From NCBI RefSeq assembly GCF_964194155.1, contig NC_135893.1, forward strand, positions 14,756,001 to 14,820,000: a stretch of DNA of 64,000 nucleotides, written 5' to 3'. The notes beneath the pieces are model-generated. The model was not told the DNA's origin and ran no database searches. It saw only the letters and a list, made by a program, of their open reading frames with translations. This DNA is from Cetorhinus maximus (Eukaryota). Numbering within the stretch: position 1 is the first letter of the stretch; each line of letters opens with the position of its first letter. The translations under genes and the position numbers were made by a program. This document shows, in pieces, positions 1 to 64,000 of the stretch.

Positions 1-469
1 GTAGAGACAGCAAGGGAGCAGATTAATTTTTAAATATCATAGACTGGCAGGTTATAAAGTAAAGACTTATGATACTGAAAGTTAAAGTGAGAGCTTTTTA
101 AAATGTTATATGCCCAACAGAATATTGCACCCATATTTGGTTTGAACTGGAAGATTTTGCTGTAAAGAAGGTCAGTAGCTCCATTGTTTCTGCACTGGAT
201 CTTTGCCTGCACTGTTGAGTACTGGAGTAGCTGCTTAAAAGCACATTAGGGTTGGTTGATTAATGAAGGATGAAAAAGAAACCGATGCTCATTTGAATCA
301 GTTTCACTTCTGTCCTCAATTATACCTCTTTTTCTACACCAGTAACTGAGTATAGGTTGGTGCTAACATTATGTCCAAGATGTCCAAACCCCCCTCAGCC
401 AACGTCTTCAGGCTCAAACAGGCTGTTTGCAATCTTGGTATTTAATTAAGGAGCTAAGGTGAGCCATAC

Positions 470-1120
470 CCACCACATCACACAAGTTGGCCACCTCCAC
501 CTCTGTAACATCACTTACCGTTGCCCCTACTTCAGCCCATCAACTGCTTAAACTCTCACACATGTCTTTGTCACCTTTAGACCCAACTGTTCCATTTGTC
601 TTATGGTTGGCCTCCCATCCTTCATTCTCTGTAAACTTTGAATCATTCTAAGTGCTGCCTAACCAATGCTGTCCTCACGCACCTCTGCATTCAAATGAAA
701 ATTTTCCCCTTGCTTAAAAAGTAGAAGCTGATTGTGCCCAAATTCCCGCTTATTCCCCCTCCCATATTCCTATTAACCTACAGTGGCCCTTAGCCTGCCA
801 CTCCCCCCCCCCCCCCCCCCCCCCCCCCATCACCCATCATCCCCATTGCCTCAATTATAAATTCTCATTCTTGGTGTTTAAATCCTTGCTCTTCCCTATC
901 CTGAAATTCTCTAACCTGTTTCTTGCCTTTTGTGCATCCCCCAATCCCTTCATTTCACCATGGGCGGATGGGCCTTCAGCTGCCTAGGCCCCAGACTCTG
1001 AAATTCCCTCCTCAATCTTTCCACCTCTCCTCATTAAAGACTATTCATTTAAAACTCACCAGTTTAACCAAACTTTTAATCACACCATCCATTTTTTCCC
1101 TTATGCCCCTAAAAGAGGTT
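470..1120 (+). mobile_element. Old L2-like LINE 3' remnant
   Basis: Degenerate L2-type 3' ORF/UTR motifs (aactctcacacatgtctttgtcacctttagac...; gccttcagctgcctaggccccagactctgaaattccctcc). A similar segment occurs at 36120-36480. Boundaries approximate. Confidence 0.5.
803..828. repeat. Poly(C) homopolymer, 26 nt
   Basis: Read directly from the sequence. Confidence 0.95.
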
Positions 1121-2009
1121 TTTTGCACGAGTAGGTGGTATGTAAAATTCAAATTGTTGGATGAATTTAGTAGAAAATTGGTAAAGGTCAAGCCATCCTC
1201 CAGTTCCTGCCAGCATCTATGGATCTCTGATTTTGCCTTCATGAATTTCTCCTGTTGCTCATCAGGCTAAATCTGAAGATGCAGTATCTTGGTGTGCAGT
1301 TCACTTAAGCTTGTTACCTCATATTCACTACTTTGGCGAGATTGCTTTTCTTTGTAATTAAATATCGTTTGTTTACACTCCTGCCTTGTCCCTCACTGCA
1401 GCTGGAACACTGAGCCTTTCTCTAGAGGGTTGGTTTCTCTGATGCTCTCATCACCTACCTTCAGTTTGCAGCCTCTGACTTTTAGAAGTCTGTAGCCTGT
1501 GTCCTTCATCTCGTGTAAAATTCCACTTTGTTAAAACTGTCCCTTTTGCCATTTTCCACTGGCAGCATGTGGCCCTGTGAATTAGTTTTCATATCCCTAT
1601 TTGAATGATTCTTCACCAGACACACATTCCTGCACATGTCTGAAATTCCTCCATCATTGGCTTGTTGCTTATTCCTCATTCCTGGCACTTTACCATTAGT
1701 GCCTGATCTTGTAGTCATTTATTTCTACCCTGTGGAAATAATTGTCAAAGTTGCTTTGCTTTGTTGTTTTCATCGCCCCTTCAAAACCTCATCAGAGTCC
1801 TTCTTTGTGCTTTTAATCTCTCCCCTTCTCTGTCACTTCCCAACATCCATTCTTTCCGCTTTGTGAAATGTTTTATTTACATAAGCATTATAGAAATGTT
1901 TAGGATCTCAAATTCTATATTATGATTATGTTGTGAAGTGAGATTATGCCTGTATTTCTATAGTATTCACTGCAATATATACGTACAAAACACAAAATAA
2001 TATGCAAAG

Positions 2010-3950
2010 ATTTATCCCAGTGAGAAAGAAAGACTCTTTGAGAAGGATGTATCATTTGTAGCTAAATAAAGAAGTTAAGAATAGTATCAAATTGAAAGAA
2101 ATCTTGGTAGGTCCGAAGATTGGTCTGATTTTAAGAACCAGCAAAGGATGACTCGAAAAATAATGACGGAGAAATGAGAGAATGAGAGAAAGCTAGCTAG
2201 TAATATAAAAACAAATAACAAGAGTTTCTTCAAGCATTTAAGTAGGAAAAGAGTAACTACAGCTAGTGTTAGTTGTCTAAAGAGTCAGTCTGGGAAAATG
2301 ATAATGGAAAACAAGGAAATGGCAGAGGTGTTGAACAGGTATTTTGTGTCTCTCTTCACTGTAGAAAACTTAGAAAACTTAAAAGATGCTTGAAAATCAA
2401 GAGGTGAAAGAGATGGAGGAACTTAAAACAATCACAATCATCAGGGAAAAGGTCCTGGGAAAATTATTAGGCTTGGAGGCTGACAAGTCTCCAAGACCAG
2501 ATGGCCTGCATCCTAGGATCTTAAAAGAAGTGGCTGCAGAGATAGTAGAGGCATAGGTTATAGTCTTCCAAAATTCCTTAGGATCCCTGTGGATGGAAAA
2601 TAGCAAATGTAACACCTTTATTCAAGAAAGCTGGAAACTATAGGCAAGTTAGCGTAACATCTGTCATAGAGAAATTGCTAGAATCCATTAGCAAGGAGGT
2701 TATAGCAAGATACTTAGAAAATCATCATGAGGCAATTAAGGATGGGCAATAAATGCTGGCTCAACCAATGATGCCCACATCCCACGAACGAATAAAAAGT
2801 ATTAGAGTTTTTTGAAGTAAGATAAAGGGGAATCTGTAGATGTGGTGCACTTGGATATCAAAAAGGCATTTTATAAGGTGCCACATCACTACAAGATAAC
2901 ACAAGAGTTCATGGTGCAGGGTAACATATTAGCATATTATTAGGATGAAGGATTTATTAGCTAACAGGAAGTAGAGAGTAGGGATGAGTTTTTTCAGGTT
3001 GGTAAGCTGTAACTAGTGAAGTGCCACAGGGATCAGGGTTTCAACTATTTACAGTCTATATCAATAACTTGGATGAAAGAATTGAATGTGTGGTAGCTAA
3101 ATTTGTCAATGACACCAAGATAGCTAGGAAGGTAAGTTGTCAAGTTGAGTTAAAGTCTACAAAGGGGTACTGATAGGTTAAAAAATTAGCAAATGGAGTA
3201 TAATGTGGGAAAATGTGAACTTGTCCACTTAGGCAGGGAGAGTGGAAAAGCAATAGTATATTAAGAGAGAATGCAGAAGTTGGTAGTACAGAGGGGTTTG
3301 GGTGTCCTAGTACATGAATCACAAAAAGCAGTTACAGCAAGTGATTAGGAAGGAAAATGGAATGTTGTCATTCATTGAAAGGGGAATGTAATGTAAAAGT
3401 AGGGAAGTTTTACTGGGTGTTGGTGAGACCACACCTGGAGTATTCCTTATTTGAAAACAGATATAATTGCATTAGAAGCAGTACAGAGAAGGTTCACTCA
3501 GCTCATTCCTGCAATGAAGGGCTTATCATTTGAATGGTTGAACAGGTTGGGCCTATACCCATTGGAGTTTAGGAGAACAAGAGGTAATCTCGTTGAAACG
3601 GTTAAGATCCTAAGGGGACTAGGCTGGATACCAGGAGTTTGTTTCCTCTTGTTGGAGAAATTAGAAATCGGATACGTAATTTAAACAAAAGAGGCCTCCC
3701 TTTTAGGACAGGGATGAGGAGAACTTTTTTCTCTCGGGGTCTTTAGTCTGTGGAATTCTCTTCCCTAGAAGGCCATTAACGCTGGGTCATTGAATTTATT
3801 CAAGGCTGAGTTAGATAGATTTTTGATAGACGGGGAGTTGAGGGTTATGGGGGGCAGATGGAAAGTGGAATTGAGATCACAATCAGATCAGCCAGTGGCG
3901 GAGCAGGATCAGAGTGCCCAATGGTCTACTCCTGCTCCTAAGTCCTATGG
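2010..3950 (+). mobile_element. Old degenerate CR1 LINE (ORF2 3' half and 3' UTR)
   Basis: Motifs DKSPRPDGLHPRILKEVA and LEAVQRRFTQLIP...LNRLGLYPLEFRRTRGNL (ORF 3451-3684), with many stops. A short 3' end of the second LINE family is nested at about 2730-2800. Confidence 0.85.
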
Positions 3951-4271
3951 AAGTCTTTCACTCACAACAACAGTACAAGCTGTGTAAGGCTTGTTTCCGA
4001 TATCTGTTCTCAACTGGATTATAGAGAGATCGGAAAAACAGTCAAAGGGCGTTGACCCCTATCCACCTTGCACATATCATGGTACAGCGTAATTAGTTCA
4101 AGGGAAAGAACCCAGGGCACATTCCCATTGAAGCCTTGCAGTAATCAAGAGAAAATCAGTTTTATTTATGTTGTTAAAAATAAATACTTAAAACAAATGC
4201 GCCTTACTGAAATATATGTATGCTTTATGGTGCACCTGACAAAGAACGCAACATAAGAAATCGATCCTGGA

Positions 4272-4640
4272 ATAGTGTGTTGATTGGTTGGCAAGTGAAC
4301 ACTGGTAGAGGTGTTGCCATGGGGTGATAATAAATGATAGCCATTTGCTGGTTCATTCCTCAGAGCAATGCCTTGACCACTCAGAGTCAAGCTGCCTGGT
4401 TTAAAATTTCAAACAATGCTTGGCAGTTAACTGTCAAGTCAACATTAACTACTGCATTCTCCATGGCAACGCCGCTACCCAATCAGTGTCCACCTGCCAA
4501 CCAATCAGTACTTTCTTCTCATACAGTAACCCTAATATTGGTATTTTTACGATTGTCCTGATGAGTGCAAGAAGAAAATCTTCGACAAAATGTCTTCTTT
4601 CAGCAATGTACAAATTCTGTTCTACCAAACGACTATTTAT
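4272..4640 (+). mobile_element. Penelope-like element terminal repeat (family 1), with an inverted partial repeat and a hammerhead motif
   Basis: Homologous, in inverted orientation, to 33705-34030. Segment 4272-4322 is an inverted copy of 4461-4510. Hammerhead motif at 4553-4588. Confidence 0.7.
4553..4588 (+). ncRNA. Minimal type I hammerhead ribozyme motif
   Basis: TTGTC-CTGATGA-GT GCAAG AA-GAAA-ATCT-TC-GACAA. Stem I is TTGTC/GACAA; core boxes CUGAUGA and GAAA and the UC cleavage site are intact. Compared with the 33743-33778 copy, the stem II closing C and the AGCT palindrome are each mutated. Confidence 0.7.
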
Positions 4641-5419
4641 ATGTGCAATACCTTTGAAGATTAATTAGTACAGATACTCCTTTCTCAAAGGCATAACCTA
4701 TTGTCAATGTGTACAGCTCTCCAGCACAAGTGAGTGTCCAGGTGTCAAAAGTGAGTGTCCAGGTGTTAAGTTTTGATGGGCTATTCAATTGCTGAGAGAG
4801 CTGTTAAATTTGAGCATATTTTCCTTTAACTACAAGAGGTGGTTTGGGGTGCCATCTGACTTTCCATCAGTGATTTTTTTGGAATCATTCTCAAACAACC
4901 ATCTTTCTCTATAATGTATAGATTCAGGCTTTCTGGTGATTGGTGCAGATTATTCTTCAATAAGCTTTGCCGTATATGTCCAGCAGATCTGTGTTATGTT
5001 TCAATGGTGCAGAGTGTACCGTTGCCAGGCATAATAGTGAACGACAGCACCTCAATTCAATGTTAATGGATCTTCTGTGACATTGCTGCAAACCGTATTG
5101 GATCTGGAGTCCAAGTCTAATGTTTAGTTGCAAGTCTTTTGTTCTTTTTAAAACCTTGCTTCAGGTATATCCAGTGGACGAATGGTCTGTAGGTGCTGAG
5201 ATTATCAGGGGCTACTCATTTTTTAAAGATTTCTCCAGGTTGGCTGTTGCTTGGCTCCTCCCTTTTTGTTATCTCAAGTTGAGACATAACAGAAAATAAT
5301 TGGAATCATTTAGTCCTACTATGTTGCTGACAGGAAGCCTGAGGAAAGAGTTTTTGAGGTGGATATGATGCTGTTTGGAAGCGGGTAAATTTGTTTATTA
5401 TTTTGGAACAATCCTATTG

Positions 5420-6110
5420 CCCCTGAAGCCTATTTTCCTCTGTTCTATGCCTGTTTATTTACTTGATTGGTTTATGGCAGGCCCATTTCCCAATACTTGA
5501 CCGAATTAGTTCGGGGAGCATTTAAGTAAGTTGTAGCTAGTCCACTCTTCCCCATACCCCACAAAGACAATTTGACCTATTTAGTTCTGATTTATTGAAT
5601 TCATAATTTGTAGCTAGATGGGCCCCTCAAAATCTTATTGCACGTATTTAGGGTGTATGCATTTATCTAACTTGTGGTTGACATGCTTTTTCTGAAGGCC
5701 CTGGTCAATTTGTCTAGACGCAATTAATTTCTTAATTCATGGCTAGTCTATTCCCTAAAATCCAGTTGTATTTGTTCAGGCTGAATTATATTTACTTAGA
5801 TCCCAGCTGGTCTAATCCTACTTGAAGCCTGATTCAGTTTGTGGAAGATATAGTCATTTATTTAATTCCTGGCTGGTTCTCTTTCTTTCCACCCCTCCTT
5901 CCAAGCCTAAGTGAATATATGAATTATACTTATTTATCTACCGACGGGTGTACTCCCATGAAAGCCCATGTGAATGTCCTTCGGCCGCATCTATTTATTT
6001 AATTCCCATTCACTTAATTCCTGCCTGAAGTCTGATTCCTTGCTTTGAAGGCTGCATTTACTTATCTAACTAATTCATGGCTACTGCTGCTCACAAAACC
6101 CAATTCCTTC
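5420..6110. repeat. Highly diverged AT-rich minisatellite-like array
   Basis: Recurrent motifs atttatctaac, ttaattcatggcta and gaagcct at roughly 60-70 nt spacing. Confidence 0.4.
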
Positions 6111-6739
6111 TTTTGAGGTCACATTGGTCTGAAAAAAGTTTTGTTAATTTTTAATGCGGTATGAAATACTTGATTTTTAATGGCAGCAACTTGTAGTGGG
6201 CATAGCCAAGACAGTTTGAGGCTCAACAGCACTAATAATAGCAAAAGTACTTAAAGGAAAGTATAATAATTAGAATACTTCAGTACTTCTGGTTATAAGG
6301 TGGTATGACAGAATCATGAAAATATTCAAGTTCTACAAAAAGTGCACACGATTGTAAAAGTTTTTAAATATTTTTCCTGTAATGTTGTTCATGGTGAGGT
6401 GGAGATTTTATATAAGGGTATTATGTCATGTAATATTACGAGAGCACTGACCTATCGGCATGGGAGTGGGATGGAGGCAAGGGCCTCCTTTTGGAACAAT
6501 TTACGAACTTTCAAATCCTTGTAGGATAGGAGGACCCACCAATTCATACTTATGCACACATTGCACACTGAAAAGCTGCACCTGCACCTCCTGCTGCTCA
6601 GTATACTGAAGTGGGTGAAAACTTTGCTCAACTATTGTGAGAGAAAACTTTCGAGCCAAACCCAGATGTTTACCATGTTCAATCATATTGTGAAATATAC
6701 TTTTATTTAAACACTTAATTTTGACATTAGAAATTTGGA

Positions 6740-7060
6740 ACCATACAAGTTTACAGCACAGGAAAAGGCTATTTGGCCCAATACTAATCCCACTGTCCCT
6801 TGTTATCCCCATAGCCAGTGTGTTGCTCTGCTTCAAACATTTTCCCTTCAACAATGTAACGATTGTTTTCTCAACTTCTCCCAGTGATAAAGCATCCTGT
6901 GTTCCAACAACCTTCTATGTAAAGAACTTTCACCTAGCCCCTCTCCTTATTTCTTAGTGGCAATTTTAAATTGATGAATGCTTGTCACTGATTCCCCAAC
7001 CAGAGGAAAAAGTTTCTTTATTCTCTCTATCAAACCCTTCATAACTTTAAAATCTATAAT
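6740..7060 (-). mobile_element. CR1 3' end remnant
   Basis: Minus-strand KVMKGLIERIKKLFPLVGESVTSIHQFKI, followed by a CR1-type 3' UTR. Confidence 0.7.
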
Positions 7061-7334
7061 AATATATTGATTTTGTTTGTCTAGACTATTTTGATTGGCC
7101 AGTTTAAGGGTGTATCTGTTGTTGGGTTTATTTAGTGGATGATGCCTGCTGCACCACCTGCGCAATGATCGTTGGTTAATTAGATATTTTACAATTTTAT
7201 TGTTTAAAAAAAAAACTGAGTAGACTTGAGTATAACAATTTTTTGATCTATCACGATGCACTTGCAGTAAGGTGCGAGGTCCTCTGTTTATGGTTATTGG
7301 GTGGGAGGAGATGGTGCACATTCACCACCCTTGT

Positions 7335-7476
7335 GAGGTGTCAGCTGTGGCTCAGTTCATAGCACCCTCGCCTTTGAATCAGAGGGTTGTGGGTTCATGT
7401 CCCACTCCCGGAAACCAAGAACTGTGATTGTACTCGAAAGAGTTGCAATCTGTGACTGTTGATAACTCAAAAGAGT
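7335..7476 (+). mobile_element. Young 142-bp tRNA-derived SINE, copy 1
   Basis: A-box-like tggctcagttcatagc and B-box-like ggttcatgtccc. 14-bp TSD ttcaccacccttgt at 7321-7334 and 7477-7490. Matches the inverted copy at 37049-37190 at 140/142 positions. Confidence 0.9.
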
Positions 7477-7639
7477 TTCACCACCCTTGTCATGAACCAC
7501 TAGGTAGCCAATTTTTTTTTGAACAAAAATTTTTGAAGGAAGATTCCTGGGCACATTTTGGGGAGCTTTAGGGGATGGAAAATTGGGAGATTCAATTGAA
7601 ATACCAGAGAATTGATTTTCTGGGGAGCCAAATTGTGTT

Positions 7640-8240
7640 TATTTCCAATTTGGCAAAAGCATTGATGTATTCAATACAGCTTATTATTCGAAAGCTATTC
7701 TTTACGCTAAAAATGAGAAATATTTTAGAAAAGCTGTCAGGTGAATTAAAAGAATACATCAGAGTCAACTCTATAGACGAAGATGATGATACCAGTCTGT
7801 GACCTTCAGTCTAATTCCAATGGGTATGGCACTGCACCAAGAGGAGGGAGCGAAACTTGAATCCTAAATAAGGATATTGTCATGGAGCAAGATTTATAGT
7901 TAACAAGCTGTTTTCTTGGATTGTGGATAGATGCTGAAATTATAACTGGTAGATTTCAAGGAAATTGTTTATTTGTCAAATAATATTGAGTTCAACAGAT
8001 GTAAACCTGCCTTTTCAACTCAGGAGAAAACAGCTTCCAATTAGATTTCATATTCTTATAATGATGATGAAGTCAGAAACTTTGTCAGGAATCTGGCCAT
8101 GTGTTTATATTACTAGGCCTGTTTTTACACATGGACAGCATTATGTAGCTTTTTCCAGGGTGAGAAGTGTTTCTGCTAAAGTCTTTAGTGATAGAAGAAC
8201 TAGAAATCTTGTGTTTGAAGAAGTACAGTTGCAATTAAGA
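7640..8240 (+). mobile_element. Helitron remnant, C-terminal part of PIF1-type helicase (pseudogenised)
   Basis: LNPK*GYCHGARFIVNKL, LPFQLRRKQLPIRF, PVFTHGQHYVAFSRVRS and TRNLVFEEV match the Helitron helicase motifs (GLCNGTRL; RRQFPIRL; PVFSHGQLYVAFSRV). Confidence 0.85.
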
Positions 8241-8499
8241 TACTAATTTGACCACCAGTGTTTTGTGGTTCTCTGCTAGCATTGGAGGGTTGGCAGGAGA
8301 AGGACAGAATGTCTTGGAATGGAGAATGCATGCAAGAGATGGTATGGGAAGGATGGAATGGCATGGAATGGGGCTGGTGTAGGAGAGAGGGGATGACATC
8401 AGAGTGGTGGTATGAGAAGGATGAATGGCTTGATGGGGATGGCAAGGGAAGGAGGGGGTTGCATGGTTACATATGAAAACCTCCTGCAAACTTGAAAAT

Positions 8500-8960
8500 G
8501 ACCTGTTTATTCCTACTCTGATTTCTGTCTGTTAACCAGTCCTCCTTCTAATGTATTATCCCCAATTCCATGAGCCTTAATTTTCTGTAATATCATCTTG
8601 TGCGGCACCTTACTGAGTACTTTTTAAAAATCTAAATGCACGACATCCAATGGTTCCTCCTTATCCACTCTACTAGTTATACCCTCAAAAAAACTAAAAT
8701 TTGTCAAACACGATTTCTCTTGTATAAATCTGTGTTGACTGTGCATAATCATATTAAAATTCTCTAAGTGTCATCTTATTATATCCCTTATGATAGATTC
8801 TAGTATTTTTCCTACAACTGATGTCAGACTAACTGATATATAGTTTCCCGTTTTTTGTCTCCCCTGTCTTCCGATCCGTGGGGAAAATTCTGGAATCTAG
8901 GGAATTCTGGAAGATCAAAATCAATTCACTGTCTCTACTTTTTTTGAAGAATGCTAAGAG
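8500..8960 (-). mobile_element. Old CR1 ORF2 fragment
   Basis: Reverse strand carries the RQKTGNYISVSLTSVVGKILESII region, degenerate. Confidence 0.75.
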
Positions 8961-9379
8961 TGTATGCCATCAGTTCCATGGTTGCTACTTTGATTTGGTG
9001 GGTGGGGCCTGGCTCTCACAGAGGCACATGGGATGCCTGGAGGAATGGTGCACGTGACATATGTGCGGCTGTGAATAGTTGATGTATTGCTGTCTGCATG
9101 CAAAGGTGGAACCACTTTGACAGTTGTTGGTTGGTTTTTAAAAGCTGGGGCGAAAATCAACGAGAAGCACAGGATTAGTCATTTCTTCTCAATCCCCTCC
9201 TGTGGTAATGTATGGTAGCTGGAAGGTGAGTTTGTGTGAGCGTTACATAGTAGTAGCTGCTGAGGTAATTCTGAGATGGCCAGCAGCCCTGCACTAGCTG
9301 CAGTCATCAGTCAGGATTGCAGCAAAACTGACCTGGGAAGATAGACCCTTCACTGCCCTGCACCCCCCGCCCCACCCAC

Positions 9380-10420
9380 CCAATGTGGTACTGTTATTCA
9401 AGAAGGGAGGAAGGGATAAACCAGGGAACTACTGGCCAGTCAGTCTAACCTCAGTGGTGGGGAAACTATTGAAAGCAATTCTGAGGGACAGAATTAATCT
9501 ACACTTGGAGAGGCAGGGAACAATCAAGGACAGTCAGCATGGTTTTGTTAAGGGGAGGTCATGTCTGACCAATTTGATTGAATTTTTCGAAGAGGTGACC
9601 AGGTGTGTAGATGAGGGCAACGCGTTTGACGTAGTCTACTTGGACTTCAGCAAAACGTTTGATAAGTTCCTGCGTGGGAGGCTGATAACGAGGGTAAGAG
9701 CTCATGGGATCCAAGGCAATTTGGCAAATTGGATCCAGAATTGGCTGAGTGGCAGGAAGCAGAGGGTGATGGTCGAGGGGTGTTTTTGTGACTGGATGCC
9801 TGTGTCCAGTGGGGTTCTACAGGAATCGGTGTTGGGTCCCCTGCTGATTGTGGTATATATAAACGATTTAGACTTGAATGTAGGAGGATTGATCAGTAAG
9901 TTCGCGGATGACACGAAAATTGGTGGGGTGGTAAATAGTGAGGAGGATAGCCTTAGATTACAGGAGGATATAGAAGGGCTGGTCAGATGGGTCTGATCAG
10001 TGGCAAATGGAATTTAATCCAGATAAGTGTGAGGTGATGCACTTGGGCAGGACAAACAAGGCATGGGAATACACGATGAATGGAAGGACCCTGGAAAGTA
10101 CCGAGGAGCAGAGGGACCTTGGTGTACATGCCCACCTGTCCCTTAAGGTAGCGGGACAGGTAGATAAGGTGGTTAAGAAGGCATATGGGATACTTGCCTT
10201 TATTAGCTGAGGCATTGAATATAAGAGCAGGGATTTTATGCTGGAACTGTATAAAACGCTGGTTAAACTACAGCTAGAGTAATGCGTGCAGTTCTGGAAT
10301 CTGCATTATAGGAAAGATGTGATTGCACTAGAGAGAGTGCAGAGGAGATTTACCAGGAAGTTGCCTGGGCTGGAGAGTTTTAGTTATGAGGAGAGATTGG
10401 ATAGACTGGGGTTATTTTAG
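9380..10420 (+). mobile_element. CR1 LINE ORF2 fragment (reverse transcriptase)
   Basis: ORF 9385-9996 contains PGNYWPVSLTS, SQHGF, VYLDFSK and SKFADDTKIGG. It continues with stops to about 10420. Very similar to 41535-42350. Confidence 0.95.
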
Positions 10421-10499
10421 GCCTGTGTGAAGACTGGATGTGTGGGTAAGATATTCAAAGGATGCTAAATGTTATGAAACCATGCAGGTTTAATTTAAA

Positions 10500-10642
10500 T
10501 GGATAAGTCATGGCAGGAGCGCTCAACACCGTGGTGTACTCCTCGTGCCCCATGTGGGAAGCTGGAGACATTTCCAGGTGGTCATAATCAGGGGAACAGA
10601 TAGGTGCAGCTGTGGCCGTCAATGTGATTCCAGGATGGTATG
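10500..10642 (+). mobile_element. CR1 ORF1 fragment (internally deleted)
   Basis: MAGALNTVVYSSCPMWEAG start, followed by the esterase segment IRGTDRCSCGRQCDSRMVC. Confidence 0.7.
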
Positions 10643-11098
10643 TCCAGGGAGGGCAACATACCGTCCTGGAGTCACGTTGATGGCCACAGCAGCGCCTATC
10701 TGTTCCTCTGACTGTAGAATCTCCTATTACCATTGCTCTTCCTCCCCTCCTGTACAGACAGGCTGCTTGTGGTGCCAGAAGCTTGGCTTTGTCCGCACTC
10801 CCTGGAGGAACCAGCGCCCTCATCAGCCTCCAAAACGGAATACTGATTTGTGAGCGGGACCCCAGGGGACTCCTGAACTACCTGCCTGTTTCTCTTGGAC
10901 TGCCTGGTGGTCACTAATTCCCTTCCTTCCTCAAGTCCCTTCATTTGCGGTGTGACCACCTCTCTAAACGTGCTATCCACGATGCTCTCAGACTCGCGGA
11001 TGCTCCAATGTCCCCAGCCGCTGTTCCAGCTCTGAAACCTGAACTTCCAGGAGCTGCAGCTGGACACACTTCCTGCACACATGCTGGTCCCGGGCACT
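10643..11098 (-). mobile_element. CR1 ORF1 fragment, inverted (zinc finger to esterase)
   Basis: Minus strand HVCRKCVQLQLLEVQVSELEQRL and VIGDSTVRGTDRRCCGHQRDSRTVCC (GDS esterase motif). Confidence 0.85.
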
Positions 11099-12750
11099 CG
11101 GGGAGAGAGACTGCAAGGTTCTTAAGCAAATTGATATAGGGCGTGACAAGGTATTGGAGGTGTTGGCAGGCTTAAAAGTGGACAAATCTCCAGATCCAGA
11201 TGATTTGTGTCCCAGACTGCTGAGGGAGACAAGGGAGGAGATCACAGGGGCTCTGACCCAAATTTTTAATTCCTCTCTGGCCACGGGGGAGGTGCCAGAG
11301 GACTGGAGAATAGCTAATGTGGTTCCGCTATTTAAGAAGGGTTGTAGAGATAAGCCAGGGAACTACAGGCCAGTGAGTCTCACGTCAGTGGTAGGGAAAC
11401 TATTGGAGAAAGTTCTGAAGGAGAGTATCTATCTCCACTTGGAGAGGCAAGGTTTGATCAGGGATAGTCAGCATGGCTTTGTCAGAGGGAGGTCATACCT
11501 AACAAATTTGATTGAATTTTTTGAGGAGGTGACCAGGTGTGTAGAAGAGGGTAGTGCAGTTGATGTAGTTTGTATGGATTTCAACAAAGCCTTTGACAAG
11601 GACCCACATGGGAGACTTATAAAGAAGGCAAATGCACATGGGATACAGGGTAATTTGATAAGGTGGATTCAAAATTGGCTTAGTTGTAGGAGGCAGAGGA
11701 TGCTTTAGTGACTGGAAGCCAGTGTCCAGTGGCGTACCACAGGGATCTGTGCTGGGTCCCCTATTATTTGTCATTTATATAAGCGACATAGATGACTGTG
11801 TGGGGGGTAGGATTAGTAAGTTTGCGGATGACGCAAAAATTGGCCAGGTGGTTAACAGTGAGGTTGAGTGTCTTGGGCTACAGGAAGACATAGACGGGAT
11901 GGTCAAATGGGCAGATAAGTGGCAGATGGAATTTAACCCTGAAAAGTGTGAGGTGATACACTTTGGAAGGAGTAATTTGACAGGGAAGTATTCAATGAAC
12001 GGCATGGCACAGGGAAGTTCTGAGGAACAGAGGGACCTTGGCATGTGTGTCCATAGATCTCTGAAGGCGGAGGGGCATGTTAGTCGGGTGCTGAAAAAGG
12101 CATATGGGACACTTGCCTTTATCAATCAAGGCATAGATTACAAAAGTAGGGAGGTCATGTTGTAGTTGTATAGAACCTTGGTGAGGCCACAGCTGGAGTA
12201 CTGTGTGCAGTTCTGGTCACCACATTATAGGAAGGATGTGATTTCACTGGAGGGGGTGCAGAGGAGATTCACCAGGATGTTGCCTGGGATGAAACATTTA
12301 AGTTATGAAGAGAGGTTGGATAGACTTGGGTTGTTTTCGTTGGAGCAGAGAAGACTGAGGGGCGACCTGATCGAAGTGTACAAAATTATGAGGGGCATGG
12401 ACAGGGTGGATAGGGAGCAGCTGTTCCCCTTAGTTGAAGGGTCAGTCACAAGGGGGCATAAGTTCAAGGTGAGGGGCAGGAGGTTTAGGGGGGATGTGAG
12501 GAAAAACTTTTTTACCCAGATGGTGGTGACGTTCTGGAATGCACTGCCTGGGAGGGTGGTGGAAGCGGGTTGCCTCACATCCATCCTTTAAAAAGTACTT
12601 GGATGAGAACTTGGCACATCATAACATTCAAGGCTATGGGCCAATTGCTGGTAAATGGGATTAGGTAGGTAGGTAAGTCAGGTGTTTCTCACATGTTGGT
12701 GCAGACTCGACGGGCCGAAGGGCTTCTTCTGCAATGTGATTCTCTGATTC
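11099..12750 (+). mobile_element. CR1 LINE 3' half (RT, C-terminus, 3' UTR)
   Basis: ORFs 11154-12591 contain GVPQGSVLGP, SKFADDAK and RPQLEYCVQFWSP. Ends in a CR1-type short repeat tail (gattctctgattc). Confidence 0.95.
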
Positions 12751-12844
12751 ATACCAACAATATGAGTCATTGTCTTCAGGAGGGAATGTGTAAAGAAGAA
12801 GATTGGTGTGAAAATCCTAAATAAATGTGTCAATGCTCCAGTTA

Positions 12845-14230
12845 AGACTGAACTGGTGTTTTATAAAGGTTCACCATAACTTCTTTACTTTTGTATTCTG
12901 TGCCCCTATTTATAAAGCCTGTATGCCTTATTAACCACTTTCTCAACCTAGTGCACATACACCCCCAGGTCCTCAGTTCCTGCACCCCCTTTAGATTTGA
13001 ATCCTTTATATTGTCTCCCCTCTTACTAAAATGTCTCACTTCACATTTCTCTGCACTTCATTTCATCTGCCATGTTTTTGCCCATTCCACCAGCCTGCCT
13101 ATGGCCTTTTGAAAGTCCATCACTATCCTCCTCGCAGTTCACAATGCTTCCAACTTTTAAAATTGTGCCCTCTGTACCCAAGTCTAGATCAATAATGCAG
13201 ATCAAGAAAAGCAGTGGTCCTCGTACTGACCCCTGTGGAACCCCATTGTATACTTTCCATCAGTCTGGAAAAAAACATTTACCATTTCTCTTTCTTTCCT
13301 GACACTGGCCAACTTCCAAGTTGCCATTGTCCCTTTTATTCCATGGGATAACTTTGCTGACAATTTTGGCACTTCATCCAACAGTTTTTGAAAATCCATG
13401 TTGTGGTCGTGTGTTACAGTTCACTTGGGCCATCCGAGTTGCTGTGGCAGCATGCATGATGTAGTCTGGAACGATGGTAGAGGCTCCAATGTTCTTTCCA
13501 CCACATGGCTGACCAGGAATGTCTCCTGCTCTTACCACCTGCCATTGGCATGTGAGTGCGACTTGAACCCAGAGCTTCTGCCTCAGAGGCGGGGGTGCTA
13601 CCTACTGCACCACAAGACATTCTGAAAGTCCATGTAAACCGCATCAACTGCATCATCAACCTCCACTATAAACTCATTGAAAACACAAATAAAATTGATT
13701 AAACATTATTTGCCTTTAACAAATCCATATTAGTTTTCCTTAATTCACACTTGCTCAAATGACTGTTAATTTTGTTTCGGGTTATAGTTTCCAAAAGCTT
13801 TCCCACCACAGACGTTAAACTGACTGGTCTGTCGTTGCTGGGCTTATCCTTACACTGTTGTTCAAAAAAGGATGTAACATTTAAATTCTCACGTCCTCAT
13901 GCACCATCCCTGTAGCTAAGGAGAATTGGAAAATTATGGCTAGTGCCTGTACAATTTCCACCTTTACTTCCCTCAGTACTCTTGTATGCATCTCACCGGA
14001 CCTGGTGACTTTTGCTACAGCCAGCCTTTAACACTCCCTCGATCAATTTTAGTCCATGCGATGTCTCAACCAGCTCCTCTTTCACTGAATTTGACAACAT
14101 CTTCTTCCTTGGTGAAGACAAAGACAAAATACTCAATTAATACCTCAACCAAGCCCTTTGCCTCCATGTATAAATCCCCTTGTAAGCCCTTAATTGGCCC
14201 CAACCCCTCCTCCTACTACTTTTTTACTAT
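12845..14230 (-). mobile_element. Old CR1 ORF2 remnant, interrupted by a SINE
   Basis: Antisense signature SSGPRTDPCGTP; minus strand INRGTEYKSKEVMVNLYKTPV. Confidence 0.8.
13401..13619 (-). mobile_element. tRNA-derived SINE (second family), copy 1
   Basis: Minus-strand head tgtcttgtggtgcagtaggtagcacc...ctctgggttcaagtcgc. Flanked by imperfect TSD ttttgaaaatccatg/ttctgaaagtccatg. Paralog at 19390-19655. Confidence 0.75.
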
Positions 14231-15357
14231 TTATTATTTAAGTAGCAAAATACCCCAAGCTACTTAAGCAGAGACGAAATTAATGCTAGAAGTTGGAAGG
14301 GATTGCCAAAAGTATGTTTAAAAAAAAATCTTCAAAAATAAGATTGATGTGGAGTGGGTTGCATTTGGGAGGACCAAAGTGGGCTGAAGGCTGTAGCACA
14401 TATGTTGGAGTAAGAGGAGGAATGAAGCAGCAGATTTAGAGAACTGAAAGGTGCAGAGAGGAGGGATGGGCATAGAAGTAAATAGCAGCTTCTGCAAAAA
14501 GCAGGGTGCAATCTTTTTAATTATATGAACAACATGGAAATAGATGTTGGGGGAGATAACAGAAGAATGACAAAAATGCTTGTGCATGAAACAAATACTG
14601 CAAATCCATTCTTGCTTTTCAGACAAAATATGTTTTGTAAATAACTGAGGGTTTTTGGGAAGTGAGAATAAAATTATTTGCAAGCCTAGCTTTGTAAAAT
14701 GGTAGGTAGGTATGAATATTATTTGAGATTTGTATCTTCCATCATTTAAATTAGTAAATTATCAGTCATGTGGTACTCAGTTTATTTACTGCATTATACT
14801 GATGGAGGTTTAGCTCATAGTTTTGTACCATTCTCTTGGGTAGTAGAAATCACAGATTGACTACTCGCAGGAATTCAGTGTGCATACTAGTTTCCTGTGA
14901 AAATTGAAATCGCCATCCCCATCGAGATTGCAACAACTAGATATGGTTAATATGTAAATTGGTACTAATATTTTGGTCATCTCTTTGAATGAATGAAGTT
15001 GTCCCCTCAAATCAGATCATCTTTTCTCTGGAAAGGTGAACCGCCGTGATATTGCTCATACATAAGTGAAAGGATGGAACATTCTCTTGAAAGATATCTG
15101 GCGGGGTTGTGCATCATGCTGGATAGCCCAACAAAGTTGAGACTCATCGCTAATTGTCACAATTTTGGCTAACTTCCGTTTGCAATTACCTTAATTTATC
15201 TTGCAGTCCTTATTTTGCTCAAGTGAAATCCATTTATGTTGTGCAGCAAAATGTAGACCACAATGTTTGATGCATTTGTCCACAACATAGGACTTAAGGG
15301 CAGGAGAAGGAATTCAGCCCTTCAAGCCTGCTCTGCCATTCAATCCAACCATCGCCT

Positions 15358-16003
15358 CATGATGCTCAGTGGCACCACCATCACGGAATCCCCCACTATC
15401 AATATCCTGGGGGTTCCCATTGACCTGAAACTGAACTGGATTAGCCATATAAATACTGTGGCTGCAAGAGCAGGTCAGAGGCCAGGAATTGTGCAATGGG
15501 TAACCCACCTCCTGGCTCCCCACTTGCCTGGATGAGTACAGCTCCCACAACACTTTATAGGCTTGACACCGTCCAGGACAAAGTAGCCCGCTTGATTGGC
15601 ACCACATCCACAAACATTCACTCCGTCCACCGCCGATGCACAGTAGCAGCAGTGTGTACCATCTACAAGATGCACTGCAGGGATTCACCAAAGCTGCTGA
15701 GACAGCACTTTCCAAACCCATGACCACTGCCATCTGGAAGGACAAGGGCAGCAGATAGATGGGAACACCACCACCTGGAAGTCGTCCTCCAAGTTACTCA
15801 CCATCCTGACTTGGAAATATATCACTGTTCCTTCACTGTCACTGGGTCAAAATCCTGGAACTCCCTTTCTAACAGCACTGTGGGTGTACCTACACCAGCA
15901 GTGCAAGGAGGCAGCTCACCACCACCTTCTCGAGAGCAACTAGGGCAATAAATGCTGGCTCAGCCAGCGAAGCCCACATCCCATGAATGAATTTTTAAAA
16001 AAA
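15358..16003 (+). mobile_element. 3' part of second LINE family (poly(A)-tailed, CR1-group), inserted into a minus-strand CR1 3' end
   Basis: SPLAWMSTAPTTLYRLDTVQDKVARLIG...HRRCTVAAVCTIYKMHC, ending ...cccacatcccatgaatgaatttttaaaaaaa. The host CR1 3' end spans 15285-15357 and 16004-16215. Confidence 0.8.
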
Positions 16004-16218
16004 GATCTGGTTGTGTCTCAACTCCATTTTGCTGTCTGTCCCCCGTAACCTCTGACTCCCTGGTCTGTCAAAAATCTGTCTAACTCTGCCTTGAATAAGT
16101 TAAATGACCCACCTCCACTGCTTTCTGGGGAAGAAAATTCCACATACTAACTACCCTTTGAGAGAAAAAAAACTCTTAATCTCCATCTTAACCAGTAGAC
16201 CCATATTTCTTAAACTGT

Positions 16219-17122
16219 TGTTGCAACCACAGCCGATGTTAGTTGAGTTCCCAGAGGGAAACTTGTCTTATTGATCATAACTTCTTTATTCGTATTTTGA
16301 AAATGAGGGGAAAACTACTGATCCCAGAAACATAGAATCCCAGTAATATTTTTAGGATTTTAAAATTAAAATGTGTATTAACAAGAAGGAAAGAAAACCT
16401 TAAACACAAGACTAAAATTACACAGTTAAACAGACTTTTAAACATTCCCACAAGAAACCCACTTGGTTAAAATACACAAGTAAACTACATGGCAACAGTT
16501 CCCTTATAGATTTTTAGCCATAAACATCCAGTAATATTACCCAAGGCAAAACTGCTGTCACTTTAGTAAAGGACACCACATGACTTCCCACTCCCTTTCA
16601 CTCTGCTGTTGAAAAAAAAACAAAGGAAACTCAGGAACACACCGCTGTCTGAAAACAAAGACTTCTCTGGCTTGAAACTGGATGGCTACTTCAAATTCAC
16701 AACTTTCCTCAGCACAGAGCTGGTCTCAGAACATCTCCCCTACACAGCCAACACAACTCAACTAAACATCTTTTCTTAAATATCTTTATCCCCATTGACC
16801 TTGAACTCCATTGTTCTAAGCACCTCTCTGAACTCAATTTTCCCAAAATATAAAAATCTTTCATGTCTTCCTATTGCCTCCACTTTTGGGTAAAATAAAA
16901 TTTAATAACCTTTTCTTTGTAAGTTGTTGAAGTCCCTGGTCACTTCTAAACTCCCTTTGAAACTTAACAGCTGAAAAGTCAAGTTCCTACTTATAATGCA
17001 CAGTTCAAGCCCAACCTATTTACTTGTGCATTCAACTTCACCGTAGCCTCTCATTAAAAATTCAGACCTGTTGACGTGGCTTTATAGTATTCAACTGCCC
17101 CAATTGTCCATTAATTGTCACA
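16219..17122 (-). mobile_element. Probable solo LTR
   Basis: Begins tgttgcaa and ends ttgtcaca (TG...CA with an imperfect inverted terminus), no ORF. No clear TSD. Confidence 0.4.
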
Positions 17123-17205
17123 CTCAAATATATGACTGATGTTGGAAATTAGCACGTGTAATATTGGTGCAGTACTGGGTATTCTTTTGATGCTGGGTCA
17201 GAGTA

Positions 17206-18229
17206 AAGTAAGTCCTCAATTAAAGTTGTGGTTGCGTTCCTGAAAATTGTGACTTTAAGTGAAACAACTTAGTGAATCATGGGTTCCACTAGGAATCAAT
17301 GTTAAAGCTGGAGCTAGGTTCCTTCAGACACTTCTTGCCCAGAAAAAAACAATGTACAAGTTGGAATACTATATCAGCACTGTGCATCCCTAGCTGGGAT
17401 AACTTGGAAATCAAATAAATCATAGGATATAACAAAAATACTATATAAACTCAAATTTACTATATAAACTCAACACTAAATCACCCAAACAAGCCCCAAG
17501 TTGCACAGCATTGGTGTATCACCCACAGCACTCCTGAAACCTAGCTCAACCTTTTTGCTTCCTTTCCTTTCTCACTCTGTCTTGTCTCTGTTTTTCTCCT
17601 TTTCCACTCTCTCTGTGTGTGTGTGTCTCTCTCTCTCTCTCTCTCTGCCCCCTTTCCCATTCTGTCTCTGTCTCTCTCTCTTTCACTCTGTCTCTCCCTC
17701 TCCACCTCCCCCCTTTCCCAATCTGTCTCTGTCTCTTGTCTCTCTCTCTTTTCCCCTTCTGTCACTGCCTCTCTTTCCTTTCTCACTCCCTCTCTCTGCT
17801 TCTCCATTCAGTCTCTGTCTCTCTGTCCTTTCCCTCTCTGTCTTTATCTCTCTCTCTCTTTCTCTCTCCAGAGCCTGGACCCCTTCCTGACAGTCTACAG
17901 GGGCCGCCGAAAGAGCTAGGGGCCCCAATCCCTCCCCCGCCCCGGGTTACTCACTTTATCACCTAATCGGCAGCTGGCCGTTTCCTGTCCCTGCCCTGCG
18001 CCCATGCTCCCAGATCTCAGGCCTTGCTTTCCTTCAGCAGCCTGGGTCTCAGGTGACTGCAGCGGCTCCGGCATCAGAACATGGCGGCGGCTGGCCTGGA
18101 GTGCAGAATGGGGTGGCGGGGCCAGAGTGCAGATGATATAAAACCACAAATTGAACGAGGCCATAAAGAATAAACAACATTAAAGCAAAACCACTTTAAG
18201 CAGGGTGCCTTAAAATGAAGGCCTTACTG
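17206..18229. mobile_element. Tigger/Tc1-mariner-like MITE with TA TSD
   Basis: Left end ta|aagtaagtcctcaattaaag; right end cttaaaatgaaggccttactg|ta, whose reverse complement is cagtaaggccttcattttaag. Internally it carries a CT microsatellite and a GC-rich block. Confidence 0.7.
17560..17870. repeat. Compound (CT)n/(GT)n polypyrimidine microsatellite
   Basis: Read directly; it generates the spurious Leu/Ser-rich and Glu/Arg-rich ORFs in the track. Confidence 0.95.
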
Positions 18230-18788
18230 TAGAAAGAAATCTATTCTGCAGCTAATCTGACTTTCCCTGACCCAGGAATGTCTTGATATTAAAACTGGGC
18301 GTTTGAACTGGAAAATAATGCTCCAAAACCTTACACCGACACACTTCATATCGACAATGATATTAAACCACAAAAGTCATGTTGTTCAGAAGCTAAAAGC
18401 GGCGCTTCAAGAAAATATTGTCATAAGTGAAATTGCGCAGCATAGATTCAGCAGGATGTAACCAGGAATGATTGGTTACACTTCCGAAGAGTGACTTAAG
18501 TTTATTTTGTTTTCACTGAAGCTGTTGAGGATGAAGGGTACTGGTAGGTTGGTCAACAAATCATTAACCAGAGGGCACAAATTGAAGGTAATCATAGAAT
18601 GAGTTGAAGGGAAGGTTGGGAGGAAAAAATCTTCACACACACGGTGGTTAGAATGTAGAATTTTTGTGTTGAAGTAGAGTTTACTAAAAGAGAATTAGAT
18701 GTTTGATTGAAAAAGAGGAATGTTAAAGGGTATGGGGAAAAACAGGAGCATAAGATTTGAGGTATCAAAGCTATTTTGCCGACATAAT

Positions 18789-19353
18789 GGGCTGAATTTT
18801 CCCTCAGGCTTCAGGACCTTGATGCCAGGACCAAACAGAAGTTCATAGCCTCCACATACTGGCAGCACGCATGCTGGCGCAATTTTCCTCAACGGTCTTC
18901 TACTTGGCTGTCTCTGCATTCATTGTCCTATTAAGAATGACAGGAGGGTTTTTAGATCCTGCAGGCCCAAAAGAGGGCCCACAGCTCTGGAGCCTCAGCA
19001 GCCTCACCACGGGAGGTGGGCACTGCTGAGGCAGGTTGAGGACTGTGAGGGGGTTCCTCAACATGGAAGTGCACTCGGAAGCGTTCATGCCTTGATTGAA
19101 CTGGCAACTACACAGCAGGGGCTGCTCTGATGTTGGTAAAATGCCAGCGCAAAATTGTCTCTAATAGGAACTTCAATTACCATAATTGGCTACCTGTGTC
19201 CATGGAGCAGGCGGCGACATGATTTCCCACCCGATCTTGGGAAAATTCCCCAGCGGCAGGAATGTATGGGGTGCCTTCGTGACGCAGCTCACGCCTATTT
19301 CCCCGGACCCCTGCCTCCAACCCCGTCTCCCCAAGGGTGAGAAAATCCAACCC
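18789..19353. mobile_element. MITE with GGG-initiating TIRs (PIF/Harbinger-like), inserted in a CR1 3' UTR
   Basis: Termini gggctgaattttc and gaaaatccaaccc; possible 3-bp TSD aat/aag. The host CR1 3' end runs 18540-18788 and 19354-19385. Confidence 0.65.
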
Positions 19354-19389
19354 AAGGATCAAGTAGCCTGTTACTATGCTGTGTGGTAG

Positions 19390-19655
19390 TATGTTACAGT
19401 TCCCTTTTTTTCACATGCATGTTGTAGTCTGGAACTATGGATAATGATGGTAGATGCTCCAACTTTCTTCCTAGGCTCACGAGAAATCTCTCCCATTCTT
19501 CACCATCTGCCATTTACATGTGTCAGAAGGATTTGCAGGTTGATGCGCAACTTGTTGTGAACGCATCTTGCTTGGCCATCTAGTCCTGGAGCTGGACTCA
19601 AACCAGGAGCTTCTTGCTCAGAAGCAGGGATGCTACTTATTTTGCCACAAGGCCT
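19390..19655 (-). mobile_element. tRNA-derived SINE (second family), copy 2
   Basis: Colinear with 13401-13619 (gttacagttc, tgtagtctggaac, gatggtaga, agcttct...ctcaga, ccacaag). Confidence 0.7.
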
Positions 19656-20683
19656 GCTTTTATTCTGTAACCTTCCTTCTCTGAATATTGCCCTAGGATA
19701 AGGAATGGAATGCAGAGCAGTGATTTAATTGGTTTGACCTTCTTTCTTTCACTCACAAACATTGCAATGTTAGTTATTGATGGATAACAGGTTAGGAACC
19801 CAATGCACTAACATTTGCACCAGTGCCAGTTGAATCCTTCTGATTCCTTCCATTTTTCTACAAAACAGTAATTGAATTTTAAAATAATCCATTAGGTTTA
19901 AAACACTTTGCTATGTCCTGAGGTCGTAAAAGTGCTTCAGAAATTCAAGACTTTCATTTTATTGGCTTTCTTATGATTAGTTGTGTTTTATTTTTAAAAC
20001 ACAAGTGTCGTGTTTTGAAAAATTCTGCTCATTGTGTATGAGTCAGAATGTGGGAATCAGCTTAATTTTCTGCTTTAGTCTCGTTGACAGCAGTGTTTGT
20101 CTTACAAATAGCTTTGTGATTTAATTGCTACAGTGACGAGATTTCACATCAGAGCCAGTACTATTTTGCATCCCTGTTTTCAACCCTGTATAAAGTACTC
20201 TGTGAGGGAAGGGGTGTGCTCAAACACCTCTACTTTGGTGTTTTTGTTATTCTCCAGCAGATTATATGGCAACAAAATTATTGTAAAATTCCAGTTTAAA
20301 AAAAAAACTGCTGTAGCCGAGGAAACCTCCAAATGCACATCATGCCTTGTCTCTGTTTCACCTGTGTTTTCAAAAGACAGCAGCCCTGGAATTACAATAA
20401 GATTAAAATAATAACATGTGAATGTGGCATATAAACAGGCAATGAAGGGGTGATTTTCTTTTTTTTCTCTTTTCTCTTTGTCCCACAGAAACCTGGCAGC
20501 ATCTTGTCACTGGATCTCCATGATTCTTTAGTTTGTTGCTCAGACTGTGTGAGGCGTGCTGTGACACAGAGAGAGAAGGAAAGAGAGATGGTCATACCAA
20601 TTGTACAGCATCTTGCTTACTAATCAGTTGCAAGAAGCGATACACTATGCTGGTTTTTTACATCTTCTTTCTCTCTATTCTAG

Positions 20684-20769
20684 AATCAATTTATAGGCGT
20701 GGGGCTAGAAGATGGCGGAAGCTTTACCGTGTGAATGGACATCTCTTTCAGGCCAAACGATTTAACAGG
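20684..20769 (+). CDS. PRKCZ: Protein kinase C zeta internal exon (pseudosubstrate and start of C1 domain)
   Basis: Acceptor cttctttctctctattctag| and donor AGG|gtgagt; 86 nt, entering in phase 1. Translates (K)[35 protein letters not shown] fits zeta better than iota (LYC..GHTF). Confidence 0.92.
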
Positions 20770-21289
20770 GTGAGTAAATTGCTTTTTTTCCTTTTTCATT
20801 ACCGGTATCTGTTTGTGTGCTAATGTTGCCTTTTCCAGACATTACAGGTATTTATAGTAATTAGTCATCCATTGGCGCAATGCATGTAAAAATATTCAGA
20901 ACATATTCCATTTGGGAGCATGAGTGGGAGAGAGAGATTAAGTGGTGCTTTGTGCATTATTTACCACAGGGACCATCAATGTAGTAGACGTTGTATTTCA
21001 CTCGGTTTCAACATGCTATTGTTTGTGTCGATTAAATTGCAACGCAAGCAACATTCACCATGGTTATCTATAACCTACAGTTTGCAACTATTTCCTCCTT
21101 GAAAGCTGAAACATATTTTTAAAAATTTTGTTTTGCTAATTGCCTTTACATGCTGGCACTAGGCATTTTGAGAGGATGTTATTTGGACTTTCTTAATAGT
21201 GTACTTATAAAATATTGGCTAATTTGTCCTCGCCAGCTATTTTGGTGCTTATCGAGTTAAAAGGGTAATGCACAATTTAAAACTTTTAG

Positions 21290-22125
21290 AATACAGCCAA
21301 CTTCATTTACATATCACTTTAATGCAGGAAAATGTGCCTCGATGCTTTTCGGGAATGCAATTGGACAAAAATTTAATCTGAGCCAAATATGATGATGATA
21401 ATAGGAAAGGTACCTAAAAGCTAGATTAAAAAAAGGTATCTTTTAACAAAATTCTGAAGATGAGAGAGTTGGAGGTTTCGGGAGCTAACTCCAGAATCCA
21501 TGGATTAGATGGCTGAAGGCATGGACATGAATGGTGGGGAAAAAGGAGGGGTGTATGCTTAAGAGGCTAGAGTTGGAGGAACACTGTTTCCTAAGAGATG
21601 GAGGAGTTTAGAAAGATGGAGGTATGATGGGATTTAAACATGAGGATGAGAATTTTAAAATGTATGTATTGCTGGGACAGGAACTGATGTAAGTCAGCGA
21701 CTGATGATGAGCAGGCATCAGAGTTTCAGATAAGCTCAAGTTTATGAAGGTTCGGGGATGGGATTTCAGCCAGTACACTATTGGAATAGTCAAGCCTGGA
21801 GGTGATTAAAAAATATGCATGATTTCAGCAGTAGATGGGGTGAGGCATGGGTGTAGATAGATGATGGTGTGGAGTTAGAAATAGGTGGTTTTATTTGATG
21901 GAGACAATACAGTCAAACTGCAGCTTGGTCGAATAGAACACTGAGGTTAAAAAACAGTCTTGCTTGGCCTGAGATGATGGCTGGAGAGGAAATGGAATTG
22001 GTGAGGGAACATAGCTTTGTTGTGGGGTAGGGGGTGTGATGCTGGGAGGATGTAGACTATCTATTCCTGATGCTTAGCTGGACAAAATTGTGGTTTATCC
22101 AGGACTTAATATCAGACAAATAATT
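21290..22125 (-). mobile_element. Old L2-like LINE remnant
   Basis: Tail ttcatttacatatcactttaatg and degenerate antisense L2 RT C-terminal motifs (ttggaatagtcaagcctggaggtg). Confidence 0.6.
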
Positions 22126-22159
22126 GTAGGTGACTTGGGGAGTTTATTTTCCTGGGGCA

Positions 22160-22458
22160 GCACAGCAACTCACCAAGGTTCCTTCAACAGCACCGTCCAA
22201 ACCTACAACCTCTATTACCTTGAAGGACAAGGGCAGCAGATGCATGGGAACACCATTTGCAAGTTCCCATCCAAGCCACACACCATCCTGACTTGGACCT
22301 AAATCGTTGTTCCTTCACTGTTGCTGGGTCAAAATTCTGGCACTCCCTTACAGCGCTGTGGGTGTACCTACACCCACTACCACAAGGTCAATTAGGGGTG
22401 GTCAATAAATGCTGGTCTAGCCAGTGACGCCTACACCCCAGGAAACAAATTTTAAAAA
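22160..22458 (+). mobile_element. 3' fragment of second LINE family
   Basis: Colinear with 15690-16003. Confidence 0.8.
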
Positions 22459-23720
22459 GGCTTAGAAGTGGGTATGAGGGATACGAGGAAGTGATCAGTC
22501 TTTGATTTGAGTTTAATTTACTCATTGAGCATGTGTAGTATACATAATTTCCATGGCTCAATAGAATGGACTGATGGAATAGTTTGCTTCAGCTTCTAAC
22601 ACGATCTGCTTATTTTAAAAATATTTTAATATTATTTGAAGAAATATGTGTGTGTGCGTGTGCATGCATGTGTGCTTATAACTTTTTTGTTTTCTGGTCT
22701 ATAAAATTTGGACACTACATAAAGTTTGTTACGACCAGGTGAGAAGTGAAGAACTGGCTGACCTCTATTCAACCTACTCGGTCACAAAAAGGTTCTAAGT
22801 TTCTTTTTTATGAGGATATGCATTTTCAAAACTACTTAAACTGTGAGTAATAAGGAGTTAATCAAACAAGGTTTTCTGGAGTCAAAGAGCAAATTTATTA
22901 ACCACTAAAACTGAGAAAAATAACCTGACGTCAAGCACTCGGCCCTCATGTAATCACTCACACTTATATACACACACACGCAAATGCGCGGATATCAGAA
23001 ATAAGGAAAGTAAGACTTCAGTAAAAAAGGTAAAAGAATATATGGTTAAGTGTCCTTTAATTGTCCTTGAGGCTTAGATTTTAAATGCTGTGGCTGATTT
23101 GGGTTAGTTGGTTTCTTGGATGCGGTCAGATGTAGATGATGTTGCAATTATTACAAGATCTCACTTTGCTGGTAGGTTTCTGGTAGAGTTGGCTTCTCCA
23201 GCAGGCGACACATATTCCAAAGGAGAGAGCGCAGCCTTCGGCCTGTCTTCTCAGCTGAAGACTTGCTTGACCCCACCTGTATCACATGCGATCTCTCTGT
23301 TGTGGCTGGGCAGCCTTGTCTTGAAATACTTCACCCTTGTCTGTTTCCAAGAGGCTTTGGGTATATCTGTCTGTGGCAACCATTGGTTCAATATCCAGTA
23401 TTTTGTATTTTTAATGTCTCTTCCTTAAAAGACAGTTACAAGTTTCAATGGGTACCTGGATTATAGGAAATGTCTCTCTCTTCACACTCCCATGAGGTTG
23501 ATTTGTTTATTTCTCACCTTCACCTTGGAATGTGGCAAACACAAAACAAAAAAAAAACACCTTCACTTCCATTCATTCTCTTAACCCTGGTCTGGATTAT
23601 CCCATTAGTTTTGACTGGGTCTCTAAGTCTGGACAGGGCATCTGCAATCACATTCGATTTCCCTGCAATGTGGGTGATTTTTAGGTGATATGATTGGAGA
23701 AACTAGCTCCAGTGGAATAA

Positions 23721-23871
23721 CAGCAAGCTAAAAGCAAAATATTATGGATGCTAGAAATCTGAAATAAAAACAGATTTGAAGAAGGGTCATACCAACTCAA
23801 TGTTAACTCTGTTTCTCTCACCCCAGACACTGTCAGACCTGCTTAGTTTTTCCAGCATTTTCTGTTTTTAT
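23721..23871 (+). mobile_element. Penelope-like terminal-repeat insertion (family 2) with 5' inversion and 13-bp TSD
   Basis: TSD tccagtggaataa at 23708-23720 and 23872-23884. About 23730-23774 is opposite in orientation to 23775-23871, which contains a decayed hammerhead (ttgaagaagggtc...tgttaactct). Confidence 0.8.
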
Positions 23872-24120
23872 TCCAGTGGAATAAAATAATAACTTTGCAT
23901 TCTGGGTTTTGAATTTCTGCAAAAAAGTCAAAGGGTGTGGTCAGCATAGACTGTGGTGTCTTCGTGTCCATCTCATATATATATATATCTCAAAGGTTTG
24001 AGAGCCAGTATGAAACCTAGGGTTTCTTTTTCTACTGTGGAATACCATTTCTGATGTTTGTTCAGTGTTTTTGGAGAAATATCTGATTGGTCTCTATTCC
24101 TGATTCATCCTGAGGTCAAC

Positions 24121-24740
24121 ACAAAAACAAAAAATGCTGGAAAAACTCAGCAGGTCTGACAGCATCTGTGGAGAGAAAGACAGAATTAACGTTTTGAGTC
24201 CATATGACTTCTTCAGAGCTGAAGGGAAGTAGAAATGTGGTGATATATATACTGTTTAAGGGGGTGCAGAACAGGTGAACCTGGATAGAAGGCCAGTGGT
24301 AGGTGGAGGCAAAGATGTCATAAACAAAATGTCAAAGGGTTGTTATTAGTGGTGGTTCTGGCTAAAGGACGTGCTAATGGTGACATTAAGAGTGGAAAGC
24401 AGAATGTGATAATGGCTGGACCAGGGTAAGCATTCTGGAAAGTGACAGATGGCCCTAATGGGGGTGGGGTGGGGGGAGGGGACGGTGGTGGGAAAAAAGA
24501 TCGAAAAGGCTAAAAGTTGGGGATAAAACAATGAATAAAGTGGAAATAAATTTTAAAAATAATAATAATGAAAATGTGGGGGGGGGAAATAATAAATACA
24601 TAAAAATTTAAAAATTAAAAATGAATAAGAAAAAAGGGGCGGGATCAGAAAGGGGTGGGGATGGAGGAGAGAGTTCATGGTCTGAAGTTGTTGAACTCGA
24701 TGTTAAGTCTGGAAGGCTGTGAAGTGGCTAATCAGAAGAT
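24121..24740 (-). mobile_element. Penelope-like element 3' end (GIY-YIG C-terminus and terminal repeat, family 2)
   Basis: Minus strand IF*LATSQPSRLNIEFNNFRP*. Hammerhead-like ctgaaga-agtc atatg gact-caaaacgtt at 24181-24220. Confidence 0.85.
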
Positions 24741-27319
24741 TTTGCTTTTATCTACCCTGAGGTCATTAGCATCGATGGCTAATTTGAATGCTTGGTTAGA
24801 GTCTGGAGCTTTTAGCACTGGATCGTTTACTAAGGTGGCTCTCAGCTTCTTGAAACCTTTCTGAAATCTCTTGGTCCATACTACTTCTGCATTTTTCTGT
24901 AGTAGGTCTGCCAACGGGGCAACTACAGTGCTGAAGTGCGGGTCGAACTTGCGGTAAAAGCCATGCATTCCTAAAAATCTCATGATTTCCCGTTTTGTTG
25001 TGGGAATGGGAAACTCTACCACTGCTTATATCTTTCTAGCTCCTTAGTACTTGTCCTTGATCCACAGTGTGTCCAGGTAGGTCACCTGAGTTTTAGTGTA
25101 CTCCCTGTTTGTGAGATTGACCATGAGGTCAACTGACCATAATTTCTGGAACAGGGCTTCCAATTGCTGTAACTGTGTTTCCCAGGTGTCACTGTACACT
25201 AGGAGGTTGTCTAGGTACGTTACAAAATTGGATAAGCCCGCCACTACCTGGTTCGTCAATCTTTGAAAGGTGGCTGGCATTTGAGTCCAAATGGCATGAC
25301 TCGAAACTGATATAACCCATCTGGAATCATGAAGATGGAGATTTCTTTTGTGCTGGCGGTCAAGGAAACCTGCGAATATCTCTTGAGTAAATCTATCTTT
25401 GTAATGAAAGTTGCGATGCCTATCCTATCTGTGCAATCTTGCAGGCAGAAATCGGGTAGGTGTTGGCTACGGTCACTGCATTAACCTTGCAGTAGTCAAT
25501 GCAAAACTTTGTGGAGCCATCTGGCTTGGGCATGAGCGCAACTGGGGAGCTCCAGCTACTGCTGCTAGGCTCTATTAGTTAATCTCCTCCTGAATCTAGA
25601 CCTAATGGTAAGGATGTTGCCTTATGGGAAGCCCTCTCCCACATTCACATCATGTGGAGCTAAAGTGGTGCATCCTGGCTTGTCTCTACATATGCCGTCA
25701 TATGCAGTGAGCATCCTTGTCAGCTCTCCTCGCTATTCTGCATTTAGGTGGGTGAATATAGTGTCCAATTTCACTAGAACTCCTGTGTTTGCTAGCTGGA
25801 CAAAGTGGGTCTCACACACACCTCCCTTCGATTCATCCTCACGGTTTCTCTTGTTCTCCAGGTCTGTTGTTATTGGGCTAACCATGACCTGCTTACCCCT
25901 CCTTACCTGTGATATTGTTTTATCATGTCAACATGACACAGCCTTTGCTTTTTCCTGCTTTTACCTCCCCAAGCTTCTTTGCTATTCTGTACAGGCTACT
26001 GGTCCAGGCTTTTAGGTGTTTACACAGTATTGGTAGGAGCACTAGCATGTAGTCTCGTGGCTGAAAGGCTCAGGTCCTGGCATGTTTGCCTGTTTTTTCA
26101 TAGCTGTTTGGGAGATCTTGAAGTGTTCTTGAGCTGTTTAAATTTAAACCCTCGTTCCTTTTTCTCTTTCCTGGAATTGTGTCTCCTACTTCTGTTCCTG
26201 TCTCTCTTTTTCCATTTCCTCAAATTCCAGTTTCAATTTCCATTGCTCCAATATTAATTTCTCTGCCACTAATTTATCTGTTTCAGTGTTCTCAATTTCC
26301 ACCTCTAAATGTTTTGCCACCCGTTTTAAAATTTCTGTTTTTCTGGCTTTTGGGTGGAACTCCACCTCTAAGTGCCTAGCTATACCTTTTAATTCTTCCA
26401 AGGACCGTGTCCTCAACTTCCAGGCATCTTTTTCTATGAAAGCGTTGACATCATGTAATTCCTTTCCAGCCATCTTTGTGGTCTTGTAGGCGAGACTCCT
26501 AAGTTTGTTTTGGCAGTTTTATGCTGCGGGCTGATGTCTACTTGGAATAACAGGATAAAACATGAATGCTGGAAATTTGATTCTAGAATGATACAGCCAG
26601 TTAAATCAGCATTTGAAAGGAAAGGAGGTTAATGTACTGGTCATTAGAACTGTTGACTTTCATTCTGAAATAGGGCTATGCTGCAGGTGTTAATCTTTTT
26701 TTTTCTTTGCATGTTGATTTATCTGCTATATATTTCAAAATTTTCAATTATGTGTCTGTTAGTAACTAACTGCCCAAAATTCCTTTGCTTACTATCTTTA
26801 CACCGGGCAGAGATACAGTTTAACCCATCAGTCTGCACTCTTTGTTAAAAGATGATGAAAGGAAAGTGTTTAGTTTGGTATTCTGTCATATCTTACTACT
26901 TTAAACGTTGTTTTGTGAAAGATTAATTGAAACCTAAGTTAGTTTACTGAATGGTTTGAAAATTTGCCAGTAGTGGATGCAAGTTCTCTGCACTTTGTGG
27001 TTTCTGTAGGTTCCTCTGACTTATATGGTCATCACTCGCAATGGTTTCACAATGGCTTGAGGTACAATATATAGTGCCCATTGTGTAGCCCCTCACTATC
27101 ATAATAGCAATTATTCCTTTAATGTAGTTTGTGTATGAGATGTGTGTGGGCTTTTGTATTAAGTGCTTAACTAATCAATCATGTGCCATAACAGCTAATG
27201 CTTTTGAAAGATTGTCACAGTGGAAGTGTTTAGACAGTGGCTGGTTCCACAATTTCAAATGCCTGTTGTCTGTTTTACAAGAGCTTACATTATAAGATAT
27301 TGAGCATTTAATCAAGTCT

Positions 27320-29200
27320 GATATCAATTAGTGAAATAGTGGTTTGATTGCAGAAGTTTTTATTATTTATCAACAGAAGTTTGAACATGCCTGCAATCCT
27401 TGCATGGGGACTTCTGGTAGAGGTGGGGGTGGTGGTGGGCAGCACATCTTTGGAGTACCTCCAGGGTACGATGCCCGTATTTTGGAAGTTATGGGCCAAC
27501 ATCTCTGCTTCTCAATTCTGTACCCCTAGAAATTAGCCCCGTTGCATTGCTTGCTATTTTTAACTTGCATTGCTGCTTTTAGTGGCTTGCAGATCTGTAC
27601 TTCAAAATTCCTCTGATCGTCCACCTACCTGGATACCAATTTTCAAAGGAGTATGTGGCCTCCTTATTCTTTCTATTAAAATTTACTATCTCACACTTGC
27701 CTATGTTGAATTTCCTTCGTCAATTACATGCCCATTCAACAAGTTTTTAATACCTTTCTATATTTTGTTGCAGCCCCCCTCAGTATTAATTGCACCCTCA
27801 ATTTGGTGTTATCTGCAAATTTTGATTTTGATTCCTGAGTTCAATTCGTTTATGTAAATTATGAACAACAGTGGTCCCAGCTCTGATCCTGGTGGAACAC
27901 CATTTCCCACCTTGTGCTAGCCTGAGTAATTAATCTTTACTCTGTTTTCTGTTATGTAGCCAGCTTGATACATGACACTTGATTCTTGACCTTAAATCAT
28001 GAATCTGCTATCAAACCTCATTAAAGACATTTTGAAATCCAAATATATCATGTCTCATGCGTTACCCTTTATGCCCTTTCTGTTACTTCTCAAAAAGTCA
28101 GAGATTGAAATCTGTGCTATCATTATATTTTCAATTTTTAAATATTTTTCTATTAACATCCTTGGGTAAGAATTCTATTTTCTTTTCCTACCAACAGCAT
28201 TAAGCCAATTGGTCTGTAGTTCCTGGACTTGTTATCCTTCCAATTTTAATTACAGCAATAACTAAAGCCTCAAGATGCACCAGTTTACTGTACTTTACAA
28301 AAGTAATATTTATATTGAGTACTTTTTTATATAAAAAGTGTGCAATAATATCTGGCACTATTCCTGGTACTATTGCCTCTGTTATCTCTTTCTTAATTTG
28401 TTTTAATATGTGCAGGTGAAATCCATTGGCCCAGAGGTTTTATCTTCTCTAAGCTTGATTAGTTGATCGGTTATCTCCCTTTTCTATCTTAAATAGGAAC
28501 ATAGGAAATAGGAGCAGGAATAGGCCCTCAAGGTTGCTCTGCCATTCAACAAGATCATGACTGATCTTCTACCTCAGCACCATTTTCTTGCACAATCTTT
28601 GATCTCTTCTATTGTCATGTTCACTGTGTTAGTGTCCTCACCGTGTTAGTGTCCCTGGTAAATATTAAGCAAAGTAACTAACTATTCAATATTTTTGGCA
28701 TTTTGCTGTCATTATCCATGAGTTAAGATTCCTTCGTGGTCCTACCTCATCTTGCTTTTTTTCTTTTATGTGTATTTTTGAATACTTTTAATATCTTTAT
28801 ATTCTTTATAATTTAATTTTGTAATTCCCCCTTGTTTTCCTAATTGTGTTTTGAGCTATTTCCTGATCGTTTCATATTCCCTTTGTCATAATCTATGTAC
28901 TTACTGTGTGCCTTTTACTTCAGTTCCAATTTTGCCCTTATTTTTTTTTTCATCCATGGTCTATCATTTGTGGTTCGTTTGTTCATGCTTTTTAGTGTGA
29001 CATATTTTTTCATCCTATCTCTCTTGATCACTATTTAAATGTTTTCCACTGCTGTTTTATTTTGTATCAATTTTCCAGTTGATTTTCCCTTTATCTATAC
29101 TCATCCATATAAAATCAGGTTTTTTTTCCATTTGTTAGTTTGGTCTCTGTTTGTCTTATGTCCTTCTCGACATTGTCTTTTCTATGATTTAATGCCTTCA
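27320..29200 (-). mobile_element. Very old CR1 remnant
   Basis: Antisense RT motifs aacaacagtggtcccagctctgatcctggtggaacacca and ggtctgtagttcctggacttg. Confidence 0.7.
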
Positions 29201-29299
29201 TGGTTGAAGCCTCGGGATGCACCAGTTAGCTGTACTTTACTGAAGTAATATTTATACTGAGTATTTTTTTTTTAAAAAGACGTGCTTTGGTACTTAGTT

Positions 29300-30462
29300 C
29301 ACCAACGTTAAATCATAAACTCTGCCTCCATTTTGTTTCGTGTTTCTTTGCTGTTTTGTTTTATTTTCTCTCTCATTTCCTTTGCTTTCGGGTGGCTTCG
29401 ATTCTGCCATTCACACCTCCTGTAGACACATCTTTAATTTCTTTACTTGTCCTATTAACACCCTCTTTGGCCTTGCACTATGAAACTTTTTGTCATTTAA
29501 TCTCTCCACCCTATCACTGGTCTTCTTCCCACCATCCTCCCTTGACTTGCTCAAAACCTATTAGAATTCTAACCTTTCCCAATTTTGATGTAAAGTCATA
29601 GGCCCAAAGCATTGGACGCAATCTTGTTGTGGTGTCACCTGCTGGCTGGAGAACCGGCGAAAGTCCTGCGCTGCCTCTTTTTGAGAAGGCCTGCTGGATC
29701 AGATGCCAGTCAGGCAGTGATGAGGCCAGCAGCAGGCCTTCTCTTGGAATCAAGACCCCAGGAGTGCAGGTCTTGCCTACCTAAAGCTTCTGGCCAATTA
29801 GTGGCCTGCAGCTCTTGTGCTCAACTGCGCCACTGGGAAGACTGTGGCTGTTGCTGGAACAACAGGCATTGGAATCCCAGGGTTGCAGAGTAACACCAGC
29901 CACAGGTAAGTATTGTTGGGGGGGCAGGTGGGGGATGCGGAGAGAGGGCTGCAGAGAGTCCGCAGCTAGGGCAGCGGGGTGGCTCTCAGCGGGTTCCCCC
30001 TTTACGTTGTTCAGTCCCTTGATCAGGCACCAAGTGCCTTGGATCGAGGGACACACCACCCCCCACTGGCCCTGGAGGTGAGAAGCTGGCCACAAAGTTT
30101 TACCTATTATGCATGCTGAATGGTGACATGCCCGTCTGTGGCTGAGTTAACACCAGCGCCGGTGGGATGAGGTCCTTAAATGGTTATTAAGTGGCCACTT
30201 AAGGGCCTTAATTGGCGGCAGGGCAGGAAGGTTGACCATGGGCATTTCTGCCCAGAACTTAATTCTGGCGGCGGTGAGGTTCCAGTACACTGCCATCCCT
30301 GCTCAGTAAAGGTCCTTCCCGCCTCCAAGCTCACCACCATGAGAGCACAAGATTATGGCTGTTAACTGTTTCTCGCTCCACAAATGCTGCAGGACCTACT
30401 GAGTATTTTTAGCATTTTCTGTTTTTATTTCAGATTTCCAGCATCCACAGTATTTTGCTTGT
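29300..30462 (+). mobile_element. Penelope-like terminal repeat (family 2), split by a MITE
   Basis: 29300-29613 joined to 30361-30462 restores ...ttgatgtaaagtcataggcccaaagc|gttaactgtttctc...gacctactgagtatttttagcattttctgtttttatttcagatttccagcatc. Confidence 0.75.
29614..30360. mobile_element. GC-rich MITE (Harbinger-like, 3-bp TSD)
   Basis: Imperfect TIR ggacgcaatctt/aagattatggct; flanks att/gtt; cleanly interrupts the host repeat. Confidence 0.65.
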
Positions 30463-32169
30463 GTTTGCTTGTATATGTATTGGCGAATGAGAGAAAAAAG
30501 TTACATTAATCACACATATAGTGTTCTATAAACAGTGTATCCAAACAGAGAAGGTGGAGGAGAGACTTAAGATAGCAAAAAGTTGCATTCTGAAATCACC
30601 TGATTATGCCACTTTTTTTTGGTTGACAGAGAAAAAAAATCAATGCTTATCACATACACCAGTGAGGCAAGGTTCTAATCTATAACATCAGACAAGAGAG
30701 AAGGGCAGATAAGAGAAAGATCTCTTTGCAATTTGGCTTCTCTCTTTAAAAGGTTTAGTCTTAAAATAAAGGAGATAGATGAGGGAGCGGAACTACTCGA
30801 GGCTGAGGATTCCTCTTGGCGGCTACAGTTGAGAAGGAGTGAGTGGGTATGGTGGAGAATGGCTGGTGGATTAATTGTAAATTGAGTTTCAGTGGTGCAA
30901 AGGAGAGGGGAACTCATGGGTTGAGTGGGACGTCAAAGAGAGAGAATTTGGAAATTGTTAATTAATATGATGATTAAAGGCTATGGGAGATGATTTGAGT
31001 GGGAAAGCGAGGCCACTAAGGGCCTTATGTCACATTCCCAGTCTAAAAGCAGCCCTCAGCAATTAATGGTTCTTTTCATTACCACACCACTCCTACCTAC
31101 ACATCATCTCCATCCAAAGGTAAAGATGACAGAGAAAAGGACAGAGAGCAGCCAAAAGAGCTGCTAAAGGGTAGAGAAGTACCAGAGAATAACAAATAGA
31201 GAGACAGAAGCAAAAAATGAGAAACAGATAATCAACAACACAGAATTAAAGGTGGGCGAAGGGGTATCCTTGTTCTCTGACAGTGTGTGCAATGCCATAG
31301 GAGAGCACCTACTAAGGAATTGCTCTCCATGTAGGTTTGGTAACAGTTTGGAATATGTTGAATATGTTTAAAAGTTATAACACATGTTGTTGATTGGAAT
31401 TACTTAAGATTTAGGATGTAATTTGAACTCCTTGATTTCCCTGGTAAGCATGCCCAATCTGTTTATCTCATTTTACCTTACATTTACTGTACTATGTGGA
31501 ATATTTCTTGTATTAGAGGAAACTGCATGTAATAACACTATCCCTGAGGTCAGATAATCACAAACGTGTCATAATTTAACAACCTTTTTATAATTCTCCA
31601 GTGGTAACCTAACCACAACTGCTAATGTTGTTCTGCAATTAATTCATAAGTTCATATACTTCTACTCATTCATGTTTTCATTTTTTTCTCTTTGCCATTT
31701 GACTCCCCCGTGTTGTCTTGTTGTTTCCCTCACCCATTATGGCACAGCTGTTTTGCAGCAGCTTTCCCAGGATGCAATGGTGAAATTACAAGATTGTTGT
31801 GTGGGGAATGAACTACTTAACTTGGCACAACAATGTGTTTAATCACCATCCAGCTCACATTTTGACTTTGTTACCATAGGTGATCAAATTCAGTTTGGAT
31901 TAAAGCTGCAGGATAATTTTCGAAAACATTTTTGTAATATTTCTATATGTAACTTATTTTAAAATGTTGGGTGGGGGCATATTGCTTCAATGTAGCAGAA
32001 TATTATGTTGTAGACATGGATGTAAGTTCATGATTCTACCATGCGTTGAATTTCTTAATCTACATAGAGTTACTGGAGAGTGCAGAGCAGAGGCACTTTG
32101 CTTCCCAATGTAAAAAAAATCAAAGATGAGAAGGCTAGTGCTCCAAACCTAAAGAGGTCAGTAAGGGGC

Positions 32170-33704
32170 GCATGGTCAGGAGAGTATACCTGAGTGAGAC
32201 ATAGACTGAGTGAGTAGTGAATTAGGTTCATGTGGGAATTCGGTGCACAGGAGAAAGAGGTGCTTTAAGTGAGGTTTATTGCAACAAGTAAAGTGTGTTA
32301 AGTATTAGTCTGATTTATCAGTACTAAAGTTTATCAGTAGTTGTAAGGTTTATTAAGTTAAGGCCAAGTAAAATTAATTTAATATAACTAAATCAACATA
32401 AAATAAAGTTAGCGTAAGTAAAGTAAAGGCATGGCAGGGCAGCTCGGTCATGTGGGATGCATATCCTGTAGTATGTGGGAAGTTGTGGATGCTACCAGTG
32501 ACCTAGATGTGCAGGAAGTACTCCCAGCTGCAGAAACTTGAGCTCAGGGTTTTGGAGCTGGAGTGGTGGCTGGAGTCACTGTGGCACATCTGCGAGGCTG
32601 AGAGCTATGTGGATAGCACGTTCAGACAGTTGGTCACACCACAGGCTAGGAGCATGGAGGCAGAAAAGGGAATGGGTGACTGCCAGGCAGTCCAAGAGAA
32701 CCAGGCAGGTAGTGCCGGAGTCCCTTGTGGTCCCACTTGCTAATTGGTTTTCCGTTTTGGATACTGGTGAGGGCATTTGATCCTCACAGTAGTGCAGCCA
32801 CAGCCAAGTTCGTGGCACCATGGGCAGGTCAGCTGTACAGGAGGGGAAGAGGAGTACTGATAGGGAATTCGTTAGTTAGAGGAACAGGCAGACGTTTCTG
32901 TGGCCTAGACGTGTCTTCAGGATGGTATATTGCCTCCCTAGTGCCAGGGTCGAGGATGTCACGGAGTGGCTGCAGAACATTCTTTGGGGGGAAAGTCAGT
33001 ACCACGTCAGTACCAATGACTTGGGTAGGAACGGAGTTGAGGTCCTGAAAGCAGATTTCAGGGATATAGGAAGGAGATTGAAAAGCAGGGCCTCTAAAGT
33101 AATCTCAGGATTACTTCCAGACCCACGTGCTAGTGAGCATAGAAATAGGAAAATTGAGTGGCTGAACACGTGGCTGGAGAACTGGTGCAGGAGGGAGTTC
33201 ATCAGATTTCTGAGACACTGGGACCTGTTCTGTTAAAGATGGACGGACTGCATCTTAGCAGGACCAGGACTAACATCCTTGCGGGGAGTTTCACTAGTGC
33301 TTTTGGGGAGGGTTTAAACTAGATTGGCAGGGGGGTGGGAACCTGAGAGGGAGCTCAGATTTGAGGGAAGCAAAATTGGTAAAAGAAAGTAGAAAGCGAA
33401 AATAGAAGACAGACCAAACATAGGCAAGCATCAAATAGGATCAGAATAGAGAATAATGTTAAAAAAGCAGAATTAAAGGCACTCTATATGAATGCACGTA
33501 GCAGTCGCAAAAATGTTGTTGATCTGAATGCACAAATTGAGGTAAATGGGGTAATTGGCATTATGGAGACATGGCGACAGGGTGACCAAGATTGGGAACT
33601 GAATATCCAAGGATATTCAGCATTTAGGAGGGGTAGTCAAAAAGGAAAAGGGGGTGGGATAGCACTCTTAATAACAGACGAGATCAGTACATTGGTCGTT
33701 TGGT
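32170..33704 (+). mobile_element. CR1 5' part: 5' UTR, ORF1 (zinc finger and esterase) and start of ORF2 endonuclease
   Basis: CISCSMWE..CRKYSQLQKLELRV, LIGNSLVRGTGRRFCG, HVSTNDLG and MNARSSRKNVVDL..GIMETW. Cut off by a Penelope-like insertion. Confidence 0.9.
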
Positions 33705-34030
33705 AGTACAGAACATGAGTATTGCTGAAAAAAGAGACTTTTTCATCAAAGCTTTTCGTCTTGCACTCGAGGACAATTCGCAAAAAAATACAAATGTCAG
33801 GGGAAACAACATTTATACTGTGTGAGAAGAGAGTGTTGATTGGTTGGCGAGTGAACTCTGGTAGAGGAGTTGCCATGGAAGATGCACAGTGGATGGTGAC
33901 TGACAAGTTAACTGCCAAACATTGTTTGAAATTTAATCCCGGCAGCTTGACTCTGGCCAAGACATTGCCCTGGGGAATGAACCAACGAATGGCTGACATT
34001 TATTTTGTTTAGCTGAAACAGGTACAATGT
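33705..34030 (-). mobile_element. Penelope-like terminal repeat (family 1) with decayed hammerhead
   Basis: Reverse complement of 4350-4640. Hammerhead region 33743-33778 reads ttgtc-ctcga-gtgcaagac-gaaa-agct-tt-gatga. Confidence 0.75.
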
Positions 34031-34494
34031 AGAATTTAAAGCTGAAAAGTATGTAGTTGTGTGTAGCAATAGAAGTCCCTGATTTTATTTGTGCAGTAAG
34101 GGAGATGGCAGCTATGATGTTCTGGCTGTATTGGGTAAAGAGGTTAGCTGTAGTAACATTGTATGAATAATTATAAAGTGATTACTTTTAACGGGGGTTA
34201 TGTCTAGCAGCAATAATCAGTTGCAGTAATTTGTTAACGTATTGGTTGGACTTTGGAACACGAAGCTTATACTTTTCAGTGGAAAACCAGCTTATCAGGC
34301 AAGTAAATGCGGGGAATTAGAGACTTAAAAAAAACCCTGCCAATATACTGAATTAAAAATAGGCAATAAATAATTGTTTCGAACATTTGCATGGCATGCT
34401 TGACTATATTTATATATGACCAGGAATGGACCAGTCACATAAAGAGAAATATGAAATTACTGAGGGCACTTGAAGTAACGTCATTTTTCTATTA

Positions 34495-34631
34495 CACAAA
34501 AGCAAAATGCTGCAGCTTTTAGAAATTTGAAATTAAAGACAGGAAATGCTGGAAATACTCAGCAGGTCTGGCAGCATATGTGGAGGGAGAAACGAAGCTA
34601 CTGTTTCAGGCTGACGACCTTTCATCAGACT
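34495..34631 (-). mobile_element. Penelope-like terminal repeat fragment (family 2)
   Basis: aaatgctggaaatactcagcaggtctggcagcat; the minus strand reads ctgatga-aaggtcgtcagcct-gaaa. Confidence 0.8.
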
Positions 34632-36119
34632 TCATTTTATTGAGCTTGATTAGCAAACTCTCAAATGGAAGCAACATAGTGGTGTTTACCAATTTGAAAG
34701 AAAACTTCACAGCAGATGGATTTTCCAGTGATGTTGCACAGCAAGGTCTCAGATTACCTCTGAAGCTGTTGCTTGGGATTTTATTAGGCCTGCAATCACA
34801 TGCTTTATTTTCGCCCCAGTATTGTGAATTTTATTTTCTTGTTCCTCCATTTATTCAAGATGGTTTTGTTGACAAAGAGAAAAACTTAATCTGTGAATCT
34901 TTAAAGCTCCCATTCATTTCAATGCTTTCAGTCACAACAACTCTAGGTTTCCAACCATCATAAGATCTTCAATTTTTAAGTCAACATTTATAGGAAAGCT
35001 CTTTCCCTGTAAGCAAGAAATTAGAGAAATCAGAATACAAAATGAGTGCTTTGTCTCCCACCTGTTAGGAACTTGATGGGCTTGAATTGTTCTCCTCATC
35101 TGTGGAAGAAAGATTTGAGATGGTGTAACACAACCTTCTGGACGAGGACACTTGACTGCGGTGCATTCTGAAAAATTCATTTATGCAATACTGTCAGGAG
35201 ATGGTTCACATGTTGCTTGGCAGTGACTTCCTTCAGCTGGTTCAACCAGGAGGTGTTCAGGTTTATTTTCACCCACTGCCATCCATTTCTGCTGCTAAGT
35301 GAAGCGACCAGCAGTTGAAATTTCTTTCCTTGAATCACCTGTCTGAAGCTGCCCATGTGATTTTTCAGGTGCACTTTCAAATTAGCAGCCCTTTACAATT
35401 CAGGCGTCTGCTGACCTGACTGTACAGGCTGAACTTTCACTGAGTCGGGATGACTTGGATAAAGAACCTTTATCTGGGGTTTCGATTTTCAGGAGTGACT
35501 GTTAAGGGTTTGGGTCAAAGGCTTGGCACCTTGCACTTCTCACCTGACTGGCCCCAATGCAGGGAAAGGCATGTCCTTGTCCTCTGCAGTTTTCATGGAG
35601 TTGGGCAAGGTTTGCAATGAGTAATGGTTCACGTCGCCTCAGAGGCATCGTGAACCATAGTCTGCATGAGGGGACTTTTTAAAAGGTAAGCTCAAAAGAT
35701 CATGATCCTTATACCAAGGTATGTCGCTCCACCTATATCCCATGGCCCCTAATGCTCCCTAAGCCATGCTGTGGCATCAACATGCCCATTGACACTATAT
35801 ACAGTATAGAACCAGTGAACCCCATAGTGGCAATAGAATCTGTGTATTAAAAAAAGTAATTCATTCATGACTTCCCGTTATGTTTAAAAAAAATCCTCCT
35901 TTTTAACGACAGGGCAATGAAAGTGTCAATCACTCAGATCCTTTAAAGTTTCAATAGGTGAAACTGCAAACATTTGAAACCTCTTAACCTTGTGAAATAA
36001 ACATTGTCCAATTGACAACAGAGATCAGAGAGCCAGAGATGTCAACAAGCAGTGTTTTCTCTGGGACTTGGATGTTTTAAAAGATGAATGGATGTCTGGG
36101 CTCTTAACCAAGAATTCAT

Positions 36120-36480
36120 AACCAGGCTTAATTTTAAAATTCACAACTTTGTTTTCAAATCCCTCCATAGCCTCACCCTTCCCTATTTGTATAATCTCCT
36201 CCAGCCTCTGAGATTTTTGTGCTTCTCTAATTTGGCCTCTTATACATCCCCAATTTAATTGCTCCACCGTTGGTGATCTGTACCTTCAGTTGCCTGAGCC
36301 CTAAGCTCTGGAATACCTTCCCTATACTTCTCTACTTCAGTTTCCTCCTACAGGTCACCTGTTACAACCTACCTAATATCTCTCTATGTGGCTTGGTTTT
36401 TTTCGAATGCTGCTATGAAGTGTCTCGGGACATTTCATTAAGCTAAAGGTGCTAAATAAATATAAGTTGTTGCTGAACTG
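36120..36480 (+). mobile_element. L2-like 3' remnant
   Basis: Typical tail aaaggtgctaaataaatataagttgttg; similar to 860-1050. Confidence 0.65.
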
Positions 36481-37048
36481 CTGGAACATGCTCTCAAAAT
36501 TACAGTTATAAAGTTTTGTGGGGCCAGGAGAAGCAGGAATGCTGACTCTTGGAAAAAAAAATGTGATCTGCTGTGGGTCACTAAATGAGCCCTCCCTTTA
36601 GGATGCCTTCTTCCCCTTTTAATTTCCATCTGGCTTGGTTTCCTCTATGGATCAGGTGGGGTTCCCATCTCCACTGCACCCCTCCCACCAAAATACTGAG
36701 CTGTCCATCAATACTCATTAATCACTCACCAGCTGACCAACCAAGTACAAATGAGGCAGAAGTTGAAAAAGGTTTGGATGTTACTGATATTGGCAGGTGA
36801 TGTGATAATTACAATCAGCACCCACCCATTCGGGCTGATGTTGAAATTTGTCCTGCTTATCATTTCCTCTTGCATAACATTTTAGAAGTTGAGCCAGCCA
36901 ACCAAATTGGCTCTAATGAAAGGCTGTTTACAGACAAAGACTTAAACAACATAGTGTCAGATCCAATTTGTGCATTGTTTCCTCCACAAAGACATCACAA
37001 TGTACTTCAGAAAGCAAATACACAGCCACTTTTAGCCCATAGCTTGAA

Positions 37049-37190
37049 ACTCTTTCGAGTTATCAACAGTCACAGATTGCAACTCTTTCGAGTACAATCA
37101 CAGTTCTTGGTTTCCGGGAGTGGGACATGAACCCACAACCCTCTGATTCAAAGGCGAGGGTGCTATGAACTGAGCCTCAGCTGACACCTC
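37049..37190 (-). mobile_element. Young 142-bp tRNA-derived SINE, copy 2
   Basis: 14-bp TSD gcccatagcttgaa at 37035-37048 and 37191-37204. Near-identical reverse complement of 7335-7476. Confidence 0.9.
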
Positions 37191-38480
37191 GCCCATAGCT
37201 TGAAGAAGGAGCTGTCCTGAGCATTCATCAACTGGATATGTACTTGAAGAGGAGTAATTTGTAGTTTTATGTGGCATGAATCTGGGTGTAGAACTGAATT
37301 GGACTGTTCTTTCAAAGAGCCGTCACAGGAACAGTGGGTCATATAGTCTCCTCCTGTGCTATACGATTCTATAATTCTACTCACTGTGAAGACTAAGAAG
37401 GGAATGCTTGGAAAGTGGCAGCACTTTAATTGTTTTGAAGGTTCACTAAACTTTCTGAATCCCAGTATCTAACAGTGTTGTTAAATAGAATCTTTGATAT
37501 TTTTGTATACCTATTACATTTGTACGGTGAAAGTGGATGAAGGTGCTAAATATGCCACCTGCATTTTATCCTACCTTGCTATGCAAAGGGTAATTATTGT
37601 TGGGGGGTGGTGGTTGTTATTCTTTGGAGATATACAATTGTTAATATTCTTTCATGACTTTGATTTTATGCAAATTTGGATTGAAAGCAAAATACCTATC
37701 TAGTGATGAAGGAGTGGATCAGTTCTGAAATGGTGTGTTTTTCTTGTTTTTTTTTATATGTAAGCTGTTAATGCTGTCCTGTATGCTTAAACCCTAGCTT
37801 TGATCCAGGTTGAGTTAGCCTGCCTTTGACTTGACCATTAAAACATAAGTGGCCTGGGGGGGGGGAATGGGTTGGTGGTTAAAATTTGTAACATACTTGT
37901 ATGGCAGGATGCTGAATTTTGTAGTCCCTAGGTTGTGATATTGTTCCCAATATGCTGAATAATTCTGCCCATGCTCCCCAGTGGTGATTAAGTTTGGTTG
38001 ATTTCAGGATGATTCCATCAGAACTTTGGTTTTGAAAAATGAGGTTACGTTATTGTGATATGTTGCTCTTTGGCTTTGAAGTGCTTTGGCACGTTCTAAG
38101 GATGCAGAAGTTTGTTGCAGTTTGATATCATATAATCACTGTTGACCTTGTGAAATCCCAGATAGAATATTCCTCTTTGTCTCAAAGGGATTTTCACACA
38201 CCAATTTGAGACTAAATATGCCGCATGTAGGTAGGGTTGCCCTCTCTATCTCCAATTCCACATGGTAGCGTGGAATTTAAATTCAATTAATAGATCTGGA
38301 ATTTAAAAACTAATATGGTTCACTAATGTCCATTAGGACATAATGTCTTTACCCCGTACATGTTACTCCAGACACTCTCAATGTGACTTAACTGCCCTCT
38401 GAAATGGGGAAGGTCAGAAACTAGGAATTTTGCTGGAGTAACTCACTCCCTGACTTCCCAAAGCTTGTCCACCATCTACA

Positions 38481-39400
38481 TAAGGTTGCCAACCCTCCCA
38501 GAATGACCATGGAATTGGCCTCAATCTCCTGGTGGCCAAACGAAACATTCTGGGAGCATGTCAGCTACCATCAATAGCAGTCAGGATCAGCCACCAGTCA
38601 ATCACAGCCCATGCTTGGGTACCACCTGACCCTCCAGATGGCCAGGACTGATTGCTAGCCAATCACAGCTCATGCTCGGGTACCACTTGACCTTCCCTAC
38701 GTCAGGGACTGGCTGTCAGCCAATCACAGCCTGCGTTCAGGTATCATCTGACCTTCCCTATGCTAGGAAACCTAGTCCCCCACCCATGGAAAAGCCAGAC
38801 TCACTGTCAGCGGAAGCCATTAACGGAAATATCCTAATGGACTACAGACCGCATGATGAGTGCTCAAGTCAGTTGGGGTGATGCCCACTTGGGCTACAGA
38901 GCTGGAGGAAAGGGCACTGATTATGAGCCAAGGTTAGGCTTGGCTAAGACTGACTGGACAGTGATTAATTAGCGTTATTAATGTGATTAATTAGTGTCAG
39001 ATTGAATTGGTGGTGACCGGACAGACTGTGGTGTGCTGCGGATTTCTGTCCCCTGAGAGCAACTGGCAGGGGAAGGAATTGTTCAGACTCGGTAGTGGAA
39101 TTTAGTGAAGACAGGTTCATTCCCTCTCTTTTTGTGTCACACTTAATCAGTGTTCACAGTCAACGGAAACAGTCGATGTGACTTGAGACCAGGTGACCAC
39201 CTTGATGGAGAAGCTCGGTGGAGCAGAGCCCTGTAGCAGCTTTCAGTTGTATCTTTGTAGCTGCCAATCTCACATGTACTATATTGAACTATATAAAATA
39301 TTCAGCACAAAAAGAGGCTATTTGGCTCAACTAGTCTGTGCTGTGACGCCACTTCCGCTGACATCTCCCGAAATATGTCCAGCCACAGTTGGCAACCCTA
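38481..39400. mobile_element. Non-autonomous hAT transposon, 920 bp
   Basis: TIRs taaggttgccaac/gttggcaacccta; perfect 8-bp TSD catctaca (38473-38480 and 39401-39408). It interrupts a second-family LINE fragment (38435-39695). Confidence 0.9.
38580..38765. repeat. About 61-bp tandem repeat, three copies, inside the hAT element
   Basis: Units contain (g/c)caatcacagc..tgct(t/c)gggtaccac(c/t)tgacc(t)tcc. Confidence 0.85.
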
Positions 39401-40689
39401 CATCTACAAGGCACAAGTCAGGAGTCTGATGGAATACTCTCCACTTGCCTGAATGGCTCCAACAATACTCAAGAAGCTCAATACCATCCAGGACACAGCT
39501 GCCTGCGTGATCAGCATTCCATCCACCGCCTTAAACATTCACTTCCAGTGGCAGCAGTGTGTACCATCAAAAAGGTGTGCTTAAACTCACCAAGCCTCTC
39601 TCAACAGCACCTTCCAAACCCATGACCTCCACCACCTTGAAGAACAAGGGCAGCAGACACACGGGAACACCACCACCTGCAAGTTCCCCTCCAGTGATCT
39701 TTTGAAGCCTCATGAACTTGAACATTGTAGCTATGCAAAAGAGCCTTGACGGGCTTCAACAGGTGTAAGATTTGCAGTGCTAGAAAGATCGAGGAAATGT
39801 ACACAATAAATGTACCTAAATGCAAATTTCCTTCACTTTTCAGTGTAACAATGGAATAAAATGAGTGCAAACTCTGAAGATAGTGAAGAAATTCAGGGCC
39901 GTTGTCATGCTGAGGAAAGCAATTGGCCAAGGATTATGTGATGTTCGATGCAGGTTAGCTGCATATTCTGGAGTTTTTTCTTTTTGAGATGAGTTCATGA
40001 TAAAGCCTTTAAAAGGTGTGAAGTAATAGCCGAAAGCCCTTTTCTCATTCCATGCTTTCTTATTTTTCTTTGTTTCCTTATTATCGAAACATCATCTTAA
40101 CGAATAAGAAACTGAATGGTGGGAAAAGAGAAAAATGAACTAGGTATACAGGTCAGCAAATCATTAAAAGCAGCATTTCATTTGAGCAACGAAATTGAAT
40201 TTGCTTTAAAAAAGCGCAGGGATTGATTTCTAAGGGTAAAGCGTTCAAAAGTAATCAATTTATGTTCAGCCAATATAAGGACTCTGTGAAGTATAAACAC
40301 CAGCATAGACTGAGTGGGCTGAATGGCCTGTTTTTGTGTTGCATATTCTATGTAATTCAAGCCACACACAATCCTGACACTGTTCCTTTATTGTTGCTGG
40401 ATCAAAACCTGGAACTCCCTAACAGCACTATGGGTGTACCAACACTAGATGAACTAGAATGGTTCAAGAAGGCGGCTCACAACCAGCTTCTCGAGGCCAA
40501 CAGAGCATGGGCAACAAATATGGCCTTGCCAGCAACATTTAGATCTCACGAAATAAACCATTTTCTCTTTGTGAACTTTTTGTCTATTTGATTTCTGAAC
40601 CAAATATTACTAACTGACAAATCTGCAACTGTTAATCTCTGAAATCTCTCTTTTTAAGTAGAAGGTCCGACACTTAATTTTAGGGAATG

Positions 40690-42350
40690 AAGCCGGGCAA
40701 GTAGTAGAGGTATCAGTGGGGGAGCATTTTGCAATAGTGATCATAACTCCATTATGGAAAAGGACAAGGCTGGGCCAGAAATCGGAGTTCTAAATTGGGG
40801 GAAGGCTGATTTTAATAAGATCAGATATGATTTGGCCAGAGTGAACTGGGAGCAGCTACTTTTAGGTAAATCTGCGTCAGAGCAGTGGGACTCATTCAAG
40901 GAGGAAATAGGGAGAGTACATGGCCAACATATTCCAGTAAAGATAAAATGTGGGACCAACAAATCCAGGGAACCCTGGATGTCGAGGGATTGGATAAAGA
41001 GAAAAAGGGAGGCTTATGGCAGATACCGAGGGCTCAAAACAGCGGAAGCCCTAGAGGAGTATAGAATGTGTAGGGGGAACTTAAAAAGGAAATTAGGAGA
41101 GCAAAAAGCAGGCATGAAAAAACATTGGTAGGTAAAATAAAGGAAAATCTAAAGTTATTTTACAAGCACATTAAGAGTAAGAGGATAACTAGGGAAAGAG
41201 TAGGGCCCATTAAGGACCATAGTGGTAATTTGTGTGTGGAGCCGGAAGATGTAGGTAGGCTTCTAAATGAATACTTTGTGTCAGTGTTCACAAGTGAGAG
41301 GGGCGATGTGGGCATGGAAATCGGGCAGAAGGACTGAGATATAATTAAAGAAATTAATATAGAAAGGGAGGAGGTTCTAAGTGGTCTGGCAGGCTTAAAA
41401 GTAGATAAATCTCCAGGCCCAGATGCAATGTACCCCGGGCTGTTGAGTGAGGCAAGGGAGGAGATAGGGGCATTGGCAATAATTTTCAATACCTCTCTGG
41501 CCACAGGTGAGGTGCCAGAGGACTGCAGGACAGCCAATGTGGTACCGTTATTCACAAGAAGGGAGGAAGGGATAAGCCAGGGAACTACAGGCCAGTCAGT
41601 CTAATAACTCAGTGGTGGGGAAACTATTGGAAGCAATTCTGAGGGACAGAATTAATCTACTCTTGGAGAGGCAGGAATTAATCAAGGATAGTCAGCATGG
41701 TTTTAAGGGGAGGTAATGCCTGACCAATTTGATTGAATTTTTCAAAGAGGTGACCAGGTGTGTAGATGAGGGCAACGCATTTGACGTAGCCTACTTGGAC
41801 TTCAGCAAGGCTTTTGATTAGGTCCCACGTGGGAGGCTGATAACGATGCTAAGTGCCCATGGGATCCAAGGCAATTTGGCAAATTGGATCCAGAATTGGC
41901 TGAGTGGCAGGAAGCAGAGGGTGATGGTCGAGGGATGTTATTGTGACCGGATGCCTGTGTCCAGTGGGGTTCCACAGGGTTCGGTGTTGGGTCCCTTGTT
42001 GTTTGTAGTATATCTGAACAATTTAGACTTGAATGTAGGAGGGTTGATCAGTAAGTTCGTGGATGACACGAAAATTGGTGGGGTGGTAAATAGTGAGGAG
42101 GATAGCCTTAGATTACAGGAGGCTATAGACGGGCTGGTCAGATGGGCTGATCAGTGGCAAATGGAATTTAATCCGGATAAGTGTGAGGTGATGCACTTGG
42201 GCAGGACAAACAAGGCACTGGAATACATGATGAATGGTAGGACCCTGGGAAGTACTCAGGATCAGAGGGACCTTGGTGTACATGTTCATCGGACCCTTAA
42301 GGAAGTGGGACAGGTAGATAAGGCGGTTAAGAAGGCATATGGGATACTGT
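40690..42350 (+). mobile_element. CR1 ORF2 fragment (end of endonuclease to RT)
   Basis: LNWGKADF, PWM, DKSPGPD, GVPQGSVLGP and KFVDDTKIGG. Confidence 0.95.
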
Positions 42351-42509
42351 GACCAGAACTTGATACAGTATTTAAGCTGTAGCTAAACCAGAACAGTGAT
42401 TAGAAAATTTGAGTATTTCACTTTAGAATACAGCACTGAACATGCTTGTGGTTCAGAGCTAATCATTCATTCCCTTGATGACCCAAAGTTAAGTGGAATA
42501 GTCAGATTG

Positions 42510-43198
42510 TAAACAAAAACAGAATTACCTGGAAAAACTCAGCAGGTCTGGCAGCATCGGTGGAGAAGAAATCAGTTGACATTTCGAGTCCTCACGACCC
42601 TTCGGCAGAACTGAAGTATAGTTAGGAGAGAGGTGAAATATAAGCTGGTCTAAGGTGGGGTGTGGGGGGAGAGAGAAGTTGAGGGTGGGGTGGGGTGGGG
42701 ATAAGCAAGCAGTGATAGGAGCAGATAATCAAAAGATGTCACAGACAAAAGGATCAAAGAGGTGTTGAAGGTGGTGATATTATCTAAGAAAAGTGCTAAT
42801 TAAGAATGGAAGGCAGGATACTCAAGGTACAGCTCTAGTGAGGGTGGGGTGGAAAGACTAACAAAGTTTTAGATTTAAAAATAATGGAAATAGGTGGGAA
42901 AAGAAGAATCTATATAAATTATTGAAAAAAGGGGGGGGGAAGAAACGGGGTGGGGATGGGGGGAGGGGAAGTTTAAGATCTAAAGTTGTTGAATTCAGTA
43001 TTCAGCCCGGAAGGCTGTAAAGTGCCTAGTCGGAAGATGAGGTGCTGTTCCTCCAGTTTGTGTTGGGCTTCACTGGAACAATGCAGCAAGCCAAGGACAG
43101 ACACAGAACAGGGTGGAGTGTTAAAATGGCAAGCGACAGGGAGGTTTGGGTCTTTCTTGCGGACAGACCGCAGGTGTTCTGCAAAGCGGTCTGTCCGT
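42510..43198 (-). mobile_element. Penelope-like element 3' part (GIY-YIG C-terminal region and terminal repeat with hammerhead, family 2)
   Basis: Minus strand DRFAEHLRSVRKKDPNLPVACHFNTPPCS..LGLLHCSSEAQHKLEEQHLIFRLGTLQPSGLNTEFNNFRS*. Confidence 0.9.
42573..42613 (-). ncRNA. Minimal hammerhead-like motif (family 2)
   Basis: Minus strand CAGTT-CTGCCGA-A-GGGTC GTGAG GACTC-GAAA-TG-TC-AACTG. Stem I is perfect and stem II has 5 bp; the core A6 is mutated. Confidence 0.6.
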
Positions 43199-44001
43199 TT
43201 TTAGTCAGATTGTACTTCATTTGCGACCAACCTGACTGATATTTGTCCAGCCTGTAATATTACATGTTCCTCACATGAATGGCCCTACTGGTAATCAGTA
43301 TAGCTCTCCAAGTCATGATGACATGGAATTTCCATCACCGAGGTTACCACAGACCTGTAAATATAAGGAAAAACTTACTATGATGAACCATCCTGAAAAT
43401 GTTCAACAATAAGGAGATGAGACTGGTAGGGTTATGATAGAAATGGACCAAACTTGAAATTCAAATAAAAGTTACATTTAGATATATTATAATCTTCGAA
43501 ATGCAATTCTAAATATAATGAAAGGAGTGTTTTAATACACCTTAGTACCTTGCCTCACTCGGGGATGACAGGCAACGCAGCCCCTCTTGGTTGGGCTAGA
43601 TTAGAACACTGTCTCAAAGGTGAAAATTATTCATTCTTTACATTCTCAACATATTTATCCTTTACGCTATTTAGTGTTCTGGAGCATGTGTTTTCAATAA
43701 GGTTATTGTAAATGTGAAATAAATCAGAGTTTTTTCTCCCTTCCCTTTACCTCTTGGAGCCTTTTGTGCCATGTACCATAACTGTGCATGAACAAGGGCT
43801 GGTGACCTCTTTTTCTGCCACGACTGCTGTCTATCCAATTACTGGAAAAGGCACAAAAATGGTTAGATTTACTTTGCCACTGCTTTCTTTAGTGGCAGAA
43901 AAAGTTTTACCCCTGCATGATAATTTTCCCCCTTTGCAATGGCTAAGATTGGATTGTTGCCTTGTGGGGAATTACTAGTGTCAAGCAAAATCAATAGCAC
44001 T

Positions 44002-44681
44002 CAAACTGAGTATTTCAATGGCATGTCTTCGGATCAGTCAGTTAGCAATATGCCAAATAATGCAGCAGTTTTTTTTAAATTTAAGTTGTTAAATTTTGTA
44101 TACTATTTAATTCAAATAAATCTTATTTGACTGCTGTTTATGGACAGAAAAAAGGCAAGCTATTCCTTAGGAGTAAAAGCATAGAGGAGTTTGAGTGAAA
44201 AATACAGGAATGCTTCCAATTACAGCTGATGGAGATTGTGACCAAGTTACACAAGGGTGATGGGGGTGGGTAGTGTGACTTTTATGGAACCCACAAGAGT
44301 GGGAAGCATGGCATTCTGGGTGGCTTAATTAGGTGAGATGCAAAATTTGGTTACTCAACAGCAGGTTGAAATGCAGAGATGAAGTCAGCGGTGTGTCGAG
44401 CATTACACTGGACTGTGGCAAGTTCGTACTTAGAGTAAAACATATTTTAAATGATGTCCTACTTTCAAGGTAAAGTCAGCAGTGTATGAGAATCTCTATG
44501 CTTTTCCCCCCAAGGAATAGCTTGCCATTTTTCTGCCCATTAGCAGCAGTCAAAGAAGATTTATTTGAATTAAATAACATACAAAATTTAACAGCTTAAA
44601 TTTTTTTAAAATTTGCTGCATTATTTGGCATATTGCTAACAGACTGATTCTAAGACATGCCATTGAAATACTCATAGTTTG
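44002..44681. repeat. About 100-bp inverted repeat with a spacer of about 480 bp
   Basis: 44002-44100 (caaactgagtatttcaatggcatgtctt...gttaaattttgta) pairs with 44580-44681 (tacaaaatttaac...aagacatgccattgaaatactcatagtttg). Confidence 0.9.
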
Positions 44682-46009
44682 GTTCACAATTGTTTAAAGG
44701 TGGCATGCACCAGCCAGCTTTGTACAGTTGTGTGTAAAATTGGCAATTTTCCTTGCTTAACCCTACAGCATGAGGGAGGGGAGCAGGAGAATGGCAGCTT
44801 GCATGGAGGCTCAAGGTTGGTCGGTGATGAGGGGATTTGTGAATTAGGGGTTGGGGGAATGGAGGAGTGAAAGAGATCTAGGGGAGGACAGAGGAAGGAG
44901 TCAGGAGCATGGAGGAGTGAAGTGGGAAGGGCCTGGAGTCCTGGGTGTGTTTCTGGGGGTGGTGGTGGGGGAACAATCAGTCAAGAGAAGAAAATGGGCC
45001 TAAAAGGTGGTGTCAATACTGTCCAAATGTGTGTCCATCTGACGGTGTAGGCTGCCAGAGTCCTTACAGGGATTTTGAATTCACCTAAAACATTTCAGTT
45101 AGCTGCTGGACTGTGCTCTTGGACAATACTCTTTATAAGGACATAGTAGGGAAGGCCAGTTGAGTGTGTAAGTTCAGCCATGTCACACACAGTGGTGAGT
45201 ACAACGCTAGACACTAACATGAAGATTCAATAATGAGGGAACAAAAAAAACAGCATTGTTTCTTCCATAATAAATTAAATGTCCCTAACTCCCCTATAAC
45301 CGTCAATGTGTGCCAACCATGAGGCGTGCCTGTACATTTAGCTCTCTGACTAAGCTAGCCTCAACAAATAACAATGATGCACACATGAATAAAGTGAAAC
45401 CAATGTAATGTGAAATATTTACCAGTGAAATTTAAGTTTGAAAAACATCCGTGCCCCTTTTGTGCTCTGAAGTCATATGTTAATGGCAGTGGAGTTGGGT
45501 AGGAAAATTGTGGTGACCAGGATGCAGAGTCTCCCTGTTTGAACAGGAAACTGTTTAACAGGCCACCCACAGATGCAGCATTTTCAGCTGATGGTGAGTT
45601 TCACCAATTAAAAGCTTCCCCTGCCGCTAAATTGAATGTGGTTTGCATGCACGCCGCTGGCACTTAGAATTTTGATTATAATCGTGTGGGAAATGGCAAA
45701 AAGAGAGAAAGCGGAAGTGGCACACGGTTCCAGTTACGACGTCGGGGATGGCATGCTGTTGACAAAATCCCAGTCAAGGTGCCTGGTTTCTTTGATCGGC
45801 AATGGTTGTAAGCTTTGCCTTCTTCCTCAGTCACCATCCACACACCTGGAGCTCAGATCTATTGTGAAGTTCAAGCTGATTGAGAATAAGTTATAATTTA
45901 TCCTGAGATACTCTGATATGTGTTTTGTTTTTTCAAATGGATTGTGTCAGACTTTCTGGTTGATCTAGCTTTGTTATTAACAGTAAAAGCCCACTTAAAA
46001 AATGAGTAA

Positions 46010-47095
46010 TTATGCTGAATTAGCTGACAGAAACCAGGAAGAGCAGTTAGGCTGTCTCAATGTAAATGGGTTTGGTAGGGGTGTAAGGAAGTTGGCCAGA
46101 GTTCCCACTCTTGATACTTATTCAGTAACCCTTGCTTCAAAGTGCAAGATATTTGGTATCCAAATCCAGTGAGGAGGGGTTTGACAGTTGTGAAGTCCGC
46201 CACAGTGGAATAATCTGTCAGTGCTCAAAGTTTAGATTCTGTGATGAAATCTGTGGTTTCAAAGCTTGTGTTTTCTGAGGCAGACCCTAACTAAAACTGA
46301 AATGGAAACTTCAACTAACAGAAAGTGAAATCGATCCTTCAGGCTTCTAGGAAAACTAAAACTGAAATGGAAACTTGAGGTTTCTGGCGGAATTCACCTA
46401 GTTGAAACCAGATTTTTTTAAAAAGAGCCATTCAAGGCCAGATCTGAGTGGTACAGTACAGGCAGGCTGAAGAAGACAGAGGCTGGATCCAGGAGCTGGT
46501 GGAAATAGGCAAATACATAGTCACTGCAGTTGTTTCTTTACTTGAAGTTAGCATTGGTGGATCTGCACCATCCAGACTGTCATGAGCAGAGTTGAGGAGG
46601 TTCTATAGACGTGTGTGCCATTTTGGTAAAGACTGTGCCTATAGTTGGGCGCTGCATTCAACTGAGGATCAGGTTAAATCCTTAAAGAAAAGGAACTGGA
46701 ATTCTACCAGATAAAGTTCAGAACTTTGAAGGACTTTGTAGCTGAAATTAGTGCCATTTATGCTGAGTGGACTGCTGAGTAAATCTGAGAGATCTGTCTT
46801 TGTTGTATCTGCTACCTGTTGTGTAACTTATGGTTTATATTGACTGCAATTTGCCTGTTAACTCATGTTAATTTATTTTGATTTTGGTTTGATTGTCAAA
46901 GTAAAAGTGAAATCTTGTCCAGTAGTTGTCTTGTTGAGGTGGTTGGTTCTTTTAATTTGTTGGTCTCCATGGGGATCATAACAGTTCGCACATTCAGAAT
47001 GGCCAATTGGGTGAGGTGCTGGGGGTTAATATTTTCAGTGGAACCATATTCCAGCAAGAGTTGCCACATTAAAGATAAGAGGGAAGAGGAAATAA
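46010..47095 (+). mobile_element. LF-SINE-like ancient SINE, split by a solo LTR
   Basis: tatgctgaattagctga, gccagagttcccactcttgatacttattcagtaacccttgct and agaatggccaattgggtgaggtgctgg...gtggaaccatattccagcaagagt resemble the LF-SINE 3' consensus as I recall it; this needs confirmation by alignment. Confidence 0.6.
46240..46983 (+). mobile_element. Solo LTR, 744 bp
   Basis: Termini tgtgatga...tcataaca; 4-bp TSD attc/gttc; internal duplication of aactaaaactgaaatggaaactt. Confidence 0.8.
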
Positions 47096-47244
47096 ATTTA
47101 TATGTAATAAATTCAATTAGATTTTGCTTGAATCTTATTCAGTGGGAGCATGGTCACATATCATTAAGGGCTGATTCTGTGACCAATTTTGCAGTCAAAT
47201 AAGCTTCTGAGCTAAAGCCTTACTGAATTAACTCTCAAATAATC

Positions 47245-47640
47245 CATCTTGAAGCAAATCACCAAACACATCTTTCCCCTTCTGTTCAGCATTCTGAAGG
47301 AACCATTCTCTTCTCAACATCCTGGTACATTCTTCCATCACCTCCAGCACCCGCTCCCCTTCCCACAGCATCATCCGGTTCAGGTGCAGGAGATGCAACA
47401 TCTATTCTTTTTGCATCCTTTTTTCCCACCTCCAGGGTCCCAAATACTCTTTTCAGGTGTATGCAATTTACTTCTACTTCTTTCAATTCAGTATACTGTA
47501 TTCACTGCTCATGATAAGGTGCCCTGTACATTGGGTCGTTGCTTTGAGGAGCACCTCTGTTCATTTCTCAAGCTCGTTAACACTGTTTCTATCTGCAATT
47601 GCAGCCTGACCTGCTGAGTATTTCCAGTTTCTTTTTCAAT
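47245..47640 (+). mobile_element. Old Penelope-like element fragment containing the GIY-YIG motif
   Basis: Degenerate SAF*RNHS, RCRRCN, QGPKYSFQV, VYCIHCS**GALYIG and RCFEEHL, followed by terminal-repeat sequence cctgacctgctgagtatttccag. Confidence 0.8.
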
Positions 47641-48171
47641 AATACAGAATAGATGCGTTATGAAGTAGAACCCTAATATTCTGAATCTGTGCCCAGAGAA
47701 TCCAATGTGGAATCTTACCCCTTTGCATGGAATTTCTTGCAAGCTATTGTTTGCATCATTTACCTTCCAAACATTTTTCCCTATTGTAATAATGTTGCTA
47801 CCAATACTGATGTACCTATAACTGGCAGTGAACTGTGCAAAGTATGAAATGCAGGAGGATTGCCCAACTTTATTTATCTTAGTTCCTTTGTAGAATCTGA
47901 GTCCAGTTTCGTAGGTGACCTTTGGAGTGGAATGCATTGATATGAACAAGCTACACCCCAGTGGAGATTGGATGATTAGTGTCATCTGACAGCATTAGGT
48001 TGCATGTATTGGTACACCAGCAATCTGCTAGACGAGTAAAGCAGAGCTGGGCACAGAGAAGTGCATGGGAAATTATTTAATCCCATTGATTTTAGATCCA
48101 CTGTCATCTCTTTGCAGAAACTGAGTCCATCCTGAGTCTTGCTTTGCTGAACCTCTGGAAATAATGAAAGA

Positions 48172-48282
48172 AGGAACAACTTGAATTTATGTAGCACTTT
48201 TCACAACCGCCAGACATCTCAAAGTGCTTATAGCCATTGAAGTACTTTTGAAGTGTAGTCACTCTTGTAATGTAGGAAATGT
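48172..48282 (-). mobile_element. DeuSINE/L2-type 3' tail fragment
   Basis: Minus strand tttcctacattacaagagtgactacacttcaaaagtacttcaatggctataagcactttgag...aaagtgctacataaattcaagttgtt. Confidence 0.65.
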
Positions 48283-48374
48283 TTAAACTATCAATATTTG
48301 CAAATTGTGTCCCCTCAAAGGTGAACAGAGCATCAGTATTTTCCCATATAAATTTACAAACCACCTCCATTTCA

Positions 48375-51300
48375 GAGGAGCGTGAAAGAGGACAACCCTG
48401 GGACAGGCAGTCAGCAGCACCTAGAGGAGAGTGCGAGAGGAAGACCCTGGGACAGACATAGACCAGATCCTCTGGCTGCTGCTGACTATCTAGAGGATCT
48501 CACATCTAGTCTATATTCAAGTAGGAGTAAGGGTAAAATAAAAGCTACGGTTAAGATAAATATGGGGAGCTCAGCCCCGTGATTTGCACATCTTGCGCTT
48601 TATGGGAAATCCTAGATGCTCCTGGCAGTCTGAATGACTATGTGTGCAGGAGGTGCCTCAGACTGGAGCAACTCAAGCTCTGGGTTTTGGACCCAGAGCG
48701 GCAGCTGGGGGCATTACGTTGCATTCACGAGGCTGAGAGGTTCGTGGATTGTGTGTTTCAGGACATGGTCACCCCGAAGCTTAAGGAAGTGCAAGCAGAG
48801 AGGGAATGGGTCACCACCAGACAGTAGAGGAGGACCAGGCAGGTAGTGAGATAATTCCCCGAGTGCACCTCACTCGCAAACTGTTTTTCGGCCTTGGAAA
48901 ATGGTGAGAGTGACTGTTCCTCTGTGGAGGCCAACCAGAGCCAAGGCCATGGCACTGTGGATTGTCCAACTGCTTGGGAAGGGGGGAGGAAGATATGTGG
49001 AAGGGCAATAGTGGTAGGGGATTCATTAGTGAGGGGAGTAGACAGGCGCTTCTGTGGCTGTAGACGTGATTCCAGGACAGCATGTTGCTTCCCGGGTGCC
49101 ATGGTCAAGGATGTCACAGAATGGCTGCAGGGCATTCTGAAGGGGGAGGGTGAACAGTCAGAGATCATGCCCATATTGGGACCAATGACCTAGGAAGAAA
49201 GAGAAATGAAGTCCTGCAAGCAGACTTTAGGGAGTTAGGTAGTAATCTCTGGATTACCCCCATGTGCCACGCAGTAGTGAACAGAAGGATAGAGCAGATG
49301 AATGCGTGGCTGGAGAGATGGTGCAGGACCGGACCTAGGGGAGGGGGGCTTACATTCCTGGGGCATTGGGACTGTTTCTGGGGGAGGTGGGACTTGTACA
49401 GGTTGGATGGGCTACATCTGAACAGGCACGGGACCAACATCCTCGTGGGGAGGTTTGCTAATGCTGTTGGGACGGATTTAAATTAAATTGGCAGGGGGAT
49501 GGGATCCTGAGAAGTAGTTCAGAGAGGAGAGAAGCTGAGATGGAATTAGAAGTTAAAATGTTAGTTAGTGAGTCTGGAAGGCAGAGGAAACATAGGCTAG
49601 ATAAGAAAGAAGTGAGTTTAGCGAGGCTAAATGGAATATATTTTAATGCAAGAAGCCTGAGGAATAAGACAGGCGAACTGAGGGCACAGATAGGCACGTG
49701 GGAGTATGATATCATAGCTATGACCGAGACTTGGCTAAAAGGACAGGATTGGCAGCGCAATATCCCTGGTTAAGGGTATTCAGATGAGATAGAAGGGAAT
49801 AGAAGAGGAGGAGGAGTCACAATATTGATCAAGGAATCAATTATAGCAGTGAGGAGGGATGATATCTTGGAAGGATCATCAAATGAGGCCATATGGGTAG
49901 AAGTAAAAAACACAAAAGGGGCAAACACGCTGTTGGGTGTGTACTATAGGCCCCCAAACAGTCGGGGAGAGATAGAGGATCAAATATGTAATCAAATTTC
50001 AGAGAAGTGTTAGAAGAGTAAGGCAGTAACAGTAGGGGATTTTAACAACCCAAATATAAACTGGGATAGTTTTAGTGTGTAAGGTAGGGAGGAGGCAAAA
50101 TTCTTAGGTTGCATCCAGGAGAACTTTTTTAGCCAGTACATAGCCCAACAAGGGAGGGGGCAGTTCTGGACCTAATATATGGAAATGAACCCGGGCAGAT
50201 GGAAGGCATATCAGCAGGGAAGCATTTTGGAGATAGTGACCATAGCTCAGTTAGATTTATGATAGTTATGGAAAAGGATAAGGTTGGGCTGGGAATAAAA
50301 GTTTTAAACTGGGAAAAGGCTAATTTTACTAAGATGAGATATGATTTGGCCCAAATGTACTGGGAGCAGCTCCTTGCAGATAAAACTGTTTCAGAGCAGT
50401 GGGAGGCATTCAAGGAGGAAATAGCGCGAGTACAGGGCAAATATGCTCCCGTAAAGACAAAGTGGGGGACGAAGTCCGGAGAACCCTGGATGTTGAGCGA
50501 TATAAAGGTTAGGATTAAGAAAAAAAGAGAAGCTTATGGCAAATACCGAGGGCTCAATATACAGCAGAGTCCGTAGAGGAGTATAAAAAGTGCAGGGGGG
50601 TATTTAAAAAGGAAATTAGGAAAGCTAAGAGTGTGCATAAGAAAGCATTGGTGGGTAGAATAAAAAAAAATCCAAAGGGGTTTTTTAAATATATGAAGAG
50701 CAAGAGATTAAGTCGGGAAAGAGTAGGGCCAATGAGGGACCATAGAGGTAATCTGTGTGTGGACCCGGAAGACATGGGTACAGTCCTCAATGAATACTTT
50801 GCGTCGGTCTTCACAATGGAAAAGGACGGCACAGGTATAGACATAAGGGTGGAGGACTGTGAAATATTAGAGGAAGTTAACATAGATGGAGAGATGGTAC
50901 TAGCGGGTTTAGTGGCCTTAAAAGTGGATAAATCCGCAGGCCCGGATGAGATGTATCCCAGGCTGTTGAGGGAGGCAAGGGGAGAGAAATCAGGGGCCCT
51001 GGCAGTAATTTTCGAATCCTCTCTGGCCACAGGTGAGGTGCCAGAGGACTGGATGACTGCTAACGTTATCCCATTATTAAAAAAGGGAGGAAGGTATAGA
51101 CCAGGAAATTACAGACTAGTCAGTCTAACCTCAGTGGTGTGGAAGTTACTAGAAAGAATTCCGAGGGATAGAATATATCTGCACTTGGCGAGACACGAAT
51201 TAATCAGGGATAGTCAGCATGGATTTGTTAAGGGAAGGACATGTTTGACAAACTTGATCGAATTTTTTGAGGAGGTAACCAGGAGTGTTGATGAGGGTAA

Positions 51301-52425
51301 TGCCTTTGATGAGGTCTACATGGACTCTAGCAAGGCTTTTGATAAGGTCTCTCAAGGCAGACTGGTCAAGAAAGTAAGAGCCCATGGGATCCAAGGCTAG
51401 GTGGCACATTGGATCCAAAACTGGCTGAGAGGATGATGGTAGAGGGATGTTTCTGTGACTGTAAGTCTATTTCAGGTGGGGTTCTGCAGGGCTTGGTGCT
51501 GGGGCCTTTGCTGTTTGTGGTGTACATAAATGATTTGGACATAACTGTAGGGGATATGATCAAGAAGTTTGTGGATGACACGAAAATTGGTAGGGTGATA
51601 AATGGTGGGATAGCTGTAAACTGCAGGAGGGTATCAATGGACTGGTCAGGTGGGCAGAGCAGTGGCAAATATAATTCAGCCCGGAAAAGTGTGAGTTAAT
51701 GCACTTGGGGGAGGGCTAACAGGGAAAGGGATTACACATAAATGGTAGGACCCTGGAAAGTACTGAAGATCAGAGGGACCTTGGTGTGCATATCCACATA
51801 TCCAAAAAGGTAGATAAGGTAGTTAAGAAGGCATATGGGATATTGTAAAGAGCCGGGAGGTTATACTGGAACTGTATAAAACACTGGTTAGGCCACAACT
51901 GGAGTACTGCATGCAGTTCTGGTCACCACTTTATAGGAAGGATGTGATTGCACTGGAGAGGGTGCAGAGGAGATTTACCGGGATGCAGCCTGGGCTGGAG
52001 GGTCTGAGCTGTGAGGAAAGATTGGATAGGCTAGGGTTGTTTTCCTTGGAGCAGAGAAGGTTAAGAGGGGACCTGCTAAAGGTGTATAAGATTGAAGGGC
52101 ATATATAGGGTGGATAGGAAGGCACTTTTTCTGTCAGTAGAGGGGTCAATAATAGATTTAAGGTAAGAGGTAGAAGGCTGAGAGGGGGGCTTAGGAGAAT
52201 CTTTTTCACTCAGAGGGTGATGGGAGTCTGGAACTCACTGCCTGAAAGGGTGGTTGAGTCAGAAATTCTCGTAACATTTAAGTATTCACTTGCGTTGCCA
52301 TAGCCTCCAGGACTATGGGCCAAACGCTGGAAAATGGGATTGGTGGAGTCAGATCTTTGTTGACCGGCGTGGACACGATGGGCCGAATGGCAGCCTCCTG
52401 TGCTGTAAACATCTAAGAGTCTATA
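48375..52425 (+). mobile_element. Near full-length CR1 LINE (ORF1 zinc finger/esterase; ORF2 APE endonuclease and RT), inactivated by stops and frameshifts
   Basis: CTSCALWE..CRRC; VVGDSLVRG; DGLHLN; YFNARSL..AMTETWL; GVYYRPP; GDFN; SDH; SQHGF; KFVDDTK; QFWSP; CR1 3' UTR. Confidence 0.95.
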
Positions 52426-55400
52426 ATGTGTTGGGAAATCGTTAAATATAATGGGAACTGAACCACTACCAGCCTATCAATATCTGGTGCTAGGATCACT
52501 GGTATTTTTAACATACTCTGAGAAAAATTTAATTTTAAACTGGAAAACTCAGTTTCAATCTTATTTAAGGTTTGGCCTCTACGGTCCATGTTAGACCTCC
52601 TTTGTTTTAATTAAATCAGAATTCCAGGAATCCAGATTCCACGAGTAAACTTTCAGCATGTGACCCATGGAAATTGAGTCCATAAATCCACTCCTATGAT
52701 GAAATATTTGGGAGTGTCAATGGCAGACTAGCTTACCAATTTAAAATGATGCCAAAACAAAAGCAATTTAGGAGCTGTATTTCTATAAATCCTGTAGCCA
52801 TGCACTAGTTTAGATAGCTGTCATCTAGCTGTCTCTTCTTAAGGTGAAAAGTCAGATGAGATTACTAAGTGTTATGTAGCAATCAACTGGTAACCGTCTG
52901 AGCACAACTTGGGTGACTCGGAAGCTGTGTAGTAATAACAGAGTTTAAGTGCCCTATTTTTCTAAACATAAACCATCAGCAGCACAGTTTAAAAAAAAGT
53001 ATATATTAATAGGATATTTCTAAACACATGAATATTAAATCATATCAATAATCCTTCAACAGATTTGCCCCAGAATGTGCATTCTTGTGCTACATAATGA
53101 TTATGAATATTAAAGCAACTGCAATGTGCATTTTTTAATTCAGTATTTCTGCCATTCACAAACAAATGTCATTTGCCAGATGTCTATTGGTAATCCTTTC
53201 CAACTCTATCTGTATGGATATTTTACTTATTGATGAGCATTGTTAGATTTTGGCAGCTTTGCTGAAATGTAATATGTGTATCAATTGTCACCTTAAGCAG
53301 ATGATGTGTTTGTAATCCGCTACTAACGCTAATTTTATTTACTGTTTTGAGCTTCTCCCTTCCACTGTTCCCCACTCGATCTGCTCCATTGCTCAGAAAT
53401 GAGTGACGTGATTAGGTGTAGAAATGAAACTGTCATATTTGGAGTCCCACAGCCTCCATCTATATTTACTATCTCTGAAACACTCGCAGATTTGTGCATA
53501 AAACAGTTGCATGCACTTGTGCCTGACTTTGGGAAGAATAAAACGTGGGGTTCTGCCTTAAATTCCAATTAGTCGACCATATCATAACTACATTGCAACA
53601 TATATTTAATTTACATAGTAATGTAAACTTACGCTGTATGATGGCCCTAAAATCCTGTCATAAATTTATGACGTACATATATAGGGGAGAGATGCTGAGC
53701 AGTAATCCGTTTTTCCCTATGGGTAGAAAGAAGAAATTGAAAGGTGGATAATCCACATGCATTCAGTTGTGGGGGTAGCGGGAAAATTGGCGGAAGCTGG
53801 CAATGTCATTTGCCTTCCCTTTCAACTGGGGAATGTGGGGAGACATGAGAAAGAGGGATAGAAAATAAATCCTTGCCCTGCTACAGAAACATCTGCTACC
53901 GTTACACATCTATATGTTACAACGCAAAGAATGGAACATTTCCTAAACTTTGTCATCTATGTAGTCAGTTAACAAAACCAGAACAGATTAAACATTTCTA
54001 AATTCATGCCCATTAGTGTTTAATGTGTGCTCATAACTTGAAATCAGGAGGTTAAAGGTTTTCTTCTGCAATCCTAGATTTTGAATACCTGCTCAATTTT
54101 GTCCCCATTAACAACTTATTTCTGCAGAGTTGGGTGGCAGTAATGTGTTATGTGGTCATATCCACAAGTTAGACATTTCAGCAACAGATGAAAGAGAGCA
54201 TTATGTAGAGCCAGTGTGCTTTAGGGAAGTACTGGGATTGAAACCAAGTAGAAGAGACATTAAATAAATAGTAGGATTATTTTTATAGGGTGGCTGTATG
54301 TGACAGACAATATTTAGGAACAAGTTTTTTAAAAACACCCATTATGAGGCAGAGCAATCACTGCTTTGTTGAAACAACATGCACCTAAAGATTAGGACAT
54401 TTCTGTACTAATACAGGGTATATAGACAACTATTGTTTAGCAGAGTCAATTTTATTGCTGCTTGTTGCTATTAGTGGAACGTAAGCCAATAGTAGAGCAG
54501 CTGCATCAATATGTAAACTGGTATAACATTCTGGAGACGTAACACATCACAAAAAGAAATAGCCTTTCGACCAATCTCATAGATCCAGCTATTAGACATG
54601 TGTAATGACTCGACAGAGCGGACAGGTTTCAACAAGAAACAGATAAACTTTATCACAGTGAGCTTGTCAGGTGCTACATGCTCGATCAGGACTCGCGTCA
54701 GGAAACCACCCTCCCCCTACCCCAGATAGCCCACACTTGGGCTCATCGGTCGGAACCTCCCAGAACATTGTGACTCCTGATAGACAGCAGGAGAGGCTAT
54801 ACCTTCAGTTACTACATTTCCTCCCCCTTTAGTTTTTTTTATAATTTCTATTTACAGGGAAACATGTTGGATATCCAACAACACATACATATATACAACT
54901 TCAGGTTGATTTAAGGTCAAGTCTGAGTTGCTCTCCTTATACAGCTAGAGCACCATAGCTCTACCACTTGAGGTTCCTCAACAAGATCGCCACGATCTGG
55001 AACCGCAGCATGAGTCGCATCATTAGAAAGTGGCAATTCTGGGTTTGGCAACCCTACAGAGACATTGGGCATATCTATTCTAGGTCGACCTGTCACCTCA
55101 GGAATTGACGGTTCAACATTAATTACAGGCAGAATAGTTGGTTGTTGGAATGTCTCTCTAGCGCGAATATGATCTATGTGCTTATGAACGATTCTATCTT
55201 CCACTTGTACTTGGAAAGATAATCGTCTCTGAGACAATGGTTTCAGGAACCCAACAAGGTCCACTTCCAAAATTTTGCTCGAATACTGTGTCACCTACAT
55301 CGTGCAAGCTTTGCTGTGTATGTCATGGTTCAATTTTTGATTATTCTGATTCCGCTCTACCTTCCCCTCTAAATTTGGAAACACCAGGCTTAGCCATGTA

Positions 55401-55809
55401 CAAAGGCGGCATTTCATTAATAATTCAGAAAGTGTTGAACTCGTAGTCGAATGACAACTGAGAAGAAAGCAGGAAAGTCAAGATTCTAGAGTATCTTCTG
55501 ACCTTTTCATACCAGACTTGAAAATTTGTACAGCTTTCTTGGCCAAACCATTCGATGAGGGATGGTAAGGAGCTGTTTTGTCTGATTCCATTCAGATTCA
55601 TGAATTTCTGAAACACTGTTCTGGTAAAGGCTGTACCGTTATCAAAAACTACGATTTCAGGTAGGCCATGTATGCTAAAACAGTGACGCAGCTTCTCGAT
55701 AGTTGCACTCAATGTTGGCAATTTGACTTCTTATGTACAGCCATCCGTTTAGAATGTGCGTCTACAATCAACAAAAACATGGTACCTGAGAATGGTCCTA
55801 TGTAATCAA

Positions 55810-56744
55810 AGAACAAAGAAAAGTACAGCACAGGAACAGGCCCTTCGGCCCTCCAAGCCTGCGCCGATCATATTGCCCGTCAACTAAAACATTATGCACT
55901 TCCGGGGTCCGTATCCCTCTATTCCCATCCTATTCTTGTATTTGTCAAGCTGCCTCTTAAACACCACTATCGTACCTGCTTCCACCACCTCCTCTGGCAG
56001 CGAGTTCCAGACACTCACTACCCTCTGCGTAAAAAACTTGTCCCGCACATCACCTTTATAGTTTTCTCCTCTCACCTTAAATCTATGTCCCCTAGTAATT
56101 GACTCTTCCACCCTGGGAAAAAGCTTCTGACTATCTACTTTGTCCATGCCACTCATAATTTTGTAAACTTCTATCAAGTCTCCCCTCAATCTCCGTCGCT
56201 CTAGTGAGAACAATCCGAGTTTCCCCAACCTCTCCTCATAGCTAATAACCTCCAGACCAGGCAGCATCCTAGTAAACCTCCTCTGCACCCTCTCCAACGC
56301 CTCCATATCCTTCTGGTAATGTGGTGACCAGAATTGCACGCAATATTCCAAGTGTGGCCTAACCAAGGTTCTATACAGCTGCAGCATGACTTCCCAGCTT
56401 TTATACTCAATAGCCCTGCCAATGAAGGCAAGCATGCCATATGCCTTCCCGCCTACCTTATCCACCTGCGTTGCCACTTTGTGACCTGTGGACCTGTACA
56501 CCCAGATCCCTCTGCCCACCCAGATCCCTCTGCCCACCCAGATCCCTCTGCCCGTCAATGCAATTAAGGGTTCTGCCATTTACTGTGTAATTCCTGCCTG
56601 TATTAGACCTTCCAAAATGCATTACCTTGCATTTGTCCGGATTAAATTCCATCTGCCATTTCTCCGCCCAAGTCTCCAACCGATCTATATCCCATTGTAT
56701 CCTTTGACAATCCTCTTCACTATCTGCAACTCCTCCAACCTTGG
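55810..56744 (-). mobile_element. Young 5'-truncated CR1 inserted in the Gypsy integrase
   Basis: 9-bp TSD tgtaatcaa (55801-55809 and 56745-56753); tail (ttctttg)n; long open RT C-terminus (ORF 55884-56579). Confidence 0.95.
56500..56553. repeat. Perfect 18-bp tandem triplication
   Basis: (acccagatccctctgccc) x3, which reads GQRDLG x3 on the minus strand. Confidence 0.95.
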
Positions 56745-59394
56745 TGTAATCAATATGTAGCCTAACCCAGGGTTTACCAGGCCATTCCCACGGATGCAGG
56801 GGAGCTGAAACAGGCAACTCCTGTTGTTGCAGACAATGGAGACAGTACTTGACCATGCTTTCAATGTGACTGTCAATGCCTGGCTACCAGACATAGCTTT
56901 GTGCAAGCATTTTCATCTTTGATATGTCTGGATGCGCACTGTGGAACTGTCAAGAGTGGTTCTCTACCTTGTGATGGGATGACGACTCTTGATCTCCACA
57001 ACAAAATTCCATCTTGACAACTTATCTCTGTTTCTGGCAATGGAATGGTCTCAAATCTCCAGATACAGGTGAATTTGACCTTCCTTGCGATTGGATATCT
57101 ATTCTTCCAATTTCTAATTTGATTCGTGCACAGGGGTGAAGAATCCAAGAAATTCAGTTATAGCACAGCTTCTTGTGGAACAAGAGCATGTACAATGCTA
57201 TCTGGTAACAGAAGAGGACTGAGTGCAGCCACATTTGCAATGTGTAAACCAGGACAGTATATAAAAGTATACTTGTATGTAGATAATATCAGAGCCTAAC
57301 ATTTCATTCTTGCTGATGCTATTGGCGGAATGGCCTTATCCTCACTGAATAAACCCAGTAATGGTTTATGGTCTGACACAATGGTTAAATGTTGTCCATG
57401 TAGGTACTGGTAGAATTTCTTCACTCCGAATACCACTGATAAAGCTTCCTTTTTTAGCTGAGAAAATAACCCTTCACAGCTGTGGAGAGGGTTCTCGAGA
57501 TATAATCAATGGGCCTTTCTGATCCATTTTCCATTTTATGTGAATACACGGCTCCAACACCATAAAGAGAGGCATCACATGTTAATACCAAATCTTTCAA
57601 TGGGTCATGGTGTACCAATAAACATGACAAATGCAACAGTTTCTTCACTTTCACAAAGGCTTTTTCCTGTTGTGAATTCCACGATCAACAGCAATTCTTT
57701 TTTAACAACAAGTGTAATGGTGCCAACACAGTTGATAAGTTAGTCAAGAAAGGGCTGTAGTAGTTGATCATACCCAAGAAGGACTTGTTCGGTTACATTG
57801 GACAGTGAGGGTGTATCTTTTCTTGCCTGAACTTTCTCTTCTACTGGATGCAAATCCATGGTGTCCACCCTGTGACCCAGATGAGTAACCTCTGGTGTTT
57901 GAAATGTGCATTTTTCCTTTAACCGTACAGCAGCTTCCACGAACCTTCTTAGCACCTCCTCCGGCTGGCCAAGTGTTAGGTCTCGATTGACCCTGTGATG
58001 GTATACTAACACTTGGAAGTCCTTGCAAAAGAAGCTCCATTGTTCTCTGGAAGTTAGCTCATGCAGATGATACTTCAAAGGGTAGGTGAGTGTACTGATA
58101 AAGATCCTTGTGTGTGTTAATAGTCACGTATTCTCTTGATGTGCTATCCAGTTCTAATTGTTGGTAGACATGGCTCATATCCAATTTTGAATAGAACTTG
58201 CCTCCAGCCAGCTGTGCATAAGTAGTCTATCCTTGGAATGGGGAACTTGTCCAGTTTTGCTGCCTTATCTACAGTCAATTTGTAGTCCCTGTAAATGCGT
58301 ACGGTTTGGTCAGGCTTAACCACTGGAACTATGGGTGCTGCCCATTCCAAGAACTGGACAGATTGGATGATGCCCAGCTTTTCTAACCGGCACAGTTATG
58401 CTTCCACCTTCACCTTCAACACAGAAGGCACAGGTCTGGCCTTAGAGAAAAGGGGTGTCAGGAGTACCAACAAGAAGCAATATATGGTAGTTGTGATTAG
58501 CACAAGGAGACAAAATGTGAAATTATACTACTACTCTTGCATCATTGAAAGACTGTTTTTAAATGTGCATATCACTTCAAAACTAACCAAGGAAAGTAGA
58601 ATTGAAGGACGTAAACTTAAATTAGTGAAAGCAACACAAAATTGAGAGCAAAGATTGGTAGTCCATCATTCCTTTGCTATCTATCAATTTTCCCTATTTT
58701 AAGGAATGCTTAAGTTCCTTCCCCTATCTCTGAGTATTAAAAATCGAGCAGTATTAAGGATGTGTGTAGCTGGTAATTCTGCTTCTTAACAGATATGGGA
58801 CCAGGTCTTTTTTAAAGGTAGCAATTGATCCCAATTCAATAATTTCTCTGGGACTTTGACCTGCCCACTATCCCATTGGGTGTAGTATTTTTTCTAACCT
58901 CTAACATCGCCCAAAGGTTATGGGTTTGTGTTTTTGTTTTGATTTGCCTTGATTTTGCACTTCTGATTTGATTTTTATGTTTCTGTTAATCTCCCTGGAT
59001 TGCTTAGTTTTAACTGGAGAAATTTCATTGAATTTCAGTGGGGCTGAACTTTGCAGGATTCCACACCGCCCCTACAGTTGACTAGGCCTTTATCATGTGT
59101 GTATTTATTTACTGTTGCATGTTCCAATATGGACTGCCCTATGTTTTCGTAAATCAATTTGATCTGCCTTATCTCAAAAGTGGTTCAAGTTTCCCTGAAT
59201 ATCATTGACCTGTCTTTGAATTGTTGCTTGTATAGCTTTGTCTCATCTGCTAATGTAATACATCACTATACAGATCACACTCAAATATTGTAAATAATAG
59301 GATCCTAGAACTAATTTATGTTCACCTAGTTACTTTCTAGCACAGAATTTTTCATTCATCAGAGATCCTGTCTTGTGTTGGCAAGCAAAATCAT

Positions 59395-60075
59395 TTTGTT
59401 GCGTTCTTGGGATGTGTGCATCCCTGGCAAGGCCAGCACTTATTGCCCATCCTTAATTGCCCTCGAGAAGGTGGTGGTGAGTCACCTTGAGCCACTGCAG
59501 TCCATGTGGTGTAGGTACACCCACAGTACAGTTAGTAAGGGGGTTCTTGGATTTTGACCCAGGATGGTGATATAATGCCAAGTAAGGATGGTGAGTGACT
59601 TGGAGGAGAACTTGCAGGTACTAATGTTCCCATGTGTCTACTACTAGGTGAAAGGGGTAGTGAGTTTGGAAGGTTCTGTCAAAAAAGGTTTGGCGAGTTG
59701 CTGCATTGCATCTTTCAGTTGGTATATGCAACTCCCACTGTGTGCCGGTCGTGGATGGCGTGCTGATCAATTGTGCTGCTTTGGCTTGGGTAGTGTTGAG
59801 CTTCTTAGGTGCTGTTGGAGCTGCCCTCATCCAGTATAGTGGAGAATATTCCAGCACACTTCTGACTTATGCCTTGTAGATGGTGGGCAGGCTTTAGGGT
59901 GTCAGGCGGTGAGCTATTTGGCACAGAATTCCTAGCCTCTGACCTGTTCTAATAGCCACAGAATAATGGCTCATCCAGTTATGTTTCTGGTCAATGGTAT
60001 TCCCTAGGATGTTGATGTTAGGGGATTCATTGATGACAACACCATTGAATGTCATGGGGAGATGGTCATTGCCTG
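59395..60075 (-). mobile_element. 3' part of second LINE family
   Basis: Minus strand MLEYSPLYWMRAAPTAPKKLNTTQAKAAQLI. Confidence 0.85.
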
Positions 60076-60349
60076 TTGATTTTTAAATTTCAAAGTGATA
60101 TTGGGAGGAACTTCTTTGCTGAAAGTGGTGAATTTGTTGGAAATGTGACTTTCTTTGACAGTGGCAGGAGAGTTTGGGAAGAATTCTTGATTTTTTGAGG
60201 CACGGAAATATGTTAGTGTCATAACTGGAGTCAGGCAACTCATTCTACTCACAGCACCCTTAAAACGGCATTCTTTCCTCAATCCCAGCACAATAATCCT
60301 TTAGTTTTTCAGAATTACTACTGAAATTTTCTAGTGATTTTAAAAAAGT

Positions 60350-61185
60350 ACTTGTTGAATTCAACTGCCATCTCCTTATTTTCTATTATTAATTCCCCAG
60401 ACTCAATTTCTTTTAGACCAGTACTCACCTTGTTAACTCTTTTAAATATTGGTAGAAACTCTCACCAACTGTCTTTATATTTCTAGCTCGCTTTCTCTCA
60501 TACTCCTTATTAATCTTTTAGTCATTCTTTGCTGTTCATTATATTCTGCCCAATCTTCTGACCTGTTACCTATATTTGACAATTATATGCTTTTTAAGTT
60601 AATTTAAGATAATGTCTTTTAACTTTTTTAGTTAACCACGGATGGTGGTTCTCCCTTTGGAATTTTTCTTAATCATTGGAAGGTATCTATTCTTTGTATT
60701 CTGAAATATCTCCTTAAATGTCTGCCACTGCATCTCTATTGATCTATCCCTTAAATCTAATTTGCCAGTTCACTTTAGCTAGCTCTATTTTCATGCCCTC
60801 ATAATTTCCCTTATTTAAGTTTAAAATACTAGTCTTGGACCCACTCTTCTCTCCCTCAAATGGAATGGTAAATTCAATCATATTATTATGATCGCTGCTA
60901 CCTAGGGGCCCCTTCACTATGGGTTCATTAATTAATCCTATTTCGTTGCACAATACCAGGTCTAGCATAATCTGCTCTCTGGCTGGTGCCAGAATGTGTT
61001 GTTCTAAGAAACTATCCTGAAAACATTCCGTGAATTCCTCATTTAGGCTACCTTTTCCCATCTAGTTTTTCCAGTCTGTACATAGATTGAAATCCTCCAT
61101 GATTATCATTGTACCTTTCTGACAAGCTCCCATTATTTCTTCCACTATACCCGTCCTACTGTGATCACTTTTAGGGGACATGTCC
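60350..61185 (-). mobile_element. Old CR1 ORF2 fragment (endonuclease C-terminus)
   Basis: FTECFQDSFLEQHILAPAREQIMLDLVLCNE...LGSSDHN..LNLNKGNY. Confidence 0.9.
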
Positions 61186-61199
61186 ACCTGATTTTACCT

Positions 61200-63895
61200 T
61201 TGTAGATGATGGACAGGCTTTGGGGAGTTGGGAGGTGAGTTACTTTCCACAGAATTCCCAGCCTCTAACCTGTTCTTGTAGCCACGGCATTTATATGGCT
61301 GGTCCAGTTATGATTATGGTCAGTGGTATTCCCCAGGGTGTTGATGTTGTGGGGTTCAGCAATGGTAATGCCATTGACTGTCAAGGGGAGATGGTTAGAT
61401 TCTCTCTGGTTGGAGATGGTCATTGCCTGTACTTGTGTGACACAAATGTTCCTTGCTACTTATCATCTCAAGCCTGAATGTTGTCCAGGTCTTGCTGCAT
61501 ATGGACATAGGCTACTTCAAAATCTGAGGATTTGCAAATGGCACTGAACATTGTGCTGACACAAGTAAACATCCTCACTTCTGACCTTATGATGGAGGGA
61601 AGGTCACTAATGAAGCAGCTGAAGATGGTTGGGCCTTGGACACCACCCCGAGGATCTTTCAGCAATGTCCTGGGACTAAGATGATTGGCCTCCCACAACC
61701 ATCTTCCTTTGTACTAGGTATGACTCCAACCAGTGGAGAGTTTTCCCCCTGATTCTCATTGACTTTAATTTTGCCAGGCTTCCTTTGATGCCACATTTGG
61801 TCTAATGCTGTCTTTATGTCAAGGGCAGTCACTCTCACCTCACTTCTGGAGTTCAGCTCTTTTGTCCATGTTTGGGCCAAAGCTGCAATGAGGTCAGGAG
61901 CCGAGTTGCCCTGGCAGATTCCAAACTGAGCATCAGTGAGCAGGCTGATAGCATTGTCAACGACACCTTCCTTCACTTTGTTGATAATTGTGGTGAGTCT
62001 GATGGGGCAGTAATTGGCCAGATTGGGTTTGTTTTGCTTTTTGTGGACAGGACATAACTGGATAGTTTTCCATATTATCAGGTATATGCCAGTGTTATAG
62101 CTGTACTGGTTCAGCTTGGTTCAGCACATGGCTAGTTCTGAAACACAAGTCTTCATTACTATTGCTAGGGTGTTGTCAAGGCCCATTACTTTAGCAGAAT
62201 CCAGTGCCTTCAGTCATTTCATTATATCACGTGGAGTGAATCGCATTGGCTGGAGATTGGCATCTGTGATATTGGGGATCTCAGGAGGAGGCTGAGGTGA
62301 ATCATCCACTCGGCACCTGGCTGAAGATAGTTGCAAATGCTTCAGCCTTGTCTTTTGCATTGACGTGCTCGGCTCCCCCATCATTGAGGTGATATTTGTG
62401 GAGCTTCCTCCTCCTCTTAGTTGTTTAATTGTCCACCACCATTCATGACGGATGTGGCAGGACTGCAGAGCTTTGAAATAATCTGTTGGTTGTGGAATTG
62501 CTTAACTCTGCCTATCACGTGCTGCTTCTGCTGTTTGGCATACAAGTAGTCCTGTGTTGTAGCTTCATCAAATTGACACCTCATTTTTAGGTATGCCTAC
62601 CTATACTGTTCATTGAACCAATGTTGATCCCTTGGCTTGATAGTAATGGTGTCAAGAGGGATATGCCGGGTCGTGAGGTTACAGATTGTGGTTGAATACA
62701 ATTCTGCTGCTGCTGATGGCCCACAGGCCCTCATGGATGCCCAATTTTGAGTTGCTAGATCTGTTCTGAATCTATCCTATTTAACATGGTGTTGCCACAC
62801 AATATGATTGAGGGTGTGCTCAGAATGAAGACGAGACTTTGTCTTCACAAGGACTGTGCAGAGATCACTGCCACCTCTACCGTTATGGGCAGATGCATCT
62901 GCTACAGGTAGATTGGTGAGGACAAGACCTAGTAGGTTTTCCCCTTCTTGTTGGTTTCCCACACCACCTGTCACAGGCCCAGTCTGGCAGAAATATCCTT
63001 CAGGATTTGGCCAACTCAGTCAGTAGTGGTGCTGCTCTTGGTGATGGACATTGAAGCCCCCACCTGGAGTACATTTTGTGCCCTTTCCACCCTTGGTGCT
63101 TCTCCCAAGTGGTGTTCAACATGGAAGAGTACTGATTCATCAGCTGAGGGAATGCAGTAGATGGTAATCAGCAGGAAGTTTCCTCGCCCATGTTTAACTA
63201 TGACACTTCATGGGCTCTGGAGTCAATGTTGAGGACTTCCAGAGCAAGTCCCTCATGACTGTATACCGCCACCTCTGCTGGGGGTCTCCTGACATTGGGA
63301 CAGTACATATCCAGGGATAGTGATGGCAGAGCCTGGGACATTGCTTGGAAGGTATGATTCTGTGAGTATACTTAATGTCAGACTGTTGCTTGACTAGTCT
63401 GTGGGACAGCTCTCCCAATTTTGGCACAAGCCCCCAGATGTTTAGTAAGGAGGACTTTACAGGCTCAACAGGGCAGGGTATGCCATTATGGTTTCTGATG
63501 CCAATTCAATGCCATCCGGTTTTATTCCTTTTTGACTTTCCTGTAGTGCTTTTGTGCAACTGAGTGGCTTGCTTTGGTCATCTCAGATGGCAGTTAAGAA
63601 TCAACCACATTGCTGTGGGTCTGGAGTCACATATAAGCCAGAACAGGAAAGGATGGCTGATTTCCTTCCAGAAAGGCAATAGTGAACCAGATGAATTTTC
63701 ACGACAATCAATGATAGTTCCTTAGTACTATTACTGAGAGAGCTTTCAATTCCATATTTTTATTAATCAATTGAATTTATTAATTAATCAAATTAAAATC
63801 CCACAAGCTGCTTTGAGCTTTGAACCCGATTTCCCAGGTCATTAGCCTTGACCTCTGGATTGCTATTCCAGTAACATTGCCGCCACTGCACCCTC
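61200..63895 (-). mobile_element. Second LINE family, 5' portion: tRNA-like head, UTR, then endonuclease and RT; internally deleted
   Basis: PKLGELSHRLVKQQSDI, NLLGLVLTN..GGSDL, LLTDAQFG..ALDIKTALDQMWHQ and QGPTIFSCFISDLP. The 5' end reads ggtgcagtggcggcaatg...gggttcaaagc. Confidence 0.8.
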
Positions 63896-64000
63896 TTCCC
63901 TGTCTTAAATCGGAGACTTCTTATTCTGAAACTGTGCCTTCTGGTTTTAGATTGCCCCATGAGGGGAAACATCCTCTCAGCACCAGCTGACCTTTGACCA

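Follow-up and report, generated by a model that had tools for sequence, protein, structure and literature searches.

It is known that minimal hammerhead ribozymes (min-HHRs) reside in the pseudo-LTRs (pLTRs) of Penelope-like elements (PLEs). Those described by Cervera and De la Pena (2014; PMC4209133) are of type I, with a short stem I, a palindromic stem III and a G10.1–C11.1 pair. The motif lies in both pLTRs of an element, and thousands of dispersed single copies were reported together with dual motifs about 3 kb apart and on opposite strands. In the examples given there, helix II is long (6–8 bp) and an extra base separates positions 9 and 10.1. As reported in the same paper, the min-HHRs of metazoan PLEs were inactive as monomers and weak as dimers.

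A second described design is the pseudoknot-stabilised hammerhead, in which stem II is very short and a pseudoknot of 5–7 bp ties it to stem I (Perreault et al., 2011; PMC3088659). It was reported for types I–III, including a ribozyme with a 1-bp stem II; most of the examples presented come from microbes, phages or, as single copies, from vertebrates, and are active as monomers. The Poseidon element of Anolis carolinensis (PAc) encodes an RT followed by a C-terminal GIY-YIG domain, with a hammerhead overlapping the ORF start and a tail that follows this hammerhead. PAc is an active element, and its hammerhead was protein-assisted and dispensable for insertion in the in vitro assays reported (PMC11167929). 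Finally, the amniote hammerheads of RECK and CTCL/C10orf118 are type I, lie on the sense strand of introns and derive from retroelements; they are described as single, ultraconserved, canonical and active (PMC6155905).

In a 64-kb stretch of Cetorhinus maximus DNA (the window, from whose first nucleotide all positions are counted), an earlier note had marked a hammerhead at 4553–4588. Reading of the forward strand confirmed a type I minimal hammerhead core there, with the same letters as the note had quoted, including the loss of the G10.1–C11.1 pair and the change of the palindrome to ATCT (Table 1). The CUGANGA, GAAA and UH core elements occur in order, and all 11 core bases and the 5-bp stem I are unbroken. 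A generic scan of the window for compact hammerhead-like motifs whose stem I has 5 bp found this match and no other; second-order Markov-shuffled windows gave 0.035 matches per window (7/200). A 2801-nt contig from a public run showed 0 differences over 4558–4900, indicating that the substitutions of this copy are not assembly errors. An Rfam scan, proposed in the note as a check, returned no hammerhead family among its 11 matches up to E 10. The type I identity, the dimer logic of the palindromic stem III and the predicted cut after C4583 were supported. The boundary at 4553 was too short, as the motif runs 5′ to 4545 with a pseudoknot strand. The note's 2-bp stem II likewise overlooked this pseudoknot, and a stem II of at most 2 bp holds.

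Table 1. Features of the window and of two related metagenome contigs
Feature	Position	Strand	Remarks
Inverted 54-nt pLTR piece, adjoining the main copy at its 5′ end	4270–4323	−	84% to sisters (blastn); self-match
5′-truncated PLE 3′ end, 310 nt	4329–4638	+	last ~25 codons of ORF (stop near 4402–4404), pLTR, hammerhead, tail
Putative loop-II pseudoknot, 5′ strand (family UCUUGCR)	4545–4551	+	changes at 4546 and 4549 give a U.G pair and an A.C mismatch
Stem I, 5 bp	4553–4557/4584–4588	+	sequence reading
Core CUGAUGA	4558–4564	+	sequence reading
10.1/11.1, G.A mismatch	4565/4573	+	sequence reading
Loop II	4566–4572	+	sequence reading
Predicted competing 5-bp hairpin	4571–4583	+	pair probability 0.82–0.96 in 30–250 nt context
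Core GAAA	4574–4577	+	sequence reading
Stem III loop, AUCU replacing the palindrome	4578–4581	+	broken at 4579
U16.1–C17	4582–4583	+	predicted cut after 4583
Atypical PKC exon, pseudosubstrate region	20684–20769	+	PKC iota match 4e-11; closes the ~165-kb intron holding the motif
Second truncated copy, antisense, next intron	33691–34031	−	aligns over ~330 nt; 2-nt deletion in CUGAUGA
Braced hammerhead of L273 (metagenome contig)	748–797	+	stem I of 6 strict pairs
Braced hammerhead of L332 (metagenome contig)	293–342	−	stem I of 3 strict pairs

The motif belongs to a large repeat family. When the 361 nt around it were searched against the 4.0-Gb genome, 6644 candidates were obtained, of which 40 were scored and showed 82–86% identity. 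At two or fewer mismatches the motif occurs 18,196 times (9170 on the plus and 9026 on the minus strand; control 0), or once per ~220 kb. The note had reconstructed the motif with the help of the inverted paralog, and the reconstruction was borne out by 200 exact genomic occurrences of the 32-mer (control 0). The paralog itself lacks 2 nt of CUGAUGA. Sixty loci shared a sharp common 3′ end 50–100 nt past the core; their 5′ ends were ragged, many with an inverted piece upstream. The same layout at the window copy, with an inverted pLTR piece at the 5′ end, is described as typical of PLE insertions (PMC8557442). The pLTR of the window copy contains CCAAT-like boxes and lacks the 12-nt stretch bearing the family TATAAA. 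No target-site duplication longer than 4 nt was found around the insertion.

Longer sister copies contain a single ORF with a DKG motif, an RT and, at the C-terminus, a GIY-YIG-like domain. The RT part matched RVT_1 in Pfam below the cut-off (E 4e-5 to 0.07) and was placed at 0.96 beside RT/HTH_animal clusters of the atlas. The endonuclease part, with no match in Pfam or PDB, showed a VVY-x-YVG, R, H, E pattern by eye and an atlas score of 0.95 to GIY-YIG clusters, in which that family is annotated on 11–20% of members; the last His of the CCHH motif is not obvious. No CX2-5CxxC zinc-finger linker between the RT thumb and the endonuclease was seen in the sister ORFs, and absence of this linker is given as a mark of the Penelope/Poseidon clade (PMC8557442). 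The pLTRs, 5′ truncation, inverted 5′ copy and tail that are hallmarks of PLEs were all found in the family. With an N-terminal probe, 8 of 30 loci carried a same-strand hammerhead ~400 nt upstream and continued into the ORF; four of these eight full-length candidates bear both hammerheads on one strand, 2660–2848 nt apart, and the window copy bears one. The Penelope-like origin claimed in the note is thus supported by the ORF of the sisters and by the paired hammerheads. Apart from the self-match, the best ~120 ORF matches were 61–78% identical and most contained stops, which makes a helper protein doubtful. The family is old and apparently extinct, and by its domain layout it is Poseidon-like, resembling PAc in the order of its RT and GIY-YIG-like domain, its hammerhead at the ORF start and its tail, and differing from that active element in appearing extinct. 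At one locus (L230, G000:C8:133623000-133628000), two identical decayed copies lie 3593 nt apart on one strand, apparently through a later tandem duplication.

Like the described min-HHRs (PMC4209133), the family has the type I form, a short stem I, a palindromic stem III and, at family level, the G10.1–C11.1 pair. As there, the motif occurs in the two pLTRs of an element, single copies are scattered by the thousand, and dual motifs lie about 3 kb apart and on opposite strands. The family differs from the examples of that paper in lacking both the long helix II and the extra base: in the window copy G10.1 directly follows A9. Position 11.1 is C in 18/29 family copies and T, by CpG decay, in 8/29. 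The palindrome is AAGCUU in the family (G in 147/164 copies) and AAUCUU in the window copy. The outer pair of stem I (pair 5) is U-A, G.U, A-U or C-G depending on the subfamily, and was paired in 139/156 copies compared with 71.7 after shuffling; these 156 distinct copies were pooled from several sources, 30 of them having been selected because they carry the exact motif, and they represent a few inherited events and not 156 independent ones. N17 is C, U or A in 155/156 copies, and across families (see below) both sides change at 4/5 stem I pairs. These patterns indicate that the family ribozyme was under selection while the element was active.

In full-length copies, the ORF begins at or just past the motif. 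The in-frame AUG varies among subfamilies. It is the core AUG (A6-U7-G8) in the subfamily of the window copy, with a spacing of 43 (4561–4604 in the window), and it lies within or just past the 3′ strand of stem I in other subfamilies, with spacings of 42 and 45. A pyrimidine run and CAG after stem I resemble a 3′ splice site. A conserved start codon in the core was considered and rejected family-wide: the AUG-to-ORF spacing (42/43/45) differs by 1–3 nt between subfamilies and the one with N17=A carries a stop in frame, so that no single reading frame governs the core. Covariation is moreover found in stem I and in the loop-II pairing described next.

The bases lying between G10.1 and C11.1 match, as a complement, seven nucleotides located 13–14 nt upstream of C3 (the heptamer). 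This pairing of loop II with the 5′ flank, hereafter the brace, sets the family apart from the min-HHRs as described in PMC4209133. It was complete (7/7) in 99/164 collected family copies; at 6/6, control windows of the same 164 copies reached it in 4 and 5 copies, against 102 for the brace. Within the Cetorhinus genome, the sole lineage-level brace change is one-sided (G.U/A-U). Two loop-variant pattern searches for a second braced family in this genome (14 and 91 matches; 58 loci inspected) yielded only decayed copies of the same family.

A pattern scan of metagenomes gave at least 120 stretches, and 3 viral matches brought the total to at least 123. Among the listed matches, PLE proteins were matched in two contigs, L273, through its RT (E 1.5e-9), and L332, at both the N-terminus (E 2e-10) and the C-terminus (E 8e-6); in L332, an ORF end, the hammerhead and an ORF start lie within 625 nt. 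Both contigs pair 7/7 at the family's offset with different sequences, as against 2 (one sequence) of the 121 other listed matches. These two, L278/L338, lie inside a bacterial ORF without stem I and were treated as chance. None of the three viral pattern matches had hammerhead stems or an encoded relative. Over the three families, both sides of the brace change at 4/7 positions. A formal covariation analysis on 8 rows supported 3/7, because L273 lies one column out of register, and its score was reached by 0/500 shuffles. None of the three families varies at U10.2 or A11.2; these bases could pair with each other, leaving a 2-bp stem II and a 5-bp brace, or with the flank. The covariation over three families thus suggests that the intact family hammerhead likely folds with an additional pseudoknot brace.

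The very short stem II and 5–7-bp pseudoknot are shared with the hammerheads of Perreault et al. (2011; PMC3088659), compared with which the present family is a retrotransposon's and, as predicted from sequence, adds to the brace a stem III that is palindromic and of the dimer type. A brace in PLE hammerheads was not found in the literature searched, which covered the field in part, and an earlier description is possible; the word "pseudoknot" is absent from the main text of PMC4209133. The brace looks like a real variation on a known design, placed where the literature searched does not show it.

Four structural substitutions were identified in the window copy: two in the brace (4546 and 4549), one at 10.1/11.1 (4573) and one in the palindrome (4579). 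The brace duplex was calculated at +1.5 kcal/mol in this copy against −7.8 kcal/mol in an intact one, and the stem III duplex at −4.3 kcal/mol between intact copies, +5.7 kcal/mol for the window copy with itself and +2.4 kcal/mol with an intact partner. The changes at 4573 and 4579 would also create a hairpin over G12, A13, U16.1 and C17. With ViennaRNA, which is unable to represent pseudoknots such as this one, the intact copy too failed to adopt the hammerhead fold (stem I probability 0.06–0.14); the folding predictions therefore serve for comparison only. A U-U mismatch at 10.1/11.1 is tolerated in one natural ribozyme. The suggestion that the copy was silenced by just two substitutions was therefore an understatement, given four changes and a competing hairpin. 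The double change at 4573 and 4579 recurs in 6 genomic copies; it was rejected as a mark of a sub-lineage, since the flanks of these copies belong to several subfamilies, which points to recurrent decay.

To assess the retained core, 29 loci were picked by their endonuclease protein, and the 23 ungapped ones were used (6 truncated or gapped loci were dropped). Of these copies, unselected for the ribozyme, 6/23 keep all 11 core bases and 0/23 keep the core, the G-C pair and the palindrome. An intact core is hence unremarkable, and the state described as "near-intact" is what neutral decay gives. Core columns vary by 11.7%, compared with 11.2% in the upstream pLTR; the core decays no slower. In 29 sisters chosen for similarity to the window copy, variation was lower in the 36-nt motif (3.2%) than in the remaining sequence (5.1%; p = 0.01), with p = 0.41 for the core alone; this set is biased, and a non-ribozyme window in it was equally low (2.7%).

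The host gene was searched with a splice-site scan that took in the window together with flanks of 200 kb. Atypical PKC exons were found on the plus strand at −144218 to −144168, 20684–20769 and 64159–64290, followed by further kinase exons, all with AG/GT borders; the previous exon lies ~149 kb upstream of the motif. A PB1 family search gave no match at the host gene. With plus-strand exons on either side, the motif lies on the sense strand of a ~165-kb intron. The best solved-structure matches of the exons are to PKC iota, with differences at diagnostic residues that presumably point to zeta, and we take the exons to be numbers 4–6. The note's placement on the sense strand of a PRKCZ intron is thus upheld for the strand and for an atypical PKC intron, and zeta over iota is our assumption from those residues.

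This position raises the question of co-option by the host gene, in the manner of the amniote intronic hammerheads, with a role in tuning splicing or the choice between PKC and PKM transcripts. The motif sits on the sense strand of a large intron ahead of the pseudosubstrate exon, which we take to be the intron of the PKM-zeta promoter. In mammals, PKM-zeta arises from an internal promoter that lies within a large intron of PRKCZ (PMC3517905). Two contigs with other organism labels suggest that the insertion is shared: one from run X6 covers 4530–4656 with 2 differences in 127 nt, and one from run X5 covers 4600–4832 and crosses into the unique flank. Each is a single contig at depth 2, too thin for a conservation test. 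However, at ~18,000 copies and one per ~220 kb, a sense intronic copy is expected, and 4 plus-strand and 4 minus-strand family pieces in 464 kb reveal no strand preference. At non-CpG sites the window copy also departs by 8.0% from the majority of its 29 closest sisters, more than any of those sisters does (2.7–7.9%), and its changes strike exactly those pairs that the family conserved. Unlike the single, ultraconserved, active amniote ribozymes (PMC6155905), with which it shares type I form, sense strand and retroelement origin, it is damaged, one of thousands and shows no sign of selection. Co-option is accordingly unsupported and highly improbable.

The other alternative is that the copy is a weak self-cleaver, as the earlier note had already raised; without being selected for this, it would now and then cut the intron as it is transcribed, perhaps in trans with RNA from an intact copy or with a chaperone. 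It would agree with the intact core and stem I, the sense orientation, the hundreds of intact copies elsewhere as possible partners (200 with the exact motif; 317 with the brace) and the protein-assisted hammerhead of PAc (PMC11167929). Yet the heterodimer would have a central mismatch in stem III at +2.4 kcal/mol, the predicted hairpin would cover G12 and the cut site, and the brace is lost; pseudoknot disruption slowed a 1-bp-stem-II ribozyme 20- to >100-fold (PMC3088659). Intact min-HHR monomers were likewise inactive in PMC4209133, and the decayed ORFs make a helper protein doubtful. The nearest same-strand family motifs lie 168 and 179 kb upstream, past the previous exon, and metazoan PLE hammerheads were reported inactive as monomers or without protein (PMC4209133, PMC11167929). 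This alternative is also unsupported, and we regard it as improbable.

Taken together, we consider the window motif to be a decayed PLE pLTR hammerhead and likely an inert passenger spliced out with its intron, with a probability of roughly 0.86 on the sequence evidence. In the once-active element, the ribozyme was likely dimeric: two same-strand hammerheads are found ~2.7 kb apart, and their AAGCUU palindromes are predicted to pair as a stem III of 6 bp. Stem II, being very short, would have been braced by the 5–7-bp pairing of loop II with the heptamer 5′ of stem I, as the covariation suggests. Cleavage after N17 at the ORF start would process the element RNA, possibly assisted by the element protein, by analogy with Anolis Poseidon. 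A 5′-truncated insertion with its inverted pLTR piece would then have drifted neutrally, and this copy lost the G10.1–C11.1 pair, the palindrome and two brace pairs. It is probably transcribed within the intron and degraded with it without effect.

Other repeats were observed in the window. An unrelated second hammerhead family is represented at 34600–34637 on the minus strand (core at 34628); its stem I has 9 bp, and an extra base precedes a stem II that is longer, as in the classical min-HHR form; related pieces occur at 23799–23869, 24123–24194 and 42515–42586. Copies of this family at −10157 and 66461 (+) in the flanking DNA are in sense orientation and seem to have suffered less damage than the copy at 4553–4588. 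An inverted pair of 146 nt (7335–7480 and 37045–37190) with 99% identity, 29.6 kb apart, is a very young repeat, and 44007–44186 and 44494–44674 form a long terminal-like inverted repeat (88–90%) around ~300 nt that is MITE-like. Broken RT-encoding LINE pieces, which we take to be of CR1 type, lie at 9298–12591, 40691–42443, 50133–52093 and 55884–56579.

The window copy itself is retrotransposon debris and of little weight. The family is of modest interest, as the role of PLE hammerheads is described as unsettled (PMC8557442, PMC11167929) and their cleavage in vitro as poor. With a covarying brace outside the usual boundary of the motif, the possible incompleteness of earlier minimal constructs becomes directly testable, and copies mutated by nature are available in their thousands as ready controls. 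More speculatively, and unlikely as the whole of it may be, a PLE clade extending from vertebrate to metagenome elements may have replaced a stem II of 1–2 bp by a covarying pseudoknot, weak reported activity may partly reflect constructs without the flank, and hundreds of intact braced copies, not including the window copy, would cut host pre-mRNAs when two of them meet. If intact copies do cleave host introns, the ~18,000 motifs of this 4-Gb genome would be depleted on one strand or in gene bodies.

What the first reader, a model, noticed from the sequence alone, without database searches (positions are those of the whole stretch)
7335..7476. Apparently new young SINE: tRNA head plus a tail of two GAAA-tetraloop hairpins
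Seen: two exactly 142-bp copies (here and at 37049-37190) differ at only 2 positions, and each has a perfect 14-bp TSD beginning TTCA in element orientation. After the tRNA-like head comes a duplicated tail, ctgtgattgtACTC-GAAA-GAGTtgcaat / ctgtgactgttgatAACTC-GAAA-GAGTTtca, giving two GNRA-capped hairpins. There is no poly(A) and no match to the 3' end of any LINE in this window. The head resembles shark DeuSINE (SacSINE1) heads as I recall them, but the Deu core is absent. Inference: a recently active SINE mobilised by an unidentified LINE that primes on TTCA microhomology and recognises a stem-loop tail.
Basis: partly seen in the sequence, partly recalled or inferred. Interest (0 to 1): 0.7.

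Follow-up and report, generated by a model that had tools for sequence, protein, structure and literature searches.

The report
Shark SINE that inherits target choice
This is one of more than 14,000 copies of a young, very short jumping element that ends in the same small hairpin as a Tx1-type retrotransposon and is likely copied by it, and each of its lineages lands on a different three-letter DNA word, likely set by the letters that follow the hairpin in its own RNA rather than by the enzyme.

Summary
Both copies and their 14-bp TSDs are real, but the flagged copy's second loop is AAAA, not GAAA. The family is large and young: 14,443 exact head matches, median 97.9% identity. The likely partner is a Tx1-clade LINE, 50% identical to Xenopus Tx1L ORF2 and with intact copies. 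It ends in the same 12-nt hairpin without poly(A), shares TSD length and an upstream motif (GTnCAMC), and stacks with the SINE at shared sites. The LINE lands on TAC, mostly inside a Harbinger transposon, and never on TTC in 100 listed ends. SINE lineages land on their own words: TTC, TAC, ATC, TTT, or TTG (28 of 31 in one deletion lineage). Copies ending at the first hairpin land mostly on TGC, the RNA's own next letters. So the enzyme likely picks the region while RNA-DNA pairing picks the word, making target choice heritable. Precedents exist (crocodilian SINEU/Tx1-Mar; RTE SINE tails). No description was found in the held papers; Repbase and Dfam were not searchable.

The parts
7314..7320 (+). 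Upstream target motif of copy A (GTGCACA; family consensus GTnCAMC), likely endonuclease recognition side
   Evidence: sequence; motif in 40 SINE and 22 LINE target sites
7321..7334 (+). 5' TSD of copy A, starts with the lineage word TTCA
7335..7408 (+). Head with A-box-like (7348-7358) and B-box-like (7392-7402) motifs; shared with an older shark SINE
   Evidence: (loose ends at 7408 run on into the older SINE); no Rfam or ARAGORN tRNA hit
7409..7421 (+). Linker; a longer A-rich run in the oldest subfamily
7426..7450 (+). Hairpin 1 (GAAA loop); the terminal hairpin of the older one-hairpin subfamily, still usable as an insertion end
   Evidence: fold; subfamilies; hairpin-1-ended copies
7460..7476 (+). 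Hairpin 2 (AAAA loop in this copy); its last 12 nt equal the 3' end of the Tx1-clade LINE
7477..7490 (+). 3' TSD of copy A
37035..37048 (-). 3' TSD of copy B
37049..37190 (-). Copy B, full length, two GAAA loops
37191..37204 (-). 5' TSD of copy B

Best explanation
It is a young, poly(A)-less SINE family that shares a 12-nt terminal hairpin and a target signature with a Tx1-clade LINE and is likely copied by that LINE's enzyme, with the endonuclease likely choosing the upstream motif and the RNA letters just after the hairpin likely choosing the three-letter landing word by base pairing. SHOWN: family size, youth, TSDs, 5' truncation, the shared 3' end, the shared upstream motif GTnCAMC, co-stacking with the LINE, and lineage-specific landing words. 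INFERRED: (1) Pol III transcribes the head and reads through to a T-run in the flank. (2) Tx1 ORF2p binds the terminal stem (ACTC-loop-GAGT; loop sequence free). (3) The endonuclease nicks loosely just after GTnCAMC. (4) Reverse transcription starts only where the freed DNA end pairs with the 3-4 RNA bases after GAGT. Those bases come from the flank of the source copy, so daughters land on the same word and pass it on. (5) An insertion leaves the motif intact on its 5' side, so later copies stack there. (6) A source copy with a non-TAC flank frees its lineage from the LINE's Harbinger target. (7) The SINE arose when the LINE's 3' tip was joined to the truncated head of an older SINE, and later gained a second tip.
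For: Shared end: 12 of 12 intact LINE loci end in the same 12 nt as the flagged copy. 8 of 30 LINE loci are directly followed by the SINE, 6 of them with the spacer repeated as the SINE's TSD (read by eye). Upstream motif: SINE TTC sites G-7 28, T-6 31, C-4 35, C-1 31 of 40; LINE sites 13, 17, 19, 15 of 22. Words by lineage: 7-nt-deletion lineage TTG 28 of 31, against 6 of 48 in other young copies (p 2e-12), with 10 non-tandem TSDs starting TTG; G141A lineage TTT 9 of 12, with a T-run at the 3' junction longer than in the target; older subfamilies mostly TAC. Within-molecule test: of 47 young-type copies ending at hairpin 1, 27 continue TGC and 2 TTC; of 23 with a TSD called, 10 start TGC on both sides and 0 start TTC on the 5' side. 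There the upstream motif shifts by one base. No LINE family with this 3' UTR ends on TTC/TTG/ATC/ATG (57 matches against 62 control). Where the two TSD copies differ in their first 4 nt, the 3' copy carries the lineage word in 10 of 13 cases (read by eye). Stacking order: left unit younger in 10, older in 1, of 46 TSD-spaced pairs (p 0.012).
Against: No biochemical or RNA evidence: no run on record as RNA holds the stretch. The shared tail is only ~12 nt. Position -2 of the motif is mostly C for TTC sites (24 of 40) but A for LINE sites (15 of 22); the Harbinger site may cause this, or a second enzyme. 7 of the 47 hairpin-1-ended young-type copies use TAC and 13 use other words; some young units sit on TAC at Harbinger sites and some older units on TTC. 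24 of the 47 had no TSD called, one called TSD looks spurious (L293), and one row is a tail variant rather than a true hairpin-1 end (L338). Folding support for hairpin 2 is modest. The B-box-like motif has T at the usually invariant A (consensus recalled). A Tx1 family with an unrelated 3' UTR was not excluded. No source locus was identified, so 'inherited from the flank' is not shown directly. No empty allele was seen for either window copy.
Confidence: 0.75

Rival explanations
1. Several Tx1 (or other) LINE subfamilies, each with its own endonuclease word, mobilised the SINE lineages at different times; the RNA flank plays no part.
For: Crocodilian SINEU families differ in target and this was ascribed to different Tx1-Mar families (PMC4494074, Results read). 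Motif position -2 differs between TTC and TAC sites. LINE 3' ends show several variants.
Against: No such LINE is found: 4 TTC/ATC-ended matches against 594 young LINE ends, and 57 against 62 control. At a recurrent TTC site, 26 of 27 inserts are the SINE and none is a LINE. It does not explain why copies ending at hairpin 1 switch to TGC, or why a 7-nt deletion predicts TTG.
Confidence: 0.12
2. The word is a fixed, internally encoded 3' end of each SINE lineage (a processed RNA ending just after the stem) rather than a flank picked up anew from each source locus. Pairing with the target still selects the site.
For: TTCA, TACA and ATC can each extend hairpin 2 by pairing with its 5' arm (for TTCA; the others by inspection). 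A few words dominate.
Against: Hairpin-1-ended copies show priming with at least 30 nt of RNA still 3' of the primer site. Captured 5' units carry varied flanks up to a T-run (10 of 40 non-TSD joints against 3 of 46, p 0.03).
Confidence: 0.1
3. The SINE is mobilised by another LINE (CR1/L2 type, or the poly(A)-tailed L1/Tx1 element seen in L063/L070), and the shared hairpin is coincidence.
For: The shared stretch is short; the older SINE that supplied the head is reported to use an L2 tail (PMC5499810, passages, if that SINE is SacSINE1).
Against: Identical 12-nt end, same TSD length, same upstream motif, same Harbinger site and direct co-stacking with the Tx1 element. The other L1/Tx1 element has a poly(A) tail and 35% RT identity.
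Confidence: 0.03

Closest known systems
SINEU-1/2/3 with Tx1-Mar, and Tx1-9_AMi, of crocodilians (PMC4494074; abstract, passages and parts 3-4 of 5 read; supplements not read)
   Same: SINE ascribed to Tx1-clade LINEs; preference for a DNA transposon as target (Tx1-9_AMi: Harbinger); tandem copies sandwiching a TSD; small-RNA pieces added at 5' ends.
   Different: SINEU heads are U1/U2 and no LINE sharing the SINEU-1 3' end was found. Here the head comes from an older tRNA-type SINE, the LINE shares the 3' tip, both are young with intact ORFs, and the landing word varies by SINE lineage.
Xenopus Tx1L (YTX2_XENLA; target data from PMC1950540, passages)
   Same: ORF2 50% identical over 99% (RT 63%); inserts in a DNA transposon; its reported 5'-AGTT-3' after the nick is the complement of the AACT in the shark LINE's main site.
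   Different: Tx1L is described as stringent for Tx1D, and no SINE passenger is mentioned in the passages read. The shark LINE uses a Harbinger site in 17 of 30 ends and many other sites.
RTE-related SINEs whose 3' microsatellite correlates with the TSD start (PMC6007223; abstract and one Discussion section read)
   Same: Split signature: protein-read upstream feature plus RNA-dependent choice of the first TSD base; near-identical elephant SINEs with different tails give different TSD starts.
   Different: There the cue is an element-encoded repeat and 1-2 bases. Here there is no repeat: the cue is 3-4 nt after a hairpin, in a Tx1 system, with a within-molecule control.
SacSINE1 / DeuSINEs of sharks (PMC5499810, passages; the name is assigned from recall, no reference sequence compared)
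   Same: tRNA-type head; the oldest subfamily here keeps ~12 nt of what follows the head in the older SINE.
   Different: No central domain and no L2-type tail; 142 bp against copies of up to ~460 bp.

Membership tests
SINE (tRNA-headed, LINE-mobilised) | Short, non-coding, interspersed at high copy number | tested here: met
   142 bp; 14,443 exact head matches
SINE (tRNA-headed, LINE-mobilised) | TPRT marks: variable TSDs, fixed 3' end, 5' truncation | tested here: met
   145 of 256 arrays with TSD, mode 14; 25 of 71 solo copies in the unselected sample are 5'-truncated
SINE (tRNA-headed, LINE-mobilised) | tRNA-derived head with Pol III A and B boxes | tested here: inconclusive
   Box-like motifs and no T4 run inside; 78-87% identity to an older SINE head; no ARAGORN or Rfam tRNA hit
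SINE (tRNA-headed, LINE-mobilised) | Pol III transcript | not testable with these tools
   No run on record as RNA; only indirect support from T-run-ended captured units
SINE (tRNA-headed, LINE-mobilised) | 3' end shared with a partner LINE | tested here: met
   Last 12 nt identical to the Tx1-clade LINE end; a longer shared tail was not found
DeuSINE / SacSINE1 | Central Deu domain and L2-type tail after the head | tested here: not met
   Only 68 nt follow the head; similarity to the older SINE stops at or ~12 nt after the head. The Deu reference itself could not be compared (supplement unavailable)
SINEU | U1- or U2-derived head | tested here: not met
   No Rfam U1/U2 hit on the element, while Rfam detects U2 in L096
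Tx1 clade (partner LINE) | ORF1 plus APE-RT-zinc-knuckle ORF2 grouping with Tx1L | tested here: met
   Pfam RVT_1 and Exo_endo_phos, weak zf-RVT and zf-CCHC; 50% identity over 99% to Tx1L; same clade, SH-aLRT 98, quick tree only
Tx1 clade (partner LINE) | Target preference | tested here: met
   17 of 30 ends on the Harbinger-site word; host element carries DDE_Tnp_4
Tx1 clade (partner LINE) | Endonuclease specificity shown biochemically | not testable with these tools
   Needs an in vitro nicking assay

The most novel reading that the evidence does not exclude
A SINE whose target specificity is a self-propagating trait: each source copy's downstream flank acts as a 3-4-nt guide for a Tx1 enzyme, daughters inherit that guide by landing on the same word, and lineages drift away from the LINE's safe-haven target with no change in the protein. 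It may also be the first tRNA-headed SINE / Tx1 pair with a shared 3' end, and a ~12-nt hairpin may be all the enzyme needs to accept a cargo RNA.
Probability: 0.55. Interest if true: 0.7.

Novelty: new variant of a known kind. Interest (0 to 1): 0.55.

Why it matters
How much of a LINE's target choice comes from the endonuclease and how much from RNA-DNA pairing at priming is usually hard to separate in genomes. Here one likely enzyme, several RNA lineages and two alternative priming points in one RNA give a natural experiment with thousands of young insertions, and intact LINE ORFs make it directly testable. It also shows a route by which a passenger escapes its driver's safe-haven site, records the stepwise birth of a SINE, and defines a very short candidate cis signal of interest for retrotransposon-based insertion tools. 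The family is held by runs of five organism labels, so it may serve as an insertion marker.

Tried and rejected
tRNA identity of the head: ARAGORN 0 genes, Rfam no tRNA hit. A LINE sharing the whole 65-nt tail: 667 matches with SINE context partly excluded; all 30 loci read were SINE variants. A TTC-landing LINE: 4 matches, 0 LINEs among 27 inserts at a recurrent TTC site, 57 against 62 control. GNRA requirement rejected (AAAA 53, GAAA 2 of 109 pattern-matched ends, a set that includes some non-LINE rows). A 5S-headed sister family: only 2 matches. Insertion polymorphism: contigs of another sample of the same organism label run from unique flank into copy A (5' side) and copy B (both sides), and no empty-site joint was among the rows shown; this is no proof of fixation. 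Expression: no RNA holder listed. Hammerhead/Penelope-type retrozyme considered because of the tandem arrays: rejected, since spacers are locus-specific TSDs and Rfam gave no ribozyme hit. The careful tree did not finish. The two primary Tx1L papers were not held. Literature searches without a description of this family: (listings seen). Repbase, Dfam and SINEBase could not be searched, and unread supplements of PMC4494074 and PMC5499810 may bear on novelty.

Full report
1. Observation. The two copies, their 2 differences and their 14-bp TSDs are as described. One difference lies in the second loop, so the flagged copy has GAAA and AAAA loops and only the 37-kb copy has two GAAA loops. Folded alone, the 68-nt tail gives both hairpins (z -1.89; 9 of 200 shuffles as good). 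Hairpin 2 borrows the TTCA of the TSD and is not in the MFE of the whole RNA. The head is not recognised as tRNA by ARAGORN or Rfam. It has box-like motifs, no internal T4 run, and 78-87% identity to the head of an older SINE found in 8 places among the loci and the window. The name SacSINE1 for that older SINE is recalled, not tested.

2. Family. The genome (3.99 Gb; shark-like by its repeats and by homologs) gave 46 full-length hits at 98-100% among 64 matches, with 40 of 569 candidates scored. There are 4,237 exact matches of the 3' 20-mer and 14,443 of a head 23-mer, controls 0. I read the first 100 head matches (a few rows were cut from view). They resolved into 81 insertions, all of this family: 46 with a TSD called, 10 multi-unit, and 25 of 71 solo copies 5'-truncated. 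The young two-hairpin type has median 97.9% identity to the 37-kb copy. Over all loci, 145 of 256 insertions had a TSD, 113 of them 13-16 bp. Subfamilies form a series: one hairpin after an A-rich linker, then two hairpins with a TAC-type spacer, then the window's type. Runs of five organism labels hold the element.

3. Partner. Older copies clustered at one site in a DNA transposon with a DDE_Tnp_4 (Harbinger-type) transposase. A search for other inserts at that site (1,076 matches) revealed a LINE that ends in the same ACTC-loop-GAGT tip with no poly(A). Twelve loci picked for long frames all have a 1,303-1,304-aa ORF2 (97.6-99.8% identical); 7 also have an open 724-736-aa ORF1. ORF2 is 50% identical over 99% to Xenopus Tx1L and groups with it in a quick RT tree (SH-aLRT 98). 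Only ~12 nt are shared with the SINE; a longer shared tail was sought and not found. In 8 of 30 LINE loci a SINE follows directly, in 6 with the spacer repeated as its TSD. LINE and SINE share TSD length and the upstream motif GTnCAMC. All 12 intact loci have an AAAA loop, so a GNRA loop is not required.

4. Landing word. The LINE lands on TAC: of 100 listed ends (594 in all) none continues TTC, and 17 of 30 are on the Harbinger word. Young SINEs were scored at the Harbinger site in 1 of 53 unselected cases (the pattern may undercount). Their 48 two-hairpin ends split into TTC 23, TTT 7, ATC 7, TTG 6, TAC 2 and other 3. The word follows the lineage. A 7-nt tail deletion gives TTG in 28 of 31 (34 deletion-type loci were fetched; 31 ends parsed), against 6 of 48. 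G141A gives TTT in 9 of 12, with a T-run at the 3' junction longer than in the target, as expected if a terminator U-run primed. Older types give TAC.

5. Within-molecule test. Young RNA reads UGC after hairpin 1. Of 100 listed rows (108 in all), 47 did not continue into the tail (counted by eye): TGC 27, TAC 7, TGA 6, TAA 3, TTC 2, TTA 2. A TSD was called in 23 of 47: 10 start TGC on both sides (8 with a non-SINE 5' flank) and none starts TTC on the 5' side. One called TSD looks spurious and one row is a tail variant. No LINE family with this 3' UTR lands on the SINE's other words. Against the reading: 20 of 47 use other words, some young units sit on TAC, motif position -2 differs between SINE and LINE sites, a Tx1 family with an unrelated UTR is not excluded, and no source locus or RNA was seen.

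6. Stacks. Of 86 adjacent pairs, 46 are spaced by the TSD. Among these the left unit is the younger type in 10 and the older in 1 (34 same, 1 unclassified; p 0.012), which fits re-insertion at the regenerated upstream site. Of the other 40 joints, 10 end in a T-run against 3 of 46 (p 0.03), which fits template jumps onto Pol III transcripts; the parser misread a few rows. U2, U6 and 5S copies ending in a similar tip sit at the Harbinger site; the 5S form is rare (2 matches). They suggest how the SINE was born (inference).

7. Known systems. The closest is crocodilian SINEU with Tx1-Mar (PMC4494074; abstract, passages, parts 3-4 of 5): DNA-transposon target, TSD-sandwiched tandems, but snRNA heads and no shared 3' end found for SINEU-1. 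RNA-dependent choice of the TSD start is proposed for RTE SINEs, and RNA-target pairing is cited there for several LINEs (PMC6007223; abstract and one section). Tx1L's reported AGTT after the nick (PMC1950540, passages) is the complement of the AACT in the shark LINE's main site. PMC3747384 (passages) lists shark SINEs with CR1/L2-type partners only. PMC5499810, PMC13343379 and PMC1919474 were seen as passages and do not mention this family there. Eight searches found no description; Repbase, Dfam and SINEBase were not available. Two earlier AI notes on this genome, seen only after my analysis, also propose a Tx1 driver; they are not independent support.

8. Verdict. A real, young, apparently undescribed SINE with a well-supported Tx1 partner (about 0.9) and a likely RNA-set, heritable landing word (about 0.8). 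New variant of a known kind; interest 0.55.

Noticed in passing
L095, L096, L388: 5S rRNA, U2 and U6 copies inserted at the Harbinger site, each ending in a 6-16-nt tip like the LINE's end; the 5S form occurs twice genome-wide.
   Followed up: partly
L063, L070, L080, L081, L083: A SINE lineage that lost the hairpin loop and carries a ~45-nt 3' extension; it inserts without the usual word, twice at the same site of another LINE. How it is primed is unexplained.
   Followed up: no
G000:C2:163812780-163866367; L184, L185, L189, L190, L193: Full-length LINEs stacked head to tail (8 ends at ~7-9-kb spacing); their 5' part holds a long GCT-rich tandem repeat.
   Followed up: no
L160-L163: A tRNA gene with its trailer up to a T-run joined in front of a young SINE, behind a LINE, in four near-identical loci.
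   Followed up: partly
L005:1648-1711: A young copy abuts a tRNA fragment whose T-loop TTC may have served as target; no TSD.
   Followed up: no
L125-L151: A recurrent TTC hot spot inside another repeat (judged CR1-like by eye) holds 26 young SINE inserts.
   Followed up: partly
window 7335-7342 versus target sites: The SINE's first bases are complementary to CACCT, the commonest context of TTC targets; chance or 5'-end pairing is untested.
   Followed up: no
L063, L070: A second, poly(A)-tailed L1/Tx1-type LINE family, 35% identical in RT.
   Followed up: partly
window 44007-44674: Long inverted repeats (76 and 110 nt, 88-90%) around a 307-nt core; possibly a non-autonomous DNA transposon.
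   Followed up: no
window 13554-13614 (-): An older head-like sequence, 76% identical to this head, with a different continuation.
   Followed up: no
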